Shown here piece after piece: positions 1-64,000 of a stretch of DNA of 64,000 bases. Every line of letters starts with the position of its first letter. The first letter of the stretch is position 1. The position numbers were made by a program, and so were the translations under genes. The notes under the pieces were generated by a model. The model ran no database searches. It saw nothing but the letters and a program-made list of their open reading frames with translations, and had not been told where the DNA came from. The stretch lies in contig JAUNGC010000022.1 in assembly GCA_030524745.1 (NCBI GenBank), positions 1,017 through 65,016 on the forward strand. Reading direction: 5' to 3'. The DNA comes from Eubacteriales bacterium (GTDB lineage: Bacteria > Bacillota > Clostridia > Lachnospirales > Lachnospiraceae).

Positions 1-129
1 TTTTGTTGCATCTGTTGACATTCCGAGTGCATCCGTAAAAAAAGCAGCGGGATATGTATTCGTTTGCAGACCTTTCCACAATTCCCTGAAACCGTGTACC
101 AGAGCATTCGACAATTCATTCGCGTTCAT
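1..129 (-). CDS. Partial hypothetical protein (N-terminal 43 aa, runs off the window start)
   Basis: AAGGAG RBS upstream of ATG at 129. Open frame MNANELSNALVHGFRELWKGLQ... continues to position 1. Not in the ORF track. Confidence 0.6.
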   Translation of the reverse strand, partial: MNANELSNALVHGFRELWKGLQTNTYPAAFFTDALGMSTDATK

Positions 130-360
130 CTTATTTCTCTCCTTCTTGTTCTGAGAATCATGATGTTTTTGAAAGATTTCCTGCATTCATTCTATCATAA
201 TATCAATTTTAACCGCAACTATTTACCGTCCGGCATCTTGCAAGATCCCCCCGTTCTGTGATAGTATCTATACGTAATTCTCATATTAGTTCACAAAATG
301 AACTATTGTTTTTTGATTTATCAAAAGAATATTGCCAAAAAACTTATAAGAGGTGCTATT

Positions 361-1584
361 ATGAATCCAATCAGAAAAATGTATTGCAGAACCTTTCAGG
401 GCGCATTTCATATCGCTCTGCCCTTCCTGCCTTACAGGCAGCCGAAAATGATCGACAGCATTACCGCCATTCCTTCTATTTTAATGAAAAAGCATAAAGA
501 ACGTGTTATGATTGTCACAGATGAAGGAATCAGAAAACTCGGTCTTGTGCATTCTTTAGAGGAAGCCTTGCAGAAAAACGGCATTTTTTACGTTATCTAT
601 GACAAAACCGTCCCTAATCCCACTACTCTCAATGTGGAAGAAGCGCGTCAGCTTTATAAAGAGAACCGATGTAAAGCGCTGATCGGCTTCGGCGGCGGTT
701 CCAGCATAGACTGTGCAAAGGCGGTGGGCGCGCGCATTGCAAGACCCCGAAAATCGCCGGGACAAATGGCCGGCATTCTGCGCGTCCGCAAAAAGCTTCC
801 GCTTTTCATTGCCATTCCCACTACGGCGGGAACCGGAAGCGAAACCACTCTTGCCGCCGTCATCACGGATGCGCAGACGAGACATAAGTATGCCATCAAC
901 GACTTTCCGCTGATTCCCGGATATGCAGTGCTTGATCCCCAAATTACAGTCAGCCTTCCGCCCTTTATCACCGCCACTACCGGAATGGACGCGCTGACGC
1001 ACGCCGTGGAAGCATACATCGGAAACTCCACCACCCGCGCCACCAGAGCTTACGCTCTGCGGGCCGTCAAACTGATTTTTCAAAATCTGGACCGGGCCTA
1101 TCAAAAGGGCAGCGACCTGCGGGCGCGGAAAAATATGCTGATCGCCTCCTATTATGCAGGCTGCGCCTTCACCCAGTCCTATGTCGGCTATGTTCACGCG
1201 GTTGCCCACTCCATCGGCGGACAATATGACGTTCCCCATGGTCTGGCAAATGCGATTTTGCTGCCCCATGTGCTCAAAGCCTATGGAAAACGTATCGATC
1301 GGAAGCTGCACCGCCTTGCCGTTGCCGCAGGAGTCGCTTCGGAAGATACGCCCGCTGAAACTGCCGCAAAAGACTTCATTCATGCGATAGAAGAAATGAA
1401 AAAACGCTTCCATATTGGGGATACTGTAAAAGAAATCCGGGAAGAAGACATCCCGAAGCTGGCTCGCTATGCGGATAAAGAAGCAAATCCTCTCTATCCC
1501 GTTCCCGTGCTGATGGATTCAAACGAACTGAAACTTTTTTACTACATACTGCTGGAAGATCAAAGCAGCCGCCAGACAGTTTAA
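361..1584 (+). CDS. Iron-containing alcohol dehydrogenase
   Basis: GGGSSID, AIPTTAGTGSE, GMDALTHAVE and HG.ANA motifs. ATG at 361 follows an AGGTG RBS. Confidence 0.92.
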   Translation: MNPIRKMYCRTFQGAFHIALPFLPYRQPKMIDSITAIPSILMKKHKERVMIVTDEGIRKLGLVHSLEEALQKNGIFYVIYDKTVPNPTTLNVEEARQLYKENRCKALIGFGGGSSIDCAKAVGARIARPRKSPGQMAGILRVRKKLPLFIAIPTTAGTGSETTLAAVITDAQTRHKYAINDFPLIPGYAVLDPQITVSLPPFITATTGMDALTHAVEAYIGNSTTRATRAYALRAVKLIFQNLDRAYQKGSDLRARKNMLIASYYAGCAFTQSYVGYVHAVAHSIGGQYDVPHGLANAILLPHVLKAYGKRIDRKLHRLAVAAGVASEDTPAETAAKDFIHAIEEMKKRFHIGDTVKEIREEDIPKLARYADKEANPLYPVPVLMDSNELKLFYYILLEDQSSRQTV

Positions 1585-1614
1585 CGGCCGCTTTCCAAGA
1601 AAGGAAATATAGCC

Positions 1615-2994
1615 ATGGAAGCAAAAGAAATACAGAAAATAATCGACAACCAGCGCACATACTTCAGCAGCGGACAGACGCTTGATCTTTCTGTCCGTCA
1701 AAGGGCGTTAAGCCGCTTAAAGGCCGGCATCCTGCGCCACGAAGAGGCAATCAATGAAGCGCTGAAGGCAGACCTGGGAAAAAGCGCGTTTGAAGGATAT
1801 ATGTGCGAGACCGGCCTGACCTTAAGTGAAATCAGCTATATGCAGCGCCATCTGAAACGTTTTGCGGCGGGAAAAACCGTATATACGCCCCTTGCCCAGT
1901 TTCATTCCAAAAGCTATAAAACGCCCTCTCCCTACGGCGTCGTGCTGATTATGAGTCCCTGGAATTATCCGGTTTTACTGACGCTGGATCCTCTGGCGGA
2001 CGCCATCGCCGCCGGCAATACGGTCGTCTTAAAACCCAGCGCCTATTCCCCGCATACCAGCGCCATCCTGGAAAAAATCATACGCGAGTGTTTTGACCCG
2101 CGCTATGTCGCCGTCATCACAGGAGGCCGCAGTGAAAACAGTTGCCTGCTCAGCCAGCGCTTTGATTACATTTTCTTTACCGGAAGCCAGGCAGTGGGAA
2201 AAGAAGTGATGCGCAAAGCAGCCGAACACCTGACTCCTGTCACCCTGGAACTGGGCGGCAAAAGCCCGTGCCTTGTGGATAAAAGCGCCAACCTGAAGCT
2301 GGCGGCAAAAAGAATCGTGTTTGGAAAATACTTAAACTGCGGGCAGACCTGCGTTGCGCCGGACTATATTTATTGTCACGAAGCTATTAAAGATGCTCTC
2401 CTTGCAGAAATCATCAGACAAATCAAAAAACAATACGGTGAAAACCCTTTGGGAAACGAAGAATACGGAAAAATCATCAACGAAAAGCACTTTCACCGCC
2501 TCAGCAGTCTGATTGAAACCAATAAGCTTGTGCACGGCGGAAAAACAAATCCCACCTCCCTGCAGATGGAACCGACTGTTCTGGACCGGGTATCCTTTGA
2601 AGACGCCGTTATGCAGGAAGAAATTTTCGGCCCCATCCTGCCTGTACTGACTTTTTCTTCCATCGATGAAGCGATTCAAAAGATTACGGCAATGCCCCAT
2701 CCGCTGGCGCTCTATATTTTCACCGCAGATAAAGCGGTCGCAAGAAAAGTGATCTCCACCTGCGGCTTCGGCGGCGGATGCGTCAACGATACGATCATTC
2801 ATCTCGCCACCAGCGAAATGGGCTTCGGCGGCTTTGGTGAAAGCGGCATGGGCTCCTATCATGGGAAAGAGGGCTTCGACACTTTTTCTCACTACAAAAG
2901 CATTGTGGACAAAAAAACCTGGATCGATCTGCCGATGCGCTATCATCCCTATCGGGAAATCAACCGGAAACTGATCCGCTTTTTCTTAAAGTAA
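1615..2994 (+). CDS. Aldehyde dehydrogenase (NAD(P)+ dependent)
   Basis: PWNYP, FTGS, LELGGKSP, catalytic Cys in GQTCVAPDY, EEIFGP. Confidence 0.95.
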   Translation: MEAKEIQKIIDNQRTYFSSGQTLDLSVRQRALSRLKAGILRHEEAINEALKADLGKSAFEGYMCETGLTLSEISYMQRHLKRFAAGKTVYTPLAQFHSKSYKTPSPYGVVLIMSPWNYPVLLTLDPLADAIAAGNTVVLKPSAYSPHTSAILEKIIRECFDPRYVAVITGGRSENSCLLSQRFDYIFFTGSQAVGKEVMRKAAEHLTPVTLELGGKSPCLVDKSANLKLAAKRIVFGKYLNCGQTCVAPDYIYCHEAIKDALLAEIIRQIKKQYGENPLGNEEYGKIINEKHFHRLSSLIETNKLVHGGKTNPTSLQMEPTVLDRVSFEDAVMQEEIFGPILPVLTFSSIDEAIQKITAMPHPLALYIFTADKAVARKVISTCGFGGGCVNDTIIHLATSEMGFGGFGESGMGSYHGKEGFDTFSHYKSIVDKKTWIDLPMRYHPYREINRKLIRFFLK

Positions 2995-3059
2995 GCCCAT
3001 TCCCATATGAAACGGCAGGGATATCACAAAAAGTTTCGCAATATCCCCGCCGTGTTTTC

Positions 3060-4310
3060 TCAATTATCCTGTTCTTTGTCGTTCACCATAATAAAATCAA
3101 TCGCTTCCAGATATCCCTCCAGACCGTGACCATAGATCTGCTTGTCACAGGACGGAGCCGTGACGGATATATGACGGAATTCTTCGCGTTCCATAATATT
3201 GGAAATATGTATCTCCACCTTCGGAACAGTGATGCTTGCAAGAGCGTCCCGAATCGCGTAACTGTAATGGGTATATGCGCCCGGATTTATTACAATTCCT
3301 TCGGTGCCGTCAAAATAAGCCTCCTGTATGCGGTCAATAATCGCGCCCTCGTGATTGCTCTGAAATACTTCGATCTGCGCCCTGCAGGAAATTCCCTTTC
3401 TGGCGATCATGTCCAGAAGATAATTGTAATCCTTCGTGCCGTAGATCCCCTTTTCCCGGATTCCCAGGAAATTGATATTCGGCCCGTTAATCACCAGCAG
3501 CTTTTTCAGACGTTTTTCCTGGTTCTCCGTCCGCGGCGCTTCTTTTCGCTCTACCGGCGGCTCGGCAGCGGCTTCCTTTTTCCCAATTTCAGAATAACCA
3601 AAGCTTTCTTTTGCGCCGTAACGCGAAAATCTTTCCCTGACTCCGAACATGTTCCTGCCGTAGCCTTCTCTTCCGCTGAAAAAAGAATGCCCGTAGCTTT
3701 CTTTTCTCTCGTATCCGGTCCTTCCATACCCTTCCTTCGTTTCAAAAGCGGCGCGCGCCCCTTCTTCCCTATGCTCATATCCGATCCGGGCAGCGCGGGG
3801 CGCCGGACGCAAGCCTCTCTCTATTTCGTACAGAATTTGTCCAAAATTCTTATCATCCACATCAACAATGAAATCTGCCGCCGCCTCGTAAATGTCTTTT
3901 CTTTCCTCCAGCAGCGTCCGGATACGTTCCAACGGATTCTCACACTGCAAAAGCGGCCTGCTCTGATCCTCTTTTAATCTTTCATAAAGCGTTTCCGGTC
4001 TCGCCCTCAGGTAAACCACCTTTCCGATTTCTTTCATCAGCGCCCGGTTCTCTTCCCGCAGCGGAAGGCCGCCGCCCACGGAAATAATCTGATTTTTGGC
4101 CGTTTCCTTCAGACTCTTTAACTCTTCTGTCTCCATCAGGCGGAAGGCCTCTTCTCCATCCTGTGCAAAAATTTCCGCAATCGTCTTCCCCTGTTTTTTT
4201 TCGATCCGCTTGTCCGTATCCGTCACTGACTGTTTCATCCGATAGGACAGCTTTAATGCCACACTGCTCTTTCCGCAGCCCATGAACCCGATCAGTATTA
4301 CATTGCCCAT
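3060..4310 (-). CDS. aroK-aroQ: Shikimate kinase fused to type II 3-dehydroquinate dehydratase through a ~100-aa low-complexity linker
   Basis: N-terminus has GFMGCGKS (Walker A), SVGGG and RPLL. C-terminus has NGPNINFLG.RE...YG, SNHEG, NPGAYTH and EIHISN. Confidence 0.9.
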   Translation of the reverse strand: MGNVILIGFMGCGKSSVALKLSYRMKQSVTDTDKRIEKKQGKTIAEIFAQDGEEAFRLMETEELKSLKETAKNQIISVGGGLPLREENRALMKEIGKVVYLRARPETLYERLKEDQSRPLLQCENPLERIRTLLEERKDIYEAAADFIVDVDDKNFGQILYEIERGLRPAPRAARIGYEHREEGARAAFETKEGYGRTGYERKESYGHSFFSGREGYGRNMFGVRERFSRYGAKESFGYSEIGKKEAAAEPPVERKEAPRTENQEKRLKKLLVINGPNINFLGIREKGIYGTKDYNYLLDMIARKGISCRAQIEVFQSNHEGAIIDRIQEAYFDGTEGIVINPGAYTHYSYAIRDALASITVPKVEIHISNIMEREEFRHISVTAPSCDKQIYGHGLEGYLEAIDFIMVNDKEQDN

Positions 4311-4397
4311 GGTAGTTTAATCCCTCTCTTTCGCACTACTCGTTCCGTTTGTTTCTTCGCCGCAGTTCGTTCTCCTGTCAAACCGCCGCCTTTCTTT

Positions 4398-5273
4398 TCA
4401 TTTTGCGGCCAGCATCTCATAAATCTGCGTTACCGCTTCTTTGGGAGCCGTCACCGCATTCCAAAGTTCAAAAGCTTCAACTCCCTGATAGACAAGCATT
4501 TTCAGCCCGTTAAATGCTTTTCCCCCGGCTTTTTCCGTCAAAGACATAAATTTTGTCTTTGACGGACGGTAAATCAGATCGTACCCGGTATGGATTTTTT
4601 CGTAAAACGCTTCCTCCTCCACCGCGGCCCGGTCACTGTCCGGATAAAGCCCAACGCTGGTCGCCTGAATGCACAGATATTTCCGGTCCGGAAGTTCCCG
4701 CCAGTTCTTAAGTTCCATGGCGTGCACGCAGGGATTGCCGCTTCTTTCATTCACCTCGCGCGCCACCTGGCGCGCCTTCTCTACGCTGCGGTTCAGCAGG
4801 TATACCCGGGATGCGCCCTTCATAGCGCAAAGGAACGCAACCGCCCGCCCCACGCCGCCCGCGCCGAGAACGATCACTTCTTCTCTTTCCAGCGATACCC
4901 CGTCTTCCTGCATCGCGCGGAACAATCCGCTCATATCCGTGTTGAACCCCTTATAACCATCCTGTGTCCGAACCAGCGTATTCACCGATTCCATCGCCGC
5001 CGCCAGCGGATCTGCGTCCTGCAAAAACAAAAGCACCTCTTTTTTGTAGGGCACCGTCACGTTCATGCCCAGCACATTCAGCGCAAAAGCGCCCCTCACC
5101 GCAGCCTCCAGCCTGCCTGTTTCCACATGAAAAGGCACATAGGCGAGATTGATCCCGCATGCATTGGCAAGCGTATTGTGAATATCCGGCGAAATAGTAT
5201 GCTCCACAGGGTTTCCGATCAATCCGCATACCCTTGTTTTGCCGTCGATTGTTACAGAATTTCCGTTTCTCAT
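4398..5273 (-). CDS. aroE: Shikimate dehydrogenase
   Basis: IGNPVEHTISP, NVTVPYK, NT..G.NTD and GAGGVG motifs. ATG at 5273 follows a GAGGT RBS. Confidence 0.93.
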   Translation of the reverse strand: MRNGNSVTIDGKTRVCGLIGNPVEHTISPDIHNTLANACGINLAYVPFHVETGRLEAAVRGAFALNVLGMNVTVPYKKEVLLFLQDADPLAAAMESVNTLVRTQDGYKGFNTDMSGLFRAMQEDGVSLEREEVIVLGAGGVGRAVAFLCAMKGASRVYLLNRSVEKARQVAREVNERSGNPCVHAMELKNWRELPDRKYLCIQATSVGLYPDSDRAAVEEEAFYEKIHTGYDLIYRPSKTKFMSLTEKAGGKAFNGLKMLVYQGVEAFELWNAVTAPKEAVTQIYEMLAAK

Positions 5274-5418
5274 GACAGACCTCACCACAGCGAAAACGAC
5301 CAAATGATACGCATTTTCATCGCTTCTTTTGCTTTCTCACCTAAAAATATAACACAATTTTTCCCACTTATCATCCATTTCTTAAAAAAATCCTGCGATT
5401 CATCCAAAAAAGAACCGT

Positions 5419-6603
5419 TCATTCCAGCTTTACCTCCGCCGCAAACAAAGCCTTTTGCGGCAGAAGCGCTTTCGCATCCGCGCCTTTGCATTCATCCATA
5501 TATGTGATATAGTCATATACATATACGGTGACGCGGCTTACATCCCTTTTCCAGAGAGAATATGTTTCCGCATTTTCTCCCTGCGGGGAAAGAACTTCCC
5601 CGTTCGCATCACAGATCACCGTCAGATAGTCGGCCTTATCCGCGCCTTCCGGCAAAATCAGTTCAGCGCACAATTCATAATCCGTTTTGGTCAGGCAGGC
5701 AATTCCGATTCCATCCTCATTGACCTGATTTACCGGAATGGTCGCCGCGCCTTCTCCCGTCACCTCCAGTTCAAAATTCCACTCTCCCCGGTAATGCTGC
5801 TTTTCATAATCTGCATAGATGTCCGTGACTGTCAGTTCGTAGCCAAAATGCTCCGGCAAGACAGCCAGGTCCGCGCCGGCTGTCTGCATCAGACCGGTGA
5901 GATCAGCGCGAATGATTCCTGCAAAAGTCTTTTCGTCCTTAAATTCTCCCTCCATGTAATATGGCGTTTCCAGTCCCAGTCCAGGATCCAGAATCACTTC
6001 CCCCAATCCTGCCCCTGATAAATCCACTGCCGCCGTACTGTAAAACATGATTTTGCTGATATCCGCGCCCTTCGCATCCGCAATAAAAGCTTCGTCAAAT
6101 CCATTCTCCGCTTCCAGGCACACGGCAAGATACAGCGCCATGTCGTTGCAGTATATCTCAGAAATCGTAAACCGCACGCCATCTGCTTCCTTCACATAAG
6201 GACTCTGGATTTCCTCTCCTGCCGCGGCATTCTCGTCCTCAGCCAGAAGCTGTTCTGCCCGGGCGTCAAAACTTCCCGGATAGCTGACCTTTTCTTCCAC
6301 CTGTTTGAAAATCCATCCAATCAAAGGAATCTTTGCCGCCATCACAGGATCGGCCGCTGCTGCCAGAAAAACAATGCAGACAGCGGCAGCCATACCTGCT
6401 GCGCCGATCAGAATTTTCTGAAAGCCCTTCTTTTTCCGGCGGCCGATAGCCCGTTTCTTTTTATCCGCTCCCCAAACGCCCTCCGAAGCCTGTTTTCGGA
6501 TGATTCTGTATGCCTCCTGCATTTTTTCGTCGATCACCGCAGAGGGCGACATTTCCTGTGACAAAATATTTCTGAGTTCTTCCCCGGTATCCATTTTTTT
6601 CAT
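5419..6603 (-). CDS. Membrane-anchored anti-sigma factor (DUF4179-like)
   Basis: Single TM segment after a basic stretch, acidic extracytoplasmic domain, and a 4-bp overlap with the ECF sigma gene. Confidence 0.65.
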   Translation of the reverse strand: MKKMDTGEELRNILSQEMSPSAVIDEKMQEAYRIIRKQASEGVWGADKKKRAIGRRKKKGFQKILIGAAGMAAAVCIVFLAAAADPVMAAKIPLIGWIFKQVEEKVSYPGSFDARAEQLLAEDENAAAGEEIQSPYVKEADGVRFTISEIYCNDMALYLAVCLEAENGFDEAFIADAKGADISKIMFYSTAAVDLSGAGLGEVILDPGLGLETPYYMEGEFKDEKTFAGIIRADLTGLMQTAGADLAVLPEHFGYELTVTDIYADYEKQHYRGEWNFELEVTGEGAATIPVNQVNEDGIGIACLTKTDYELCAELILPEGADKADYLTVICDANGEVLSPQGENAETYSLWKRDVSRVTVYVYDYITYMDECKGADAKALLPQKALFAAEVKLE

Positions 6604-7109
6604 CCTATCTGCCTCCTAACCTGCAACTCTTCCCGCAACTGATTTTTTCCTCTGTGCAGCTTGCTCTTGACTGTGCTTTCTTTTATGGAAAGCATTTCAC
6701 TGATTTCCCGCGTGGTAAACTGTTCCCCATAATAGAGTTGAAAAATGGTTCTGCTGTCCCCGGGAAGGGAACGCAGCAGATCGAAAAATTCTATATTGCT
6801 TTCCTCCCGGTTTTCCCAGGAGATCTCCGGCACTTCTTCCACCGGATAACTCCTTTTATTTTTCCGGTAACGGCTGCTGCAGTGATTCATCAGAATCCTG
6901 ACCAGCCAGGTTCGGAAATATTCCGGTTTTTTCAACTCCTTCATGTGTTCATAGACGCTTAAAATAGTATCCTGAATGGCGTCCGCAACATCCGCTTCCG
7001 ACTGGAAATATCCGAATGCGATTCGTTCCAGCGTCATTTTATTATTTTCGATCAGTTGAATGAATGCTTCTGCATCGCCGCCTTGCGCCCTCTTCACTAA
7101 CCTGTCCAT
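6600..7109 (-). CDS. ECF RNA polymerase sigma factor (sigma-70 group 4)
   Basis: DAIQDT...F.TWL.RIL.N region 2 and EISEMLSIKESTVKSKLHRGK region 4. Confidence 0.92.
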   Translation of the reverse strand: MDRLVKRAQGGDAEAFIQLIENNKMTLERIAFGYFQSEADVADAIQDTILSVYEHMKELKKPEYFRTWLVRILMNHCSSRYRKNKRSYPVEEVPEISWENREESNIEFFDLLRSLPGDSRTIFQLYYGEQFTTREISEMLSIKESTVKSKLHRGKNQLREELQVRRQIG

Positions 7110-7235
7110 GCTTTATCCTCCGTTTCATTCTCCGGCCGGGAGTCTTGCGGCGGTATTCCAATGCATCCGCATTTGAGTACCGCCTACATTCATTAGATAA
7201 AATATGTCCGCATTTTGATGCAAAAAACAAAAAAA

Positions 7236-7265
7236 TTTACTCCACCCTTTGAAGGGTGGAGTAAA
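7236..7265 (-). terminator. Rho-independent terminator after the GNAT gene
   Basis: 14-bp arms TTTACTCCACCCTT/AAGGGTGGAGTAAA followed by a T-run on the minus strand. Confidence 0.75.
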
Positions 7266-7304
7266 GAAAGCATTTTCCGGGATCGGCCCCAAAACGGCAT
7301 TAAG

Positions 7305-7934
7305 TTACGCATCCAACGGAATCTCTTTAATGAACCTGATATTTCTTCCCGCCAAATTGCCGTACACATGCTCATAGATCTTACGATACTCTACAAAGGT
7401 TACGCTACAGCCGCAAGAGAGCACCTCCATATCGACGCCGAACAAATTGACGGAAAAAGGAAGCGGGGTCATGCCGTTTCGCAAATAAAAGCTTTTTCTG
7501 CGCAGCCGCAGCTTCTGTATCTGTTCCGGCTTTTCCTTTTGCCGCGCTCCTACAGCCCCTTTTTTTGCAGCCGCAGCTTCTATGTACTCCATTGCCGTAT
7601 TCTCGATCTCCAAAATGAACCGCTTTGATTCGTAGCGCTTTTTCAGCAGGGCAAACGCCGAACTTCCGACGCCGCTCTCCCGGCAGGCCGGCTCTATCGC
7701 AAAGTAATCCAGCAACACGATATCCCCATCCAGCATGGTGATCGCCAGTCCCAAAAACGTGCCGTCCTCATCTTCTATGGACAGCATTTCCGTAACGCCC
7801 TCCCGGGCTTTGCGCCGTATCAGGAAGAAGGGCTTTCTTTCCGCGGCCGGAAACGCTTCCCTGTACAGCCTGTGAATGCGATCCACCTGCCTCTTCTGAT
7901 CCGCTTCCACCAGTCTGATCCCTTTATCACTCAT
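7305..7934 (-). CDS. GNAT family N-acetyltransferase
   Basis: LDYFAI..RESGVGS acetyl-CoA motif and RR..FY.RNG. Confidence 0.85.
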   Translation of the reverse strand: MSDKGIRLVEADQKRQVDRIHRLYREAFPAAERKPFFLIRRKAREGVTEMLSIEDEDGTFLGLAITMLDGDIVLLDYFAIEPACRESGVGSSAFALLKKRYESKRFILEIENTAMEYIEAAAAKKGAVGARQKEKPEQIQKLRLRRKSFYLRNGMTPLPFSVNLFGVDMEVLSCGCSVTFVEYRKIYEHVYGNLAGRNIRFIKEIPLDA

Positions 7935-7971
7935 AACAATACCTTTCTGCCTTCCCGTTCTTTATCCAGTC

Positions 7972-8475
7972 TCACTTCAAACGTTTTTTCCGATAAAAGT
8001 ATAACACAATCCGTTCCAACTGCCGCTTTAAAACGATCTGAATTTCCTCCTTTGGATGAATGGGTTTTACTAAAATGCTCAGAATCCCTGCGTTTTTAGC
8101 GCCCCACACATCGGTGAAAAGCTGGTCGCCGATGAACAGGGTCGTGCGCTCATCCGTCCCCATCCTCCTCATAGCTTCCTGATAGCCTTTGGGAGAGGGC
8201 TTATCCGCTTTAAAAATGTATCCCGCATACTTCACATCCTCTGCAAAGCTTTTCACCCTGGGTTCCTTATTATTGGACAAAAGCGTCACCGCAAAACCCG
8301 TTTTATGCAGCCGCTCAAACAGAGCCACAGCCCGGCCGTCAGCAGGCGCGCCATGGGGCACCAACGTATTATCCACGTCATAGATAATTCCCCGGTATCC
8401 CTCTTTGTAATAACCTTCATAATCGATTTCATAGGCGGAATCCACCCAGACATCCGGATAAAAAATTTCCAGCAT
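7972..8475 (-). CDS. yqeG: YqeG-like HAD subfamily IIIA phosphatase
   Basis: DVDNTL, SNN, KP and GDQLFTDVWGA motifs. Confidence 0.88.
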   Translation of the reverse strand: MLEIFYPDVWVDSAYEIDYEGYYKEGYRGIIYDVDNTLVPHGAPADGRAVALFERLHKTGFAVTLLSNNKEPRVKSFAEDVKYAGYIFKADKPSPKGYQEAMRRMGTDERTTLFIGDQLFTDVWGAKNAGILSILVKPIHPKEEIQIVLKRQLERIVLYFYRKKRLK

Positions 8476-8713
8476 GATTCCCGTTCCTCCCAAGCGCCTC
8501 TGTCGGGCAGCGCTATATCATCTCCATATGCTGCCGGCCGTTTCCGCAATGTAAAAATAAACGCGGCCTGCACTGCCGCGCCTACAATCTATTCCGATCA
8601 CAATTATTCACGATCTGTCTCTATCGAACATAGTATACAAGATCCAGGCAAAATGCAAGTGTTTTTTCTTTCCTCCCTTTCCTATCCGGCCTGTCTTTGA
8701 TTCATTCCATTTT

Positions 8714-9145
8714 TTACAGATACTTTTTTAACTCTTTTATATTATTTTCTTCAAAATCCATCAGTTCCTTTGCCAGTTCCACAGACTGTCCCTGTGCCTG
8801 CGCGTTATGATTCATCGCTTTCCACAAATTCGACAGTCCCATATTGCTGCCCCGGATCATCAATTCGGCCAGATGACTGGTGGAAGCATTCAGCAAAGTA
8901 TTCCCCTGGATTGCGGCCGTAATCATCATCCGGTTCACCTTGTTTTCCGGATCAGGTCTCTGTTTGGCCGCAAGAAGCTGCGCCTTTGCCCGGTCATGCA
9001 GTTCCCCGTATTTGAACGATTCTCTCGCCAGCATCAGTGCCATATTGTCATCGTATACTTTATTGCTCATCACATCCAGCGCATGCATTCCCATTTCCGT
9101 ATTTTTTTGAATTTCCCGCAGCAATTCCACATCGTCTTTTTTCAT
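8714..9145 (-). CDS. Conserved helical hypothetical protein (ferritin-like fold suspected)
   Basis: 143-aa ORF with RBS, all-helical character, and an ELMDFEENNI C-terminus typical of clostridial conserved proteins. Confidence 0.7.
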   Translation of the reverse strand: MKKDDVELLREIQKNTEMGMHALDVMSNKVYDDNMALMLARESFKYGELHDRAKAQLLAAKQRPDPENKVNRMMITAAIQGNTLLNASTSHLAELMIRGSNMGLSNLWKAMNHNAQAQGQSVELAKELMDFEENNIKELKKYL

Positions 9146-9239
9146 ACAAGCTTCTCCCTTCCATAAATGAAGCAGGAAGCATCTTTTAGGATACTTCCTG
9201 CTTTATTCTTTCCATATGGAAGAAAAATATTCCTGTTTT

Positions 9240-10526
9240 CTAATCCATTACTTTCAAAACTTCTGTCTTCACATATCCGGTCTGTCCGTTGAATTTCACC
9301 TTCGTCCATCCGTCCGCCTGTATCATGAGAATCTCCAGCTTATCTCCCTGATAGCAGACGCCAATCTTATCCGCTGTTTCGCTGGCTGATTTCCGGACAT
9401 TGATCGTATCGCCTACCTGTATGGTTCCGGAGATCGGAAGGGATGTGCTGCTGTTTCCCGTACTGCCCGCGCCCGCATTCTCTTCGTCTGTATCCTCTCC
9501 CGCTCCGGCCGCCTCATTTGCCTGTTCGGCGCTCTCATCCGTCACAAATTCCAGATACTCGGACTTGATAAACGCTTCTTTTCCTTCAAACTCAACTTTG
9601 CTCCAGCCATTTGACTTGCTTTCAATCAGCGGCAATACGTCGCCAATCTGCACCTTACCGATCCGCTCCGCCTGCTCGCTGTCGGACGCGCGGACATTCA
9701 CCACATCAGTCGCCCGGACTTCCGTCGCTGTTACCGTTTCCGCAGACGCCTCCTGCTGATTATCCTCCGCTTCCTGCGCCGCCTCCGCTTCTGCAAGAGC
9801 CTCGCCGACTTCGACCTTCAAATCGCTCGTCATCTGCGCCAGAAAATTATTCAGTTCTTCATCTTCCACAACCGCCTCATTGAACGCCACCTGTATCCGG
9901 TTCATCAAATCCACCACATCGTCCTGCGCAGAGATCTCTTCCAGATACTGGTTCACGGCCGCGTCCACTTCGCCTTCAAAAATGTAGCAGCTTCCGTCCT
10001 CCCTCTCATATACCAGATAAGGGCTTACCCCCGGTACCAAAGTATCCACTCCCTGGAATTTTACCTCATAAGAAGCATATACCACATAGGAATTCTCAGC
10101 CGGTCCGGCCTTTGTATAACATTTCAGATTCTGATAGGACTCGATATATGCGCTTCTTTTTTCCAGATAAATCAGCATCTCGTCGTCTATGGAATCCGCC
10201 AGCAGCTTAATTGTCTCCACATCGCCGTTTGTGACGGCCTGATAGTATTCTTCCATCAGCGCGTTGATTTCCGGATGCGCGTCTTCCTCCAACGGCACTT
10301 CCGCCGTTTCCGTATTCTCTTCCTGTGCAGTCTGGCTTCCCGTTTCTGTTGTTCCCTCCGCCACAGCCGGCTCTACTCCTCTGCCGGCAAATATTCCGAT
10401 TACGATAGCAATTGCCAGAATCACGACTACTGCAATTCCCGCTATAAGCGGCATTTTCTTCTTTTCTTTCAGAGAATTCCAAAAATCCCCAAGTCTGTTT
10501 TCCGGTTTCTTCTCCTGTACGATCAT
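9240..10526 (-). CDS. Membrane-anchored protein with two C-terminal SH3b domains
   Basis: N-terminal TM segment, then two VNVR/INVR...GW.KV.F.G..(A/G)(F/Y)(I/V)K repeats. Confidence 0.85.
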   Translation of the reverse strand: MIVQEKKPENRLGDFWNSLKEKKKMPLIAGIAVVVILAIAIVIGIFAGRGVEPAVAEGTTETGSQTAQEENTETAEVPLEEDAHPEINALMEEYYQAVTNGDVETIKLLADSIDDEMLIYLEKRSAYIESYQNLKCYTKAGPAENSYVVYASYEVKFQGVDTLVPGVSPYLVYEREDGSCYIFEGEVDAAVNQYLEEISAQDDVVDLMNRIQVAFNEAVVEDEELNNFLAQMTSDLKVEVGEALAEAEAAQEAEDNQQEASAETVTATEVRATDVVNVRASDSEQAERIGKVQIGDVLPLIESKSNGWSKVEFEGKEAFIKSEYLEFVTDESAEQANEAAGAGEDTDEENAGAGSTGNSSTSLPISGTIQVGDTINVRKSASETADKIGVCYQGDKLEILMIQADGWTKVKFNGQTGYVKTEVLKVMD

Positions 10527-10587
10527 AAAATCCCAACCTTTATTGACAAATCTGAACTACCCCAACAAAAAGCAAAGTGATGCGGAA

Positions 10588-10659
10588 TGCAACCGACAGG
10601 AATCGAACCTGCATTAAAGGCGTCGGAGGCCTCCGTTCTATCCGTTAGACTACGGTTGC
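10588..10659 (-). tRNA. tRNA-Arg(CCG)
   Basis: Cloverleaf with anticodon arm GAGGC-CTCCGAC-GCCTT and T-loop GGTTCGATTCC. CCA is not encoded. Confidence 0.93.
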
Positions 10660-10745
10660 ATGTGTAATATCAAAAGATATTACAAAATTGTTACGCATCA
10701 CTCTGTCACATAATATCACAACATTTTCATCTTGTCCAGCAATTT

Positions 10746-11489
10746 TTATAAAGTTTGAATTTCCATATTATTCCTATCGTAATAGTAAACATGTTCCGAT
10801 AAAAAACCTGATTTGTCTTTCATCTTCTGATTGGCGGAATTCACCAGTTCCTGCAAGCGTTCCTTTGTCTCTGTACCGCCCTGCGGCAAAAGAATCACCT
10901 CATGGACGCTGGACGGCAGAATATAAAAGCCGCTTTTGAGTTTTCGGGAAATTTCCTGCAGAATTCCCGGATAGAGCAGGGATGCGGCTCCAAACAGCCA
11001 TCGTTCATTTCCCAACACCCACATCGGTTTCAGGCCGCTCTCCTCGCGCCGTTTCTGACCGATTTTCCTTGTCAGAACGCAGGCGAGTTCGTCCAGCACT
11101 TCTTCCTGTGTCTGCGTATATTGTTTCTTCAGCATGCGCCGGATCACATCTTTCTCAGAGCCCCGCAAAGAACTCTCCATCAGGCGCTCCATCGAAAACA
11201 GGCGGGGCGGCAAAATCTTCCACATATTCTCAACCGCATCCTGTAAAAGCCGCTGCGGCTCCATTCCCCACTGGGCCATCTGCAGCAAAGAGACCGGATG
11301 CCCCATGGCTCTTCCACGCTCATTTTCCCGAAAAAGACAGGGCACTGCGGCGAGATCCGCAAATGCCCTGCTAAACGGCACCCGACGCAAATATTCGGTA
11401 TCTGCAAGTCCGATCAGCCTGATGATCAGACGCTGCTTTGCCTCATTATAGTTAGAATAAAAAGTATCATTCTCCATCATGCAATCCAT
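10746..11489 (-). CDS. DUF5688-like protein
   Basis: GAASLLYP...L...FYILPSSVHEVI motif and LS.HVYYYDR C-terminus. Confidence 0.75.
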   Translation of the reverse strand: MDCMMENDTFYSNYNEAKQRLIIRLIGLADTEYLRRVPFSRAFADLAAVPCLFRENERGRAMGHPVSLLQMAQWGMEPQRLLQDAVENMWKILPPRLFSMERLMESSLRGSEKDVIRRMLKKQYTQTQEEVLDELACVLTRKIGQKRREESGLKPMWVLGNERWLFGAASLLYPGILQEISRKLKSGFYILPSSVHEVILLPQGGTETKERLQELVNSANQKMKDKSGFLSEHVYYYDRNNMEIQTL

Positions 11490-12413
11490 TTACCGCAGAC
11501 CATGTTCCAGACGTTCCTGATATCCGGGCGCATGCTTGATCTCATATTTATTGTTGAACATCTCATATTCCGCTTCAGAATATCTGCCGAGAAAATCTTC
11601 TTCCACATTCGTCCGGTATACCAGCCCTACCGCCAGCGACGGCGCCAGAACCGGGTCTTCATATTCCCGGCAGAGACGCTGTATTAACTCGCAATACGCT
11701 TCCGCTTCTCCTTCATCAGGCGTCGGAATCACAATCCCAAACACATCTCCGTCCATACGCCCGATCAAATAGTTCGCGCCTGCTTCCCGCCTGATAATGC
11801 CCGAAATCGTCTTGATCAGACGGTCGCTCTCTTCAATGCCGAAATGATCGTGAACAAACTTCCAGTCGTTGATATTGGCGCAAATCACCGCCGCAGGGGC
11901 TACTCCCGCATTCTCCATATCTTTCAGGCGGTTCATAAAATAAGTCCTGCTGAGCGCGCCTGTCAGCGCATCGTCATGCTCGCCGCGCTTTACGCGATAA
12001 TGTTCCTTTTCCGTCCTCGCTTCCAACTCGTCCGCAAAAATTGCAGTCTCCCGGTAAAGATAATGCTTCTCTCCCATGTTGGCATAAATATCCACGATAT
12101 TATCCAGAAGCTTCTCGGTCAGCGCCGGATCCGCCGTCTGCTCCGTCTTCGCATACAGGTGACCGATCGTTCTGCCCTGCACACGGATCTTCCTGCCCGG
12201 CTCGTTCACCACATCAGGAACGAATCCCGAAAAATCTCCCACCACTACGGCAGTCTCCCCATGACGCTGCGTCAGCAGCAATTCTACCCCCAGCGCCGTA
12301 TGAAGATTGGAAAGATATTCTTCTACCTTCTTTAAATCAAATAAATTCTCAAGGCTATAATCCTTAATGTTCTCCTTTAGTCTCTGCTCCAGCGGCAATG
12401 CCCCATATGCCAT
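11490..12413 (-). CDS. Sensor (PocR-like) plus degenerate GGDEF-domain protein
   Basis: DALTGALSR, NINDWK.VHDHFG...SD and GRMDGDVF match the GGDEF pattern with substitutions. Confidence 0.75.
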   Translation of the reverse strand: MAYGALPLEQRLKENIKDYSLENLFDLKKVEEYLSNLHTALGVELLLTQRHGETAVVVGDFSGFVPDVVNEPGRKIRVQGRTIGHLYAKTEQTADPALTEKLLDNIVDIYANMGEKHYLYRETAIFADELEARTEKEHYRVKRGEHDDALTGALSRTYFMNRLKDMENAGVAPAAVICANINDWKFVHDHFGIEESDRLIKTISGIIRREAGANYLIGRMDGDVFGIVIPTPDEGEAEAYCELIQRLCREYEDPVLAPSLAVGLVYRTNVEEDFLGRYSEAEYEMFNNKYEIKHAPGYQERLEHGLR

Positions 12414-12469
12414 AACGTCTCCCTCTCCTTGTCCAGATGATTAATCTTCCGAAGAATAATTCTGCTTTG

Positions 12470-12498
12470 ATTATAGCCTCTGCACATGCTTTTGTCTA
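12470..12498 (-). promoter_or_regulatory. Sigma-A promoter for the GGDEF gene
   Basis: TAGACA-N17-TATAAT. Confidence 0.6.
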
Positions 12499-12539
12499 GT
12501 GAAAGTACCGTTACCAGGTTAATTATCCGATTGCGTTTT

Positions 12540-12644
12540 TTAATCCTCCCGCATCCACTCCAGATAATCGCTCTCGTTTGCAAACAGCCGGTAGCTTCCG
12601 TCCACAAATCCCATATAACCTTCGCTCACATAATATCCTTTCAT
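12540..12644 (-). CDS. 34-aa small protein MKGYYVSEGYMGFVDGSYRLFANESDYLEWMRED
   Basis: AAAGGAG RBS before ATGATG (start 12647 or 12644). Protein-like composition. Too short for the ORF track. Confidence 0.7.
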   Translation of the reverse strand: MKGYYVSEGYMGFVDGSYRLFANESDYLEWMRED

Positions 12645-12932
12645 CATTCTGTCTCCTTTGCTGTGATGTTCCTGTTTTTGTATCTGTTTTCATCATAGCA
12701 GTTACAGAGTCCAATAAACCGGACTCTGTCAATTATTTTAAAATAAAATCAGAATTTTCATCGGGACTCCGCAAAGTTTTTCTCTTCTTCCCTTGAAAAT
12801 TCCGTAAATTTCAGTACAATAGGAAAGGATACGTCTGATACAGGCGGACGTATGAGAAACACACACATTGTCAGGGCGTATGAACGGTCCCTTACAGGCC
12901 GCGCCCCATTTTTGGAAAGAGAGGACCCGACT

Positions 12933-14570
12933 ATGATAAGTGCGAATAATGTGACACTGCGTCTGGGAAAAAAGGCGCTGTTTGAAGATGTGAATATCAA
13001 ATTTACGGAAGGCAACTGCTATGGACTCATCGGCGCCAACGGCGCAGGAAAGTCCACATTTTTAAAGATTCTTTCCGGCAAACTCGAAACTACCAACGGA
13101 GACGTGGTCATCACTCCCGGCCAGCGTCTTTCCGTTCTGGAACAGGACCATTTCAAATATGACGAATATCCCGTCATGGACGTCGTCATTCAGGGCAACG
13201 CCCGTCTTTATGAAATTATGAAGGAAAAAGACGCGATCTATGCGAAGGAAGATTTCACGGACGAAGACGGAATCCGGGCTTCCGAACTGGAAGCGGAGTT
13301 TGCGGAGATGGACGGCTGGAATGCGGAGTCTGACGCCGCAACCTTATTAAACGGCCTCGGCATCGATACGGACCTGCATTATAATCTGATGAAGGAATTA
13401 AACGGCAACGAAAAGGTGAAAGTTCTGCTTGCGCGCGCCCTGTTCGGCAATCCCGACATCCTTCTTTTGGACGAGCCGACCAACCATCTGGACCTGGACG
13501 CCATCGCATGGCTGGAAGAATTTCTGATCAACTTTGAAAATACGGTCATCGTCGTTTCGCACGACCGTTACTTCTTAAATAAAGTATGTACGCATACCGC
13601 CGATATCGACTACGGCAAAATTACGCTGTACGCCGGAAACTATGATTTCTGGTATGAATCCAGCCAGCTTCTGATCAAGCAGATGAAGGAAGCGAACCGC
13701 AAAAAGGAGGAGAAAATCAAAGAACTGCAGGAATTCATCTCCCGTTTCTCCGCCAACGCTTCCAAGTCCAAGCAGGCGACTTCCAGAAAGCGCGCGCTGG
13801 AAAAAATCCAGTTGGATGAAATCAAACCTTCCAGCCGGAAATATCCTTATATCGATTTTCGTCCCGACCGCGAGATCGGCAACGAGGTGCTCACCGTGAC
13901 AAACCTGAGCAAGACCATCAATGGCGTAAAGGTGCTGGATAACCTCTCCTTCATCGTCGGTCACAACGATAAGATCGCTTTTGTGGGCGGCAACGAACAG
14001 GCAAAAACCGCGCTCTTCCAGATTCTGGCAGGCGAAATGGAACCGGACGAAGGCAGCTACAAGTGGGGCGTTACCACTTCCCAGGCTTACTTTCCGAAGG
14101 ACCCCACCAATGAATTTGACAATGAGGATACCATCGTGGAATGGCTCACCGGCTATTCCCCCGTCAAGGACGTGACCTATGTCCGCGGCTTTTTGGGACG
14201 TATGCTTTTTGCGGGAGAAGACGGCGTGAAAAAAGTGAAGGTGCTTTCCGGCGGCGAAAAGGTCCGCTGCCTGCTCTCCAAAATGATGATTTCCGGCGCG
14301 AACTGCCTGATTTTAGACGAGCCCACCAACCATCTGGATATGGAATCCATCACCGCGCTGAACAACGGTCTGATCAAATTCCCCGGGGTCGCGCTTTTCA
14401 GTTGTCATGACCATCAGTTCGTGCAGACAACCGCCAACCGCATCATGGAAATTCTTCCAAACGGTTCGCTGATCGACAAGATCACCACCTACGACGAATA
14501 TCTGGAAAGCGATGAAATGGCGAGAAAGCGCACGGTATATACCGCGAACAGAGAAGAGGATGACATCTGA
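12933..14570 (+). CDS. ABC-F family ATPase (YbiT/YkpA-like, ribosome associated)
   Basis: Tandem ABC domains (GANGAGKST, LLDEPTNHLD, LSGGEK, LDEPTNHLD) and no TM segment. ATG at 12933 follows GAGG. Confidence 0.92.
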   Translation: MISANNVTLRLGKKALFEDVNIKFTEGNCYGLIGANGAGKSTFLKILSGKLETTNGDVVITPGQRLSVLEQDHFKYDEYPVMDVVIQGNARLYEIMKEKDAIYAKEDFTDEDGIRASELEAEFAEMDGWNAESDAATLLNGLGIDTDLHYNLMKELNGNEKVKVLLARALFGNPDILLLDEPTNHLDLDAIAWLEEFLINFENTVIVVSHDRYFLNKVCTHTADIDYGKITLYAGNYDFWYESSQLLIKQMKEANRKKEEKIKELQEFISRFSANASKSKQATSRKRALEKIQLDEIKPSSRKYPYIDFRPDREIGNEVLTVTNLSKTINGVKVLDNLSFIVGHNDKIAFVGGNEQAKTALFQILAGEMEPDEGSYKWGVTTSQAYFPKDPTNEFDNEDTIVEWLTGYSPVKDVTYVRGFLGRMLFAGEDGVKKVKVLSGGEKVRCLLSKMMISGANCLILDEPTNHLDMESITALNNGLIKFPGVALFSCHDHQFVQTTANRIMEILPNGSLIDKITTYDEYLESDEMARKRTVYTANREEDDI

Positions 14571-14571
14571 G

Positions 14572-15438
14572 ATGATCTTGAATAAAGCAGTCGACCTTCA
14601 TGTGCATTCCGACAAATCCGACGGAAGCTTTACGCCCTCGCAGCTTGTGGATATGGCCGCCGCCAAAGGCCTTAGCGCCTTTGCGCTGACCGACCATGAC
14701 ACGACGGCGGGTTTGAAGGAAGCCATTGCAGCAGGCGACAAAAAAGGAATCGAAGTAATCCCCGGCATTGAATTCTCCACGGAATATCACGGCCGGGATA
14801 TCCACATTGTAGGACTTTTCATCGATGAAGACGCGCCCGTTTTTCAGGCACAGATACACCGTTTCGTGGACGCCCGCGTCGAACGCAACCGTACCATGTG
14901 CGCAAGGCTTTCCGAAGCCGGCATCGATATCAGCTATGAGAAACTGACGGAAGCCTTTCCCGACTCCGTCATCACCAGAGGTCACTACTCCCGCTATCTC
15001 CTGGAGCATGGTTACGTCAAAAGCATGCCGGAAGCCTTTGACCGCTATCTGGGCGATCACACCAGATATTTTGTGCCCCGGGAAAAAATTTCTCCCGCCC
15101 AGGCCGTAAAACTCATTCTGGACGTAAAGGGTATTCCGGTGCTGGCTCATCCCACTCTTTATCATATGGGAAAAGACGGGCTGGAACAGTTGGTTACAGA
15201 ATTAAAGGAAAGCGGTCTGATCGGCATTGAAGCGATTTACTCGACCCATACAGCCGCCCAGGAACGCCAAATCCGCGAACTGGCCAAACGTTTTGACTTT
15301 CTGATTTCCGGCGGCTCGGATTTTCACGGAAAAAACAAACCCAATCTGGAACTCGGCACCGGCTACGGAAAGCTGTATGTGCCCCTGGACGTTCTGACAG
15401 CACTGAAAGAAAAAAGAAAGGAACTTTTTCATGTCTGA
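14572..15438 (+). CDS. PHP-domain phosphoesterase
   Basis: DLHVHS..SDG, LTDHDT, GIEFS, LAHP and SGGSDFHG. Confidence 0.9.
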   Translation: MILNKAVDLHVHSDKSDGSFTPSQLVDMAAAKGLSAFALTDHDTTAGLKEAIAAGDKKGIEVIPGIEFSTEYHGRDIHIVGLFIDEDAPVFQAQIHRFVDARVERNRTMCARLSEAGIDISYEKLTEAFPDSVITRGHYSRYLLEHGYVKSMPEAFDRYLGDHTRYFVPREKISPAQAVKLILDVKGIPVLAHPTLYHMGKDGLEQLVTELKESGLIGIEAIYSTHTAAQERQIRELAKRFDFLISGGSDFHGKNKPNLELGTGYGKLYVPLDVLTALKEKRKELFHV

Positions 15439-16246
15439 AAAAATTCTGTTTTCCGATATGGACGGCACACTGCTCACCTCGGATAAAAAAGTATCCCCCT
15501 CTCTGCAGCGGCTTCTTACAAAAATGGTACACGCCGGAAACCGCCTGGTGCTCACCTCCGGCCGTTCCTTAGGCAGCATCTTAAACGTTGCGCAGCGCTC
15601 CGGGCTTCTGTTTCCCGATACGCTCATCATCACGACAAACGGCAACGAAGTCTATGATTATGACGGCAGACAGTTTCTTCTGCGCAAAACAGTTCCTATG
15701 GATATTGCGCAGGGCGTCATCGATCTCGCCCACAAATACGGCCTGCATATCCAGTCTTATAACGACAGCCATGTCGTCTGTGAGAAAGATTCTTCCGAAC
15801 TCGCTCACTATAAAAAGGCGACCGGTATGGACGCCTTTTTTACGGATGATATCATGGGCGCAATCAAAACGCCGCCGAATAAGCTTCTGGCAATCAGTCT
15901 GGAAAGCCGTTCCCGCCTGGAACCTCTCCGTCAGGATGTGATCCGGTTATACGGCGACAGCGTCACGGCCATGTTTTCCTGCGACCAATATCTGGAAATT
16001 TTTGATAAGACTGCCGGAAAAGGCAACGCGATCCGCTTCGTCTGCGATTACCTCGATGTTCCGCTGTCCGGCGCAGTCGCCGCCGGAGATGCTGAAAATG
16101 ACATTTCCATGCTGGATATGGCCGGGATCGGAGTCGCCATGGCAAATGCGGACCCGCAGGTAAAAGCGCATGCGGACTTCATCACAGAACACGACAACGA
16201 TCATGACGGACTGGCAGATGCGATCTTAAAATATTTTTCGCTTTGA
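15431..16246 (+). CDS. Cof-type HAD-IIB hydrolase
   Basis: DMDGTLL, TSGR, KGNA and GDAENDISM. Confidence 0.92.
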   Translation: MSEKILFSDMDGTLLTSDKKVSPSLQRLLTKMVHAGNRLVLTSGRSLGSILNVAQRSGLLFPDTLIITTNGNEVYDYDGRQFLLRKTVPMDIAQGVIDLAHKYGLHIQSYNDSHVVCEKDSSELAHYKKATGMDAFFTDDIMGAIKTPPNKLLAISLESRSRLEPLRQDVIRLYGDSVTAMFSCDQYLEIFDKTAGKGNAIRFVCDYLDVPLSGAVAAGDAENDISMLDMAGIGVAMANADPQVKAHADFITEHDNDHDGLADAILKYFSL

Positions 16247-16262
16247 CAAACTTACTTTTCCC

Positions 16263-16390
16263 CTACTCCGCCCAGACTTCATTTCCTTCCTGACCGGACA
16301 TCAGCCACCGGGAAACGCGTTCTACGCTGATGCTGTCCGTATAAAAGGAAATCCGCGCGCCTTCTCCGTCTTCGAGTATGGCACACAATT
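16263..16390 (-). pseudogene. Orphan 3' remnant of a homolog of the 22139-22660 gene
   Basis: Translates to ...LEDGEGARISFYTDSISVERVSRW...WAE*. It is 11/22 identical, ungapped, to DAEGRVYSYDTDQISVEKVLQY of the 22139-22660 product. No start or RBS. Confidence 0.7.
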
Positions 16391-16432
16391 TGCGTCTAAA
16401 CCAAGTGCACGGTTTGAGCGCTTACCAAACTG

Positions 16433-18184
16433 TCACTTATCCCCCTCATTACAAGCTGATACCACCAGTGAATAAAAATCGGATTTCTGCTCCATAAGTT
16501 GCTTGTACGTGCCGGATTCACTGATTTTACCGTCAGAAATGACCAGAATCTCATCAAAACGTTGCAACACAGAAGGTTCCAGATAGTGCGTAACAATAAT
16601 TTTGGTCATCCCCTTCAAGTCCAGAATCGTATTCAAAATATTCGCAGCAGTAGGCTTATCCAATGCAGCCGTTGCCTCATCAACCAACAGGATATGTGCG
16701 GAACGCAGCAGGCAACGGGCTATGGCAACTCTCTGCTTTTCACCTCCGGAAAGGTTTGCTCCTTCTTCACCGCACAGATAGTCCAATCCCTTCGCATCTG
16801 CCAGTCCGGACAACCCCGCAAATTCAACTGCCTTTTGGACGCAATTTCTCTCACTATGTTTATACAGTGTGATATTATTCAAAATGGAATCATTAAAAAC
16901 ACATACATCTTGGTCAATAACAGAATATAGCTTATACAGAGCACTCTGTGCAATGGTATTCAATTCAGTACCATCAACCCGAATGCTGCCCCTGTAATCA
17001 CGGTAATTGCCCAAAAGGATATTGAGCAGAGTGGTTTTACCGCTTCCCGTATGCCCAACAATAGCGTAACTCTTTCCGACTTTGAAAGAAAAGGACAGAT
17101 CTTTCAATACGTTTTTCTGATGTTCATATCCAAAATTTAGACGATCTAGCACAATATCATTTTCAAGTATACCGGATATTTCAACCCCCGATTCCTCCTG
17201 TCCTCTGCCGAGCAGTTCAGCCATTCTTCCCACCAGCCCGGAAGCCGCCTTTTTCTGCGCCATAATATTAGGAATTGAAACGATAGGGGAAACAACAAAC
17301 CCCATGAGGTTCAAAAATACAATAACCGTACCCGATGTGATATTTTCCCCGGATAACGCCATAAATGCAGCGCAGATAAAAATACCAAGCTGCGCGATAA
17401 CGCCTGCTCCTGCAGCGCATAGATTTACGAGTTCGGAAGTTTTCCTTCGTGTACATTTCGCATATTCAAGCTGATTATTCCGTACCCGGAACATACTCAT
17501 CATTTCCCCTTCAGCCTGAAAAGCCTTGACAATGGAAATTCCTGAAAGGACTTCCTTCACACAATTGACAAAACATTCATTGTTCTCTGAGACCAGTTTT
17601 TCGTCTCTGGCAAGTTTACTGCCAAACATAATTGATGATGTCACCGGCAGCATAGCAAAAACGACAGCAAGCAATGTAAGAAACGGACTATATTGCAGCA
17701 TCACAATAAACGCAAATACCAAACCGATGCTATCCATATAAAAAGTAAAAAGTACAGACAGGTAATTTGTTTCTATGGAAACAACATCGTTTGTAAGCAT
17801 AGAAATGTATTTTGACGTGTTTTCGGCACTAAGAGAAGATTTGTCCAGATCCAGCAAATGTTCGAAGGCAAATTCCTTATACTGCGTTGTTGCCCTGCGG
17901 ATGAAAGTTGGAGAAGATTGTCTCTGTATCAAAAAGACAATGATGAGAAGCACGAAAACACCAACAGAATACAGGCTGAGGTGTACCAACCCTGCCATGT
18001 CGTTCTGCGCTATTGTGTCAATAATCTTCTGCAGCAACACCGATATACAGACGTTCAACGCCGAAAGAAATGTGAGACATACTACGGTGATAACAAGCAT
18101 CTCGACATTGTTTTTGATAAATGTATGCTTCAATTCCCGACGCACGATATCTACATTTTTTTCAGTAACATTCAATTTTCTCAT
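16433..18184 (-). CDS. Fused ABC exporter (TMD + NBD), no C39 peptidase domain
   Basis: About six TM helices, GHTGSGKT, LSGGEKQR and VDEATAALD. GGAGG RBS before ATG at 18184. Confidence 0.92.
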   Translation of the reverse strand: MRKLNVTEKNVDIVRRELKHTFIKNNVEMLVITVVCLTFLSALNVCISVLLQKIIDTIAQNDMAGLVHLSLYSVGVFVLLIIVFLIQRQSSPTFIRRATTQYKEFAFEHLLDLDKSSLSAENTSKYISMLTNDVVSIETNYLSVLFTFYMDSIGLVFAFIVMLQYSPFLTLLAVVFAMLPVTSSIMFGSKLARDEKLVSENNECFVNCVKEVLSGISIVKAFQAEGEMMSMFRVRNNQLEYAKCTRRKTSELVNLCAAGAGVIAQLGIFICAAFMALSGENITSGTVIVFLNLMGFVVSPIVSIPNIMAQKKAASGLVGRMAELLGRGQEESGVEISGILENDIVLDRLNFGYEHQKNVLKDLSFSFKVGKSYAIVGHTGSGKTTLLNILLGNYRDYRGSIRVDGTELNTIAQSALYKLYSVIDQDVCVFNDSILNNITLYKHSERNCVQKAVEFAGLSGLADAKGLDYLCGEEGANLSGGEKQRVAIARCLLRSAHILLVDEATAALDKPTAANILNTILDLKGMTKIIVTHYLEPSVLQRFDEILVISDGKISESGTYKQLMEQKSDFYSLVVSACNEGDK

Positions 18185-18262
18185 AACCTCCAATGAGTAT
18201 TTCTCCATTCCAGATTCATGATAATTACGAACTTAATGCGGAATCCTCAAACCATATTTTGT

Positions 18263-18553
18263 TTATGTACGTTGAATTTTTAGTGCAGTCGTATAACTTG
18301 CTGCATTAACCGTTGATTCAAGATCAATATTATCTCCGATATAATAACCTGAACGAATGTACTCATTTAGTGCTTCCTCAAACTCTCTGCATGAGGATAT
18401 TCCCAACGATTCAAGTTCATCGGAAATTCCTTGGAATAACTCCTGTAGGTTATGGCTTTTTAAAATTTCCTGCAGTATTTCTGGTTTATTTAAGAAATCG
18501 AAAATTTTTGCCATTTGAATTGTTGGTACTCTGTCTATAACCACATCATTCAT
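18263..18553 (-). CDS. 96-aa acidic protein, candidate RiPP precursor
   Basis: AAAGGAG RBS before ATG at 18553. Lies between the radical SAM genes and the exporter. The ORF itself is solid, but the precursor role is inference. Confidence 0.6.
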   Translation of the reverse strand: MNDVVIDRVPTIQMAKIFDFLNKPEILQEILKSHNLQELFQGISDELESLGISSCREFEEALNEYIRSGYYIGDNIDLESTVNAASYTTALKIQRT

Positions 18554-18644
18554 ATTATACTCCTTTCTCAATTGACTTACTTCCATTTAAAGATTCCGCA
18601 TTCAGCTACTATGTTAAATATTTATATAAATAGACCACATCCAT

Positions 18645-20477
18645 TTAAAGATTCAGCAATCTAGAAAGATAGTAAACATCTTGGCTGATTTTTTCAATAC
18701 TCAATTTCCCTCCAAGTCTGGAAAACCTTATAAACGTCATTTCATACACTATTTTTTCTTCTCTAAGAGCCTTAAATATATCAAAGTCAAACTTAAACAT
18801 TTGTGTCATTTGATTTTGATTTTTACCAAAAAAATAATATTGCTTTTCAAAAGAATAAATTTGCTGCAAGTATTCGTAATCCGCCCCCTCTTCTCCATCT
18901 AATTCATTTTGAATAATTTTAGATACAAAATCAAAACATTTATCACTCCCGTTCCTTTCTTCATCAAAATCAGTGGAATATATCATATAATTCGATACTA
19001 ACTGCTTATGAAACTCGTCAACTTCTTTTCTATTACGATTGAACAAACATTCCAATGAATACTTTTTGATTAAAAACTGCACTGACTTATTGAAGAAAAT
19101 CATTCCCGTTGTAAGAATCGATAAAAAATCGTCAAAATTTTTATATCTTATAAAAACTTCTGTATCAAATGTATAAAACTGACTAAATAATTTAGGATAC
19201 TTTTTTATCAATTCAATCCCATAACTTGTAAAATGCCGTTTCTCCGATTTTGTCATCCTCATGTTCTCCAAATCAAAATAAAGCGCGTCTTTTGATACTT
19301 TATCAATTTCCTCACCACCAGTAAAGAGCATGAGTCTATGTAACTGTACAGATTTTATACCAAGAAGCAAAATTTTCTCTATTAATTTTAGAGTATCCCT
19401 AAAATCTTCAACTGTTTCATGAGGAAATCCAAAAATAAAGGATGCAGTTACATAATCAATCCCGATTTGTTTCATATATTTTATAGTTTGTTCAACTTTA
19501 TCAATATTAAGATATTTTTTTATATCTTTTTGCATTTTTTTTGATCCGGTTTCTATTCCGAGATATATTTCAACGCAATTTGCTTCCCGCATTTTGTCCA
19601 AAAGCACTTCATCAAGTATATCTATTCTTGATGAACAGGACCATTCAATATCCAGTTTTTCTTTAATAACTCTATCACAAAACGCAAATATGTAAGATCG
19701 ATTCGCTGTAAAATGATCGTGCACAATATAGAATTTCTTTAAGTCATATTTCACTCTATAACATTTCATTTCTTCTATTATATCTTCAATTGGTTTTATT
19801 CGATGCACACGTCCCCAAAATAAACTTGTTGAACAAAAGGAACACTGGAACGGGCAACCTCTCCCTCCCTCAATATCAACAAACGGAATTTTATCATCAT
19901 AACGAATAGGAACCCCTACCGAATAATTCGTTAATTCACTTGCTGAAAGTAGTTCTGCCCTCTGATTTATATGGATCATTCCCATTTTATCTTTATAACA
20001 GATACTTGGAATAGTATCTAGCGGTGGCACATTCAAAGGTGACAATATAAAATTTACTAAAGGTAATATTATCTTTTCACTCTCACCAACGCATATATAA
20101 TCAATAAAATCGAAATTTGCTAAAATTTCTTCAGCAAGCACAGACGCATGTGGACCTCCCAAAATAATACTAATACCTCGATTTAACTTTTTTATCCTTT
20201 CAGAGATTTCTATTACCAATTCAAATGAATTGCAAATAGTGTAAAATCCAACAATTGAAGGGGATTTACACAATATATATTGTACAATATTATCTATATT
20301 GACATCCATATCTTCAATATATTTAAACGAAGAATTTTCATCTAAATTTAGTAAATCAAAATTAATACACTCCGATTCATATTGTTGATTAACTATTTTA
20401 TTAAGGATTAGTTGTCCCAACTGTGGTCTTACGTCTAGTTTACAAAAATCAATCTGATTGACAAACAATATATCCAC
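18645..20477 (-). CDS. Cobalamin-dependent (class B-type) radical SAM enzyme, putative C-methyltransferase
   Basis: N-terminal B12-binding region (IVGFYT, ILGGPHAS, ICVGESE), then GRGCPFQCSFC, GIETGS and FIFGFPHET. GTG at 20477 follows AAGGGG (alternative GTG at 20495). Confidence 0.88.
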   Translation of the reverse strand: MDILFVNQIDFCKLDVRPQLGQLILNKIVNQQYESECINFDLLNLDENSSFKYIEDMDVNIDNIVQYILCKSPSIVGFYTICNSFELVIEISERIKKLNRGISIILGGPHASVLAEEILANFDFIDYICVGESEKIILPLVNFILSPLNVPPLDTIPSICYKDKMGMIHINQRAELLSASELTNYSVGVPIRYDDKIPFVDIEGGRGCPFQCSFCSTSLFWGRVHRIKPIEDIIEEMKCYRVKYDLKKFYIVHDHFTANRSYIFAFCDRVIKEKLDIEWSCSSRIDILDEVLLDKMREANCVEIYLGIETGSKKMQKDIKKYLNIDKVEQTIKYMKQIGIDYVTASFIFGFPHETVEDFRDTLKLIEKILLLGIKSVQLHRLMLFTGGEEIDKVSKDALYFDLENMRMTKSEKRHFTSYGIELIKKYPKLFSQFYTFDTEVFIRYKNFDDFLSILTTGMIFFNKSVQFLIKKYSLECLFNRNRKEVDEFHKQLVSNYMIYSTDFDEERNGSDKCFDFVSKIIQNELDGEEGADYEYLQQIYSFEKQYYFFGKNQNQMTQMFKFDFDIFKALREEKIVYEMTFIRFSRLGGKLSIEKISQDVYYLSRLLNL

Positions 20478-20491
20478 GTCTGTTCCCCTTC

Positions 20492-21412
20492 TCACATCTT
20501 TTGTCTTTTCATGTATGGAAGCAGTTTAAAGTAATTATTTGAATTGAATAACAGTGCACATAGTTCGCACGAAGATATTACTTTGGAGGGATAATTAATT
20601 CCAACCCGATCAGCAATATTCAAAAAATAGTCAAATCCATATTCTCGTAGCGATGCCAAAAAAATATTTCTGCGCAATCTATCATATGCTTCTTCCAAAT
20701 CAATATCAAAAATATTTCCAACGCTCAACTTTGTCTTAAAAACATACGGGGAACAACATGGCCAGATATTACCATTACAATCAATCGAAAATGTCCCTGA
20801 TTTACGACAATAACTATTGGTGCAATCATATTCTCGTATATAGTTTAAACCTTCAATAGTGTATTCTGCATATCCAACTGGATAACACGGGATAAAAGCC
20901 ACTTGAACATCAGCAAGATGAGGTCCCAAAATTCCAAATATATTACTCAAATTAGAACTGGCAGTAATTACACACTGTAATGCAACGGTTAGTTTCAAAT
21001 TCTTTGCCGCCATAATAACATTAATTATATTTTGTATAGGAACAAAATCATAATGATATTCATCACAGCTCAAACCGATACCGTTCAATCCAGCCGCCTT
21101 CAACATCTCAAGTTTCTGATATGCACCTTCATATGTAACCGCCCAAAACGCATTACTTGTTATGCTACATATCTTTCCACCCTTTTTGACTTCCTTTACG
21201 TATGTCAATAAACTACTGAAATCCAAAAAAGGTTCTCCGCCTGAAAATCCAATCTGAGTTATTTCGGAAATTTTATCTGCCTGCCTTATATATTCGATAA
21301 CTTTATCAAAAGGTAACCATTCTTTTTGTGTAGGAGAACACGAAAAGCAGCAAATATCGCATTTAGCTGTACATTGATTTGTCAATAGAATTCCCATATT
21401 TTCATAATGCAC
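20492..21412 (-). CDS. YydG/EpeE-family radical SAM peptide epimerase
   Basis: CTAKCDICCFSCSP, SGGEPFLD, SNAFW, SCDEYH.DFV, WPCCSP.VFKTK and SCELC.LLFNS are co-linear with B. subtilis YydG/EpeE as recalled. GTG at 21412 follows GAGGTG. Confidence 0.82.
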   Translation of the reverse strand: MHYENMGILLTNQCTAKCDICCFSCSPTQKEWLPFDKVIEYIRQADKISEITQIGFSGGEPFLDFSSLLTYVKEVKKGGKICSITSNAFWAVTYEGAYQKLEMLKAAGLNGIGLSCDEYHYDFVPIQNIINVIMAAKNLKLTVALQCVITASSNLSNIFGILGPHLADVQVAFIPCYPVGYAEYTIEGLNYIREYDCTNSYCRKSGTFSIDCNGNIWPCCSPYVFKTKLSVGNIFDIDLEEAYDRLRRNIFLASLREYGFDYFLNIADRVGINYPSKVISSCELCALLFNSNNYFKLLPYMKRQKM

Positions 21413-21511
21413 TACTATCACCTCAATTCGTATTATCGTCCAGCCTTATAATCCAAACCCATCCATAGTACACTGAAGCTATATTCAAACTATTTCTTTA
21501 AAATATATTTT

Positions 21512-21540
21512 ATTATAGCATCAGTAAGATATTTATGCAA
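21512..21540 (-). promoter_or_regulatory. Sigma-A promoter of the radical SAM operon
   Basis: TTGCAT-N17-TATAAT with an extended -10 TG. Confidence 0.75.
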
Positions 21541-21543
21541 TAT

Positions 21544-21557
21544 TGCCATATATGGCA
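21544..21557. promoter_or_regulatory. Perfect 14-bp palindrome TGCCATATATGGCA, candidate operator
   Basis: Lies 3 bp upstream of the -35 and overlaps a second palindrome, GCAATATTGC (21537-21546). Confidence 0.5.
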
Positions 21558-21658
21558 CCATCTAGATCTGAAATTATATACAAAATTTTATCGTATCAAT
21601 CGGGTTTTTGACACTTTTTAACAAAGAGTAATTAACTCTGACATCTGCACTTACTTTA

Positions 21659-21741
21659 TTATAATAAGGGGAGTAATTGGTCCGATGTGGGCTTGGGTCA
21701 TTACATCCGTTAAAAAAACGTTAACCAACCCCTTATTATAA
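21659..21741 (+). other. Nested inverted-repeat element (possible structured ncRNA or miniature element)
   Basis: Outer arms TTATAATAAGGGG/CCCCTTATTATAA. Inner pairs TTGGT/ACCAA, GATGT/ACATC and CGTT/AACG. Confidence 0.35.
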
Positions 21742-22082
21742 GTATTCGATTAAGTAGGTAGGTATATCTTATAAGCGAACAGATCTGACGGATGATTTAC
21801 ACAAGACATTCGATTTTCATACGGATTATGAATTCACCTCAAAATCAGCCATGCGAAGCATAATAAAAGTATCAAAACAGAAAAAGTAAAAAAATAGCAC
21901 AAATCGTTTTCGAAAAAGAAATGTATACAGACCAAAAATACTGGATTTGTATCCGTTTTTTATTTTCATGTGCAATACTACCAATTTCAGCAGTAATAAT
22001 GTGTTCCGTAATAGCAGTTTAAATCAGCCTATTTTTGTATCTATCAATAATATATTTTCCCCCAAAAATTTTTCATATAAAA

Positions 22083-22128
22083 GTGATTGTCATATAAGTA
22101 ATCGCTAAATCACTTATATGACAATCAC
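22083..22128 (-). terminator. Rho-independent terminator ending the upstream minus-strand operon
   Basis: 17-bp perfect arms GTGATTGTCATATAAGT/ACTTATATGACAATCAC followed by TTTT on the minus strand. Confidence 0.8.
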
Positions 22129-22138
22129 CCACTTAATC

Positions 22139-22660
22139 TCATTTCCATTCAGAATTATTTTCTAATCTGCAATATTGCAGCACCTTTTCCACAGATATCT
22201 GGTCTGTATCATACGAATAGACGCGTCCCTCCGCATCAATGTATTGTACAAACACCCCATATATCCTGTCTGTCGAACTGTTTACCAATTTAACAGACCA
22301 CATATTCAGCAATGAGCCGTCTCCAAAATCAAGCGTAACAACAGCCTCTTCCTTTGGCGCGGTTCCGACTTTACCTGGTCCGCACGACGTTATGATATCA
22401 TAAAGTTTATAGGCATTGTCGCCAGACATCCGGATTTTCCGGTCATCCATATTAACCTGCAGACAATCATTCTCGTACGCGTATGTAATACTTTCTGATA
22501 AATCGCCGACAAAACGCCAATAGCGTCTTTGATACCATCCCGACCAGATAATCGAAAGTACAACAATCAAAATAACCAGGAAACACGCGCCAAGACCTGC
22601 AATAAGGGGCCACTCTGCTGACTTTTTTTTCTTTTCTTTTTTATTGATTACTTCATACAT
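22139..22660 (-). CDS. Hypothetical single-pass membrane protein
   Basis: Basic N-terminus, one TM segment, RBS AAGGA. Confidence 0.8.
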   Translation of the reverse strand: MYEVINKKEKKKKSAEWPLIAGLGACFLVILIVVLSIIWSGWYQRRYWRFVGDLSESITYAYENDCLQVNMDDRKIRMSGDNAYKLYDIITSCGPGKVGTAPKEEAVVTLDFGDGSLLNMWSVKLVNSSTDRIYGVFVQYIDAEGRVYSYDTDQISVEKVLQYCRLENNSEWK

Positions 22661-22672
22661 TTTTATTCCTTG

Positions 22673-22930
22673 TCAGCCCTCCACAATCAGATATCTTCCG
22701 TCACCCACTTCAAATACCTCGTCCGCTTCCAGAATGCTGTCGGCGTCTTCCATATCCACGCCCACTTCCTCAAAATACGCCCGCACTTCTTTGGGGGATT
22801 CCACCACAACTGCCATGCAATCCTCCAAAAAAGCTTCCGCTTCCCCCATGCTCTCCGCCACGTTCTCCGGAAAAAGCTGGCTCTGCTTTTTCAAAAAGCA
22901 CTGCAAAACGGCGTCATCATATTCATACAT
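22673..22930 (-). CDS. Conserved small acidic protein
   Basis: 85-aa ORF with a strong GGAGGG RBS, in operon context. Confidence 0.8.
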   Translation of the reverse strand: MYEYDDAVLQCFLKKQSQLFPENVAESMGEAEAFLEDCMAVVVESPKEVRAYFEEVGVDMEDADSILEADEVFEVGDGRYLIVEG

Positions 22931-22959
22931 ATCCTTCCCCTCCTTTTCTCTTTCTTTTT

Positions 22960-23754
22960 TTATTTTCCGTTTAAAAGGCGTACAATCTGCCAGACGCCTT
23001 TTTCTTTCCAGGACGGACAGATATGCTTCGCCGCCGCCTTGACATCCGGATGGGCGTTTTCCACCGCATAGCTTTCCCCTGCCGCCTGCATCAGTCCGAT
23101 ATCGTTGGTATTATCCCCAAAGGCCATGGTATCTTCCTTTGCGATGCCAAACGCCGTCTGAATCGTCTGCAATGCGTTTCCTTTATCCACAGAAAGGTCC
23201 ATGAAATCCACCCATTCCTCTCCCGCGACACAGGTCTTTAATCTGTCCTTCCAGGCGGGAATGAGAACGCTTTCTCCCAGTTTTCGGATGCTGTTCTTCT
23301 GATAAAGCGCAACCTTTAAAATGGGTTTTCCCTGCTTTAATATGTCGTCCACCACCTGAAAGTCGTTGTGATAGCCATAGGTCATCATATCCAGAAATTC
23401 CCGGTTATGCGTCTCCAACAGGCTTCCCTCCGGCGTGGAAACGATCATTTCACAGTCTTTGATTTTGCGAAGCTGTATAATCAGTTCTTCCGCATATTCC
23501 CTGCGCATCTGCGTTAACGCCAGATCTTTGTCCCGATATCGGATATGAGCCCCGTTTTCCGCGATATAAATAATTCTGTCCGCCACGTCCCGGAACACAT
23601 TGCGGATGCTGGCATATTGCCGGCCGCTGGCGCAGGCGAAATAAATTCCCTGATCCGTCAGCCGCAGGATTTCTTCCACAATTTCGGGGTACAGATCCGG
23701 CGTGGAATCCTGAATCAGCGTGCCGTCAATATCCGTCGCAATCAATTTTATCAT
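22960..23754 (-). CDS. Cof-type HAD-IIB hydrolase
   Basis: DIDGTL, ASGRQY, DKGNAL and FGDNTNDIG. Confidence 0.92.
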   Translation of the reverse strand: MIKLIATDIDGTLIQDSTPDLYPEIVEEILRLTDQGIYFACASGRQYASIRNVFRDVADRIIYIAENGAHIRYRDKDLALTQMRREYAEELIIQLRKIKDCEMIVSTPEGSLLETHNREFLDMMTYGYHNDFQVVDDILKQGKPILKVALYQKNSIRKLGESVLIPAWKDRLKTCVAGEEWVDFMDLSVDKGNALQTIQTAFGIAKEDTMAFGDNTNDIGLMQAAGESYAVENAHPDVKAAAKHICPSWKEKGVWQIVRLLNGK

Positions 23755-23775
23755 GAATCAATTGACCCCTTTCCG

Positions 23776-24483
23776 TCACAGGCAGGATAACAAATCCAAC
23801 GGTTTTTCAATCAGCGCGTCCGCGCCGTGTTCCAACAGTTCCTCTCTATCCCGGAATCCCCACAAAACGCCGATCGTCTGCACGCCCGCCGTCTTGCCGG
23901 TATCCATATCCACACAACTGTCGCCGACATAGAGAATTTCTTCCTTTTCCAGATCCAGCTTTTTTAAAATCGCATACACGCCGTCCGGCGCAGGCTTGAT
24001 TGCAAGCCCTTCCTCCTGTCCCTGGATCAAAGAAAAGCAGCCTTTTCCGAATAAGGTTTCCACCACATCGACCGCATTCGCATGGGGCTTATTGCTGAAT
24101 ACCGCCGTTACAATTTTTTTCTCCTTCAGTTCTGCAAGAAGTTCCAAAATTCCTTCATAGGGCGCAACCTTGTACATACAGCCCTTTTCAAAGTATTCCA
24201 TATACCGGTTATACACATCCTGAAAGTGCATAGGCCGCGTCGCAAATCCGTCCTCGTCCGGTTCCATGGACAAAGGATTCTCCTGATCCCCGGCGGCGCG
24301 CAGCGCCCTTATCACCTGCATTTTCGCGCCGTTTCCCACAAAACGCCGGTATCTTTGCTTTTCAATGGCAGAAAATCCGAAATCCGCCAACGCCTTATTC
24401 GAACAATAGGAAATGGATTCCAGCGTATCCGCCAGTGTTCCGTCCAGATCAAAAATGACCGCTTTTTTCATGTCTGATTCCAT
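23776..24483 (-). CDS. HAD-IA hydrolase (phosphoglycolate phosphatase-like)
   Basis: FDLDGTLADT, SNKP, KPAPD and YVGDSCVDM. Confidence 0.9.
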   Translation of the reverse strand: MESDMKKAVIFDLDGTLADTLESISYCSNKALADFGFSAIEKQRYRRFVGNGAKMQVIRALRAAGDQENPLSMEPDEDGFATRPMHFQDVYNRYMEYFEKGCMYKVAPYEGILELLAELKEKKIVTAVFSNKPHANAVDVVETLFGKGCFSLIQGQEEGLAIKPAPDGVYAILKKLDLEKEEILYVGDSCVDMDTGKTAGVQTIGVLWGFRDREELLEHGADALIEKPLDLLSCL

Positions 24484-24492
24484 TTCATCCTT

Positions 24493-25113
24493 TCAAATCA
24501 ACTCTCGTTTATGCAGTTCCTGATACAGTCTGCCCACGGGCAGCCCCACCACGTTATTGTAGTCGCCCTGTATGCCTTTTATATACGCCGCGCAGCGCCC
24601 CTGTATGCCGTAAGCGCCCGCTTTGTCCATTGGCTCCCCGCACGCCGCATAAGCTTCTATTTCCGCCGCGCTCATCGGGTAAAACTCCACCTGCGTGCAC
24701 TCATAAAATGTAAAATATTCCTCCGAACAGCTTTCTTTACTCTGCCAGATCACGGTCACACCCGTATAAACCTGATGGCTTCTTCCCTGCAGCAGTTTCA
24801 GCATCCTGCAAGCGTCTTCCCGGTCCTTGGGTTTCCCCATGATCTTCGCGTCGCAGGAAACGATCGTGTCCGCGCCGATGACCAGCGTCCGCCTGTCATC
24901 CTCCGCCTTATCCGTTCCGTTATTCTCTGTCATCTGCCGGAAAATATCTTCCGCCTTCTGCCGGGACAACTCCTGCACAATCCGTTCCGGCTCCTTTTCC
25001 GTAATTTTTTCCTCTTTCCGGCTGGGAATAACTTCAAATTCCATGCCGATCTGCAAAAGCAGTTCCTGTCGTCTCGGAGAAGCCGATGCCAGCACGATCC
25101 GGTAATCCTTCAT
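24493..25113 (-). CDS. maf: Maf nucleoside triphosphate pyrophosphatase
   Basis: LASASPRR, GADT, GKP, DKAGAYGIQG and NVVGLP. Confidence 0.95.
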   Translation of the reverse strand: MKDYRIVLASASPRRQELLLQIGMEFEVIPSRKEEKITEKEPERIVQELSRQKAEDIFRQMTENNGTDKAEDDRRTLVIGADTIVSCDAKIMGKPKDREDACRMLKLLQGRSHQVYTGVTVIWQSKESCSEEYFTFYECTQVEFYPMSAAEIEAYAACGEPMDKAGAYGIQGRCAAYIKGIQGDYNNVVGLPVGRLYQELHKRELI

Positions 25114-27266
25114 ATGTCATCTCCCATTTCCACATGCGTTTTCGGAATGAAAACTCTGCTGTCCGCGTTTTCCACCCGCTTCTGTCCTTCGGCTATGGCT
25201 TCCCGGCAGAAGGCATCCTGCGCGCAGTAATTTTCTTTTCCTCTTCTGTCCACCTTTTCATAGGCGCCGTCAGACTGCAGAATCTGGGCCTTCATCGTAT
25301 CCTTCAGTTGCCCCTGCAGAATATGCTCCAGCTTTTGCTGCAAAGCCGGATCTTCCACAGGGAACAGAATTTCCACGCGGCGCTCCAGATTTCTGGGCAT
25401 CCAGTCCGCGCTGCTGCAATAGTATTCCGGTTTTCCGTCGTTTTCAAAGTAAAAAATCCGGGCATGTTCCAGGAAGTTCCCCACGATGGAGCGGACCGTA
25501 ATATTTTCACTCACGCCGGGCACACCTGTCTTCAAACAGCAGATCCCCCGGACGATCAGTTCAATTTGTACGCCCGCCTGGCTGGCCTCATATAAAGCCA
25601 CAATGATGTCCTTATCGCAAAGGGAATTCATCTTTGCCACAATGCGGCCCGTTTTTCCCTTCTGCGCATGCTTCTTCTCCCGTTCGATCAAATACAAAAA
25701 CCTGTCTTTGAGCCACAGCGGCGCCAGACTTAACTTATTCCAGGAACGGGGCTCCGAATAACCGGAGAGCATGTTGAACACCGCCGTCGCGTCCTCTCCG
25801 ATCGCTTCGTTGGCGGTCATCAGGCCCACGTCCGTATACAGCTTTGCCGTCGCGTCATTGTAGTTTCCGGTTCCCAGATGTACATAGCGGCGGATACCTT
25901 CCTCTTCCCTGCGGACAACGAGGGTGATTTTGCTGTGAGTTTTTAACCCGACCAGCCCGTAAATGACATGACACCCCGCTTTTTCCAGCTTTCTCGCCCA
26001 GACAATGTTATTTTCTTCGTCAAATCTCGCCTTCAATTCCACCAGCACGGAAACCTGCTTGCCGTTTTCCGCCGCCTGCGCCAGGGCCGCAATGATGGGA
26101 GAATTGCCGCTGACACGATAAAGCGTCTGCTTGATCGCCAGCACATCGGGATCTTTGCTCGCCTGCCGGATGAAATCCACCACCGGCTCAAAAGTCTGGT
26201 AAGGGTGATGCAGCAGAACATCGCCTCTGCGGATCACATCGAAGACAGAATCCTCCCCGGAAAATTCCGGCACCGGCTGAGGCGTATATTTGACCGTTTT
26301 CAACTGTTCAAAGCCGTCCAGTCCGTAAACCTTCATCAGGAAAGTCAGATCCAGCGGTCCGTCCACATAGAAAATGTCGCTCTCCTCCACATCCAGTTCT
26401 TTTCGCAGCATTTTTACCAGCTTTTTGTCCGCCGTATCCTCCACTTCCAGGCGCACGGCATGTCCCCAACGGCGCTTCTTGATCTGCTTTTCAATTTCCA
26501 GAAGCAAATCTTCCGCTTCATCTTCGTCGATCGCCAGATCGGCGTTTCTTGTGATGCGGAACGGATGCGCGCAGCGAACGTCATAGTTTAAGAAAAGTTT
26601 GCTGATATTTCTCTCGATGATTTCTTCCAGCAAAATGACCGTCGTCACTTCTTCTTCGTTCTTTTTTGCATTCGGAATTCTCACGATTCTTGACAGGACG
26701 CTGGGCACCTGTACGGTGGCAAATTCCACTTCCGCTTCCTTGCTGTCCTTTTTTACCAAAAGAGCGCCGATATTGAGCGTCTTATTGCGGATCAGCGGAA
26801 AAGGCCGGGAGGAATCCACGGCCATGGGGGTCAGCACCGGATATACGTTTTCAATGAAATAATCATCCACAAACTTTCCCTGTTCCTCCGTCAACTGCTC
26901 GTGATGCTCTACAAAGACAAGCCCGTTCTGTTTTAAAAGAGGCAAAAGCATCCTGTTGTAGGTGGAATATTGCAATGCGGCAAACTCATGAGTCTCTCCG
27001 GCCAGCATGACAAGCTGTTCCTTGGGAGACAGCCCCGCAATATCCTTCTTCGTATATTTGGCATGCACCATGTCCACCAAAGATCCGATGCGCACCATAA
27101 AAAATTCATCCAGATTGGAGGCTGTAATGCTTAAAAATTTCAGCCTCTCAAACAGCGGAATCTGCTTATCCCGCGCCTCGCTGAGCACTCTCTTGTTAAA
27201 AAGCAGCCAGCTTTTTTCCCGGTTCGTATAAAGTTCACAGCTTTGAAGATCTTTCTTTTCCGCCAT
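25110..27266 (-). CDS. ppk1: Polyphosphate kinase 1
   Basis: NREKSWL.FN.RVL, SNLDEFFMVR, LHHPY, ELKARFDEENN, KTHSK and SADWMPRNL. Confidence 0.97.
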   Translation of the reverse strand: MAEKKDLQSCELYTNREKSWLLFNKRVLSEARDKQIPLFERLKFLSITASNLDEFFMVRIGSLVDMVHAKYTKKDIAGLSPKEQLVMLAGETHEFAALQYSTYNRMLLPLLKQNGLVFVEHHEQLTEEQGKFVDDYFIENVYPVLTPMAVDSSRPFPLIRNKTLNIGALLVKKDSKEAEVEFATVQVPSVLSRIVRIPNAKKNEEEVTTVILLEEIIERNISKLFLNYDVRCAHPFRITRNADLAIDEDEAEDLLLEIEKQIKKRRWGHAVRLEVEDTADKKLVKMLRKELDVEESDIFYVDGPLDLTFLMKVYGLDGFEQLKTVKYTPQPVPEFSGEDSVFDVIRRGDVLLHHPYQTFEPVVDFIRQASKDPDVLAIKQTLYRVSGNSPIIAALAQAAENGKQVSVLVELKARFDEENNIVWARKLEKAGCHVIYGLVGLKTHSKITLVVRREEEGIRRYVHLGTGNYNDATAKLYTDVGLMTANEAIGEDATAVFNMLSGYSEPRSWNKLSLAPLWLKDRFLYLIEREKKHAQKGKTGRIVAKMNSLCDKDIIVALYEASQAGVQIELIVRGICCLKTGVPGVSENITVRSIVGNFLEHARIFYFENDGKPEYYCSSADWMPRNLERRVEILFPVEDPALQQKLEHILQGQLKDTMKAQILQSDGAYEKVDRRGKENYCAQDAFCREAIAEGQKRVENADSRVFIPKTHVEMGDDI

Positions 27267-27311
27267 AATCCATTCCCCTTTTTCGTTTCTTCCAGTCTTT
27301 CGGATACCGTT

Positions 27312-28847
27312 CTAAATCCGTTTCTGACGGATCACCGGACGGATGCTGTATACCTCTTTAAAAAATTCCGCCCTCGTGTCAAACAGTCCCTTTTCCAGCG
27401 TAATATCCTCCGTCGTATTTACGGTAAGAATCAATTGATCGTCCTTTAACGCCGCTTTTACGTCTCTGCATTTCTGCTTATGGCTTCTGTCCAGCGCATT
27501 GGAAATCTGCAAAATCGCCGTCAGCTTGGCGATCGTGAGAAATTCCGCCGTATCCATCGCACCGCCCTCGGTGTTCTCCTCATCATAAGCGAAATCCAGA
27601 TGATTGTACTTGACCACATTGGCCACAATCTCCCGTTCCCGGTGAGACAGGCCGATAATTTCCGTGGACATGATAATCGCGTAAGAACACTCTCCCAGAT
27701 TAATCATGCTGATATACTTTCCGCAGTCATGCAGCAGTGTGGCGATACGCAGAAGAAGACGTTCCCTCGTTCCCAGACCATGCACCTTTTTCATGCTGTC
27801 AAAAATGGTCAGCGCAATCTGCTCCAGCGTCTCACTGCGCCGCTTGCTGCCCATATACCGCTTGCTGATTCCCTTTGCACAGGTCACAATGTCCTGTTCA
27901 AAATCGTGCACTTTAGGAAGCAGCCGGTGTTTTTCCGCATATTCATAGGCCATACCGTCGCACAGCGTCACCCCCGGCGCCCAGATCAGCTTCGCTTCCG
28001 TCATCACCGCCACCTGTTTCACGATAGCGGAGGAAATCCGGAGAAGCTGCACATTTTCTTCCGGCGTATCGAAACGCTTTGCAATTTCTTCATTCGTATG
28101 GTTCTGCAAATATCCCAGATAGGTCATAAAGGAAGCGCTGTCCGCATATCCGGAAGCCTGTCCGTCCGTTAGTTTTTTCTGAATCAGATTGGAAATATAA
28201 TCGTCCACCACGATGATATTTTCGATCGTCCTGTCTTTCAAAAACATCTTCTTAAAAACGGAAAGCTGGGCGGACAGCAGTTCTTCCAACATATCCTCAT
28301 AACGGGAAGGACGGACATTTAAGCGGTGCAGCTTCTCCTGCAGGCGCAGCACGCCCAGCCGCATATTCTGGGTGGAAGACAGCTTGTCCTTGTCAAACAG
28401 GGAAATCTGAATGCTGCCGCCGCCGATATCCAGAACCACCGTTCCTTTTTCAATGATTTTCTCAAAACCCTCGCCGCGGGATGCGATGGATTTATAATCC
28501 AGAAAGCGCTGTTCGGAGTTGCTCAGCACCTCAATTTTAACGCCTGTGCGCTGTGCAATCTGATCCAGCACGATCGCCGTGTTTTTTATTTCCCGGATCG
28601 CGCTCGTGCCATAGGCCTTATAATCGTCCACCCTGTAGCTGTTCATAATGGAAACGAACTCCCGCAGCACCAGACAAAGCTCGTCCATTTTTTCATGGCT
28701 CACTTTCCCCGTCACATAAGTATCGCTTCCCAGATCCAGACGGTTTCTGACGCAGTCAACCTCCTGAATGCCGCCCGTCTTTGATATGGTAAAAATTTTA
28801 AGCGACTGCTCATAGGACCCTACGTCGATCGCCGCAAATGTCTTCAT
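27312..28847 (-). CDS. ppx: Exopolyphosphatase / Ppx-GppA family with HD domain
   Basis: AAIDVGS, DIGGGS and LLHDCGK. Adjacent to ppk1. Confidence 0.9.
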   Translation of the reverse strand: MKTFAAIDVGSYEQSLKIFTISKTGGIQEVDCVRNRLDLGSDTYVTGKVSHEKMDELCLVLREFVSIMNSYRVDDYKAYGTSAIREIKNTAIVLDQIAQRTGVKIEVLSNSEQRFLDYKSIASRGEGFEKIIEKGTVVLDIGGGSIQISLFDKDKLSSTQNMRLGVLRLQEKLHRLNVRPSRYEDMLEELLSAQLSVFKKMFLKDRTIENIIVVDDYISNLIQKKLTDGQASGYADSASFMTYLGYLQNHTNEEIAKRFDTPEENVQLLRISSAIVKQVAVMTEAKLIWAPGVTLCDGMAYEYAEKHRLLPKVHDFEQDIVTCAKGISKRYMGSKRRSETLEQIALTIFDSMKKVHGLGTRERLLLRIATLLHDCGKYISMINLGECSYAIIMSTEIIGLSHREREIVANVVKYNHLDFAYDEENTEGGAMDTAEFLTIAKLTAILQISNALDRSHKQKCRDVKAALKDDQLILTVNTTEDITLEKGLFDTRAEFFKEVYSIRPVIRQKRI

Positions 28848-28860
28848 GCCAACTCCCCCT

Positions 28861-30147
28861 CTACTTTCCAAGCAGATAGTCGATAAACTGCTGCGCCGTT
28901 CTTCCCGACAGACCGCCGTGGGACAATTCCCAGCGGTTCGCCGCCAAAAACAGTTCTTCCTCCGGCATTTGGATGCCTGCGCGCTCCGCCAGCGCCTTCA
29001 CAATTCCCTGGAACTGTTTTTTATCCGGCTTTCCGAAATAAATGGTCACACCGAAGCGGGATACTAAAGAAAGCTTCTCCTGCACCGTATCGTTGGTGTG
29101 CAGTTCTTCGTCCCGGTCTTCCTTATCCTTAAAACTTTCCCGGATCAGATGCCTTCTGTTGGAGGTCGCATAGATCAGCACGTTCTCAGGCTTTCTCTCC
29201 AGTCCGCCCTCGATCACCGCTTTCAGATATTTATACTCGGTTTCAAATTCCTCAAAACTCAGATCATCCATATAAATGATGAACTTATAATTCCTGTTTT
29301 TGATCTGTGTAATCACATCGTTAAGATCCTGAAACTGATGCTTGTACACTTCAATAATACGCAGGCCTCTGTCGTAATATTCATTGGCGATCGCTTTGAT
29401 GCTGGAGGATTTTCCCGTACCCGCATCGCCGAAAAGCAGGCAGTTATTCGCCTTTTTTCCGTTCACAAAGGCTTCCGTATTCTCTGTCAGCTTCTGCTTC
29501 TGCAACTCATAGCCCACCAGATCGTCCAGCTTCACATGAGCGATATTCAGGATCGGCTCAATCCTGACGCCATCCTCATCGTGCGCCACGCGAAACGCCT
29601 TGTGCAGTCCGAATTTGCCGACGCCATACTCCTTATAAAACTCCGTCAGCGTCCGCTTCATTTCCTCCGGCGTGTGATCGCGGCAGAATTTCTCCGCCAA
29701 CGTGCAGATCCGGTCCTTGATTCTCGTATTGTAGACCTTGCTTTCCTGCGTGTTGCTCTCATAGTGCAGCACCAGATCGAAATCCCTTACGCCGAGCCTG
29801 TCCGCCATTTTTTCAAAATCATAATCATAAAATTCCTTGAAAATCACGATATCGTGCAGCACCGCCCGGTTGATGGTACCTTCCACAGCGCCGCGGATTT
29901 CGCAGGCGCGGCTGTAGCTGTTCTCATTGTTCACTAAAAGATTGGTCAGATAACAGTGCCAGAGATTGCCGTAAAAGCCAAAACCGCCGGCCATTTCCAG
30001 CAGGCGGTGCATGCAGTCATACAGCAGTCCCGCTTTATCTTCCTGATTATAAAATTCATCCTCATAGTTCTCCATCAGCCAGACCATATCTGCAAGCAGG
30101 GAGCCTTCCTCAAAATCTTTATATATGATTAGTTCTTCTGTCTTCAT
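28861..30147 (-). CDS. DUF815-family AAA+ ATPase
   Basis: GDAGTGKSS, DDLSFE, YATSNRRHL and EKLSL..RFG. Confidence 0.88.
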   Translation of the reverse strand: MKTEELIIYKDFEEGSLLADMVWLMENYEDEFYNQEDKAGLLYDCMHRLLEMAGGFGFYGNLWHCYLTNLLVNNENSYSRACEIRGAVEGTINRAVLHDIVIFKEFYDYDFEKMADRLGVRDFDLVLHYESNTQESKVYNTRIKDRICTLAEKFCRDHTPEEMKRTLTEFYKEYGVGKFGLHKAFRVAHDEDGVRIEPILNIAHVKLDDLVGYELQKQKLTENTEAFVNGKKANNCLLFGDAGTGKSSSIKAIANEYYDRGLRIIEVYKHQFQDLNDVITQIKNRNYKFIIYMDDLSFEEFETEYKYLKAVIEGGLERKPENVLIYATSNRRHLIRESFKDKEDRDEELHTNDTVQEKLSLVSRFGVTIYFGKPDKKQFQGIVKALAERAGIQMPEEELFLAANRWELSHGGLSGRTAQQFIDYLLGK

Positions 30148-30168
30148 GTGCCCTCCATGGAACCATTT

Positions 30169-30271
30169 CTCATTGAGAAGCAGCGCAACCTTTCGCGCTC
30201 CCTCTCTCTATTACGGGAACCTTCTCAATTCGCTTCGCTCATTGAGAAGTAGCGCAACATTTCGTGCTCCC
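30169..30271. repeat. Two 34-bp direct repeats (31/34 identical) separated by 35 bp
   Basis: CTCATTGAGAAG(C/T)AGCGCAAC(C/A)TTTCG(C/T)GCTCCC at 30169-30202 and 30238-30271. Confidence 0.85.
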
Positions 30272-30285
30272 GCGCTCAATGTTGC

Positions 30286-31410
30286 TTAGTAGTTCCCCAG
30301 TATCTTCATGTTGGATGCTTCTTCGCGCAGACCGCGAATCGCATTTTTCACCGCGCCGTCCGCAAGGTTTCCTTCAAAATCCACAAAGAATCGGTATTCC
30401 CATGTGCGCCCCTCGATCGGACGGCTTTCGATCTTCGTCATGTTCAGATTATTATAGATAAAGTGGGACAACATATGATAAAGAGAACCGCTCTCATGCG
30501 GCACTTCAAAACAGATGCTCACCTTCTTTGCATCCTTTTTAAATACCTTCTGATTCGTTACGATGATAAACCGGGTGGAATTGGAGGATACATTGTTGAC
30601 CGGCTTTGCCAAAACTTCCAGTCCGTATACTTTTCCGGCATATTCGCTGGCGATCGCCGCCTGATCGTTGCGCTTTTCTTCCGCAACCTTGCGGGCCGCA
30701 AAAGCGTTATTCGGCATCGAAACCTGCTGCCAGTTGTGGCTTCCAAGATAGCGGGAACTCTGCATCAAAGATTGCGGATGGGAATATACAGTTTTAATAT
30801 CAGAAAGCTGCGTTCCCGGCACCCCCAAAAGGCAATGCTCTATTTTGATGATCTGCTCTCCTACAATATAATTCTCAAATTCCACCAAAAGGTCATATAT
30901 CTCGCTCACAATACCGGCCGTGGAATTCTCGATCGGCAGCACGGCAAAGTCCGCGCTTCCTTCATCAATCGCGCTCATGGCGTCCCGGAACGTGTCCACA
31001 TGTACGCTGTCGATCTGTTCCCCGAAATAGCGCACCATTGCCGCCTGCGAATAAGCGCCCTCTGCGCCCTGAAAAACAACGCGGACCTTCTTCGTATCCA
31101 GTTCGTCCACCTCGATGAACGGCAGTCTTCCTGTCTGCCCTTTTTCATTTAAAAGCTGGTACTGCAGCTTGCGGCTCATGGACATGATCTGTTCAAAAAG
31201 TTCCGTAATTCCATGGCTGTTAAAATCGTTGTGCGTCATCGCGCGCAGCTTTGTCAGTTTTTCTTCCTCTCTTGCTTTATCAAATACCTTTTTCCCGTTT
31301 TCAATCTTAAACTGGGCAACCTGCTTGCAGATATCCATCCTTTCTTCATATAATTTTACGATCTGACTGTCGATGGAATCGATCTGGCTTCTCAGTTCCA
31401 ATAAATCCAT
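30286..31410 (-). CDS. pheA: Chorismate mutase / prephenate dehydratase
   Basis: N-terminal CM domain, QGAEGAYS, PIENS, SHPQ, TRF and ACT domain TKIESRP. Confidence 0.95.
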   Translation of the reverse strand: MDLLELRSQIDSIDSQIVKLYEERMDICKQVAQFKIENGKKVFDKAREEEKLTKLRAMTHNDFNSHGITELFEQIMSMSRKLQYQLLNEKGQTGRLPFIEVDELDTKKVRVVFQGAEGAYSQAAMVRYFGEQIDSVHVDTFRDAMSAIDEGSADFAVLPIENSTAGIVSEIYDLLVEFENYIVGEQIIKIEHCLLGVPGTQLSDIKTVYSHPQSLMQSSRYLGSHNWQQVSMPNNAFAARKVAEEKRNDQAAIASEYAGKVYGLEVLAKPVNNVSSNSTRFIIVTNQKVFKKDAKKVSICFEVPHESGSLYHMLSHFIYNNLNMTKIESRPIEGRTWEYRFFVDFEGNLADGAVKNAIRGLREEASNMKILGNY

Positions 31411-31562
31411 ATGGATACTCCTCCATTTAGCGAGATTATTTGTCTGACGACATAGCCGCTCCGCTTTGGATGCGCACTCCGCTTCGCTTCGGCGCGGTAC
31501 AATATCTTACGATATTGTACCACAGAAAGTATAAAAAAAGAAGTTTTGTCCAATATAATAGT

Positions 31563-31967
31563 ATGAAAAAGTTGTGTAAAGATTTCTTGAAATGCGGCAC
31601 CATCGGCTGGTGCATGGAAATACTGGTGACTTCCTTCGACGCTTTCCGCAAAAGGGAACCGACGCTCACCGGTCATACGTCTGTTTTTATGTTTCCCATT
31701 TACGGCGCGGCCTGTCTCCTGCGTCCGCTCTGTATTCTTATGTCCGGTTTTCACTGGATCGTGCGGGGCGCGACCTATATGACCTGCATCTTCTCCATGG
31801 AATATATCAGCGGACGTTACCTGCAAAAAAAAGGAAAATGCCCCTGGCGCTACGATCGCGCCGGCTGGAATATCGGTAAAGTGATCCGCTTAGATTACGC
31901 CCCCGCCTGGTTTGGTCTGGGGCTACTGTTTGAAAAAGTCGTAATGAGCGGTCGCCGTAAACGCTAA
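31563..31967 (+). CDS. Small membrane protein (putative ABC permease, CmpB-like)
   Basis: GWCME, MFPIYG, MEYISG and W.Y...N..K.IRLD motifs, shared with the paralog at 42406-43365. Confidence 0.7.
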   Translation: MKKLCKDFLKCGTIGWCMEILVTSFDAFRKREPTLTGHTSVFMFPIYGAACLLRPLCILMSGFHWIVRGATYMTCIFSMEYISGRYLQKKGKCPWRYDRAGWNIGKVIRLDYAPAWFGLGLLFEKVVMSGRRKR

Positions 31968-32243
31968 AAAGCTTAAAAAGAGAATCCTGTTTTACAGGAT
32001 TCTCGCGCTGCGCATACGGCTAAAGCCGCTTAGGTTGCCATCAGGCAACTCTTTCCTTTCCGCGCGCATGCGCATCCCCCGGAGGGCTTTTTTATGCTAT
32101 AGGAAATCCGAAGGAATTTCCTATGGCATAAAAAAGAACAGGCCGGGAATCCGCCATGGATTTCCGGCCTGCCAGTTCTGTTTGCTCCAGATATCACTTC
32201 CGTATGCGGCTATAAAAAGGATAAAAACAGAAAGAATTCAGAT

Positions 32244-32819
32244 TCAGGGATTTTCCTCAATAGCTTTCGTAAATTCTTCTATCGTTCCCGCCTTAGTAAC
32301 AAGCTTCAGCCACTTGCACAGTAGATTCTGATCCTTTTCCTGCACAATCCGGTCATGCAACTCAGTCGAAATCTCTCCAAGTTCGCTTAGCCAAATCAGA
32401 ATAGCCTCCGCTTTTCCCTCAGATTTTCCTTCATCAAATCCCATCTCATATTCAGCTTTACGGATCTTGCGCATTTCCTCTTCTTCATTATATTCAAAAA
32501 TTGACATTGCCACTACCTCCGATCGCTGCGCCGTCAGGAAATCGGAAAGGATTCCTTTCTGAATACATTCCGTGACGGCATGTTCTACCGCATCCTCAAT
32601 TTTCTCTTTATTCGCATATGCACGGACACAGGCTACATATTCACTGTATTCTTTCAAAGTCCTGCATTTTTCCATCAATTCGCTGTTGTTGCCCACATTG
32701 ATATTCAGCATCAGCACTTTCAGTTCCAGTTCCGGATCTTCCACATGCTTCTCAAACGCATCTGACAGCTTCAATATTTGTCTTTCCGGCTGCTTGCAGC
32801 TTCCATTGTAAAACACCAC
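32244..32819 (-). pseudogene. 5'-truncated Rpn / PD-(D/E)XK transposase-like family gene
   Basis: KIPVPRFVVFYNG...LELKV.MLNIN...C.TL.EYS...LSDFL...EV..M...EY..EE. An in-frame stop lies a few codons upstream, so the N-terminal domain is absent. Confidence 0.75.
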
Positions 32820-33115
32820 AAATCTTGGTACGGGAATCTTTACGCTCCTTTCTGCAATTGTGCGCAGGAAGCCGCTTTTTCTTCAGCAACCCCTGCCTGA
32901 TAAAGGTGAATTTTAAGCATAGAGTTTCTGAAATGAATGATAGATACAATGGAAAGCATGATTGGAATACTTTCCATTGTCATGAATAAGACGGTCTGTG
33001 ACCCGGATTCTTCGAAAGTTTATGCCCAAGATCATCTTATCACGATAATTGTCCGGGCTCAATCTTTTTTTGACTGTTCAGGGCAGAAAGAGACCCTTTC
33101 GATTCGCCGCCAGCA

Positions 33116-33556
33116 CTATTTGGTCTTCTTACTCCAGGTCATAACATATTCTTTTTCATTGGTGCTATCGTCAACATTTTCAGATTGTATTGCAAACTGT
33201 TCTCTCTGATAAAAGGAAACTGCGCGTGTGTTTTTCTGATAAACCCTTAAAATCATAGTTGACTTAATTTCTTTCGCATAATTCAGCAATTGCTTCCCGA
33301 TACCTTTTGACTGGGCGGCTTCTCTCACAAAAATACCCGCAATATAATTATTGTCTGTGAATCCGATGAAGCCATCTATTTGATTGGTCGTATCATCTTC
33401 ATACACATATACTTCTGCCTGCGGCAATATCTCATTTACTGTTGCATAATTATCAGTCCAATAATTCTCAGAGATAAAGTCATGCGCTTTCCTATTTGTT
33501 TTTAGCCATATCTGCATAACGGCAGCCAAATCATTCCCTCTCAATATTCTTATCAC
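33116..33556 (-). CDS. GNAT family N-acetyltransferase
   Basis: IAGIFV....SKGIGKQLL and N..A..FY. Confidence 0.88.
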   Translation of the reverse strand: MIRILRGNDLAAVMQIWLKTNRKAHDFISENYWTDNYATVNEILPQAEVYVYEDDTTNQIDGFIGFTDNNYIAGIFVREAAQSKGIGKQLLNYAKEIKSTMILRVYQKNTRAVSFYQREQFAIQSENVDDSTNEKEYVMTWSKKTK

Positions 33557-33675
33557 GATATCGTCTCCTCATATTCCCTGCTCCCGAATCCAAAAGTGAT
33601 GCAAACCAAGTGAAGATTCCCCGTCGAACGGCATAACTGCTTTTTTTGTTTATACAGCCTGGTAATGCTGAAATA

Positions 33676-34149
33676 CTATATAAGCAATTCAAATTCAATC
33701 TCATGGCGCAAAGGTATGAAATTCTCACCAATTATAGGGATCTCCGGCTTTAATTTTCTTGATATATCCATAGCATTCCGGAACAGATGCGCCATATCAA
33801 ATCCCCGTTTCTGATAAAATCTGATCGCATTAATATTGTCATTTGTCGTGATAAGAACAACTTTTTGAAGATTTCTTTCTTTCGCTTCCCGTATGACAAG
33901 TTCCAGGAGTTTAGTACCAATTCCCTGATTTTCCCGCAAGCTGTCAAGTGATACTATCTCCAGTATGTTTTCATAAACCAAATATGTTATTAAGCCAATA
34001 ATAGCTTCCCCATCTCTAAAACAGAATCCTTCTGTTTTAGTCACATCAACTTCCCTGCCACGAATAATCATCGTTGTGGTATACCAACGCTGTTCCATAA
34101 ACTCATTGATCTGATGCCGGTTCAAGCTGTCAATTCTTTCACATTCCAT
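33676..34149 (-). CDS. GNAT family N-acetyltransferase
   Basis: SLDS..ENQGIGT and ITTNDN.NAIRFYQKRGF. Confidence 0.88.
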   Translation of the reverse strand: MECERIDSLNRHQINEFMEQRWYTTTMIIRGREVDVTKTEGFCFRDGEAIIGLITYLVYENILEIVSLDSLRENQGIGTKLLELVIREAKERNLQKVVLITTNDNINAIRFYQKRGFDMAHLFRNAMDISRKLKPEIPIIGENFIPLRHEIEFELLI

Positions 34150-34181
34150 ATGTCATTGTCTCCCTGCATAAACCGGGGCTG

Positions 34182-35525
34182 TTATCCCATTATAGCCTTC
34201 CGTTCCATTTTCCGCATGACAAACCGATAGGAAATCCACAGAAAGACACCCGTAATTCCCCATGCGCTCGCGTTCGCGCAGCACACGCCTTCATAGCTGA
34301 GCAGATGCGCGGCGATAACCGCAACCACCGCGCGGCAGACCAGTTCCACCACGCCGCCCATCATGGGCAAAAAGCCGTAACCGCAGCCCTGCATGACATT
34401 GCGATAAATAAAGATCATTCCCAGCGGAATGAAGAAAATACCGCAAATCGTGACATAAATGCGCACATAGGACAGCACTTCCGTCAGATCTCCCGCCAAA
34501 AACAGACGGACCACCCAGGGCAGCGTAAGTTCCAGCACCGCATAAGCGGCTACGGAATAGACCGCAGACATCCAAAACGCAATTTTGGCCCCTTTTTTGA
34601 TCCGGTCCAGATTTCCGATTCCCCTGTTTTGCGCGCTGTAGGTGGCCATGGTCATCCCCATCGCCCCGTACACCTGGGTCACGAACTGTTCCACCTTGCA
34701 TGCCACCGTATAGGCCGCAACTACGGTGGAGCCGAGCATATTCAGCGCCGCCTGCACCATAATCGCCCCGACCGCCGTGATGGAAAACTGCAGCGCCATG
34801 GGGATGCCGATGGAAAGCTGGTTTTTCATGCACCAGGCCTCCGGCTTAAAATGCTGCTTTCCAATCTGCAAAAGAGGCACTTTTTTCAAAATATAAAGCA
34901 GACACAGCAGACCGGAAACGCCCTGGGACGCGACGGTGGCCACTGCAGCGCCCGCCACGCCCATTTGAAACACAATAATCAGCACCAGATCCAGCACCAC
35001 GTTCAAAACCGCCGCCAGAATCAGAAAGTACAGCGGCACTTTGCTGTTTCCCACGGCGCGCAACATGCTGGAAAGCAGATTGTATAAAATGGTGAAGCCC
35101 ATCCCCAGACAAATAATGAGTATGTAAGTTTTAGACATCTCAAAAATGTCATCCGGCGTCTGCATGACGCGCAGCAGCCATCCCATTCCCGCCGCGCTCA
35201 GAATCGTCATAAACACTGTGACAATAGCGGACAGAATGTAGCTGTTTCCTACGCTTTTTTTGACGCCTTCTTTGTCTCCCGCCCCGAATCTCTGGCTTGT
35301 CAGCACCGTAAATCCGGTGGTCAGTCCCTGCATGAAGCCAAGGATCAGAAAAGATATGGTCCCCGTCGCTCCTACCGCCGCAAGCGCCTGCACGCCCACA
35401 AACTGTCCGACGATGACAGTATCCACCACGCTATAAAGTTGTTGAAATATATTGCCCAAAATAATGGGAATGATAAACTTTACAATCAGCCGAAAGGGGC
35501 TTCCCTTTGTCATATCAAGTTCCAT
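34182..35525 (-). CDS. MATE family efflux transporter
   Basis: MTKG.P, QQLYSVVDT..VG, RAVGNS..PL and about 12 TM segments. Confidence 0.95.
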   Translation of the reverse strand: MELDMTKGSPFRLIVKFIIPIILGNIFQQLYSVVDTVIVGQFVGVQALAAVGATGTISFLILGFMQGLTTGFTVLTSQRFGAGDKEGVKKSVGNSYILSAIVTVFMTILSAAGMGWLLRVMQTPDDIFEMSKTYILIICLGMGFTILYNLLSSMLRAVGNSKVPLYFLILAAVLNVVLDLVLIIVFQMGVAGAAVATVASQGVSGLLCLLYILKKVPLLQIGKQHFKPEAWCMKNQLSIGIPMALQFSITAVGAIMVQAALNMLGSTVVAAYTVACKVEQFVTQVYGAMGMTMATYSAQNRGIGNLDRIKKGAKIAFWMSAVYSVAAYAVLELTLPWVVRLFLAGDLTEVLSYVRIYVTICGIFFIPLGMIFIYRNVMQGCGYGFLPMMGGVVELVCRAVVAVIAAHLLSYEGVCCANASAWGITGVFLWISYRFVMRKMERKAIMG

Positions 35526-35568
35526 AGTTTATCATCGTTCCTCCTGTCATTACGATTCGCTTCAAATC

Positions 35569-35943
35569 TCAATCATCAGGATCCAAATCACTCAGATCCT
35601 GCGCCCCGATATTAAGCATATTCATGGTACGGCGCTTCATGCGCGCCTCCTCGGACGCTTCCAGAATGAAATCCTTGACCGCCTTTGAATTCTTAATATG
35701 CCGAAGATAGAGTTCCTTATCCGTCGTGTCGCCCGTATAGCACTTCACGGTCCCGATCCCGAAAATGCGCTCCCAGAACGTGCGGATCAGTTCCACATCC
35801 TGTACTTTGTACATATAGCAGTCGTTTTCCTTTTTGCTCAGAAACCCTTCCTGAACCGTAATCAGATCTTCCCTGACCGTGTATATCGTAAAGGTAAACG
35901 GCAGCCCCAGAAACGCCCATCTTTTTCTTTCTGTAAATTCCAT
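35569..35943 (-). CDS. Bacterial PH-domain (bPH_2) protein
   Basis: Y...EDL.T..EG...K.....Y.VQDV.L.R...ERIFG.GT pattern. Confidence 0.75.
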   Translation of the reverse strand: MEFTERKRWAFLGLPFTFTIYTVREDLITVQEGFLSKKENDCYMYKVQDVELIRTFWERIFGIGTVKCYTGDTTDKELYLRHIKNSKAVKDFILEASEEARMKRRTMNMLNIGAQDLSDLDPDD

Positions 35944-36138
35944 ATCCATCCTCCTGTTCCCGCTAAAAGCAGCTATCATATGTTATCCTGCATTATAAGA
36001 CATTCAGTCGGTTTTTTCAATTCCCTGTTGAAATCATTTTTTTGCTATGCTATACTGATTCAAACATAAAAAAGTTACCGTTCATGAAGCGAGCGGTAAT
36101 GAATATACGCTGTATTAGCGCAGCAGACGGGAGGGTAT

Positions 36139-36681
36139 ATGACTGCTAAAGAATGTATTCTCGGCCGCAGAAGCATCCGCAAATTCGCGGACAAGCCGGT
36201 CGATCACGAACTGCTATCCGGCATTATCGAGACGGCATCCTATTCTCCAAGCTGGAAGCACACCCAGATCGTCCGTTACATCGCGGTAGAGGGGGAATTA
36301 AAAGACCGCATCGGCAACGAGTGCACTTCCACGTTTCCGAATAACGGCAAGATTATTGTCAATGCACCCATGCTGATTGCCGTCACTGTTATCAAGAACA
36401 GATGCGGTTATGAACGGGATGGTTCTTTTACCACTCCCAGAAAAGATACCTGGCAGATGTTTGATGCCGGTATCGCATCCCAGACTTTCTGTCTGGCAGC
36501 CTATGAAGCAGGACTTGGTTCTGTTATTGTCGGCATTTTCGATCAGGACAAAGTGGAGGCCCTTTTAGAGATTCCCCAGGAAAGAGAACTGGTTGCCCTG
36601 ATCCCCGTTGGTTATCCTGCGGAAGAGCCTGTCGCTCCCAGACGGAAACCGGTAACTGAATTATTGACATTCAAGCAATGA
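36139..36681 (+). CDS. Nitroreductase family protein
   Basis: RRSIRKF, SPSW.H.Q, LAAYE.GLGS and GYPAE.P. Confidence 0.9.
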   Translation: MTAKECILGRRSIRKFADKPVDHELLSGIIETASYSPSWKHTQIVRYIAVEGELKDRIGNECTSTFPNNGKIIVNAPMLIAVTVIKNRCGYERDGSFTTPRKDTWQMFDAGIASQTFCLAAYEAGLGSVIVGIFDQDKVEALLEIPQERELVALIPVGYPAEEPVAPRRKPVTELLTFKQ

Positions 36682-36801
36682 TGGAAAAATCGAGTAGGGA
36701 AACCTGCTCGATTTCTTTGCGCAGTGGCAATCCAAACGGCAACCTGAGCGGACAGCCTTGCGGATGCCCACTTCAAAATGAATGACTGGAGGACACAATT
36801 T

Positions 36802-37719
36802 ATGAGACATCTGATGAATCCACTGGACTTTAGCGTGGAAGAACTGGACCAGCTCTTTGATCTGGCAAATGACATTGAACGCAACCGGGACAAATATGCG
36901 CATGCCTGCGCCGGGAAAAAACTTGCAACCTGCTTTTATGAACCCAGCACCCGGACGCGGCTGAGTTTTGAATCCGCCATGTTAAGCCTCGGCGGCAGCG
37001 TGCTTGGCTTTTCCGACGCCCAAAGTTCCTCTGCCACCAAAGGCGAAAGCGTTTCCGACACGATCCGCATCATTTCCTGCTATGCGGATATCTGTGCGAT
37101 GCGCCATCCCAAGGAGGGCGCTCCGCTGGTAGCAGCCGAAAAATCCTCAATCCCTGTCATCAATGCCGGCGACGGCGGTCACCAGCATCCCACACAAACG
37201 CTGACGGATCTTCTGACAATCCGCACCTTAAAAGGACGCCTGGACCAGCTTACCATCGGTCTTTGCGGCGACTTAAAGTTCGGCCGCACCGTCCACTCGC
37301 TGATCAATGCGCTCTCCCGCTATGAAGGAATGCGGTTCATTTTTATCTCTCCCGACGAACTGCGCATTCCCGACTATATCACGGAAATGCTCAAAGACAA
37401 AAACATTCCTTACGAAGAAGTGATCCGTCTGGAAGACAAGATGCCCGAACTGGACATTCTTTACATGACCCGCGTTCAGAAAGAACGCTTCTTCAATGAA
37501 GAAGACTATATCCGGTTAAAAGATTTCTATATTCTCAACAGGAAAAAAATGCAGCTTGCTCCCAAAGATATGCTGGTGCTCCACCCGCTCCCGCGCGTAA
37601 ACGAAATTTCCGTCGATGTGGACGATGATCCCCGCGCCGTCTATTTTAAGCAGGCGCAGTACGGCGTCTATGTGAGAATGGCGTTGATTCTGACGCTGTT
37701 GAACATTCATGTGGATTGA
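36802..37719 (+). CDS. pyrB: Aspartate carbamoyltransferase catalytic chain
   Basis: [29 protein letters not shown] and HPLP. GGAGG RBS before ATG at 36802. Confidence 0.97.
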
Positions 37720-37743
37720 GACAGAACAGGAGGAGAAATTACC

Positions 37744-38178
37744 ATGTTAAACGTAGGAAAAATAGAGGAAGGCTTTGTGCTGGATCACATTCAGGCGGGC
37801 ATGGCCATGTCCATTTACCACCATCTGCAGTTGGACAAACTGGACTGCACCGTCGCCATCATCAAAAACGCCCGCAGCAATAAAAAAGGCAAAAAGGATA
37901 TTTTAAAGGTGGAATGCGATGTGGACATGCTCGATCTCGACGTGCTGGGATTCATCGACCACAACATTACCGTCAACGTCATTCAGAACGGGGAAATTGT
38001 GGAAAAGAAAAAACTCCACCTTCCCAGACAAATCAAAAATGTCATCCGCTGTAAAAATCCGCGCTGCATCACTTCAATCGAGCAGGAACTGCCGCACATT
38101 TTCGTGCTTTCCGATAAGGAAAAAGAGATTTACCGCTGCAAATATTGCGAAGAGAAGTTTGATAAGCGTAATTTATGA
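37744..38178 (+). CDS. pyrI: Aspartate carbamoyltransferase regulatory chain
   Basis: VLDHI, KKDILKVE and Zn motif CKNPRCIT...YRCKYCE. Confidence 0.95.
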   Translation: MLNVGKIEEGFVLDHIQAGMAMSIYHHLQLDKLDCTVAIIKNARSNKKGKKDILKVECDVDMLDLDVLGFIDHNITVNVIQNGEIVEKKKLHLPRQIKNVIRCKNPRCITSIEQELPHIFVLSDKEKEIYRCKYCEEKFDKRNL

Positions 38179-38324
38179 AATACTTTCGTAAATTTTAAGA
38201 ACGGAATAGATTGCATCTGCCAAAAGCTTGTTGTAAAATAGAGGCGATATGTTTTACAACAAGCATCGGCAGTTTTAAGGTGAAAGCTTTGACTGCATGA
38301 AAATACAAAGAGGAGCATTCACAA

Positions 38325-38888
38325 ATGTCTTTTATTGACGATCTCAAACGCGAATTATTACAGGGAAAGACGCCGGAACAGGAATCTTCCTGCCCGTCTG
38401 CCAATCAGGAACGCTTTCAGGAATTTTTACAGGAAGAAACTGCCGCCCTGCAGCAGAAAATACGGGAAGACGCCAGAAGAGGGAAATATCAGCGCATCGG
38501 GGATAAGCATATTTTCAAAGGAGTCCGGCCCTGGCATGAGGGCGATTACCGGCACGGCACCGAATCCCTCGCCACATTCTATTCTTTCCTGGCGCGGGAC
38601 ACGATCCTGGAAAGAGTCGTTTTAAGCCAGCGCAAGAAACTGATCGGCGGTTACAGCTATGAGGTGCGCTATTCTCTCAGCCGGGAAGGCAGCGCATATT
38701 TTGAGACCTTTACAAAAGAACTCGCCAGAGAAGGCATTCAGATCAGCGGGCTTTACGTTCAGGAAGAAAACGGCGCAACCCAGCCCCTTCCCTACATCGA
38801 CCGGGGAGACGTCAAATATGACTTCGAACTGGAACACCATCTGATCGATTATCCGAAACTTTGCTATTCCTATCTGCTGGAATTCTGA
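38325..38888 (+). CDS. Hypothetical protein
   Basis: 187-aa ORF with an AGGAG RBS. No recognised motif. Confidence 0.7.
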   Translation: MSFIDDLKRELLQGKTPEQESSCPSANQERFQEFLQEETAALQQKIREDARRGKYQRIGDKHIFKGVRPWHEGDYRHGTESLATFYSFLARDTILERVVLSQRKKLIGGYSYEVRYSLSREGSAYFETFTKELAREGIQISGLYVQEENGATQPLPYIDRGDVKYDFELEHHLIDYPKLCYSYLLEF

Positions 38889-38976
38889 TACAAAGCCAAA
38901 GCGGCGCATGAGGATGAAAAACTTCTCCTCTGCGCCGCTTTTTGTTACCGTTCACTCCGTGACCGGCAACGCTTTT

Positions 38977-39753
38977 TTATCCTAATGCTACGTCCAGCAT
39001 CATCATAATCACAAATCCAACGGCAAAACCGATGGTTCCGATGTTGCTGTGCTCCCCTTCCGAAGCTTCCGGGATCAATTCCTCCACCACCACGTAAATC
39101 ATGGCGCCTGCCGCGAAAGCAAGAAGATACGGCAGGACCGGTTCGATAAGAGAAGCCAGCAGAATCGTCAGCACTGCAGCAACAGGCTCCACCACGCCGG
39201 ACAGCATTCCATTCAGAAACGCTTTCTTCCGGGATTCTCCTTCGCTGCGCAGAGGAAGGCTGATAATCGCCCCTTCCGGGAAATTCTGAATGGCGATTCC
39301 AATCGAAAGCACCAGAGCGCCGGCCATGGAAACCTGGCTCTCTCCCATGAGCGCCCCCGCCAGCACCACGCCCACCGCCATTCCTTCCGGAATATTATGC
39401 AGCGTCACGGCAAGGACAAGCATGGTTGTTTTTTTTAACGTCGTCTTCGGCCCTTCCGACACCTCGCTTCCAAGATGCAGATGGGGCACGATCCGATCCA
39501 TCAGCAGTAAAAAAGCCACTCCCAAAAGCAATCCCGCCGCCGCGGGAAGAAAAGCCAGCCGTCCCATGCTTTCCGACATATCCATGGCAGGAATGAGCAG
39601 CGACCATACGGAGGCCGCCACCATGACGCCGGAAGCGAATCCCAAAAGCGCCTTTTGTACCAACGGCTTAATCTCATTTTTTAAAAAGAAAACGCAGGCC
39701 GCTCCGGCCGTTGTCCCGATAAAAGGAATTATGACTCCCCAGAAAAGTTCCAT
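38977..39753 (-). CDS. zupT: ZIP family zinc/metal transporter
   Basis: GFASGVM, HNIPEG, QNFPEG and EELIPE. ATG at 39753 follows GAGGTG. Confidence 0.9.
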   Translation of the reverse strand: MELFWGVIIPFIGTTAGAACVFFLKNEIKPLVQKALLGFASGVMVAASVWSLLIPAMDMSESMGRLAFLPAAAGLLLGVAFLLLMDRIVPHLHLGSEVSEGPKTTLKKTTMLVLAVTLHNIPEGMAVGVVLAGALMGESQVSMAGALVLSIGIAIQNFPEGAIISLPLRSEGESRKKAFLNGMLSGVVEPVAAVLTILLASLIEPVLPYLLAFAAGAMIYVVVEELIPEASEGEHSNIGTIGFAVGFVIMMMLDVALG

Positions 39754-39808
39754 CTTCCACCTCATTCTCATTTTTTGAGTGCTGTCAATATAATATGCTG
39801 ACAGTCCG

Positions 39809-40627
39809 CTACCGTTCCCTGATCCAGGCAAACAGGGAACTCACCACAAAGAGCGCCAGATCCACCACCACAATGCTCGCGCCGGCCGGCGTCCCGTACA
39901 AAAAGGAAATGCACATCCCCATCCCAAAGCCCAGCGCCGCCAGCACAACCGAACTGACGATCACGCTGAAATAACTCTTAAAAAGCCGCATGGAGGTCAG
40001 CGCCGGAAACACAATCAGGCTGGAAATCAGAAGCGCTCCCATCATGCGCATGCCCAGCACCACAACCACCGCCGTCAGAATTGCCAGCATGGAATTGTAG
40101 ATTCCGGTCCGGATTCCCGTGGCCCTCGCAAAATTTTCATCAAAAGTCACCGCAAACAATTTTTCATAAAAAAAGCCGTAAAACAGAAGAACCGCCAGCG
40201 ACAGGATCACGCTCAGCGCTACGTCCTGCTTCGACATTGCCAAAATGGAGCCGAACAGGTAGCTGTTTAGATCGGCGTTCATTCCCGTGCTCACCGAGAT
40301 CACCATGACGCCGATTGCCAGCGCCCCGGTGGAGAAGACAGCGGTCGCGGCGTCTCCTTTCATTTTCCCCGATTCGCTCAGCCTAAGCAGCAAAAAGGCC
40401 GCTAAAATCACGACCGGAACCGCCACCGCAAGGGGCGCCAGATTCAGGGCGGAAGCCACCGCCAAAGCCCCAAAGCCCACATGGGAAAGACCGTCCCCGA
40501 TCATGGAATACCGCTTCAGCACAAGGCTGACGCCCAAAAGCGCCGCGCACAGAGAGAGAAGTCCCCCCGCCACCATTGCGCGCACCATAAACGGATAGGA
40601 AAACATCTCAAACAGATAATGTATCAT
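39809..40627 (-). CDS. znuB: Zn/Mn ABC transporter permease
   Basis: GDGLSH, YLFGSIL, FDE.FA and G.LLISSLIVFPA. Confidence 0.88.
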   Translation of the reverse strand: MIHYLFEMFSYPFMVRAMVAGGLLSLCAALLGVSLVLKRYSMIGDGLSHVGFGALAVASALNLAPLAVAVPVVILAAFLLLRLSESGKMKGDAATAVFSTGALAIGVMVISVSTGMNADLNSYLFGSILAMSKQDVALSVILSLAVLLFYGFFYEKLFAVTFDENFARATGIRTGIYNSMLAILTAVVVVLGMRMMGALLISSLIVFPALTSMRLFKSYFSVIVSSVVLAALGFGMGMCISFLYGTPAGASIVVVDLALFVVSSLFAWIRER

Positions 40628-41331
40628 AACTCGCACCTCTTAAAAAACCGTTTCCCTTCCTCGCTGTCCAAATATTCCTGTGTCGTTCCGTAAAAATACT
40701 TATCCTGGGACAACTGCAGAATATGATCCGCATGGGCAAATGCCTCCCGGATCGCATGGGAAACCATGATAACCGTAATCTGATGCTTCTTATTCAATTT
40801 CAGCAGAAGATGGTAAAAATCTTCCGTCGCCACCGGGTCCAGTCCCGTCGTTGGCTCGTCCAGCAAAATCAGCTTCTTCGCCGCGCAAAGAGAACGCGCC
40901 AGCAGCACCCGCTGTCTCTGCCCGCCCGACAAATCCTTAAAGCTTTTATGTTTTAAATCTGCGATTCCCAGAATTTCCAGTTTTTCTGCGGCAGTCTGCT
41001 TCTCTTTGCCGCTAAATCCGGGCCGGAGTCCACGGCTGCTTAAGCAGCCGGAAAGCACCACTTCCCACACGGACGCCGGAAAATCCCGCTGCGCCAGCGT
41101 CTGCTGCGGAACATAGCCGATCTGCGTCTGCTTTATCCCCTCGCCCAGCACAATTTTGCCCGCCGAAGGCTTTTTCAGCCCCAGCATGCCTTTCATCAAC
41201 GTGGATTTTCCGGTGCCGTTTTCTCCGATAATGCACAGGTAATCTCCCTCTTCCACCGTAAAACTCAAGTCTGAAACGACTACCTGATTTTCATAGGAAA
41301 ATGACACACGGTCGCATTGCAAACAGAACAT
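40624..41331 (-). CDS. znuC: Zn/Mn ABC transporter ATPase
   Basis: GENGTGKST, LSGGQRQR and LDEPTTGLD. Confidence 0.88.
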   Translation of the reverse strand: MFCLQCDRVSFSYENQVVVSDLSFTVEEGDYLCIIGENGTGKSTLMKGMLGLKKPSAGKIVLGEGIKQTQIGYVPQQTLAQRDFPASVWEVVLSGCLSSRGLRPGFSGKEKQTAAEKLEILGIADLKHKSFKDLSGGQRQRVLLARSLCAAKKLILLDEPTTGLDPVATEDFYHLLLKLNKKHQITVIMVSHAIREAFAHADHILQLSQDKYFYGTTQEYLDSEEGKRFFKRCEL

Positions 41332-41345
41332 GTTTTCTTTCCTTT

Positions 41346-42416
41346 CTATTGTGAAAGAGCCTCTCTGAGCGCTTCCACATTTCTGTACATGAGCGACAGA
41401 TAATCCTCTCCTGCCGCCAGATCGTCTGCGGTTATGGAATGGCCGGAATAGAATACAGCCGTCCTCGCTCCCGTCGTCTCCGCAATCGCTTCGGCAATCT
41501 TTCCGTTCGACATTTCCAGATAAAAAACCACCGGAATCTGTTCCTCTTTTACCTTATCCGTCAAAAAGGCGATCATCGCCGCGCTCGGCTCCGTTTCCAT
41601 GCTGCACCCCGGAAAGGCGGCATAATATTCCAGATCATAGGTTTTTACAAAATACAGCAGCGGAAAACGGTCCCCGAACACGAGCGTTCTGCGGTCTGCT
41701 GAATTTACCACTTCCCAAAAGGCGGCGTCCAGCTTTTTCAGTTCTTCCACATAAGCCGCCGCGTTTTCTTCAAAAACAGCCGCATGCGCCGGATCCTTTT
41801 CAGACAGGATTCCGCAGATTTTTTCCACGATCACAATCGCATTCTGAGGAGAAGTCCAGACATGTTCGTCATACTCTTCTTCCCCCAGGTGCACGGCATG
41901 TTCCTGTTGCTCATGCGGGTCTGCCGCTTCCTGCTCATGATCATGCGCATCATGTTCATGCGTATGCGTATGTCCTTTTACCTGCATGCCTTCTGCGGTC
42001 TCTTCCTCCAGCGGATCCACCCAGTCAAGCAGTGCAAAGGGATCTGTCTGCCCGTCGTTCCCGGCCAGCAGATCTTCCACCCAGACGTCCGATTCTCCGC
42101 CTGCATACATAAAGATGTCGCTGTTCATAATTTTCACAATATCCGCCGGCGTCGGCTCATAGGAATGACTTTCCATGCCCGGCTTCAGCAGCATGGTCAC
42201 TTCCACATGGTCGCCTCCTACCCGCTTTACAAAATCGTACGGCGGAAAAATGGTGGTCACAATCTGCAGTTTTTCCTCTTCCCCTTCGCCGTACGCTCCG
42301 CTCTGCGTCTCATCCGCCGCAGTCATATCATGATTTGCATTGCCATTTATCTTTTGTCCGCAGCCGGACAGCAGTATGAACAGTGCCGCCAATATGATAC
42401 TGACTTTATTCTTCAT
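41346..42416 (-). CDS. znuA: Zn-binding ABC lipoprotein with a His-rich loop
   Basis: Lipobox LSGC, SHSYEP, His-rich tract and DEHVWTSP. Confidence 0.9.
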   Translation of the reverse strand: MKNKVSIILAALFILLSGCGQKINGNANHDMTAADETQSGAYGEGEEEKLQIVTTIFPPYDFVKRVGGDHVEVTMLLKPGMESHSYEPTPADIVKIMNSDIFMYAGGESDVWVEDLLAGNDGQTDPFALLDWVDPLEEETAEGMQVKGHTHTHEHDAHDHEQEAADPHEQQEHAVHLGEEEYDEHVWTSPQNAIVIVEKICGILSEKDPAHAAVFEENAAAYVEELKKLDAAFWEVVNSADRRTLVFGDRFPLLYFVKTYDLEYYAAFPGCSMETEPSAAMIAFLTDKVKEEQIPVVFYLEMSNGKIAEAIAETTGARTAVFYSGHSITADDLAAGEDYLSLMYRNVEALREALSQ

Positions 42417-43365
42417 TCTTTTTCTTCTTTCTATACTCCGTCGCGGAGCGTTTGAGTTCTTCAAGCGCTTCCGCAAATCTTCCGGAAACCATCGTGGGAT
42501 TTCCTTTAATCATACTGCGCTTTATGAAATCGCTGACAAACTGGCCCGCTTCCCGCTTTTCCACATCTGTCCGGAATTTGCTGCGCAGTTCCAATAATTC
42601 GTCTCTTTTCTCCAGGAGCAGTTCCGAAGCGGGCAGCGCTTCCCTGATTCTGCCAAACTTTCCTTCAATGTTTTCCACCAGTTCATCCCAGCGCAAAACA
42701 AATTCTTCCAGCCTTTCCGCCCGTTCTTCTTCCCGCTCCTTCTTCCGGTTCTCCATGGCCTCGTCGTTTAAAGCGATAATGACATCCAGCCGTTTCTGCA
42801 TGCGTTCCAGTTCCAGCTTCGCCTGTTCCATTTTGATGAGCAGATCGCGCAGATCCAGCGCAGCCCTGAAGGAAAGCGTAAAGTCCACAACGAAATATAC
42901 CGCAATCAGCATCGTGACCAGCGTCAGGATTCCCTCCGGAAGCCAGAACGCAAAGCGCTCAATCGGTCTGTGAACAACGCGGGTCATCAAAATCGTCAAA
43001 AAGCCCCATGCCAGAGAAGATCCCAAACAGATCTGTCCCTGAAAATTGAATTTATTCTGAGAATAATCCCAATACCGCACCTTGAACAGCGCCTCCATCG
43101 TAACGCCCGTCACATACTCCAGAGCGGTCGCTCCTATGCAGCCCGCGATATAAGTCAGAATCAGGCTGGAAGAAAAAGGCGCGGATACAATGAGCATCAT
43201 CAGCGCGCCGCTGCCATACAGCGGCAGAAAAGGGCCTCTGATAAAGCCCCGGTTTACCGGCTTTTTGCTTTTCAAAGTAACATATGTCGATTCAAAACAC
43301 CAACCGAAAAAGCTATAGAAAAAAAAGAAGAACAGCCATTGAATCCAGGTATAGCCAAGCAACAT
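42406..43365 (-). CDS. Putative ABC permease (CmpB-like) with a C-terminal coiled coil
   Basis: GWCFE, NRGF..GP.LPLYG, EY.TG and WDYS..KFN..GQICL. Confidence 0.75.
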   Translation of the reverse strand: MLLGYTWIQWLFFFFFYSFFGWCFESTYVTLKSKKPVNRGFIRGPFLPLYGSGALMMLIVSAPFSSSLILTYIAGCIGATALEYVTGVTMEALFKVRYWDYSQNKFNFQGQICLGSSLAWGFLTILMTRVVHRPIERFAFWLPEGILTLVTMLIAVYFVVDFTLSFRAALDLRDLLIKMEQAKLELERMQKRLDVIIALNDEAMENRKKEREEERAERLEEFVLRWDELVENIEGKFGRIREALPASELLLEKRDELLELRSKFRTDVEKREAGQFVSDFIKRSMIKGNPTMVSGRFAEALEELKRSATEYRKKKKNEE

Positions 43366-43431
43366 GTTTCTTTCCCCTTTCGTCGTAAAGCGCCGCACGC
43401 GGCGGCACAATGAAAATCATAAACGCACAGT

Positions 43432-44199
43432 TCACACAAACAAATCAATTCCGATGACCAGCTTTCCCTTCCTGGTCGCATGTTTTTCTTCCCTGAAAAT
43501 AAATTTTCCATACCCTCTGGCAGAAACCACATCGCCGGGTTTTAAGGAATAACTGTTATTCTCCTGCAGCCGTCCGTTTACAAACACCTTCTTCTGCCGG
43601 AAAAGTTCCAGACTCCGGCTCCGGGAAAGATTCCAGACCGCCGCCGTCACCCCGTCGCAGCGCAGGCTGGACACATTCTCTTCCTTCGGCATCAGCTTTC
43701 GCACCGGCATATTTTCAGCGCCCTCCACTCTGCTGCAGCGCACATGGGTATGACGGACCTGACTCAGATTTTCCATCAGGTAAGGCGCCATGGTCTCCGA
43801 ACAGAAAACATACGCTTTTTTTCCATCTATAAAAATATCGCCCACAGTGCTCCTGTCTATCCCCAGATTCATGATAGCGCCAAGGAAATCCCTGTGGGTG
43901 AACGTGTCTGAAAATTTTTCCAAAAGCGGTTCGATGCGCAGACAGACGACAGGGAACGGCTCTTCATACCCGAAGGCTTCCGGATCCCCAAACCGCGCCA
44001 TCTGCCGCTCTGCATGCTCTGCGCCGCCATATAGCCGGACCACCGCTCCCGCCTCTTTTGCTGCCTTCCAGAGCATGTCCTGCTCCGCCAGAGACAAAAA
44101 ACCGGTGAAGGCAAACAGATTCTGCCGCCAGGACCTGTCCGCCAGATCCAGAAAACGCTTTTTTAACTGCTGCAACTCCTTCTCCGTCTCCGCCGCCAC
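43432..44199 (-). CDS. ylmH: YlmH/Sll1252-like S4-domain RNA-binding protein
   Basis: HRDFLGAIMNLGI.R...GDI, SLRCD and S4 domain ISARGYGK-like C-terminus. Confidence 0.85.
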   Translation of the reverse strand: MAAETEKELQQLKKRFLDLADRSWRQNLFAFTGFLSLAEQDMLWKAAKEAGAVVRLYGGAEHAERQMARFGDPEAFGYEEPFPVVCLRIEPLLEKFSDTFTHRDFLGAIMNLGIDRSTVGDIFIDGKKAYVFCSETMAPYLMENLSQVRHTHVRCSRVEGAENMPVRKLMPKEENVSSLRCDGVTAAVWNLSRSRSLELFRQKKVFVNGRLQENNSYSLKPGDVVSARGYGKFIFREEKHATRKGKLVIGIDLFV

Positions 44200-44244
44200 C
44201 GTCCGTCTCCCTTCTCATTTCTTCTTCTGCTCTTTCAAAACATC

Positions 44245-45174
44245 TCACGTAAAACTGATGACAGCCTCCTTAGGCTGTTTTGCTTTCGTCACGGAAACCG
44301 CATGCAGCACAGGACCTTCTCCTTCATAATCTGCAAAATACTCCCGCTTCACAACCGCGGTTACCTTCACCCAGTCCCGCTCCTGGTAAAGATCGATCTT
44401 ATCATAAACACAGACGAATCCCAGGAATGTCATGTCCTCGGCACAGCAGGTCATCGCCATGCGCCCGGGCACAAAATATCCCTCCGGGAACCCCTGAGGC
44501 TTCATCACCATCGCAATGAACTGAATCGTCTTTCCCTCATAACGCTCCAGATGATCCAGACTGTCCAGATACCAGATCCCATAACTTTTGTCATCCAGCT
44601 CAATCGGATCATCCTTCAGATCATACGGAAGATCTTCCTCCATAATTTCATCGATCTCTCCGTTCTGGTCTTCAAAAACGATATCGGCGTTCTGATTCAA
44701 CGCCTTCACATTCCGCTTATACACGTTCAGATCTTCAATTCCGTCACAGCGGTTGAAGATAATCATTTCCGACTTGCGGATCATATCGGAAACCATGGAT
44801 TTCATATTGTTAAAATAGGTGGGAAAGGTAGACGCATCGATTGTGGTGATCTGCTGCTCCACACGCCAGTGCCAGGGCAGGCGCAGATCGCGGAACTTCC
44901 ACATGCCGTTATACTCAATAATGATGCGCTCCGGACGATGCTTCTTTTCCAGTTCCGTCATCTTATTGACCGTAAAATCCTCTTCCTTCTCAATCACTTC
45001 CACAACGGTATTACTGCGCTTCAAAACATCGGGATCATACTCCACTTCTCCCTCTTCGCACAGAAAAAGCAGCGTTTTCCCGGAAATCTGAAAATACGGC
45101 TGATCCAGCGTAAAATTAATGAACTCCGTTTTTCCGCTCTCCAAAAAGCCATTGATGATATATACCGGTTTCAT
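44245..45174 (-). CDS. CobW-like GTPase domain fused to a DUF1980-like C-terminal domain
   Basis: GFLESGKT, IEYNG and C-terminal GRMAMTCCAED. Confidence 0.75.
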   Translation of the reverse strand: MKPVYIINGFLESGKTEFINFTLDQPYFQISGKTLLFLCEEGEVEYDPDVLKRSNTVVEVIEKEEDFTVNKMTELEKKHRPERIIIEYNGMWKFRDLRLPWHWRVEQQITTIDASTFPTYFNNMKSMVSDMIRKSEMIIFNRCDGIEDLNVYKRNVKALNQNADIVFEDQNGEIDEIMEEDLPYDLKDDPIELDDKSYGIWYLDSLDHLERYEGKTIQFIAMVMKPQGFPEGYFVPGRMAMTCCAEDMTFLGFVCVYDKIDLYQERDWVKVTAVVKREYFADYEGEGPVLHAVSVTKAKQPKEAVISFT

Positions 45175-45223
45175 GACAACCTCCACACATGATTACAACA
45201 GTCCGAACCCGTCCTGTCTGCTA

Positions 45224-46285
45224 TTATTTTCTGAACAGTTTTTCCAGCGCCTCTTCCTTCAGCTTAGAACCGATCACACAGATCTTGCCGGTCACATCCG
45301 CCTTGCCTTCCCGCACATCGCTTTCGCCGGGCACATAATCAAAATACACCCAGGTTCCGTCCCCTGCTGGCACCATACCTTTTGCACGCAATACAATGCC
45401 ATAAGTCTCTTCATTCTCCAGCGCCGTCAGGCAGCCCGCAATTTCTTCCTTTGTATAAGATGCGGGCGTCTCAAAGCCCCAGCTTGTGAACACTTCATCC
45501 GCATGGTGATGATGATGATCATGCCCCTCATGATCGTGGTGGTGATGATGTCCGTGCTCCTCATGATCGTGGTCATGGCAGCCGCAGGTACAGTTTTCAT
45601 CATGCTCTTCATGATCGTGATGATGGTGATGATGCTCATGTTCCTCATGCATCGCCTTCACCTGCTCCATCAGTTCCGCTTCCAGATCCTTCGCGCCTTC
45701 GATCGTCTCCAGAATATCTTTGCCGTCCAACTCTGCCAAAGGCGTCGTAATAATCGTCGCCTTCGGATTATGTTCCCGGATCAGTTCCACCGCCTGCTTC
45801 ACCTTTTCTTCGGAAGCGATATCGGTACGGCTTAAAATGATCGTTCCCGCATGCTCGATCTGATTTACAAAAAACTCTCCGAAATTCTTCATATACATCC
45901 TGCACTTGGAAGCGTCCACTACAGCTACCGCGCTGTTCAATTCCACTTCCGTGCCCAGACCTGCATTCTGCACCGCTTTCATGACATCGGAAAGCTTGCC
46001 GACACCGGAAGGCTCAATGAGAATGCGCTCCGGATGGTATGTGTTGAGCACTTCTTTCAAAGACGCTCTGAAATCGCCCACCAGAGAACAGCAGATACAG
46101 CCGGAATTCATTTCCTTGATCTCAATTCCCGCATCTTTCAGAAATCCGCCGTCAATGCCGATCTCTCCGAATTCATTCTCGATCAGCACCACCTGGCTGC
46201 CAGCCAGCGCTTCCTTTAAAAGCTTCTTAATTAATGTTGTCTTTCCGGCTCCGAGAAAGCCGGATACGATATCTATTTTTGTCAT
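45224..46285 (-). CDS. COG0523/CobW-family metallochaperone GTPase, His-rich
   Basis: GFLGAGKTT, ENEFGE, GCICC, IEPSG and a long His tract. Confidence 0.92.
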   Translation of the reverse strand: MTKIDIVSGFLGAGKTTLIKKLLKEALAGSQVVLIENEFGEIGIDGGFLKDAGIEIKEMNSGCICCSLVGDFRASLKEVLNTYHPERILIEPSGVGKLSDVMKAVQNAGLGTEVELNSAVAVVDASKCRMYMKNFGEFFVNQIEHAGTIILSRTDIASEEKVKQAVELIREHNPKATIITTPLAELDGKDILETIEGAKDLEAELMEQVKAMHEEHEHHHHHHDHEEHDENCTCGCHDHDHEEHGHHHHHDHEGHDHHHHHADEVFTSWGFETPASYTKEEIAGCLTALENEETYGIVLRAKGMVPAGDGTWVYFDYVPGESDVREGKADVTGKICVIGSKLKEEALEKLFRK

Positions 46286-46535
46286 CCTAATTCCTCCGTT
46301 TCTGAAATGGTTATCGGTAAAGACGGTTTATCTCCCGTCAATCATCCTATTATTGTGCTCTAGTTTTCAAAAAATGTCAACCTTGACAGCCTAAAATTCA
46401 TTTTCTTTTTATATTACAAGGAAAACCTGGTCTCAGTGATTGGAAATACTTACCGGTAGCAATTTCGCTTTTTATCTGTTAGCATGTGCTTGTAACAAAT
46501 TTGTAACACTTTTGTAACATTCGAGGAGGTAACCA

Positions 46536-47237
46536 ATGAAAAGACAACTATTTACAGCAGCGCTGATTTCAGCCGCCGCAGCATACAGCGTATCCATGAC
46601 ATCTCACGCGGCGGAAGCAAAATTGCTCAAGCAGGGAAACGGATATGCCATCTTCGTCGGTCAGGGAAGCGAATGCCTGCAGCAGACCATAAAAGATATT
46701 TTTGAAAAGTTCGAAAACAATGGTATCTTCTGTCCGGAAATCCCCACCTTGCCGGACGGCGAACCGGAAACGCCCGAACTTCCTGATGTCCAGGAGCCGG
46801 AAACTCCGGTACAGCCCGATCACCAGGAGCCGGACGCCGATACTCCCGCGGAAGACGACTTTCATTCCTATGCACTGCAGATTCTGGATCTGGTCAACGC
46901 GGAACGGGCAAAAGCCGGACTTTCACAACTGAAACTGGATAAAAACGTCACCGCCGCTGCAAATGTAAGAGCAAAAGAAATCCAGCAGAGTTTTTCCCAT
47001 ACAAGACCTGACGGAAGCAGCTTCAGCAGCGCTTTGACACAGCAGGGCATTTCCTTTAAAAGAAACGGCGAAAATATCGCATGGGGCCAGAAATCACCGG
47101 AACAGGTCATGAATGCCTGGATGAACAGCGACGGACACCGGGACAATATCCTGAATCCCAATTTTGAAAACATCGGAATCGGATATTATCAGGATGCAAA
47201 CGGCACAAATTACTGGGTACAACTCTTCACAGCCTGA
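46536..47237 (+). CDS. Secreted CAP/SCP-domain protein (YkwD-like)
   Basis: Signal peptide, Pro/Glu linker, LVN.ER...G, FSHTRPDG, GENIA and WMNS.GH..NIL. Confidence 0.9.
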   Translation: MKRQLFTAALISAAAAYSVSMTSHAAEAKLLKQGNGYAIFVGQGSECLQQTIKDIFEKFENNGIFCPEIPTLPDGEPETPELPDVQEPETPVQPDHQEPDADTPAEDDFHSYALQILDLVNAERAKAGLSQLKLDKNVTAAANVRAKEIQQSFSHTRPDGSSFSSALTQQGISFKRNGENIAWGQKSPEQVMNAWMNSDGHRDNILNPNFENIGIGYYQDANGTNYWVQLFTA

Positions 47238-47250
47238 AGCCACACGAAAA

Positions 47251-47286
47251 GCTATGCAAAAGGTTCTCCGATTGCATAGCTTTTTT
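47251..47286 (+). terminator. Rho-independent terminator
   Basis: GCTATGCAA...TTGCATAGC followed by a T-run. Confidence 0.7.
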
Positions 47287-47397
47287 GCTTTTCAAACGCG
47301 CAGTCTTACGGAAGATTGCATTGCCTGCCATTACCGTATATAATAAAAAAATCCAGGTTCACGATTTAAAAAGGAACGATAGGGGGCGTTATGTCAA

Positions 47398-48291
47398 ATG
47401 ATAAAACAGATTAAATATTTTCAGGCAGTTGTCCGGCACAAGAGTTTCACGGAAGCGGCGGAGGAATGTTTTATCTCGCAGTCCGCTATCTCGCAACAGA
47501 TTCAGGCATTGGAGCAGGAACTGGGCGTAAAACTCTTAAATCGACAGAACCGGAAATTTTCTTTAACGCCTGCGGGTGAACATTTCTATCGGAAAAGCCT
47601 TATGCTGATTGCCGACTTTGAAAGAATGTGCAGCGAAACTGTCCGTATTGCGAATAAGGAACTGATGGAACTTCGCGTTGGATATTTGAAATGCTATGGC
47701 GGGCAGGAATTTCGTCTGGCGGTTGCAGAGTTTTCGGAAAAATACCCGGATGTTTCCGTACAGATTATAAATGGGAATCACGAGGATCTATATGCTGTTT
47801 TAAGGGACGGCGGCGTTGATTTGATCCTCAACGACCAGCGAAGAGCCTTTTCCGATGAATATGTCAATCATATTTTGATGACAAGCGAGTGCTATATAGA
47901 GATTGCAGCACGAAACCCGATTGCGGCTCTGGAATATGTGGAAACAGAAGATTTGAAAAATATTCCCTGCATTTTGGTGGCTTCTCCCGAACAGCAGGAA
48001 ACGGAGCGGATTTATTATCGTGAGATTGTTGGAATACAGGGCGACTTTTTGTTTGCAGAAAATTTAGAGGAAGCCCGCCTTCTTGTCGCTGGCGGAAAAG
48101 GCTTTATGCCGGTTGAGGGCGGGAAACATGAGCCGGATGCGGCGGCGTTTGGCCGGGTACTTTTGAAGCGCAGAGGGAATCCAATCAGGCGAGCGTATTG
48201 TGTGTTTTGGAAAGCGGACAATTCCGGCTATTACATCGAAGATTTTGCGGATATGCTGGAATCAAAATTTCCGGCTGACGGCAAGGCATAA
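47398..48291 (+). CDS. LysR family transcriptional regulator
   Basis: SFTEAAEECFISQSAISQQI..LE.ELG..L helix-turn-helix. Confidence 0.93.
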   Translation: MIKQIKYFQAVVRHKSFTEAAEECFISQSAISQQIQALEQELGVKLLNRQNRKFSLTPAGEHFYRKSLMLIADFERMCSETVRIANKELMELRVGYLKCYGGQEFRLAVAEFSEKYPDVSVQIINGNHEDLYAVLRDGGVDLILNDQRRAFSDEYVNHILMTSECYIEIAARNPIAALEYVETEDLKNIPCILVASPEQQETERIYYREIVGIQGDFLFAENLEEARLLVAGGKGFMPVEGGKHEPDAAAFGRVLLKRRGNPIRRAYCVFWKADNSGYYIEDFADMLESKFPADGKA

Positions 48292-48560
48292 AATTGAAAA
48301 TTGGCAGGCGAAAGACCGTATCTGAACCAGACAGATGCGGTCTTTTCGCATAAGTTTTTCTTATAGGATTGTCCGTGAATCCAAATTGCTCTCTGAAACG
48401 GAAATACCTAAAATAAAGACAGAAAGAAAGACAAAGGCGCGAAAGAAAGAGGATGATCCATGGAACAGGCACACGGAATCAAGAGGAGGTTGTGACCGGT
48501 ACCGGCAGCGTCCGTGGATTTCTCTGCCGGAGAATAAATGGACAATAGGAGGATTTTCAG

Positions 48561-49390
48561 ATGAAAGATGTAATGATTTTAACAGGAGCCGGCCAGATCG
48601 GCATGGCGATTGCCCGGAGAATGGGCTATGGAATGAAGATTGTAATAGGCGATAAGAAGCCGAAAATGCGGAAGCAATCTCTGAAATAATGAATGAGGCG
48701 GGGTTTGATACAGTCCCCCTGGAAATGGACTTATCTTCTCGTGAATCTATTATGAAGCTGATTGAAAAGGCACAGAGTTTTGGCGAAGTCTCCATGCTGG
48801 TAAATGCGGCGGGCGTTTCTCCCAGTCAGGCTCCGGTTGAAGCGATTTTGAAGGTAGACCTGTATGGAACCGCTATTCTATTGGAGGAAGTGGGGAAGAT
48901 CATCAAAAAGGGCGGCGCAGGCGTTACCATTTCCAGTCAGTCCGGCTGGCGTATGCCTGCTTTGACAGCAGAGGAAAATAAACTTCTGGCAACCACTCCT
49001 ACGGAAAAATTGCTTAATCTCCCTCTGTTACAGCCTGAGAATATCCGGGACACCCTGCATGCCTACCAGATGGCAAAACGGTGCAATGAAAAGCGTGTAA
49101 TGGCGGAAGCTGTCAAATGGGGAAAACGGGGCGCACGCCTCAATGGTATCGCTCCGGGGATTGTAGTAACCCCTCTGGCAATTGACGAGTTTAACGGTCC
49201 TCGCGGCGATTTCTACAAAAATATGTTTGCAAATTGTCCGGCTGGCCGTCCGGGAACCGCGGATGAAATTGCGAACGTGGCAGAATTGTTAATGAGCGAT
49301 AAGGGAGCATTTATTACCGGTTCCACTTTCCTGATTGACGGCGGCGCAACTTCCAGCTATTTCTATGGACCGCTTGCACCCAAAAAATGA
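48561..49390 (+). pseudogene. SDR family oxidoreductase with a single-base frameshift near 48662
   Basis: RBS AGGAGG plus MKDVMILTGAGQIG...GDKKP stops at 48687. The other frame resumes ENAEAISEI-MNEAG...NAAG...YQMAK. Confidence 0.8.
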
Positions 49391-49554
49391 GCCGGGAAGG
49401 ATGGGTCCTGCCGGACGCCCCGCATCAGTGGTATGCCAGGTCTGTTGCCAAAACTACTGACAGGTACGGAAAAACCGGCATGACCTTCGCCACGCCGGTT
49501 TTTCCGAAAATTATATTACTTCTTTATGTGACTCCGCCTAAGCGGAGTTTTTTT

Positions 49555-49902
49555 GTAAGCAAAACGATAAGCCGGGTTATGTCGTGAATGGTCATCTATC
49601 TAGCCCTGCCGTTGCCGGCAGGATCGAGCGACCCACCTGAAAGCAGGCCGGGCCGGCCTGTCGCTTTCTGTTCGGTCTTGCTTCGGATGGGGTTTACATG
49701 TGCCCTGCCTGTTGCCAGACAGGCGGTAGTCTCTTAAACTGCCCTTCCACCCTTACCAGGCAAAGCCTGGCGGTTCATTTCTGTTGCACTATCCTTGGAG
49801 TCACCTCCACCGGACGTTATCCGGCATCCTGCCCTGTGAAGCCCGGACTTTCCTCACCTGTCCCCTTTCGTCTGGACAGCCGCGACCATTTATTTTACTT
49901 AC
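49555..49902 (-). ncRNA. rnpB: RNase P RNA (class A)
   Basis: GAGGAAAGTCCGGGC, AGTGCAACAG, GTAAACCCC and ACATAACCCGGCTTA conserved regions. Upstream promoter TTGCCA-N17-TAAAAT. Confidence 0.95.
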
Positions 49903-50065
49903 AGCTTGTAATTTTACCAGCAAATGAACGGATTGGCAAGAAAAGATCTTGCATTGCCGATTTTTTTTGCTATACTTGTAACAGTTCAGGGACTCCCACC
50001 GCTGCCTGACCCTGAACCCTTACCGTACAAATAATATCGGCATGCAATACAAAAGGAGAATTTCC

Positions 50066-51256
50066 ATGAACATCCGCAACAATTACAAGCATACAATCAC
50101 CGCCAGCTACATTGGCTATATCACGCAGGCAATCGTCAATAATTTCGCGCCCCTGCTCTTTCTGACCTTTCGCAGCGCATACGGCATTTCGCTGGAAAAA
50201 ATCAGTCTGTTGGTGACCATCAACTTCGGCACGCAGCTTCTGGTGGATTTCCTTTCCGCCAAATACATTGATAAAATCGGCTATCGAATCTCGGTCATTG
50301 CAGCCCACCTGTTCGCTGTCGCAGGGCTGATCGGTCTGGGCACGCTTCCGAGCCTTTTCAGAGAGCCTTATGTGGGTATCTGCCTGTCAGTAATTTTATA
50401 CGCGATCGGCGGCGGGCTGATTGAAGTTTTAATCAGTCCCATTGTGGAAGCATGCCCCACGGACGATAAATCTGCGGCGATGAGCCTGCTCCACTCCTTC
50501 TATTGCTGGGGCTGCGTGCTGGTCATCCTCGTCTCCACCGGACTGTTCGCCCTTTTCGGCATTGATTCCTGGAAACTAATCGCCGGTCTCTGGGCAATCA
50601 TTCCGTTTTTCAATGCCCTCTATTTCACGCAGGTTCCGATCGCAAGTCTGACCGCGGAAGGAGAAGGCATGAACATCGGCGCCCTCTTCCGGTCCAAAAT
50701 ATTCTGGCTGCTTGCGCTTCTCATGGTCTGCTCCGGCGCTTCGGAACAATCCATGAGCCAGTGGGCGTCCGCCTTTGCGGAAGGCGCACTGCATGTATCC
50801 AAAACGGTGGGAGATCTTGCAGGCCCCTGCTTCTTCTCGATCCTGATGGGATCCGCCCGCGTATTTCACGCAAAATTTGCGGACAGACTGGCTCTTTCCA
50901 AATATATGGGATTTTGCGCAGCGCTCTGCATTGCCAGCTATCTTTTGGCCGCCTTTTCTCCGGTTGCGATTCTTTCCCTGCTCGGCTGCGGCATCTGCGG
51001 CTTTTCCGTAGGCGTTATGTGGCCGGGCACCTTCAGCCTCGCGTCCGAAAAATGTCCGAAAGGCGGCACCGCCCTGTTCGCCCTTCTGGCGCTTGCAGGC
51101 GACACAGGCTGTTCCTTAGGCCCCACCGTTGTAGGCTTCGTTTCCGGCGCGTTCAACGACAACTTAAAAGCAGGACTGCTCGCGGCCATTCTTTTTCCGC
51201 TCCTGCTGCTTGCAGGATTATATTTCTGTAAAAAAATCCTGCCCGTGAAGGCCTGA
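50066..51256 (+). CDS. MFS transporter
   Basis: About 12 hydrophobic segments, DKIGYR loop, AGGAG RBS. Confidence 0.88.
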   Translation: MNIRNNYKHTITASYIGYITQAIVNNFAPLLFLTFRSAYGISLEKISLLVTINFGTQLLVDFLSAKYIDKIGYRISVIAAHLFAVAGLIGLGTLPSLFREPYVGICLSVILYAIGGGLIEVLISPIVEACPTDDKSAAMSLLHSFYCWGCVLVILVSTGLFALFGIDSWKLIAGLWAIIPFFNALYFTQVPIASLTAEGEGMNIGALFRSKIFWLLALLMVCSGASEQSMSQWASAFAEGALHVSKTVGDLAGPCFFSILMGSARVFHAKFADRLALSKYMGFCAALCIASYLLAAFSPVAILSLLGCGICGFSVGVMWPGTFSLASEKCPKGGTALFALLALAGDTGCSLGPTVVGFVSGAFNDNLKAGLLAAILFPLLLLAGLYFCKKILPVKA

Positions 51257-51318
51257 AAACGGCATAACCCACCAACAGATTATGCCGCCTAAATAACATC
51301 TACATATTCTATTCTGCA

Positions 51319-51400
51319 ACAGGCGCCGGAGCGAAGAAACGTATCGAACGGCAGGCCGCGAACTGTGCGCGCCGATGCCTTTCTTCGCTTCAGCGCCTGT
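51319..51400. repeat. Long intergenic inverted repeat between convergent genes
   Basis: ACAGGCGCCGGAGCGAAGAAA paired with TTTCTTCGCTTCAGCGCCTGT. Confidence 0.6.
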
Positions 51401-51407
51401 CCCATTT

Positions 51408-53060
51408 TCAGACGCGGAAGCAACTGCCTCCGACAAATTCCCGCACAATGGAGTTATTGGGCAGGTTTTCGCTGCTCACGCCCAGAAAATAGTCCAGGAA
51501 CTTCAGCAATCGTTTCGCCTCAAAGTATTCCGGGTCTTCTTTCTGAATGCTGTAAAGAAGCGGTTCCGCATAGGTCTTGAGCACGCACAGTTCATAAATC
51601 AGCACGGAATTGAACATGGCGTCCGCGCTCTCCTGGTAAGGGAATATATTTTCCTCTTCCCCACGGCGCACGGAAGGCCACTGGGTTATCGTCTGTCTTG
51701 CGGTGATTCCCCTCGTCCTGGCGTCCCGCACCATGCGGCGCAGCAATCTCCCGTCGGTGGTGGGAATTCTGTTATGTTCATCCACATTTAAGCTGGTCAG
51801 CGCGCTGATGTATATTTTATACTTGCTCTCCTTTGGCAGCGCATAGGACATTTTATCGTTGAGTCCATGGATTCCTTCAATTACCAGAATATCCTCTTCT
51901 CCCAGCGTCAGCGTATTTCCGTTATATTCCCGTCTGCCCGTCTTGAAATTGTAGGTGGGCATCTCCACCGTTTTGCCCGCCAGCAGATCGCACATATCTT
52001 TGTTAAACTGCTCCACATCGATCGCTTCCAGGCATTCAAAATTATATTGGCCGTCCGCATCCTTCGGCGTGGAATCCCGGTTTACAAAATAATTGTCCAC
52101 CGCAATCGGATGCGGCTTTAATCCATGAGTTTTTAACTGAATGGACAGCCGGTGGGAAAACGTGGTCTTGCCGGAGGAGGAAGGGCCTGCGATCATCACG
52201 AACTTCACATGCGGCCGGGAGGCAATGTCGCCGGCTATATGGCCGATCCTGCTCTCCTGCAACGCTTCCTGCACCAGAATCAGTTCCGCCAGATCCCCTT
52301 CGCAGATCTTATCGTTCAAATCCCCAACCGTATCAATGCCGATCTGTTCTCCCCACCGGGTCGATTCCTCCAACGTATGAAACAGCTTTTTCCGTTCATC
52401 CAGATCGGGAATCCGTTCCGGCTCCTGCGCCGAAGGGAGCATCAGCATCAGTCCATCCTGATAGGGAACCAGTTCAAACCAGGAAAGATATCCGGTGTCC
52501 GGCACCATGTATCCATAATAATAATCATAATAGCCGTCCAGACAATATACATTCACATAGGAACCGCGGCGATAGCGGAAAAGCTGCTCTTTATCCTTCA
52601 TTCCCTGGGAAGCAAACAGCGCAATCGCCTCGTCCGTGGGCCAGGCCTTCTTCGTAAAAGGCAAAGCCGCGCTCACCAGTTCTTTCATCCGGGACCGCAC
52701 TTTTTCCACAAACGCGCCGTCCACTTTCAGATTTCCTCTGGGAGAACAAAACAGCCCCCGCCCGATGGAAAATTCCACCTTCAGCTTGCTCTTATCTGGC
52801 GCGCCCATCACATCGCACGCCGCCTTCATCAAAAGCATCGTTACGCTTCTGCCGTAAGTATCATGGCCGATCCGGTCCGCCGTCGTCAGAAAGCGAATTT
52901 CGGCCCCGTCCGCCGCCTCTTTAAACAGTTCCTTGATTTTTCCGTTCGCTACCGCCAGAACGATTTGATGCGCATAATCTTTCTGTACATCTTTGGCGAT
53001 CTGTTCATACGTCACTTGCCCCTCGTAAGAAAAAGATTTTCCATTCACTTTAACCGTCAT
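51408..53060 (-). CDS. Nucleoside (uridine) kinase with a ThrRS-like N-terminal region
   Basis: AGPSSSGKTT, VIEGIHGLN and RLLRRMVRD. The N-terminus resembles TGS/ThrRS. Confidence 0.88.
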   Translation of the reverse strand: MTVKVNGKSFSYEGQVTYEQIAKDVQKDYAHQIVLAVANGKIKELFKEAADGAEIRFLTTADRIGHDTYGRSVTMLLMKAACDVMGAPDKSKLKVEFSIGRGLFCSPRGNLKVDGAFVEKVRSRMKELVSAALPFTKKAWPTDEAIALFASQGMKDKEQLFRYRRGSYVNVYCLDGYYDYYYGYMVPDTGYLSWFELVPYQDGLMLMLPSAQEPERIPDLDERKKLFHTLEESTRWGEQIGIDTVGDLNDKICEGDLAELILVQEALQESRIGHIAGDIASRPHVKFVMIAGPSSSGKTTFSHRLSIQLKTHGLKPHPIAVDNYFVNRDSTPKDADGQYNFECLEAIDVEQFNKDMCDLLAGKTVEMPTYNFKTGRREYNGNTLTLGEEDILVIEGIHGLNDKMSYALPKESKYKIYISALTSLNVDEHNRIPTTDGRLLRRMVRDARTRGITARQTITQWPSVRRGEEENIFPYQESADAMFNSVLIYELCVLKTYAEPLLYSIQKEDPEYFEAKRLLKFLDYFLGVSSENLPNNSIVREFVGGSCFRV

Positions 53061-53982
53061 ACGATTCCCCTTCTATCATCCGCATGATCTGCCCGGACAA
53101 TTCCAGCCGCTCTTTGAGATGATCCGCCCGCATTCTGATCCGTTCCGTCTTTTCCCCTTCGGACGCGCAAAGCGGCAACTGATTCAGCAGTTCAGTATCT
53201 TTTTTTATTGTATGTTTTAAAAAAGAAAGTAGTACGGCGGATTTTTGAAAAATCAACTGCGGTCCCAGCCAGTCGCAGGCCATCCGCTGTTTTTCGTCCG
53301 GTATTTTCGCCGCTGTCATCTGCTGTTGCAACGCTGCCAGTTCCTTTCGTGCCCTGGCCAGACAGGCGGCATACGTTTCCTGTCGTTCGACTGCTTCCTG
53401 CCGTCCGGCTGCTTCCTGCCGTTCGGCCGCATCTGCCTTTTCGTCTCCTTCTCCAAAGGCTGCCGCGCATGATACTTTCTTTGTGTTGAGCGCCTTCATA
53501 ACCGGATAATATTTTCCGTCCTCCAGCACCATACTTTCTTCCACAATCAGGAAACCGTTATCCGAAAGCCACTGCCGCACCAGCCAGACCTCGGACTGCG
53601 GTTCCAGGATCACCCAAGTCAGCCGCTTCGCTTTTTGCGGCGCGTCGCTTAAAATGCGGATCGTGAGTTTACCGCCCATTCCCGCCGCAATCATGACGTC
53701 GGCTCCCTGCGGCTCTTCTTCTCCTACCGGAACCGTCTGCAATCCGTCTGACAGTACCGGCGTAATACAGGAAGTAAGACCGCAGGCCGCAATGTGCTCT
53801 TTGGCCCGCGCAAGCGGACCGGGCCGGACGTCCGTCGCATAAACATGAGGACAGACGCCGTTCTTTACAAGATAGATCGAAACAAAGCCGTGGTCGCAGC
53901 CCACATCCGCCGCGACGTGACCCGCCGGCACCATCTGCGCCACGGCCTGCATTCTTTTTGAAAGTTCCATATATCTCTCCAA
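53050..53982 (-). CDS. trmK: tRNA (adenine22-N1)-methyltransferase with an internal insertion
   Basis: ADVGCDHG, DVRPGPL, IAAGMGG and LEPQS. Lies downstream of rpoD. Confidence 0.88.
   Translation of the reverse strand: MERYMELSKRMQAVAQMVPAGHVAADVGCDHGFVSIYLVKNGVCPHVYATDVRPGPLARAKEHIAACGLTSCITPVLSDGLQTVPVGEEEPQGADVMIAAGMGGKLTIRILSDAPQKAKRLTWVILEPQSEVWLVRQWLSDNGFLIVEESMVLEDGKYYPVMKALNTKKVSCAAAFGEGDEKADAAERQEAAGRQEAVERQETYAACLARARKELAALQQQMTAAKIPDEKQRMACDWLGPQLIFQKSAVLLSFLKHTIKKDTELLNQLPLCASEGEKTERIRMRADHLKERLELSGQIMRMIEGESYDG
53377..53430 (-). repeat. 3 x 18-bp tandem repeat encoding AAERQE/AAGRQE/AVERQE
   Basis: Plus-strand units TTCCTGTCGTTCGACTGC, TTCCTGCCGTCCGGCTGC, TTCCTGCCGTTCGGCCGC. 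Confidence 0.85.
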
Positions 53983-53997
53983 AGGCCCGCCTGGCTG

Positions 53998-55113
53998 TTA
54001 ATCCAAATAGTCCTTCAGTTTTCTGCTTCTGGAAGGATGGCGGAGTTTGCGCAGCGCTTTGGCTTCGATCTGACGGATGCGCTCACGGGTGACGGAAAAT
54101 TCCTTGCCGACCTCTTCCAGCGTTCTGGCCCTTCCGTCGTCCAGACCGAAACGCAGGCGCAGCACCTTCTGTTCTCTTTCCGTCAGCGTGCCCAGCACTT
54201 CCACAAGCTGTTCCTTCAGCAGCGTAAACGCCGCCGCGTCCGCAGGCACCGGAACCGCGTCGTCCTGAATAAAATCGCCCAAATGGCTGTCCTCTTCTTC
54301 ACCGATAGGCGTTTCCAGAGACACTGGTTCCTGAGAAATCTTCAGAATCTCGCGCACTCTGTCCACCGGCATATCCATTTCCTCCGCAATTTCTTCCGGA
54401 GTAGGTTCGCGCCCCAGTTCCTGCAGAAGCTGTCTGCTCACGCGGATCAGCTTGTTGATCGTCTCCACCATATGAACAGGAATCCGGATGGTTCTGGCCT
54501 GATCCGCAATCGCTCTCGTAATCGCCTGACGAATCCACCATGTCGCATAAGTGGAAAACTTGTACCCCTTCCGGTAATCAAATTTCTCCACGGCCTTAAT
54601 CAGCCCCAGATTTCCTTCCTGGATCAGATCCAGAAACAGCATGCCGCGGCCCACATAACGCTTTGCGATGCTGACGACCAGACGCAGGTTCGCTTCCGCC
54701 AGACGCTTTTTGGCTTCCTCATCGCCCATCTCCATCTTTTTTGCCAGTTCAATTTCTTCCTCTGCGGAAAGCAACGGCACCTTGCCGATTTCCTTTAAAT
54801 ACATACGGACCGGATCTTCAATACTGACGCCGTCCGGAACGGAAAGGTCAATATTTTCCACATCCACCTCTTCTTCTTCCGCCAGAATCAATTCTTCATC
54901 CGGAACATCGTCATCCTCCGTGATGCGCAGCACGTCGACGCTGTTTTTCTCCAGCGTTTCCAGAATTTCATCGAACTGCTCCTCTTCCAGATGCAGGTCC
55001 GCAAAATAGTCGCTGATCTCCTGATACTCCAGAACATTCTTCTTTTTCTTTGCGATTGCGAGAAGGGCTTTCAATTTCTCGTCAAATTTCGCTCTTGTGT
55101 TTTCGTCCATCAT
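53998..55113 (-). CDS. rpoD: RNA polymerase primary sigma factor
   Basis: [27 protein letters not shown] and [18 protein letters not shown]. Confidence 0.98.
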
Positions 55114-55150
55114 GATTCCATCCTTCCTGTGTCTGTTTCTATTGTTAACG

Positions 55151-56923
55151 CTATTGCAAAGAAATATGCGTTTTGTTAAGTTCTTCCAATTGCTTCTTTC
55201 CCGCTATGACGCGCTGCAGAGCCTCCACGTCGGTTCCCATGTTCTGACAGTCGCGTTCATAACTGTTTCTCTTGACGCTGTATACGATATCGTGAAACGC
55301 TTTTTCCCGATCCTGTTCACGCTCCAGACGTTCCAGCTTCGTATGAAAGAGGGACGCCACCTCCCGCTGTTCTTCCTCATCCTCAAACATACTGATAATC
55401 GCCGCCGGATTCACCGTCTGCGCATCCATATCCGCAAACAGCCTCTGGGCCACCTTCACATACAGTTCTTCGGTAAAATCCCCGGCTGAAATATATTTTT
55501 TGATTTTCGGATAAAGCTGCGGCTGGTCCACCAGCCAGGTCAGCAAAAGCTTTTGCGCGCGACGCACGCTGTCCTGGGGCGTGTTTTTTTTCTGAACGCC
55601 GGATTTTGGCCGCTCCACCGGGCGCACCAGACCTGTCTGCGACGCATAAGTTCCGACCAGCCTGCGCAGGCTTTCAAAACCGATATGATACTTCTGCGCA
55701 ATCGCTTCGATATAGTTTTCCCGCTCCACCTCTTCGGAAAACTCGCAGAGTTTCCTGGCGATCTCCCTGTGGAATTTCGTCTTTCCCTCCGGGTCATTGA
55801 TATCATACTGCTTTTGCAACTGCCGGATTTCAAAGAAAAAGCTGTTTTCCGCGCTGTCCAGTCTTTTCTGAAACTCCTCCGGCCCCAGATTTTTCATGAA
55901 TTCATCCGGATCTTTATACGGCTCCAGATTAATCACCTTGCCGCCAAGTCCCGCCTCCTTTAAGATTCCGATGGCCCGAAGCGCCGCATTGACGCCCGCC
56001 CCGTCGCTGTCGTAAGAAAGCAGCACCTCCTGGGCATACCGCTTTAACAGGCCGGCCTGTCCCACCGTAAAGGCCGTTCCCAGCGAGGCGACCGCCTGGG
56101 TAAACCCGGCCTGATGCATCGCAATCACATCCATATAGCCTTCGCAGAGAATGATATTTCCCTTCCGGCTTGTCCTCGCAAAATTCAGTCCGTACAAATT
56201 CCGGCTCTTGTCAAAAATCTCCGTTTCCGGCGAGTTCAAGTATTTGGGCTTTCCGTCTCCCATCACCCGGCCGCCGAATCCGATCACCCGGTGATTGATA
56301 TCCTGAATCGGGAACATAACCCGGTTCCAGAACTTATCGTACATGCCGTGCTTTTCATCCACATTGCACAGACCGGCATCCCGGATCAGATCCTCCTGAT
56401 ATCCTTTGGATTTCAGATACCGGATCAGATCGTCGCTGTATTTATTGGAATAGCCCAGTCCGAAACGGTTCATCGTTTCATCGGACAACTCGCGGTTCTT
56501 CAAATACTGATAACCGACGACGCCCTGTTTGCTTCGCAGTTGAAAGTAAAAATACTTCGCCGCTTCCTTATTGACCTCCAAAAGCCTTGTCCGCCTGCTC
56601 TGCGCCTTTTTTTCTTCATGGGAATATTCCATCTCCGGCAGGGCCACGCCCGCCCGTTCCGCCAGTGCCTTCACCGCTTCCTGGAACGTAAAATTTTCAT
56701 ATTCCATCAAAAAGGTGATTACATTGCCGCCCGCGCCGCAGCCGAAACAATAATACATCTGTTTTGGCCCCGAAACGGAAAAGGACGGCGATTTTTCATT
56801 ATGAAAAGGACATAGTCCAAAATAATTGCTGCCCTTTCTCTGCAGGCGCACATAGCCGGAAATCACATCCACTATGTCGTTCTTTGTTCTGATCTCTTCG
56901 ATCAATTCATCAGGATAATACAT
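55151..56923 (-). CDS. dnaG: DNA primase
   Basis: CPFH..K.PSF..CFGC zinc finger, KYLNSPET and EGYMD. Confidence 0.97.
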
Positions 56924-56962
56924 ATGCTACCTTCATTTATGAAAAAGCGACTGTGCAAACCT

Positions 56963-57967
56963 TCAGTACGGCCAGGATTTCGGAATATAAATTTCCTCAT
57001 ATTTGGCAATCGCAAAACGGTCCGTCATCGCTCCGATATAGTCGCACACCACTCTTTCCCGCGGTTCTCCTCTTTCCATCAGCATGAGATATTCTTCCGG
57101 CAGAAGTTCCAGCCGGTGCAAATAGTAATCATACAGCGTCTCCACAAGAATTTCCGCTTTCCCTTCTTCGCCCTTGGCTTCCGGATTTGTGTAAACATGC
57201 TCAAACATAAACTTTCGCAGTTTCTGCATCGCATTCTGCACCGGTTCCGACATGGCAATCTCATTTTTTCCATAGCTGTTGGTCACAATATCGTGAATGA
57301 AATGATCCAGCCGTTCTCCGGTCGTCTCCCCGATCACTTCCCGGATTTCATGCGGCACATCCTGTTCCGATAAAATGCCGGCGCGGATCGCATCGTCCAT
57401 ATCGTGATGTATGTAAGCGATCTTGTCGGAATATCTCACCACACAACCCTCCAGCGTCATGGGATGCCCTTTGGTCTGGTGATTCCGGATTCCGTCCCGC
57501 ACCTCGAAGGTGAGATTCAATCCCTGTCCGTCTTTCTCCAGAAGATCCACCGTACGCACGCTCTGCTCCGCGTGGTCAAATCCATAAGGACAGACCCTGT
57601 TTAACGCCCGCTCGCCCGCATGTCCGAAAGGCGTATGTCCCAGATCATGTCCCAGCGCGATCGCTTCCACCAGTTCTTCGTTCAGCCTCAGCGCCTTCGC
57701 AATCGTTCTCGCGTTCTGGGATACCTCCAGCGTATGCGTCAGTCTGGTGCGGTAATGATCTCCCACGGGCGACAGAAAGACCTGCGTCTTATCCTTGAGC
57801 CGCCGGAAAGACTTGCTGTGAATGACGCGGTCCCGGTCCCTTTGAAAGACGGGACGGATATCGCACTGCTCTTCCTCCCTGAGCCTTCCGCATGAATTTT
57901 TGCTTAAGGTCGCATAAGGGCTTAAATACTCTTCCTCCCATTTCTCCAGATTTTCCCGGATATTCAT
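56963..57967 (-). CDS. dgt: Deoxyguanosinetriphosphate triphosphohydrolase
   Basis: FQRDRDR..HSKSFRRL..KTQV, RTRLTH.LEV and HDLGH.PFGH.GE. Confidence 0.93.
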   Translation of the reverse strand: MNIRENLEKWEEEYLSPYATLSKNSCGRLREEEQCDIRPVFQRDRDRVIHSKSFRRLKDKTQVFLSPVGDHYRTRLTHTLEVSQNARTIAKALRLNEELVEAIALGHDLGHTPFGHAGERALNRVCPYGFDHAEQSVRTVDLLEKDGQGLNLTFEVRDGIRNHQTKGHPMTLEGCVVRYSDKIAYIHHDMDDAIRAGILSEQDVPHEIREVIGETTGERLDHFIHDIVTNSYGKNEIAMSEPVQNAMQKLRKFMFEHVYTNPEAKGEEGKAEILVETLYDYYLHRLELLPEEYLMLMERGEPRERVVCDYIGAMTDRFAIAKYEEIYIPKSWPY

Positions 57968-58048
57968 TCGTGCCTCCAATTCGTCGTCCGCTCCATAGAA
58001 ATACCTGTCTTTTTATATATTCTGCGCAAAAGCGGAAAATCCTTTTTT

Positions 58049-58939
58049 TTACCGGCAAATGTCGTAAATAAATTCCGCGTTTTTTTCCATGGCTTCATAG
58101 GCCGTCTTAAACGGAGACATCTGAAAAACATGCCACATACCTTTATAGACATCAATTTTCACCGAAACGTTCGCTTTTACCATTTTTTTGTGCAGGCCGG
58201 TGGAATCCGACAAAAGCATCTCGTTATCCCCCACCTGGATATAGGTGGGCGGGAATCCGGACATATCCCCAAAAAGCGGAGAAATCAAAGGATCCCGAAG
58301 GTCCTGCCCCGCCGCGTAATTTTCAATCATGCGCTGCAGATATTCCCGATCCAGAACCGGGTCCACCTCCTGCCTGGAAAGATAACTTTTTCCCGAAGAG
58401 GTCAGATCCGTCCAGGGAGAAAGCAGGACCATGCCTCTGGGAAGAATCCGTCCTTCGCTTTTGAGTTTCAGCACCAAAGACAGCGCCAGATTGCCGCCCG
58501 CGGAATCCCCCGCCACGATCACATCCCGCGCGCCGTATCCCAGATACATCAGATAGTTCCATGCTTTCATCGCATCCTGCGTCGCAGCCGGATATTTATG
58601 CTCCGGCGCCAGCCGGTAATTGAAGCAAAACACGTCCATGGAAGTCGTTTCCGCCAGCTTCGTGGTCAGGGTCCTGGCATACACGGCGCTTCCCGTGGAA
58701 TAGCCGCCGCCATGACAGTAAAGAATGACATATTTTTTCATATGGGCGCGCTGCACTCTCACCCACTCGCAGTTCATTCCTTCCACCTCTACGGGCGTAT
58801 ATTCCGCCCCCTTTTCCGTTCCGAACAATGCGCCAATCCGTTCCTGGGACTGCCGGTGCTTATCGATATCGGGCTTCTCAACTATGCCGTGTACTTTACG
58901 GATCAGATTCATCAATCCCTGATTCTGCTTTTCGTTCAC
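58049..58939 (-). CDS. Alpha/beta hydrolase (HSL-like esterase)
   Basis: HGGG oxyanion motif, YRLAPEH, GDSAGG and GMWHVF. GTG at 58939 follows GGAGG (alternative ATG at 58972). Confidence 0.92.
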   Translation of the reverse strand: MNEKQNQGLMNLIRKVHGIVEKPDIDKHRQSQERIGALFGTEKGAEYTPVEVEGMNCEWVRVQRAHMKKYVILYCHGGGYSTGSAVYARTLTTKLAETTSMDVFCFNYRLAPEHKYPAATQDAMKAWNYLMYLGYGARDVIVAGDSAGGNLALSLVLKLKSEGRILPRGMVLLSPWTDLTSSGKSYLSRQEVDPVLDREYLQRMIENYAAGQDLRDPLISPLFGDMSGFPPTYIQVGDNEMLLSDSTGLHKKMVKANVSVKIDVYKGMWHVFQMSPFKTAYEAMEKNAEFIYDICR

Positions 58940-59061
58940 TGATACCCTCCTCTTCTCTGCGCGATGATTCATAGTTGTCTTCTCTCTGCGAAATGGTGTA
59001 TACTGATAGAAATAAAATTTTACGATAACGGGCATCCGCCCTGCACAAAAAGGAATTTTTC

Positions 59062-60366
59062 ATGCAAAAAAACATAAAAAATAATGGAAAAGACTGGTAC
59101 CGTCTGGACTTATCAGCCACCGTCTATCCGACGCTGCAGCGCAAGGATTTTTCCTCGGTTTACCGCCTTTCGGTTCTGTTGAAGGAAGAAATCCGCCCGG
59201 ATATTCTGCAAAAGGCCGTCGATATCGCGCTGCGGCGTTTCCCGACCTACAAAGTCGCCATGCGCAAAGGGCTGTTCTGGCGTTATCTGGAGCCAAATGA
59301 CCGCCCGGGCCCGTTTGTACAGCCGGACATCAGGAATTTCTGCATGCCGCTGTCCTTTAAAGGCAACAACCGATACATGATCCGCATCTATTACTACGAC
59401 CGCCGCATTTCCCTGGAAGCGCATCACAGCCTGGGAGACGGCACGGGTGGCATGTATCTGCTGCAGACCATTACAGCCACCTATCTGCGCCTTTTGGGAC
59501 ATACGATCACCAACCGGTACTTCGTCATGGACGTGGCTGAAACGCCGGACAAGGAAGAACTGGAAGACGCTTATATGCGCTACGCAAACGCGTCCGTGCG
59601 CCCCGGCCGCCCCGCTGAAAAGACCTACCGCGTCAGAGGCACCAGGGAACCGTTTCATACCTTTAACGTCATCAACGGCGTTCTTTCCGTGTCGGAAACC
59701 ATGGCCGTTGCCAAAAAATATCATGCGACCGTCACGGAGTATCTGAATGCGGTTCTGTTATATTCCCTGCTTTTGAAGCAGGAGCACGATTTCCATTTCA
59801 GACTCCGCCCGGTGCGGATCGCCATGCCGGTAAATTTGCGCCGGTTTTTTCCTTCCCGGACGCTGCGCAACTTCATCACGATGGTTTACCCGTCCATCGA
59901 TCCGCGGCTCGGCGAATACAGCTTTGAAGAAATTGTCACCCACGTTCACAACTATATGCGCTACTATATCAATGAGAAATTTCTGCGGGGCGACATCACC
60001 ACAAACGCTGCGACAAAACGGAATCCTTTCATCCGTGTGGTACCGCTTTTTATCAAGGATTACGTTGTCCGCCTGTTTTATACGCGGGTGCAGGACAAAA
60101 ATTCATCCGCAGGCCTCACCAACATGGGCGCCATAAAAGTGCCCGACGATATGAAACCGTTCGTCGACCGCTTCGATATTTATATGGGCATGCCCTATTC
60201 CCAGCGGACCAACTGCGCCATCGTCAGTTTTGAAGACACCATGACGATCAACTTTGCCAGTTGTATCATCGAAGCCGACGTGGAACGCCGTTTCTTTAAA
60301 AAACTGGTAGAAGACGGCATCCACGTAAAAATTGAAAGCAACCGGAATTTTACGAAAGAACTTTAA
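59062..60366 (+). CDS. Alcohol acetyltransferase-like (CoA-dependent acyltransferase/condensation fold)
   Basis: HHSLGDG HxxxD motif and PVNLR.FFPS.TLRNF. Confidence 0.8.
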   Translation: MQKNIKNNGKDWYRLDLSATVYPTLQRKDFSSVYRLSVLLKEEIRPDILQKAVDIALRRFPTYKVAMRKGLFWRYLEPNDRPGPFVQPDIRNFCMPLSFKGNNRYMIRIYYYDRRISLEAHHSLGDGTGGMYLLQTITATYLRLLGHTITNRYFVMDVAETPDKEELEDAYMRYANASVRPGRPAEKTYRVRGTREPFHTFNVINGVLSVSETMAVAKKYHATVTEYLNAVLLYSLLLKQEHDFHFRLRPVRIAMPVNLRRFFPSRTLRNFITMVYPSIDPRLGEYSFEEIVTHVHNYMRYYINEKFLRGDITTNAATKRNPFIRVVPLFIKDYVVRLFYTRVQDKNSSAGLTNMGAIKVPDDMKPFVDRFDIYMGMPYSQRTNCAIVSFEDTMTINFASCIIEADVERRFFKKLVEDGIHVKIESNRNFTKEL

Positions 60367-60430
60367 CTTCCTTTTTGCCAATTCAAACTGTAATGAGTTT
60401 TCGGCCGCAACGCGGCAGTCAGGAGAAAAA

Positions 60431-61135
60431 ATGTCCTATTGTGTCAACTGTGGAGTGGAATTGGAGCAGTCCCTGGAACGCTGCCCTCTGTGCAACACTC
60501 CTGTCATCAATCCAAACGAAGTGACCCACACCCATTCCGTCCCTCCCTTCCCGAAGGAAAAGGGACAGGTAGAAGTCGTAAAAAGCCGGGATCTGGCAAT
60601 CCTTTTGTCCGTTTCCCTTTCCGCCGCTTCCATCGTCTGCGGATTGCTGAATCTATTCGTTTTCCAGAGAACCCTCTGGTCCCTGTATGTGATCGGAGCC
60701 TGCGTTGTCATCTGGGTTCTTGCCATTCCGGCCATCATTTATACGAAAATGCCCATCTACATCTCTCTGATATGCGACGGACTGGCAATCGGGCTATATC
60801 AATATATGATCAGCTTTAACACGGCAAACCACGACTGGTTTTTCAAGCTGGCGCTTCCCATCACCGCGCTTGTCACGGTGGCCGCCCTGCTCTTCACGCT
60901 GTTTTTACAAAAAGTCTCTTCCGCCTTTTTGATGACCGCTCTGTATTTCTTCGTGGATCTGGCTTTTCTCTGCGTGGGCATTGAACTTCTAATCGAGCGT
61001 TTTCTTGAGGTCGGCTACCATCTCACCTGGTCGGCGGTGGTATTATCCATCTGCGCCGTCATCGTGATTGCTTTGGTCACCATTCTGTCCCGTGCCAGAC
61101 TGCGCAACGCGGTCAGAAGGCGGCTGCATTTTTAA
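60431..61135 (+). CDS. Zinc-ribbon plus multi-TM membrane protein (DUF6320-like)
   Basis: YCVNCG...CPLC followed by about 6 TM segments. AGGAG RBS. Confidence 0.8.
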   Translation: MSYCVNCGVELEQSLERCPLCNTPVINPNEVTHTHSVPPFPKEKGQVEVVKSRDLAILLSVSLSAASIVCGLLNLFVFQRTLWSLYVIGACVVIWVLAIPAIIYTKMPIYISLICDGLAIGLYQYMISFNTANHDWFFKLALPITALVTVAALLFTLFLQKVSSAFLMTALYFFVDLAFLCVGIELLIERFLEVGYHLTWSAVVLSICAVIVIALVTILSRARLRNAVRRRLHF

Positions 61136-61197
61136 TCCTCGCCGCCCTTTTCCGGAAGCTGCATATGACGGTTCTCTTTACGGTTCGGTTTCCTGTC

Positions 61198-61827
61198 TCA
61201 GCCTGCGTGAGCGGCTTCCGCATCTTCCAGGCTCGCATAACCGTAAAATGCCGTTTCATTGGCGATGATCTGCTTTAACAGATTATCGCCTTTTTCATAG
61301 GCCTCTTCCGTCTCCTTTAAGATCAGTTCCACCGTTCTTTCCGAATAAGTCAGCATTTCTCCTCTCAAATAGCTTTCCGAAGAGGAACCGTCCGCCGCGC
61401 TGTCATCCTGCGTGGTGAACACACGGCCGTTTTGCCTGATATTCGGATAATTTTTCAGCATCCAGCTATCCCACTCCACATGAATCTGCGCCAGCCTGTC
61501 AACCATCGACGCCTTTTTTTCCGAAATTTCGGGCAAATGCGCCCTGATCTGTTCATACTCCTCCGGATAAGTGGTTTCCATCATGCGCCCGTACTTTTCA
61601 AAAATGGGGTTTCTCCCTTCAGCGGCCGCCTGTTTAAGGTCCTCCCAATAGCTTTCCAACACTTCGTCCGAATACACCATCCACTGACTCATGCGCATTT
61701 TAAAAAAAGTGTCGGGATCGTCCTGGCAGGATGCCCTTCCGCCCGTATTATGCACCTGCTGGAAAAAATCCCATTCTGCCGTCGCAATGTCAAAAATCAA
61801 TTGCTCTCTTTTCGTCACTTCTGCCAT
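61198..61827 (-). CDS. DUF4125 family protein
   Basis: EW.FFQ.V.N.GGRASCQDD..TF..MR.SQ and YLRGE..TYS. Confidence 0.82.
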   Translation of the reverse strand: MAEVTKREQLIFDIATAEWDFFQQVHNTGGRASCQDDPDTFFKMRMSQWMVYSDEVLESYWEDLKQAAAEGRNPIFEKYGRMMETTYPEEYEQIRAHLPEISEKKASMVDRLAQIHVEWDSWMLKNYPNIRQNGRVFTTQDDSAADGSSSESYLRGEMLTYSERTVELILKETEEAYEKGDNLLKQIIANETAFYGYASLEDAEAAHAG

Positions 61828-61925
61828 ATCTGTATCCTCCCTTTCAAATTGTTTCCCATTCCATCTGGCAAGGCTCTGCATAAACGCGGAAAAAGCACTC
61901 CGTATTGCCGAAGTGCTTCCCATCG

Positions 61926-62009
61926 TGCAGGAAAAGAGACTTGAACTCTCATGACATTGCTGTCATACGGACCTGAACCGTACGCGTCTGCCAATTCCGC
62001 CATTCCTGC
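61926..62009 (-). tRNA. tRNA-Leu(CAG)
   Basis: TACGG-TTCAGGT-CCGTA anticodon arm, long variable arm, GTTCAAG T-loop. Confidence 0.95.
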
Positions 62010-62034
62010 ATGCAACTGAAAATATGTGATTAAC

Positions 62035-62119
62035 TGCGGAAGATGGGACTTGAACCCACACGAGCGCAATGCTCACAAGATCCTTAGTCTTGCTCGTCTG
62101 CCAGTTCCGACACTTCCGC
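62035..62119 (-). tRNA. tRNA-Leu(AAG)
   Basis: CAAGA-CTAAGGA-TCTTG anticodon arm, long variable arm. Upstream TTGACA-N17-TAATAT. Confidence 0.93.
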
Positions 62120-62207
62120 ATGCGGTTTTCCGCTGCAAGAAGTATATTATCACTTTCCCTTTCCAATGTCAACAAAAACTTGGATATTTTTCTGCATTTT
62201 TTGCCTG

Positions 62208-63284
62208 CTACTCCCCGTCATAAATCTTCACCATCATCACGCGGCTGTGGCCCGCATCATAATGAGACGGCGTGATTGTTCTTGACTCATCCGCTTTAAG
62301 ATCATCCACCTTAGACATGTAGGTGATACCGCCCACATAGGTATCTTCCTCTTCCATATAAAGCTTGTACATGATGCGGACGCAGTCAATATCTTTTCCG
62401 CTTTGGTTGGTAATTCTCAGGCTTCCGTCCTCATTATCTTCCACGGAAACTTTATCCTCCGACATTTCAAAAGATTCCGACAGCGCGCTTGTCCCCTTAC
62501 AGCTTGTGTAGGTCTGATCCTTATAACCGGCTTTATTCTTTTCCTGCACAATAACCGATGCTCCCCGCGGAATCGCGGACGCTTCAAACTCCAGTGTCCC
62601 GCCGTCATAGCCAATGGAAACAGATGTGTACTCCACATCCGCCGTTCCCGTATTCTGCAGCAAAATCGCAGCCACATTAGAAATGTCCGAATCCGTTCCG
62701 TCTTCCAGATAAGTGCCGTCATAACCGGCCAAACGCAATAACACAAGATCAGAACCCGGAATTTTATAGGGCAGAGAAATTTCCCGGTCTTTTTTATTTT
62801 CTTCTGTCTTCTCCCCGTCTGCTTCTCCCGTACCGTACACAGATTCGGTATTTCCGTCGCCCTCTTCCGAAGCTTCTATATTATTTCCTTCAGCGGCTGC
62901 GCCGGAGTGCCCAACCGCGCTCTTCTCACCCGCTTTTTGACTACCTTTTGCACCGGAATTCTGATTTTTTCCGCCGGATGCCGTATTTGCAGAAGAACTC
63001 TGTCCCTCGTTTTCATCGCCGGCATCAGATAAAAATGCCGCGTCTTCCGCTTGTGCCTCCGTTTCACCGGAATTGTCCGCCATACGGCTTTGAACGATAT
63101 TCTGCCCATCCGCGGCTGCACTCTCTTCGTCCTTTTTTTTGCTTCTTCCCACTGTCACACAGACGGCGACAACAATACACAATAACGCGACAGCCGCTAT
63201 CACCGCCGCCGGCATACCGTTGCCTTTTTGCATTCCCGAAACCTTTCCGTGCGCCTTTTGACGGCCGGATTTATGATTTTTCAT
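62208..63284 (-). CDS. Membrane-anchored extracellular protein with a low-complexity stalk
   Basis: N-terminal TM segment, Ser/Gly/Glu/Ala-rich linker and a beta-rich C-terminal domain. Confidence 0.75.
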   Translation of the reverse strand: MKNHKSGRQKAHGKVSGMQKGNGMPAAVIAAVALLCIVVAVCVTVGRSKKKDEESAAADGQNIVQSRMADNSGETEAQAEDAAFLSDAGDENEGQSSSANTASGGKNQNSGAKGSQKAGEKSAVGHSGAAAEGNNIEASEEGDGNTESVYGTGEADGEKTEENKKDREISLPYKIPGSDLVLLRLAGYDGTYLEDGTDSDISNVAAILLQNTGTADVEYTSVSIGYDGGTLEFEASAIPRGASVIVQEKNKAGYKDQTYTSCKGTSALSESFEMSEDKVSVEDNEDGSLRITNQSGKDIDCVRIMYKLYMEEEDTYVGGITYMSKVDDLKADESRTITPSHYDAGHSRVMMVKIYDGE

Positions 63285-63999
63285 CGGACTTCACACTCCT
63301 TTGCAAAATTGTGTCTCTCAGCATTTGAACAGCCGACCGGTCCGGAAGACATTCCATCAGGTACACGGGAACATCCTCTGCCAGCCCTACCAAAATGTCC
63401 ATCGATTTTTCCGTAAAGTCTCTGTCCCAATGATGTATGCTCAACTCCGGATACAGAAAACGGACCGCTTCCGGCGCGCTCAGTAAACGGATGCTGTTAA
63501 CCTGTCCCCGGCGCACAACGATAATGGCCTCAACAGGAACGGTCTCATTGCGGCTGACGGCAGAAGAGCCTGCATAGGGCACTCCCCAGGCCTGCCATTT
63601 TCCGTCCCAAAGCCGCAGCCCTGCTCTGTCATCATTGATGATCTCCGCGCCTTCATAAACAGTCCATAATCCGGCCTGCGTAGACTTTCCAGTCCCGGAA
63701 GGCGCCGAAAACAGTACGCCTTTTTGCTTCCACCGAATAAAGGCGGCGTGCAGCAACAGTCCCCGCCCTTCTAAAAGCAACGCCTCCAGTCCCAGTAAAT
63801 TCAGGATTTGCCGGGAATTGACATCTCCTTCCAGACAGCCTACCGCCAGGCTGCATTGAATTTCGCCGCCGTTTAGCCAGGTCACTTCGGCATAGGGCCG
63901 GTCCGTCCGGGAGCCGGCGTGAAAAACCGTCCGGTTTTCTCCCAGGCGTGTAAAATACTGATAACCTTCCCAAACGCCCTCATCCGGCATTTTGTGCAA
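63271..63999 (-). CDS. HprK-related P-loop kinase (5'-partial)
   Basis: LLHAA...GVLFSAPSGTGKSTQA.LW, INDDR and WGVPYAGSS. Probably extends beyond the window. Confidence 0.75.
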   Translation of the reverse strand: MHKMPDEGVWEGYQYFTRLGENRTVFHAGSRTDRPYAEVTWLNGGEIQCSLAVGCLEGDVNSRQILNLLGLEALLLEGRGLLLHAAFIRWKQKGVLFSAPSGTGKSTQAGLWTVYEGAEIINDDRAGLRLWDGKWQAWGVPYAGSSAVSRNETVPVEAIIVVRRGQVNSIRLLSAPEAVRFLYPELSIHHWDRDFTEKSMDILVGLAEDVPVYLMECLPDRSAVQMLRDTILQRSVKSDEKS

Positions 64000-64000
64000 T

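Follow-up and report, generated by a model that had tools for sequence, protein, structure and literature searches.

A candidate radical SAM RiPP cluster that pairs an EpeE-like enzyme with a cobalamin-dependent radical SAM enzyme in an island of a Lachnospiraceae chromosome

Introduction

EpeE (YydG) is the radical SAM epimerase of the epipeptide cluster epeXEPAB (yydFGHIJ), which occurs in B. subtilis and in plasmid-borne relatives. Its targets are Val and Ile; the precursor of the pathway is made ribosomally and carries its core at the C-terminus, and export relies on ABC proteins. Among the B12 (cobalamin-dependent) radical SAM enzymes of RiPP pathways, which are generally C-methyltransferases, ApyD reportedly makes beta-methyl-tyrosine in the aminopyruvatide pathway.

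The hydrogen donor of EpeE is Cys223 (PMC13012085). In the proteusins, an epimerase of the radical SAM superfamily and a cobalamin-dependent radical SAM enzyme act on one long-leader ribosomal peptide, as PoyD and the B12 C-methyltransferases PoyB/PoyC do in the polytheonamide pathway (PMC8326336, PMC11285071); epimerases of the PoyD type have a C-terminal RRE and no twitch domain for an auxiliary cluster (PMC13012085, PMC8326336). PbsB apart, the RiPP-pathway B12 radical SAM enzymes in the papers considered here are C-methyltransferases (PMC11285071). PbsB, which belongs to the pathway of biphenomycin-like peptides and has an MNIO partner, can join aromatic residues of the RiPP core through a carbon-carbon cross-link between two hydroxylated rings (PMC12257519), and the B12 enzyme QCMT is reported to work on C-alpha, with epimerisation among its possible outcomes (PMC13469106).

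The present analysis concerns one locus in a 64,000-nucleotide stretch of DNA, referred to here as the window. An earlier note knew of no characterised cluster with the architecture of this locus, and a literature search likewise found no published description of a YydG-type enzyme paired with a B12 radical SAM enzyme.

Results

A four-gene operon in an inserted island

Four intact ORFs (Table 1) encode an EpeE/YydG-like radical SAM enzyme, a B12 radical SAM enzyme, a 96-aa protein and a fused ABC exporter; they form a single tightly spaced minus-strand unit within a 6.4-kb insertion of a Lachnospiraceae chromosome, which bears out the gene order described in the earlier note. Each has a good ribosome-binding site and aligns with its homologues along the entire length. 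The first gene starts at GTG 21412, 6 nt past a GAGGTG ribosome-binding site, and the B12 gene, preceded by GAAGGGGA, starts at GTG 20477, exactly 14 nt past the TGA of the first gene, while the alternative GTG 20495 would overlap that stop by 4 nt; both distances had been given correctly before, and the NCBI record holds the 610-aa form.

Table 1. Features of the island, in positions of the window
Feature	Coordinates	Strand	Basis or remark
Inserted island, about 6.4 kb: orf173 and four-gene operon	16252..22669	.	blastn against empty-site relatives
Fused ABC exporter, transmembrane domain and ATPase, 591 aa	16433..18208	-	PF00664 (ABC_membrane), PF00005 (ABC_tran)
20-nt inverted repeat, 18232-18251 / 18586-18605	18232..18605	-	brackets precursor ORF and RBS
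Putative 96-aa precursor peptide gene, helical leader and conserved C-terminal core	18263..18553	-	ATG 18553, AAGGAG RBS
Predicted core, residues 84-96 (AASYTTALKIQRT)	18266..18304	-	Y-T-T-x-x-K-x-Q after Ala-Ala
Cobalamin-dependent (class B) radical SAM enzyme, 610 aa	18645..20477	-	GTG start
EpeE/YydG-like radical SAM enzyme, T-SPASM-type domain, 306 aa	20492..21412	-	GTG start
5' intergenic region, must contain operon promoter	21413..22081	-	sequence read
Terminator-like hairpin, 20-bp stem and T-run; ends orf173 transcript	22082..22129	-	upstream of operon
orf173, membrane-anchored protein	22139..22660	-	cargo of same insertion as operon

In blastn comparisons with two syntenic loci (L095 and L096), window positions 23754-22670 and 16251-15400 align, and related Lachnospiraceae have just 36-192 bp between the two blocks, so that the sequence between them is an insertion. 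Ppk1 in these loci is 84-86% identical, and Ppk1 similarity places the host in the Lachnospiraceae. The AT-rich setting reported earlier is also evident: GC drops from about 50% in the flanks to 29-43% in the island, with 30-34% in both radical SAM genes, the small ORF and the 5' spacer, and about 41-42% in the ABC gene and orf173. The latter is missing from the empty-site relatives and has no match in Pfam, NCBIfam, PADLOC, the plasmid collection or any compared locus; an immunity or accessory role is possible.

The same gene set was found again in independent metagenome contigs, with protein identities of 46-64%, and the arrangement therefore exceeds chance. Five further loci (L007, L008, L010, L087 and L089) also combine the two enzyme types, at identities as low as 35-40%, and have short precursors of the Gly-Gly type along with C39 peptidase/ABC genes. 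The hybrid proposed in the earlier note is therefore no one-off, since the pairing of an EpeE-like with a B12 enzyme occurs repeatedly across Clostridia, with precursors of several types.

The EpeE-like enzyme

Both in sequence and in predicted structure, the first enzyme is homologous to EpeE, and the cysteines of its radical SAM cluster and auxiliary clusters, as well as the hydrogen-donor Cys, are intact. It has Radical_SAM and SPASM domains, a search of PDB sequences returned EpeE as the only matches (E 6e-39 to about 1e-38), and its AF2 model (pLDDT 95.8) is closest in Foldseek to EpeE (TM 0.92), followed by SkfB (0.60). The enzyme retains the full set of nine Cys present in B. subtilis EpeE, including that equivalent to Cys223, which lies in a PCCSP motif and is present in 49 of the 52 aligned sequences. 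EpeE/YydG was the best match in every comparison, which answers the earlier concern that the protein might group elsewhere.

The two enzymes are nevertheless only 29% identical. On the YydG equivalog model (NCBIfam TIGR04078) the protein matches over its full length with E 8e-59 and 199.6 bits, against a cutoff of 300 bits and a score of 431 for canonical YydG, and Asp210, the proposed proton relay of EpeE, aligns to Thr. It is accordingly best described, on sequence grounds, as EpeE-like and not as a certified orthologue. Since all the B12-linked relatives tested likewise fall under the cutoff, the enzyme is read as belonging to a sister group of YydG. Compared with proteusins, the logic of two enzyme types acting on one long-leader peptide would be shared, while the epimerase-like enzyme is of the EpeE type, unlike PoyD.

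The B12 radical SAM enzyme

The second enzyme belongs to class B, the cobalamin-domain type of radical SAM enzyme: it has a B12-binding domain (PF02310, 46.2 bits, cutoff 32.1), a radical SAM domain (PF04055, 85.5 bits) and a GCPFQCSFC motif. Among curated families, that of the RiPP enzyme ApyD (NF050148) comes closest, with a score of 256 bits where the cutoff is 750 and an alignment restricted to residues 12-445; the C-terminal 170 aa are unrelated to ApyD and had no family match in the domain and family search. The PoyB/C-type family of proteusins (TIGR03975) scores only 88 bits. The ApyD substrate reportedly has a conserved Tyr, as does the precursor candidate of the window, and the Apy cluster is said to contain a P450, an MNIO and a methyltransferase, and no EpeE-like enzyme. 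PbsB also has a cobalamin domain, but the window cluster has no MNIO partner and only one Tyr is invariant in the predicted core.

The 96-aa precursor candidate

The family of the 96-aa protein comprises only 5 sequence clusters among 5.8 billion, in four unrelated genomic settings and in either orientation, and each adjoins the radical SAM/B12 pair; a small ORF is therefore conserved in homologous clusters, a point on which the earlier note had made its proposal depend. The five members share the invariant columns A84, Y87, T88, T89, K92 and Q94, and the second Ala (A85) is out of register in the alignment yet found in every sequence. In the AF2 model, helices span residues 11-68 and the tail (70-96) has low confidence. 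One member has the core ETYTTDQKYQYTQKK, which contains no Val, Ile, Leu or Ala after Ala-Ala, so that the modification target must differ from that of EpeE.

Nif11 and NHLP precursors share the layout of this peptide, in which a short core at the C-terminus follows a helical leader of about 70 residues. The small ORF matched none of the curated leader families searched, Nif11 and NHLP included, and Ala-Ala replaces the Gly-Gly of its relatives. It is, however, similar in hhalign to the Gly-Gly-leader precursor of L007/L087 (probability 84%, E 7e-6), itself weakly Nif11-like, and the related cluster L008 has an NHLP precursor above its cutoff. The YydF model (TIGR04077) did not match the peptide, whereas a genuine YydF scores 75 bits. 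The predicted core, of about 11-15 residues, is also shorter than that of the polytheonamide type (about 48).

The exporter and leader removal

The ABC exporter is 54-57% identical to the genes of L001 and L093 and 37-38% identical to those of L087 and L089, and in NCBIfam it matches MsbA-like and bacteriocin-exporter families with every score below cutoff. Pfam and NCBIfam searches found no C39 peptidase domain in it, in contrast to the C39-ABC export of Nif11/NHLP systems, and neither a protease nor a C39 domain for leader removal in any island gene. In comparison with epeXEPAB, the cluster has no EpeP-type peptidase, a single fused ABC protein in place of a separate ATPase and permease, a precursor gene placed after the enzyme genes and not before them, and an additional B12 radical SAM gene.

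Proposed function and alternative explanations

The best explanation, to which we give a probability of roughly 0.6, is a horizontally acquired RaS-RiPP cluster whose 96-aa substrate is epimerised and C-methylated, and then exported; we infer that the two enzymes carry out these two modifications. The helical leader would dock the enzymes and the tail A-A-x-Y-T-T-x-x-K-x-Q would be the site modified. A 5'-deoxyadenosyl radical of the EpeE-like enzyme would take a C-alpha hydrogen, and Cys220 (the counterpart of Cys223) would give hydrogen back from the opposite face, generating one or more D-residues. The B12 enzyme would use methylcobalamin to methylate an unactivated carbon, most plausibly in the invariant Tyr, given that its closest curated relative, ApyD, reportedly makes beta-methyl-tyrosine. 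The ABC protein would export the product, which may act as an antimicrobial or as a signal. The leader would be cut by a protease encoded outside the island, possibly after Ala-Ala, where related precursors carry Gly-Gly, to leave a peptide of about 11 residues. The cluster is real and is probably a new subtype of radical SAM RiPP cluster, though not a categorically new one, and its operon most likely makes a small secreted peptide that carries modifications and represents a rare type not studied so far. Counted against this explanation were the score of 200 bits against 300, the change of Asp210 to Thr, the family member whose core lacks Val, Ile, Leu and Ala after Ala-Ala, the partial, below-cutoff ApyD match, the small ORF outside curated leader families, the missing protease and C39 domain, and the cross-linking precedent among B12 enzymes.

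The chief rival keeps the same substrate and changes the chemistry, for instance to a carbon-carbon or carbon-heteroatom cross-link made by either enzyme on the Tyr/Thr/Lys/Gln motif, or to C-alpha methylation by the B12 enzyme. This is unlikely, although it deserves some weight: the clade falls under a cutoff that canonical YydG passes, Asp210 is not conserved, the invariant core consists of Tyr, Thr, Thr, Lys and Gln where EpeE targets Val and Ile, and there are precedents in the cross-linking of aromatic residues by PbsB (PMC12257519) and in the reported C-alpha chemistry of QCMT (PMC13469106). Against it, the hydrogen-donor Cys, specifically needed to complete epimerisation, is almost always kept, the predicted fold is nearly identical to that of EpeE, and, in the papers considered, the RiPP-pathway B12 enzymes other than PbsB are C-methyltransferases (PMC11285071).

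It is improbable that the 96-aa protein is an accessory factor (a peptide-binding chaperone, a regulator or an immunity factor) and that the precursor is an unannotated short ORF or lies elsewhere. Its length, which is large for a precursor, the helical bundle predicted with modest confidence, the absence of a Gly-Gly motif and of a curated leader match, and the lack of a protease gene in the island would fit such a role, but the five loci have no other conserved small ORF, Nif11/NHLP-type leaders are known to span 60-80 aa in RiPPs (NCBIfam TIGR03798, TIGR03793), and related clusters contain a bona fide Gly-Gly precursor whose leader is homologous to the N-terminal part of the protein. Moreover, conservation peaks in the extreme C-terminal tail, which is disordered in the model, as would be expected of a core peptide. 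More improbable still is that the island is silent or decaying cargo from which this host makes no product. The DNA is AT-rich and of foreign origin, the L093 homologue is broken by an IS110 element and the promoter scan was not significant, yet the four reading frames and their translation signals are intact, and so are the catalytic cysteines.

Transcription signals

The terminator hairpin of orf173 precedes the 5' intergenic region. The consensus promoter claimed there could not be upheld: the candidate (TTGATA 21599-21594, TATAAT 21578-21573) has a spacer of only 15 nt, and the scan returned 31 sites against 25.6 +/- 5 expected from shuffled sequence, no excess over chance in such AT-rich DNA. 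A search of the region for Rfam elements and riboswitches found none, and a comparison with the upstream regions of L001 and L093 found no conservation. Around the precursor gene, the long-range stem of the inverted repeat is present in both the MFE and the centroid folds (z = -3.3).

Organisation and origin of the island

The four minus-strand genes that the earlier note had described as one unit are all present and follow closely on one another (table). The B12 radical SAM gene begins at a GTG (20477) that sits 14 nt past the TGA of the upstream gene, as that note had it, and the longer ORF beginning at the alternative GTG (20495) would indeed overlap the upstream stop by 4 nt; the 610-aa form is NCBI's own call. 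Homologues of the 306-aa enzyme start at an equivalent ATG. The description of an AT-rich island holds for the two radical SAM genes, the small ORF and the 5' spacer (30-34% GC against about 50% in the flanks), and the ABC gene and orf173, the gene of a membrane-anchored protein, have about 41-42%.

Features of the island and its surroundings, with positions in the window
Feature	Positions	Strand	Remarks
306-aa ORF, EpeE-like radical SAM	21412-20492	-	GTG start 6 nt after GAGGTG; Pfam Radical_SAM and SPASM
610-aa ORF, B12 radical SAM	20477-18645	-	GTG start behind GAAGGGGA; Pfam B12-binding and Radical_SAM
96-aa ORF, putative precursor	18553-18263	-	AAGGAG ahead of start; no Pfam match
591-aa ORF, ABC exporter	18208-16433	-	Pfam ABC_membrane and ABC_tran
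orf173	22139-22660	-	N-terminal membrane anchor; in the same 6.4-kb insertion
Insertion	16252-22669		6.4 kb; orf173 and the four-gene operon
Candidate promoter	TTGATA 21599-21594, TATAAT 21578-21573	-	spacer of only 15 nt
Terminator-like hairpin	22129-22082	-	20-bp stem, at the end of orf173
20-nt inverted repeat	18232-18251 / 18586-18605		flanks the 96-aa ORF and its RBS
25-nt direct repeat	18579-18603 / 18637-18661		second copy spans the B12 gene stop codon
Perfect 17-nt inverted repeat	16207-16223 / 16792-16808		3' end of the chromosomal Cof-type hydrolase gene / inside the island's ABC gene
Second low-GC patch	32000-34200		38-44% GC

The host had been placed in the Lachnospiraceae, and the Ppk1 protein of the window agrees with this, being 83-84% identical to 'Lachnospiraceae bacterium' proteins and 75-77% identical to those of Eisenbergiella. 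In two syntenic relatives (L095 and L096; Ppk1 84-86% identical), the gene order ppx-ppk-maf-HAD-Cof-orf85, then convergent Cof-PHP-ABC-F, is that of the window, and only 36-192 bp separate orf85 from the convergent Cof gene. The 6.4-kb segment that occupies this site in the window is an insertion; no target-site duplications of its ends were found among the repeats. Pfam, NCBIfam, PADLOC and the plasmid collection give no match for the orf173 product, and none of the loci compared encodes a similar protein; it could be an immunity protein, an accessory protein or unrelated cargo.

The EpeE-like enzyme

The best NCBIfam match of the 306-aa enzyme is TIGR04078, the YydG family of radical SAM peptide epimerases (full length, 199.6 bits, E 8e-59), and the sole PDB sequences matched are those of EpeE (YydG), the epipeptide epimerase of B. 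subtilis (entries 8ai1-8ai6, E about 1e-38). Its AlphaFold2 model (pLDDT 95.8) superposes on EpeE with a TM score of 0.92 and an rmsd of 2.2 Å, the next fold being SkfB with 0.60. In an alignment of 52 sequences (the window enzyme, B. subtilis YydG and 50 relatives), the window enzyme shares 29% identity with YydG and keeps nine of its nine cysteines. The CxxxCxxC motif of the radical SAM cluster (C14, C18 and C21) reads CTAKCDIC and its columns are kept in 49 of the 52 sequences; C22 is also kept in the window enzyme. The cysteines at C206, C222, C289 and C292 are invariant (52/52) and are assigned as the probable ligands of an auxiliary cluster; the predicted fold and the cysteine positions fit an extended twitch (T-SPASM) domain that would bind one auxiliary [4Fe-4S] cluster. 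In EpeE, C223 donates a hydrogen atom back to the Cα radical and thereby completes epimerisation (PMC13012085); its counterpart is the second cysteine of PCCSP, kept in 49/52 sequences. The C223A variant of EpeE is reported to break the peptide.

Other features set the enzyme apart. Its score lies below the curated equivalog cutoff of TIGR04078 (300 bits), all the B12-associated relatives tested (L001, L004, L007 and two in L089) score 200-222 bits, and a canonical plasmid-borne YydG from Macrococcus, taken as a control, reaches 431 bits. Asp210 of EpeE, which a passage of PMC13012085 citing Kubiak 2023 proposes as the residue that re-protonates the thiol in a proton relay, is replaced by Thr (MAFFT) or Ser (HMMER) in a column that is variable across the clade, and an Asp four residues downstream of it occurs in the closest relatives only. 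Because the nine cysteines and the EpeE fold are kept, but the scores remain at 200-222 bits and Asp210 is not conserved, it is concluded that the enzyme is of the EpeE type and belongs to a distinct sister group, and is not a certified orthologue. The proposed YydG/EpeE membership thus stands as regards best family, PDB matches and fold, and falls short at the family cutoff and at Asp210.

The B12 radical SAM enzyme

The identity proposed for the 610-aa protein was correct: the B12-binding domain (PF02310, 46.2 bits, cutoff 32.1) and the Radical_SAM domain (PF04055, 85.5 bits, cutoff 29.5) are both above the Pfam cutoffs, the GCPFQCSFC motif is present, and the arrangement, with the B12-binding domain N-terminal to a radical SAM domain that has CxxxCxxC, is that of class B (cobalamin-dependent) radical SAM enzymes. 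The top curated family is NF050148 (ApyD, the B12 radical SAM enzyme of the aminopyruvatide pathway), with 256 bits against a cutoff of 750 and a match confined to residues 12-445 (model positions 12-434 of 645). The PoyB/C-type family TIGR03975 gives 88 bits, and a domain search with the C-terminal 170 residues gave no match. ApyD reportedly makes β-methyl-tyrosine, and methylation is the usual reaction of B12 radical SAM enzymes in RiPP pathways. Non-methylating members exist, such as PbsB, which cross-links aromatic residues (PMC12257519), and QCMT acts at Cα and can epimerise (PMC13469106).

The 96-residue peptide as probable precursor

Searched exhaustively with HMMER, the 96-aa peptide matched only itself and one 523-aa repeat protein (E 3.6e-4), a weak match that was judged spurious. 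Among 5.8 billion sequence clusters, a profile search recovered just five family members; each adjoins the same two enzyme genes, and their settings are of four unrelated kinds. The earlier note had named a conserved small ORF in homologous clusters as a check, and one was found beside the pair in every family locus. The five peptides share an invariant C-terminal Y-T-T-x-x-K-x-Q with Ala-Ala ahead of it, and their N-terminal parts have diverged (28-29% identity). An AlphaFold2 model of modest confidence gives the window peptide four helices (residues 11-68) and an unstructured tail (70-96). Other precursor candidates, the short ORFs upstream of the radical SAM gene (21421-22139), were rejected on finding that they are not conserved in L001, L004 or L093, and no other small ORF is conserved among the loci.

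The peptides of the window, L001 and L004 match neither TIGR03798 (Nif11) nor TIGR03793 (NHLP). Among the precursors of more distant loci, that of L008 passes the NHLP model (55.2 against 50.9 bits) and that of L007 is a weak Nif11 match. When four members of the family were compared with the L007/L087 precursor by hhalign, the probability was 84% and the E value 7e-6 over 57 columns, both profiles being very shallow, and the alignment placed the Ala-Ala of the family at the Gly-Gly of the relatives. A Gly-Gly motif and a C39-peptidase ABC exporter are absent from the island's cluster: Ala-Ala stands at the corresponding place, the fused exporter has no Peptidase_C39 domain (Pfam), and no peptidase gene occurs in the island. 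Taken together, the association with the enzyme pair, the related Gly-Gly precursors and the leader alignment lead us to infer that the 96-aa ORF is the enzyme substrate, with a predicted core of 11-15 residues behind a long helical leader.

The residues modified by EpeE are Val and Ile. In the core of one family member (ETYTTDQKYQYTQKK), no aliphatic residue follows the conserved Ala-Ala, so an epimerisation site probably lies inside the invariant motif and would differ from that of EpeE.

Homologous loci and mobility

In the window the cluster is a chromosomal island. The same four genes are found in L001-L003 (radical SAM enzyme 64% identical) directly behind an agrB/agrD-like/kinase/LytTR module; in L093/L094 (63%) the small ORF is separated from the B12 gene by an IS110 element; and in L004-L006 and L091/L092 (46-48%) the small ORF is divergent and upstream of the pair, with L004-L006 on a mobilisable element that carries a relaxase and MobC. 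That the cluster is passed between gut Clostridia is shown by the empty-site comparison and by these mobile contexts. In a scan of GTDB representative genomes, the window's own genome and the 63% relatives were not among the matches listed. A plasmid origin was rejected, the best plasmid matches being canonical YydG genes at 29% identity and the cluster lying on no plasmid in the collection, and so was an anti-phage defence system, since PADLOC returned generic radical-SAM and ABC similarities only.

More distant EpeE-like genes (35-42% identity) lie less than 3 kb from a B12 radical SAM gene in L007, L008, L010, L087/L088 and L089/L090. Further SPASM enzymes also occur in these loci, as do genes for C39 peptidases and ABC proteins and classical Gly-Gly-leader precursors with cores of about 10 residues, among them ...GVDGG/LFDFHYHAKS, ...VVGG/IKIGSLYIEKA and ...VAGG/GCSLSIFRMC (the slash follows Gly-Gly). 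The locus of the window shows EpeE-type enzymes to have a distinct sister group habitually paired with B12 radical SAM enzymes.

Several details of the loci may be recorded. The module of L001 (4968-7811; also in L002 and L003), which comprises a LytTR regulator, an HATPase_c_5 kinase, a 51-aa AgrD-like peptide and AgrB, is an agr-type quorum-sensing module immediately upstream of the closest homologous operon, and is absent from the window; in L090 (11155-11774) a LytTR fragment and an AgrD-like 42-aa ORF adjoin the cluster. In L004 (1-7105), which has the 46%-identity version of the pair, the mobilisable element encodes a 3001-aa helicase/MutS_I-domain protein besides the relaxase and a MobC/NikA-like protein, and the precursor gene is divergent. 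In L093 (6564-7739 and 10772-13100) the IS110 transposase gene separates the B12 and precursor genes and an IS21 pair lies just downstream, which shows that this cluster sits in insertion-sequence-rich DNA. The larger cluster of L007 (5345-11855) and L087 (141-13894) combines three radical SAM genes, one each of the SPASM, EpeE-like and B12 types, with three ABC genes; it also encodes a STAS protein, a membrane SpoIIE-type phosphatase and two different Gly-Gly precursors, whose cores are AAPILGPIK and LFDFHYHAKS. In L089 (4241-11075), a B12 radical SAM gene is followed by two tandem EpeE-like genes; the cluster further encodes an ABC exporter, a separate C39 peptidase protein and a Gly-Gly precursor of 40 aa whose core is IKIGSLYIEKA.

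Relation to known systems and proposed pathway

The canonical epipeptide cluster (epeXEPAB) encodes, besides YydG and the YydF precursor, a peptidase and an ABC transporter made up of a separate ATPase and permease. The window differs in its precursor family, which gives no TIGR04077 match even at E ≤ 10 whereas a real YydF scores 75 bits; in the position of the precursor gene, after those of the enzymes; in the lack of a peptidase (EpeP/YydH); in an exporter encoded by a single fused ABC gene instead of a two-gene transporter; and in the added B12 enzyme. Proteusins likewise pair an epimerase with B12 methyltransferases, but their PoyD-type epimerases are without an auxiliary-cluster domain and have a C-terminal RRE (PMC13012085), while the window enzyme is EpeE-type with auxiliary-cluster cysteines. 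The likeness to proteusins is therefore a functional parallel and not shared membership. A search of full-text literature for YydG/EpeE with B12 or cobalamin returned general reviews only, in which the pairing is undescribed; the earlier note likewise knew of no characterised cluster with such an architecture. The coverage takes in few subscription journals, so that an earlier description may exist.

The interpretation as an EpeE-type epimerase and B12 enzyme hybrid is supported as a candidate, and the cluster is best described as a radical SAM RiPP variant, carried by mobile DNA of gut Clostridia, in which an EpeE sister group meets a B12 partner and a new family of long-leader precursors. 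In the proposed pathway, the leader would recruit both enzymes; the EpeE-like enzyme would abstract a Cα hydrogen and its Cys220 would return one from the other face, giving D-residues; the B12 enzyme would methylate an unactivated carbon, possibly, by analogy with ApyD, Cβ of the invariant Tyr; and the fused ABC protein would export the peptide. Removal of the leader would fall to an unlinked protease, since there is no peptidase in the island and no C39 domain in the exporter. A bolder reading, to which a probability of 0.4 is given, is that this is the founding member of a new RiPP class, in which the invariant Y-T-T-x-x-K-x-Q tail on an unusually long leader is the joint target of an EpeE sister group and a dedicated cobalamin radical SAM enzyme. 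The product would be a short peptide with both D-residues and C-methyls (or a new cross-link), and would spread on mobile DNA among gut Clostridia. It may be a signal, because an agr quorum-sensing module immediately precedes the closest homologue.

Radical-SAM RiPP clusters that are uncharacterised are numerous. To our knowledge, radical SAM epimerases are described as the sole enzymes that install irreversible D-residues in ribosomal peptides, we know of only two kinds, PoyD-type and EpeE-type, and pairing with a B12 radical SAM enzyme was previously known to us solely for the unrelated epimerases of proteusins. If the predicted chemistry is true, short peptides with D-configured and C-methylated residues would be accessible from a gut commensal by a compact route of four genes, genome mining would gain a new precursor family, and the invariant Tyr-Thr-Thr, Lys and Gln targets would widen the range of substrates known for both types of enzyme. 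Movement of the cluster among gut Clostridia bears on microbiome competition or signalling.

Expression signals and sequence repeats

Both hexamers of the consensus promoter claimed for the operon are present, but with their short spacer, and a scan of the AT-rich DNA found 31 promoter-like sites against 25.6 ± 5 in shuffles, so that this promoter is taken as unproven. Because orf173, upstream, ends in a terminator-like hairpin, the operon promoter must be within 21413-22081. An Rfam scan of 16000-23000 (E ≤ 1) gave one chance match only, and the idea that the 700-nt leader contains a riboswitch or another RNA element was rejected; the upstream regions of the window, L001 and L093 gave no meaningful alignment as regards a common regulatory motif.

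For 18222-18612 (minus strand; z = -3.3), the MFE fold and the centroid fold alike contain a long-range stem formed by the inverted repeat around the putative precursor ORF, which may mark RNA processing or a stabilised precursor-only transcript. In L001, a perfect 16-bp hairpin (11142-11177) lies immediately past the precursor gene instead.

Both copies of the 17-nt repeat encode GLADA, and about 0.002 such repeats are expected by chance in 8 kb, as a rough estimate. The GC content of the ABC gene is 42% in the window, where the radical SAM genes have 30-34%, and 34% in L001; together with the repeat, this shift may be a mosaic or recombination trace. The second low-GC patch contains two acetyltransferase-like ORFs, read from translations, and a 191-aa ORF resembling a fragment of a recombination-promoting nuclease, and it may be another small acquired segment.

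Follow-up and report, generated by a model that had tools for sequence, protein, structure and literature searches.

The closest described relatives of the locus studied here are found among RiPP systems. In the epipeptide system of Bacillus subtilis (epeXEPAB / yydFGHIJ), the precursor EpeX comprises 49 aa with a 32-aa leader (PMC8326336), and Val and Ile residues are epimerised by the radical-SAM/SPASM enzyme EpeE/YydG, in which Cys223 is the hydrogen-atom donor (PMC13012085, PMC8326336). Proteusins of the polytheonamide type are built on an NHLP leader and depend on the epimerase PoyD as well as the B12-dependent C-methyltransferases PoyB/PoyC (PMC5682303, PMC8326336). The YydG/EpeE epimerases, which carry two clusters and no RRE, share no significant homology with the proteusin epimerases (PMC8326336). 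Nif11-like and NHLP precursors (TIGR03798/PF07862 and TIGR03793), including the prochlorosin and proteusin precursors, possess an acidic helical leader of about 70–85 aa with a (D/E)LExV.. motif and a short core. ApyD of the aminopyruvatide pathway is a peptide Tyr C-beta methyltransferase, and the Tyr lies near the C-terminus of its precursor (PMC10635010). No description of a cluster with a YydG-type and a B12 radical-SAM enzyme was found in the literature searched.

In the window, which is the whole 64-kb stretch of DNA that was analysed, four co-directional genes on the minus strand form such a cluster. The gene under study, ORF96 (18263–18553, minus strand, 96 aa plus stop codon), lies between the gene of an ApyD-like B12-binding radical-SAM enzyme (18645–20495, minus strand) and that of an ABC exporter (16433–18208, minus strand), and downstream of the gene of a YydG/EpeE-family radical-SAM/SPASM enzyme (20492–21421, minus strand). 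The cluster occupies an island of 29–34% GC (about 16.4–22.1 kb) in a genome of about 50% GC, and the exporter gene displays a GC gradient of 0.38–0.47. The flanks consist of housekeeping genes (HAD hydrolases, Maf, polyphosphate kinase, Ppx, ABC-F), and as a low-GC island amid such genes the four-gene cluster looks horizontally acquired. With 85% identity to its counterpart in Candidatus Eisenbergiella merdigallinarum, the flanking polyphosphate kinase indicates an Eisenbergiella-like member of the Lachnospiraceae, a gut bacterium, as the host. Genes of Cof-type HAD-IIB hydrolases lie on either side of the island in opposite orientation (15431–16246, plus strand; 22960–23754, minus strand). 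A hairpin with a 20-bp stem and a subsequent T-rich stretch (22082–22129) is located directly after the gene of a 173-aa membrane protein (22139–22660); it bounds the island on the upstream side and is followed by 660 non-coding nt before the first cluster gene. An Rfam search of the island, for example for a cobalamin riboswitch, gave no match at E ≤ 1, no regulator gene adjoins the window's own cluster, and a search of public sequencing runs for the stretch returned no match.

The B12 enzyme, a predicted peptide C-methyltransferase, possesses an N-terminal B12-binding domain (PF02310, E = 4.7e-12) and a radical-SAM core (PF04055, E = 6.3e-24). Its AlphaFold model (pLDDT 91.5) most resembles MgmA/QCMT, OxsB, TokK, TsrM and CysS, most of which are methyltransferases, and Foldseek returned 9ccb, 7kdy and 6wte at E = 1e-17 to 5e-19. 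This domain order and the TokK/TsrM/MgmA-like fold are those of B12-dependent radical-SAM methyltransferases. ApyD is the best-scoring named family (NF050148 rSAM_ApyD, matched over residues 12–445), and the conserved Tyr87 in the predicted ORF96 core recalls the ApyD substrate. However, the score is 256 bits against a cut-off of 750 bits, the C-terminal 170 residues are unmatched, partners of the MNIO, P450 or ApyS type are absent, and several cores related to that of ORF96 lack any aromatic residue. Residues of about 448–607 form a helical bundle and a small beta-alpha-beta-beta-alpha unit after the catalytic core, for which no Pfam family match was obtained.

The YydG-like enzyme, a predicted peptide epimerase, scored 199.6 bits with TIGR04078, under the cut-off of 300 bits. 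It matched the YydG/EpeE structures 8AI1–8AI6 over its full length (E = 6e-39; 8AI6 over residues 6–305) and keeps the CX3CX2C and PCCSP motifs, its CTAKCDICC and WPCCSP being aligned with CNASCDHCC and YPCCSP. The second Cys of PCCSP would correspond to the hydrogen-atom donor Cys223 (chain residue 248) if a 25-residue tag offset is assumed from the chain length. Both radical-SAM enzymes score under the NCBIfam equivalog cut-offs, so their exact chemistry may differ from that of the named families. The exporter consists of transmembrane and ATPase domains (ABC_membrane, residues 39–308; ABC_tran, residues 368–514) and carries no N-terminal C39 peptidase domain.

The cluster thus resembles the epipeptide system in its YydG-family radical-SAM/SPASM enzyme with CX3CX2C and PCCSP, in a small cationic core with aliphatic residues and in the ABC transporter of the operon. 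It differs from it by an additional B12 radical-SAM enzyme, by the absence of an EpeP-type protease and by the sub-threshold score of the epimerase; moreover, ORF96 is a 96-aa protein with a helical leader and has no sequence similarity to EpeX. The earlier note had already set it apart from EpeX/YydF, and this holds, as no NCBIfam precursor family was matched either. The predicted logic is shared with the proteusins, namely a large structured leader and radical-SAM epimerisation combined with B12-dependent C-methylation of the core, whereas the epimerase belongs to the YydG/EpeE family, the predicted core has only 11–12 residues and the leader is not NHLP.

The translation of ORF96, MNDVVIDRVPTIQMAKIFDFLNKPEILQEILKSHNLQELFQGISDELESLGISSCREFEEALNEYIRSGYYIGDNIDLESTVNAASYTTALKIQRT, agrees exactly with the 96-aa sequence quoted in the earlier note, and the source gene call is likewise 96 aa long. 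A ribosome-binding site, AAAGGAG (18560–18566, minus strand), precedes the ATG by 6 nt, in line with the strong RBS of the earlier note. A version of 107 codons starting from the ATG at 18586 was rejected, since it has no ribosome-binding site, all homologs begin at MN.. and the gene call gives 96 aa. By hand count the protein contains 16 acidic and 8 basic residues, with a net charge of -10 over residues 1–85 and of +2 over residues 86–96. In an all-against-all comparison of the small ORFs from four syntenic clusters ORF96 alone was both conserved and intergenic, the remaining conserved small ORFs all being shadows of large genes; its description as the only well-supported small ORF of the operon was thereby upheld. 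Small ORFs in the 660-nt region 21421–22080 were considered as alternative precursors and discarded, as they have neither a ribosome-binding site nor conservation.

Direct searches with ORF96 yielded almost nothing. No match to Pfam or NCBIfam was obtained, Nif11, NHLP and YydF included. The test of PF07862 and the NHLP HMMs suggested in the earlier note came out negative even at permissive E-values: PF07862 and TIGR03798 matched neither ORF96 at E ≤ 1 nor four of its relatives at E ≤ 10, and TIGR03793 did not match ORF96, while one relative (L031) reached 13.5 bits over the last 26 positions of that model only. Among 5.8 billion proteins a word-indexed search retrieved ORF96 itself only, and phmmer, run exhaustively on 1.84 billion representatives, added one irrelevant repetitive protein of 523 aa (P0122). 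When GTDB genomes were scanned with back-translated patterns of the single B12 protein or of the small-protein alignment, nothing was found.

Homologs of the B12 enzyme are plentiful, and their neighbourhoods yielded relatives of ORF96. The order YydG-like radical-SAM gene, B12 radical-SAM gene, ORF of about 97 aa and ABC gene is conserved in six loci (L002–L004, L005–L007), in which the B12 enzyme is 63% identical and the 97-aa ORF, ending IDLESTVNAAAYTTGAKIQRT, is 51–53% identical to ORF96. These closest relatives have IDLESTVNAA(A/S)YTT..KIQRT in common. In L005–L007 an IS110 element (8039–9214 in L005) separates the B12 gene from the small ORF, which is intact. In L008–L010 and L014–L016 the enzyme identity is 41–43%, and a 91-aa homolog ending DLEANAANTYTTETKYQVIS is encoded divergently upstream; the L008–L010 cluster adjoins relaxase, MobC and DUF3849 genes (1186–4169 in L008), which, like the IS110 insertion, hints at mobility of the related clusters. 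A further locus (L254) encodes a radical-SAM enzyme, a B12 radical-SAM enzyme and a 99-aa ORF ending IEDPAIAAADTNTYAAKTYQTTHVGR, its short contig containing no ABC gene; this ORF matches ORF96 with a BLASTP E-value of 2e-9 and shares an identical LNEYIRS. A profile search with seven family members found six clusters and no additional ones, and it missed L254, so that such counts are lower bounds. Homologs with 31–53% identity to ORF96 retain the same synteny, and the small ORF is, as expected of a RiPP precursor, syntenic with peptide-modifying enzymes and an exporter.

Weaker relatives were obtained by a profile search of about 170 loci and always lie beside a homolog of the B12 enzyme. Three proteins of 93 aa from Defluviitaleaceae (L035/L044/L105) end in DLEMVAGG/AITQTDHAGQKYQITM (the slash marks the leader boundary), the 97-aa protein of L031 in DLEQVAGG/AQGEKTLTIVNSITITTHGKAEAEQR, and the 88-aa proteins from Agathobacter (L146/L157) in NSVVGAG/VKIGNIYIQLKQCAEASRI, the tail of L157 reading VKIGNIYIQLK... 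The BLASTP alignment of ORF96 with the L035 protein (E = 5e-5) covers residues 16–85 only and stops at the predicted boundary.

Regulatory genes were observed beside some of the related clusters. L002 carries an agr-like set consisting of a LytTR response regulator, a histidine kinase, a 51-aa peptide and AgrB (2025–4868), LytTR proteins are encoded beside the clusters of L031 (630–1508) and L255 (1276–2133), and L005 encodes an HTH_3 protein of 611 aa next to an ORF of 49 aa (2156–3991). We infer that quorum-sensing-type regulators of this kind may control the clusters beside which they lie.

The relatives allowed the leader end of ORF96 to be placed. In multiple alignments their GG falls on N83-A84 of ORF96, and residues 76–85, IDLESTVNAA (18299–18328, minus strand), appear as a degenerate double-glycine-type motif, in agreement with hhalign and with the DVDLESVVGG of L017. 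ORF96 itself has neither GG nor GA at this position, but N83-A84(-A85) where the relatives have GG. The resemblance of DLESTVNAA to a Nif11-type LExVxGG leader end, proposed in the earlier note, is therefore supported by the homologs with DLEMVAGG and DLEQVAGG at the aligned site, whereas formal Nif11/NHLP membership is not. Close relatives end their leader in LE.VAGG, and hhalign aligned the ORF96 family profile with the Nif11-like leaders of sister clusters (90.8% probability, E = 1.2e-6, 65 columns ending on GG), which may reflect a remote relationship to Nif11-like leaders, the comparison set being itself under the TIGR03798 cut-off (best 21 vs 32.3 bits); on the other side stand the lack of an HMM match, N-A/A-A in place of GG and the absence of a C39-type peptidase or a peptidase-ABC exporter. 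Homologs of the B12 enzyme also adjoin NHLP precursors with scores above the TIGR03793 cut-off (L042, L043) and sub-threshold Nif11-like precursors (L027, L030, L111, L028).

The predicted core is SYTTALKIQRT, residues 86–96 (18266–18298, minus strand), on the basis of the alignment, the low pN of the tail and the low pLDDT. The boundary of a core of about 11 aa, as first proposed, is backed by the homologs, and the predicted cut site is ambiguous by at least one residue: after A84, following the GG alignment, with a 12-aa core, or after A85, as in the earlier note, with an 11-aa core. In a six-sequence alignment Q94 is invariant and K-(I/Y)-Q is recurrent. The ORF96 family is under purifying selection (dN/dS ~0.13, L002 vs L005) that is strongest in the tail, the last 25 codons having a pN of 0.04–0.13 vs 0.17–0.39 for the remainder. 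The pattern of a conserved leader with a separately varying C-terminus, which the earlier note expected of a precursor, is found between clades, where the leader is alignable and the tail varies in length and sequence, but not within the nearest clade, where the tail is nearly invariant and is the most conserved part. Taken across clades, the family has the bipartite organisation of RiPP precursors, with an alignable leader, a cleavage motif and a core that differs between clades.

A search for a C39 peptidase gave none in the cluster, in its close relatives or across the 64-kb window. Together with the replacement of GG this suggests that the leader is removed by another protease or not at all. 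The GG-bearing L035, L031 and L017 are likewise without a C39 peptidase within the flanks examined, and the correlation of a loss of GG together with C39 is therefore imperfect.

The AlphaFold2 model of ORF96 (mean pLDDT 61.5) contains helices at residues 11–21, 24–32, 36–49 and 55–68 with a pLDDT of 65–76, whereas the tail has a pLDDT of 38–51. The helical part of the leader (residues 11–68, 18350–18523, minus strand) is the part that can be aligned with the GG-type relatives. The model is all-helical, at moderate confidence, and does not show the winged helix with a three-stranded beta-sheet of RRE/PqqD-like proteins; in a Foldseek search against the PDB no match with E < 1 and nothing RRE- or PqqD-like was obtained. 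A globular fold of the immunity/PqqD type, which according to the earlier note would speak against a precursor, was thus not seen.

Sister clusters consist of a B12 radical-SAM enzyme, one or two YydG-like radical-SAM enzymes and an ABC exporter with short GG precursors. The link of ORF96 to these short-leader precursors has an E-value of about 0.8–0.9 and is supported by motif and context but not statistically. Five loci (L017, L023, L041, L058, L112) represent a recurrent and apparently undescribed cluster type with one B12 radical-SAM gene (two in L017), two YydG-like genes, a GG precursor of 40–66 aa and an ABC exporter. Their precursors end in DVDLESVVGG/LKAGSLYVER (L017), DLEEVAGG/IKLGSIYIETTK (L023), DLEEVVGG/IKIGSLYIEKA (L041), DLEEVVGG/IKIGSIFITCK (L058) and DLEEVAAG/VKVGNVYVDVA (L112), and the cores have the form (I/V/L)K(I/V/L/A)G(S/N)(I/L/V)(Y/F)(I/V). 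L023, L041 and L058, which are three distinct cluster types, encode a stand-alone C39 peptidase between precursor and exporter. More distant homologs of the B12 enzyme belong to clusters with M16 peptidases, whose precursors of 44–58 aa have beta-strand-like cores (VKVSVSVEKT, ISLTISKT, VSISITVTI). In full (L011–L013, L253) this cluster type comprises an M16 peptidase, a protein of roughly 185 aa for which the contig tables record no Pfam match, precursors of 44–60 aa and two ABC exporters. Precursors of the same kind occur in L018, L099 (four copies) and L100, and L253 has two of them; the acidic leaders end in (E/D)G(D/E/Q/N)(N/D/E)(G/S/A) and are followed by cores such as VKVSVSVEKT, IKFTASVEKT, VSISITVTI and FTVDIIID.

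Repeats bracket ORF96. A 25-nt direct repeat is present in two copies (18579–18603 and 18637–18661), 88% identical and 58 nt apart, just upstream of the ribosome-binding site, and an inverted partner lies just 3' of the stop codon (18232–18251); the cores of the inverted pair are AATGCGGAATC and GATTCCGCATT. They could be the site of a regulator, or the precursor transcript could be stabilised by their long-range pairing in the RNA. The arrangement may also be due to chance, as many inverted pairs of this size occur in the region. A promoter and terminator scan around ORF96 gave nothing above the shuffled expectation. In L002 a hairpin with a 10-bp stem, GAACCACTGG-TTTC-CCAGTGGTTC (8207–8230), lies between the stop codon of the precursor and the ABC gene and may act as an attenuator or stabilise the mRNA.

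Taken together, the sequence comparisons make it probable that the product of the two-radical-SAM cluster is a ribosomally made, modified peptide (RiPP) and that ORF96 is its precursor. Against this reading speak the lack of a match to any curated precursor family, the replacement of GG by N-A or A-A with no leader peptidase in the cluster or the window, and the high conservation of the tail in the closest clade, which is unlike RiPP families with hypervariable cores. The missing cleavage site and the absence of C39 or any other peptidase would also fit a protein that is modified on its tail and never loses its leader, the product being the whole protein of roughly 96 residues with D-residues and C-methyl groups; the N-terminal part, which is predicted to fold into four helices instead of being disordered, and the purifying selection on the leader itself are in line with this as well. 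We consider such a product unlikely, since GG as a canonical cleavage site is retained at the aligned position in the homologs, C39 peptidases are encoded in sister clusters, and structured NHLP-/Nif11-type leaders are normally removed, as is generally known of these families (see also PMC12537861).

Other roles for ORF96 are less probable still. Its length is unusual for a precursor, its helical part is moderately conserved and curated precursor families do not match it, all of which would suit an accessory protein (a leader-like scaffold, a chaperone or an RRE substitute) acting on another, unannotated peptide. However, the four syntenic clusters contain no second conserved intergenic small ORF; the all-helical model lacks an RRE/PqqD-like beta-sheet and a significant PDB match, the low-confidence C-terminal tail is the most conserved part, and it aligns where the relatives carry GG and then the core. 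An accessory role is therefore improbable, and the chaperone or immunity protein named as an alternative in the earlier note is disfavoured by the same structural results. Where a small protein is encoded beside an exporter in a bacteriocin locus, it often confers immunity, and the position of ORF96 would agree with an immunity or regulatory protein for the product of the cluster. The protein is, however, strongly acidic, has by inspection no long hydrophobic stretch, shows no match to a DNA-binding or other domain and is homologous to GG-bearing precursors, which leaves this role very improbable. The near-total silence of the large protein searches and the lack of a database family might even suggest a chance ORF in AT-rich DNA. 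This was refuted by the syntenic homologs at 31–53% identity and the dN/dS of ~0.13, and a frame of 96–107 codons with a ribosome-binding site is open in DNA of 32% GC.

As a precursor, ORF96 would function as follows. Residues 1 to about 70 would form an acidic four-helix leader serving as a handle that docks the precursor on both radical-SAM enzymes, residues 76–85 would be the remnant of a double-glycine-type leader end, and the last 11–12 residues, (A)SYTTALKIQRT with a net charge of +2, would constitute the core. The YydG/EpeE-type enzyme would invert C-alpha at one or more aliphatic core residues, with Ile93 and Leu91 as obvious candidates, and the ApyD-like B12 enzyme would add one or more C-methyl groups. 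The leader would be removed by a protease other than C39, or retained, and the ABC transporter would export the product, most likely a short, epimerised and C-methylated peptide. Observed are the reality and synteny of the gene, its homology to GG-type precursors, the bipartite conservation and the families of the enzymes; the modification, the modified residues, the cut site and the bioactivity of the product are what we infer from these comparisons.

ORF96 is thus assigned to a new, very small family of putative RiPP precursors, with a Nif11-like architecture yet no membership in Nif11, from an uncharacterised cluster type. We further propose, tentatively and with somewhat less than even confidence, a new RiPP class in which a YydG/EpeE epimerase and an ApyD-like B12 enzyme jointly turn an 11–12-residue tail with a conserved Y..K-(I/Y)-Q into a short C-methylated peptide containing D-amino acids, in which the folded four-helix leader has no double-glycine site, and whose cluster is mobile among gut Clostridia. 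Because the core is unusually conserved, the product could act as a signal and not as a bacteriocin. The assignment names a probable substrate for an uncharacterised two-enzyme radical-SAM cluster and makes its chemistry directly testable. It would link the epipeptide epimerase family to B12-dependent methylation, a proteusin-like logic assembled from unrelated parts, and would give an example of a structured, Nif11-like leader whose GG site has been lost and in whose neighbourhood no C39 peptidase is encoded. The family is invisible to current HMM libraries and nearly so to sequence search, its relatives having been reached only by synteny walking, which is relevant to RiPP genome mining in gut metagenomes.

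Follow-up and report, generated by a model that had tools for sequence, protein, structure and literature searches.

Does the radical SAM enzyme encoded at this locus, which lies in a 64,000-nucleotide stretch of Lachnospiraceae DNA (hereafter the window), act as a peptide C-alpha epimerase in the manner of EpeE from Bacillus subtilis and, if so, on what peptide? Radical SAM epimerases are, to our knowledge, the only enzymes described as installing irreversible D-residues in ribosomal peptides, and we know of only two lineages that have been characterized, the PoyD-type enzymes and EpeE. The original prediction for this gene was that its product keeps the full catalytic signature of EpeE and is an active epimerase with a new substrate.

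Gene start, family and fold of the candidate epimerase

The gene ends at the TGA codon at 20494-20492 on the minus strand. In the ORF track it was read from its first in-frame start, GTG 21421, which gives a protein of 309 residues. GTG 21412 is more likely the true start: it lies 8 nt after GAGG (21424-21421), whereas GTG 21421 falls within the Shine-Dalgarno-like site itself, and the public gene call for exactly the same protein (P0001) has 306 residues. Because of this placement of the ribosome-binding site and the length of the public call, we adopted the 306-residue numbering, which is that of the original prediction minus 3. In the 309-residue numbering, the cysteines of the protein are at positions 17, 21, 24, 25, 28, 85, 119, 150, 179, 200, 205, 215, 222, 223, 285 and 288, with WPCCSP at 220-225 and CELC at 285-288. 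Every residue named at the outset (CxxxCxxC followed by an extra Cys, WPCCSP, C205 and C285xxC288) was found in the translation.

A phmmer search against all PDB sequences returned EpeE, formerly named YydG (PMC8326336), as the sole significant match (8AI1-8AI6, E 6e-39). The match is full-length, pairing epimerase residues 7-306 with EpeE chain residues 29-336, and the next matches in the PDB were viperins at E 0.3. The best NCBIfam match was to TIGR04078, the model of YydG-family radical SAM peptide epimerases, with an E-value of 8e-59 and an alignment spanning positions 3-307 of its 309. The runner-up, MoaA at 7e-12, was some 47 orders of magnitude behind, and the model of the ranthipeptide enzyme PapB (E 1.3e-7) matched only residues 9-85. 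The PoyD/OspD-type epimerase family did not appear among the NCBIfam or PDB matches; no significant homology exists between the PoyD-type and EpeE lineages (PMC8326336). The TIGR04078 score of the window epimerase, 199.6-199.7 bits, falls short of the 300 bits set as the curated equivalog cutoff. Its relatives, however, grade into canonical YydG members, with 53 of 55 reaching E 1e-30 or better against the model and the strongest 1e-100. A search of 1.84 billion proteins, represented by clusters at 50% identity, gave only 118 representatives at E 1e-30 or better; the epimerase's own 50%-identity cluster stands at 64% identity, and the next drops straight to 40%. By sequence, the window epimerase is best placed in a divergent clade with few members, within a family that is itself small.

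The fold leads to the same relative. An AlphaFold2 model of the epimerase, built from a 55-sequence alignment, had a pLDDT of 96 and a pTM of 0.92. When this model was compared with the PDB using Foldseek, nine EpeE chains (8AI1-6) were on top, with TM 0.92, rmsd 2.1-2.4 Å and E ~1e-30. The next best match was at E 1e-10 and TM 0.58, a gap of 20 orders of magnitude. The matches other than EpeE were BlsE, SkfB, CteB, SuiB, viperins and PqqE, all with TM ≤0.61; for the thioether- and cyclophane-forming enzymes SkfB, CteB and SuiB the values were 0.47-0.61. The original prediction had named low full-length similarity to EpeE, or best hits to thioether- or cyclophane-forming SPASM enzymes, as grounds for abandoning it. 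What we found was full-length similarity in both the pairwise alignment (E 6e-39) and the AlphaFold model (TM 0.92), with the YydG model first and SkfB, CteB and SuiB far below.

Conserved cysteines and the position of Asp210

Individual residues were compared in a MAFFT alignment of 56 sequences, in which EpeE residues 4-311, rebuilt from the phmmer output, were combined with 55 relatives. The PDB chain numbering of EpeE is offset by 25 residues, as fixed from the C223A and D210A mutant entries, and the C223A mutant sequence also fixes which cysteine of the EpeE pair is C223. The window epimerase is 28% identical to EpeE over 300 columns. All nine EpeE cysteines (14, 18, 21, 22, 206, 222, 223, 289 and 292) align with cysteines in the window epimerase (14, 18, 21, 22, 202, 219, 220, 282 and 285, respectively), and these nine columns are invariant or nearly so among the 56 family members. 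On the evidence of the alignment, this match exceeds chance. Further invariant or nearly invariant positions in the family are the GGE SAM-binding motif, N87, W90, S115 and H120; G58-G59-E60 of the epimerase is invariant throughout.

The cysteines of the EpeE radical SAM cluster (C14, C18 and C21) align with C14, C18 and C21 of the epimerase. EpeE C206, C222, C289 and C292, which are the putative ligands of the auxiliary cluster, as judged from the positions of the EpeE cysteines, align with C202, C219, C282 and C285, and are invariant in 56 of 56 sequences. The Pfam SPASM match covers epimerase residues 206-247. EpeE has two [4Fe-4S] clusters and an extended twitch (T-SPASM) domain (PMC13012085). 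In EpeE, C223 donates the hydrogen atom to the C-alpha radical, and the residues acted upon are Val and Ile (PMC13012085, PMC8326336); the literature confirmed both of these points, which the original prediction had given. C223 aligns with C220 of the window epimerase, the second Cys of WPCCSP, and this column is Cys in 53 of 56 relatives.

The agreement does not extend to Asp210, which in EpeE is the proposed proton source that regenerates C223, coupled to reduction of the thiyl radical (PMC13012085). In the window epimerase, this column holds Thr207 in the MAFFT alignment and a Ser (212 in the 309-residue numbering) in the HMMER alignment. The column is variable among the 56 family members (e.g., Thr in 15, Gly in 9 and Asn in 5). 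An Asp, D211, is found four residues past Thr207 in the same hairpin. The claim of a full catalytic signature therefore stands for the nine cysteines, including the H-donor, but was overstated in that Asp210 is replaced by Thr.

The four-gene cassette and its candidate precursor

The epimerase gene heads a series of four co-directional genes, and is followed by those for a B12-binding radical SAM enzyme (B12-rSAM), a 96-residue candidate precursor peptide and an ABC exporter (Table 1).

Table 1. Features of the cassette and its surroundings, in window positions.
Feature	Position	Strand	Details and basis
EpeE/YydG-family radical SAM enzyme, predicted peptide C-alpha epimerase	20492..21412	-	306 aa; family, fold, Cys alignment
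Epimerase residues (306-aa numbering)			Radical SAM cluster C14/C18/C21 (+ C22); GGE 58-60; H-donor candidate C220 in WPCCSP
Epimerase auxiliary-cluster Cys candidates (306-aa numbering)			C202/C219/C282/C285
Shine-Dalgarno-like GAGGTG	21419..21424	-	Precedes GTG 21412; read from sequence
B12-binding radical SAM enzyme, predicted peptide C-methyltransferase	18645..20477	-	~610 aa; B12 and radical SAM domains, ApyD similarity
Candidate precursor peptide gene	18263..18553	-	96 aa; ATG 18553 after AAAGGAG
Predicted core SYTTALKIQRT	18266..18298	-	Last 11 codons; boundary from leader alignment
Fused permease/ATPase ABC exporter	16433..18208	-	591 aa; syntenic with cassette in L001-L003 (56% identity)
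Upstream non-coding region, AT-rich	21425..22081	-	~650-bp spacer; GC 0.31
Hairpin, 20-bp stem, then T-run	22082..22129	-	Directly after 173-aa gene

The B12-rSAM reading frame reaches back to GTG 20495, where it overlaps the epimerase stop codon; its start is likely GTG 20477, which follows GAAGGGG. The protein contains the domains PF02310 (E 5e-12) and PF04055 (E 6e-24) and the motif CPFQCSFC. Its closest named family is ApyD (NF050148; E 5.5e-76, residues 12-445), with a score of 256 bits against a cutoff of 750, and from its sequence we class it as a class B radical SAM enzyme and not as an ApyD equivalog. ApyD is a Tyr C-beta methyltransferase in aminopyruvatide biosynthesis (PMC11117315). 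Both enzymes combine B12-binding and radical SAM domains, and most predicted cores of the window cassette type have a conserved Tyr (YTT). They differ in that the C-terminal 170 residues of the window B12-rSAM are unmatched and that MNIO and P450 partners are absent. The exporter has no C39 peptidase domain at its N-terminus by Pfam and NCBIfam search, and none of the four cassette genes encodes a leader protease.

The spacer upstream of the epimerase gene contains no conserved ORF and should hold the promoter of the cassette. The hairpin at its far end is likely a terminator that shields the cassette from transcription arriving from upstream. An Rfam scan of 16000-23000, in which a cobalamin riboswitch was sought, gave no riboswitch or other family. 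Two small ORFs in the spacer were considered as EpeX-like precursors (25 residues, 21651-21728, and 23 residues, 21490-21561) and rejected as they are not conserved, the related locus L001 having 190 bp there. We also set aside a 13-bp inverted repeat at ~21660-21740, whose folding is no better than shuffled sequence suggests (z -1.84).

The ORF track begins the candidate precursor at 18586, which would make it 107 residues long. It has a long, predicted helical, Nif11-like leader and ends in ...DNIDLESTVNAA. Pfam and NCBIfam searches with the precursor gave no match, even at E 10, and a single-sequence search found only itself. A profile search of 5.8 billion proteins, however, returned eight clusters at 90% identity, all of 80-97 residues. 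The N-terminal 75-85 residues of these small proteins align with one another and with the Nif11-like Gly-Gly leaders found in distant clusters that have YydG-like and B12 enzymes, and their C-termini are variable past the aligned leader. At the leader junction, "VNAA" of the window precursor is opposite "VAGG" of the related double-glycine leaders; for example, ...DDIDLEGVAGG/KVVVAVWL... in the distant relative L172 aligns with ...GDNIDLESTVNAA/SYTTALKIQRT in the window. This alignment suggests a leader/core boundary at Ala-Ala and the core SYTTALKIQRT. The junction in the other members is Cys-Gly or Ala-Gly.

The predicted cores have 11-15 residues and are, in addition to SYTTALKIQRT of the window, AYTTGAKIQRT, NTYTTETKYQVIS, ETYTTDQKYQYTQKK, TVTLESNTTKITIKT and KVSVTNSEFIL. 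P0070 and P0074 have the core AYTTGAKIQRT in common, letter for letter, despite their diverged leaders, which is the pattern expected of a selected mature peptide. Two motifs conserved in the cores, K-(I/Y)-x and (Y/N)-T-T, would be the obvious candidates for epimerization and C-methylation. The predicted window core holds only one Ile and one Leu, and the Ile is replaced by Tyr in some relatives. It has no Cys, and thioether formation was excluded on that ground. In every arrangement of the cluster, the precursor is the sole small gene that accompanies both radical SAM genes, even where it is on the opposite strand (L004 and L087). The 96-residue ORF is thus probably the precursor and substrate of the epimerase. 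As to the new substrate that had been predicted, sequence comparison bore it out to the extent that a 96-residue precursor unrelated to EpeX is encoded nearby.

The cassette appears to be a mobile unit. The epimerase, B12-rSAM and precursor genes and the spacer have a GC content of 0.30-0.34 and the exporter gene 0.42, as compared to 0.50-0.51 for the flanking genes. The flanks place the host in the Lachnospiraceae near Eisenbergiella (polyphosphate kinase 85% identical), and related Lachnospiraceae with the same flanking genes lack the cassette. In an empty-site comparison with the closest genomes, the best Cof271 matches were 42% identical; the cassette was absent there, but gene order was rearranged. 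The composition and distribution point to horizontal acquisition of the four genes as an accessory cassette.

The closest relatives of the epimerase (64% and 46-48% identity) are known only from metagenome contigs, each beside the same partners. Together, the epimerase, the B12-rSAM and the small ORF recur in six further cluster types with varied order and orientation (L001-3, L004-6, L087-8, L089 and L171; also P0074/P0076), with an ABC exporter wherever the contig reaches far enough. Loci L001-L003 have the gene order of the window and lie beside agrBD and a LytTR/histidine-kinase module; the four cassette genes alone are common to L001 and the window. The cassette of L004-L006 is carried by a mobilizable element encoding a relaxase and MobC; its small ORF is upstream and divergent, a layout shared with L087/L088. 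The order is ABC, B12, epimerase, small ORF in L089 and B12, epimerase, small ORF, ABC in L171 (both 42% identity). A B12-rSAM also adjoins the epimerase in L090, on whose contig neither precursor nor exporter was found. Even in distant relatives (35-42% identity; L007, L008, L010, L172 and L173) the YydG-like enzyme is paired with a homologous B12-rSAM.

Comparison with the epe operon shows both likeness and difference. The window epimerase and EpeE are of the same length class (306 vs. 319 residues) and the same fold, neither has an RRE domain, and both have CxxxCxxCC, GGE, the auxiliary-cluster Cys candidates and a P-C-C-S-P loop with the H-donor Cys. They differ in their low identity, in the sub-cutoff score and in Thr for Asp210. 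EpeX has 49 residues, whereas the window precursor has 96 with a Nif11-like leader, and their cores are unrelated. Relative to epeXEPAB, the window cassette adds the B12-rSAM partner, lacks the EpeP protease and has one fused ABC exporter in place of EpeAB; it resides in an anaerobic Lachnospiraceae of the gut and not in B. subtilis. Because of the curated cutoff, Asp210 and the operon, we file the window epimerase as a divergent subfamily of the EpeE lineage and not as an EpeE orthologue.

Other peptide systems share parts of this arrangement. In the polytheonamide proteusin pathway, the epimerase PoyD acts with the B12-dependent C-methyltransferases PoyB and PoyC. The pairing of a radical SAM epimerase and a B12-rSAM on a long-leader precursor mirrors PoyD with PoyB/C, but the lineage is unrelated, the window core is far shorter (~11 residues) and the leader is not of the NHLP type by any model tested. 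Nif11-like/double-glycine precursors are like the window precursor in leader length, predicted helical pattern and the ...D-x-I-D-L-E-x-V... before the junction; they have Gly-Gly and a C39 exporter, whereas the window has an Ala-Ala junction, no C39 and no leader model match. In the thioether and cyclophane SPASM maturases (AlbA, SkfB, CteB, PapB and SuiB), the SPASM domain is full and holds two auxiliary clusters, an RRE is usual, and the core has a Cys or aromatic residue as acceptor. In contrast, the window epimerase has only four C-terminal cluster Cys and a Cys-free predicted core.

Proposed reaction, alternatives and meaning

Overall, our data support, with a probability of roughly 0.7, that the gene encodes a functional EpeE-type radical SAM peptide C-alpha epimerase that acts on the C-terminal core of the 96-residue precursor rather than on EpeX. 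The basis for this reading is homology, fold, conservation of all the cysteines and a conserved gene neighborhood; from these we infer activity, substrate identity, the leader/core boundary, the modified residues and methylation. By analogy with EpeE, the [4Fe-4S] cluster bound by C14, C18 and C21 would cleave SAM to give a 5'-deoxyadenosyl radical, which would take the C-alpha hydrogen from one or more core residues. Cys220 would then give a hydrogen back on the opposite face, yielding a D-residue, and the thiyl radical would be reduced by the adjacent auxiliary cluster (C202/C219/C282/C285), with a proton source different from EpeE Asp210. The B12 enzyme would probably add one or more C-methyl groups, the leader would be removed by a protease from outside the cassette, and the product would be exported by the ABC protein.

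The same fold could serve a different chemistry. The enzyme might abstract a C-alpha or C-beta hydrogen and go on to form a crosslink, introduce a desaturation or prepare a site for the B12 enzyme, its CC motif serving mainly in cluster binding and electron transfer. The score below the equivalog cutoff, the lack of conservation of D210 and a core rich in Thr and Tyr but not in Val and Ile would all fit such an enzyme, as would the constant pairing with a B12-rSAM that is absent from canonical epeXEPAB. We nevertheless regard this as unlikely. This is because 53 of 56 relatives retain the H-donor Cys, and such a Cys diverts the C-alpha radical to epimerization and not to a crosslink (PMC5682303); moreover, the Cys-free predicted core rules out a thioether, and crosslinking SPASM enzymes give only weak structural matches.

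It is also conceivable that the epimerase is active but that its target is encoded elsewhere, the 96-residue ORF being modified by the B12 enzyme alone or serving in an accessory or immunity role. EpeE is leader-independent (PMC8326336), so adjacency is no proof, and the ORF has no match among known precursor family models. Three observations make this explanation quite improbable: this ORF is the sole small gene to travel with both radical SAM genes in every arrangement, its leader can be aligned with the clear GG-type precursors in related clusters, and no conservation was seen in the small ORFs ahead of the epimerase, a region that in L001 is only 190 bp long. Least probable of all is that the cassette is a decaying, non-functional remnant of horizontal transfer, as its foreign composition (GC 0.30-0.34 vs. 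0.50) and its lack of a regulator or protease, unlike L001 with agrBD and LytTR/HK genes beside its cassette, might indicate. Against decay, the four ORFs are intact, with good ribosome-binding sites and every catalytic motif, and the AlphaFold2 model of the epimerase is highly confident.

We return, then, to an epimerase of the EpeE lineage with a B12 partner. No published description of a YydG-like plus B12 cassette was found in the literature library that we searched, which is incomplete. The cassette probably makes a previously undescribed short modified peptide with D-amino acids. Our wider, tentative proposal, which we hold at somewhat less than even odds, is that of a new class of ribosomal peptide: a product of 11-15 residues, cut at Ala-Ala from a Nif11-like leader, in which an epimerase of the EpeE lineage has introduced one or more D-residues and a B12-rSAM has added C-methyl groups. 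Such a system would have a "mini-proteusin" logic, assembled independently around an epimerase of unrelated lineage; this epimerase may modify non-canonical residues (Tyr, Thr or Ala) and dispense with the Asp210 proton relay of EpeE. The product may be a signal and not a toxin, in view of the agr and LytTR neighbors in related loci.

A cassette that combines an epimerase and a B12-rSAM is unsurprising in principle, but this one is clean, compact and testable, and a four-gene system of this size is tractable for heterologous expression. As D-residues and C-methylation give protease-resistant peptides, the product, like the enzyme pair, could be of interest for peptide engineering. The locus also offers a natural way to ask whether the EpeE mechanism requires Asp210, and it would extend the EpeE lineage beyond epipeptides, with a precursor family and a partner enzyme that are both new and a host that is a strict gut anaerobe.

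Genes of the cassette

The predicted precursor is a 96-aa ORF with a proposed core of SYTTALKIQRT, and at its predicted leader–core junction an Ala-Ala pair stands where related leaders carry Gly-Gly. This ORF had no family match, and its relatives are rare, forming 8 clusters among 5.8 billion proteins, with members that always adjoin both radical SAM genes. The B12-binding radical SAM enzyme is encoded directly downstream of the YydG/EpeE-family epimerase, and in the ORF track there is a 4-nt overlap between its reading frame and the stop codon of the epimerase. The closest named family for this enzyme was ApyD (Tyr C-beta methyltransferase), although with a score well under the cutoff, and no match was found for its ~170 C-terminal residues.

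No obvious Shine-Dalgarno sequence precedes the ATG of the ABC exporter at 18208. The real start of this gene may be a downstream Met, because the alignment with its homologue in L001, one of the closest related loci, begins only at residue 18.

Features of the window in and around the cassette
Feature	Position	Strand	Remarks
ABC exporter	16433-18208	-	
Predicted precursor (96-aa ORF)	18263-18553	-	strong RBS
B12-binding radical SAM enzyme	18645-20477	-	directly 3' of epimerase gene
Perfect hairpin	22082-22129	-	20-bp stem, then T-run; directly after 173-aa membrane-protein gene
173-aa membrane-protein gene	22139-22660		
Pair of small ORFs of 146 and 157 aa, acetyltransferase-like	within 32000-34200		in second GC dip
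191-aa ORF	within 32000-34200		in second GC dip

The low-GC island and its edges

The low-GC island (~16433-22081) has a GC content of 0.30-0.34, with the exporter at 0.42 and the flanks at 0.50, and lies between two convergent housekeeping blocks. In related Lachnospiraceae, the same blocks are co-directional and in a different order, and the cassette is absent, an arrangement that places the island at a rearrangement breakpoint. Its upstream edge coincides with the hairpin, which is probably a terminator. A second, milder GC dip (0.41) was observed elsewhere in the window, at 32000-34200.

Settings of the cassette in related loci

In L001 (4968-7811), as in L002 and L003, the cassette is directly downstream of an agr-like module comprised of a LytTR response regulator, a histidine kinase, a 51-aa AgrD-like ORF and AgrB, a position that suggests quorum-sensing control in these loci. 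No agr-like module genes were found near the window cassette. In L004 (4122-7105), L005 and L006, a 46%-identical cassette, with its precursor encoded on the opposite strand, adjoins genes for a relaxase and a MobC/NikA-like protein, as well as a very large helicase/MutS-like gene. These neighbours place the cassette in these loci on a mobilisable or conjugative element.

More distant YydG-like enzymes are likewise paired with homologous B12-binding radical SAM enzymes in L172, L173, L007, L008 and L010. The precursors in these loci are of the Gly-Gly type and have aliphatic cores (e.g., KVVVAVWL..., IKIGSLYIEKA and AAPILGPIK), and some of the loci carry separate C39 peptidase or additional radical SAM genes. 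Together they seem to form a broader set of gene clusters that is apparently uncharacterised.
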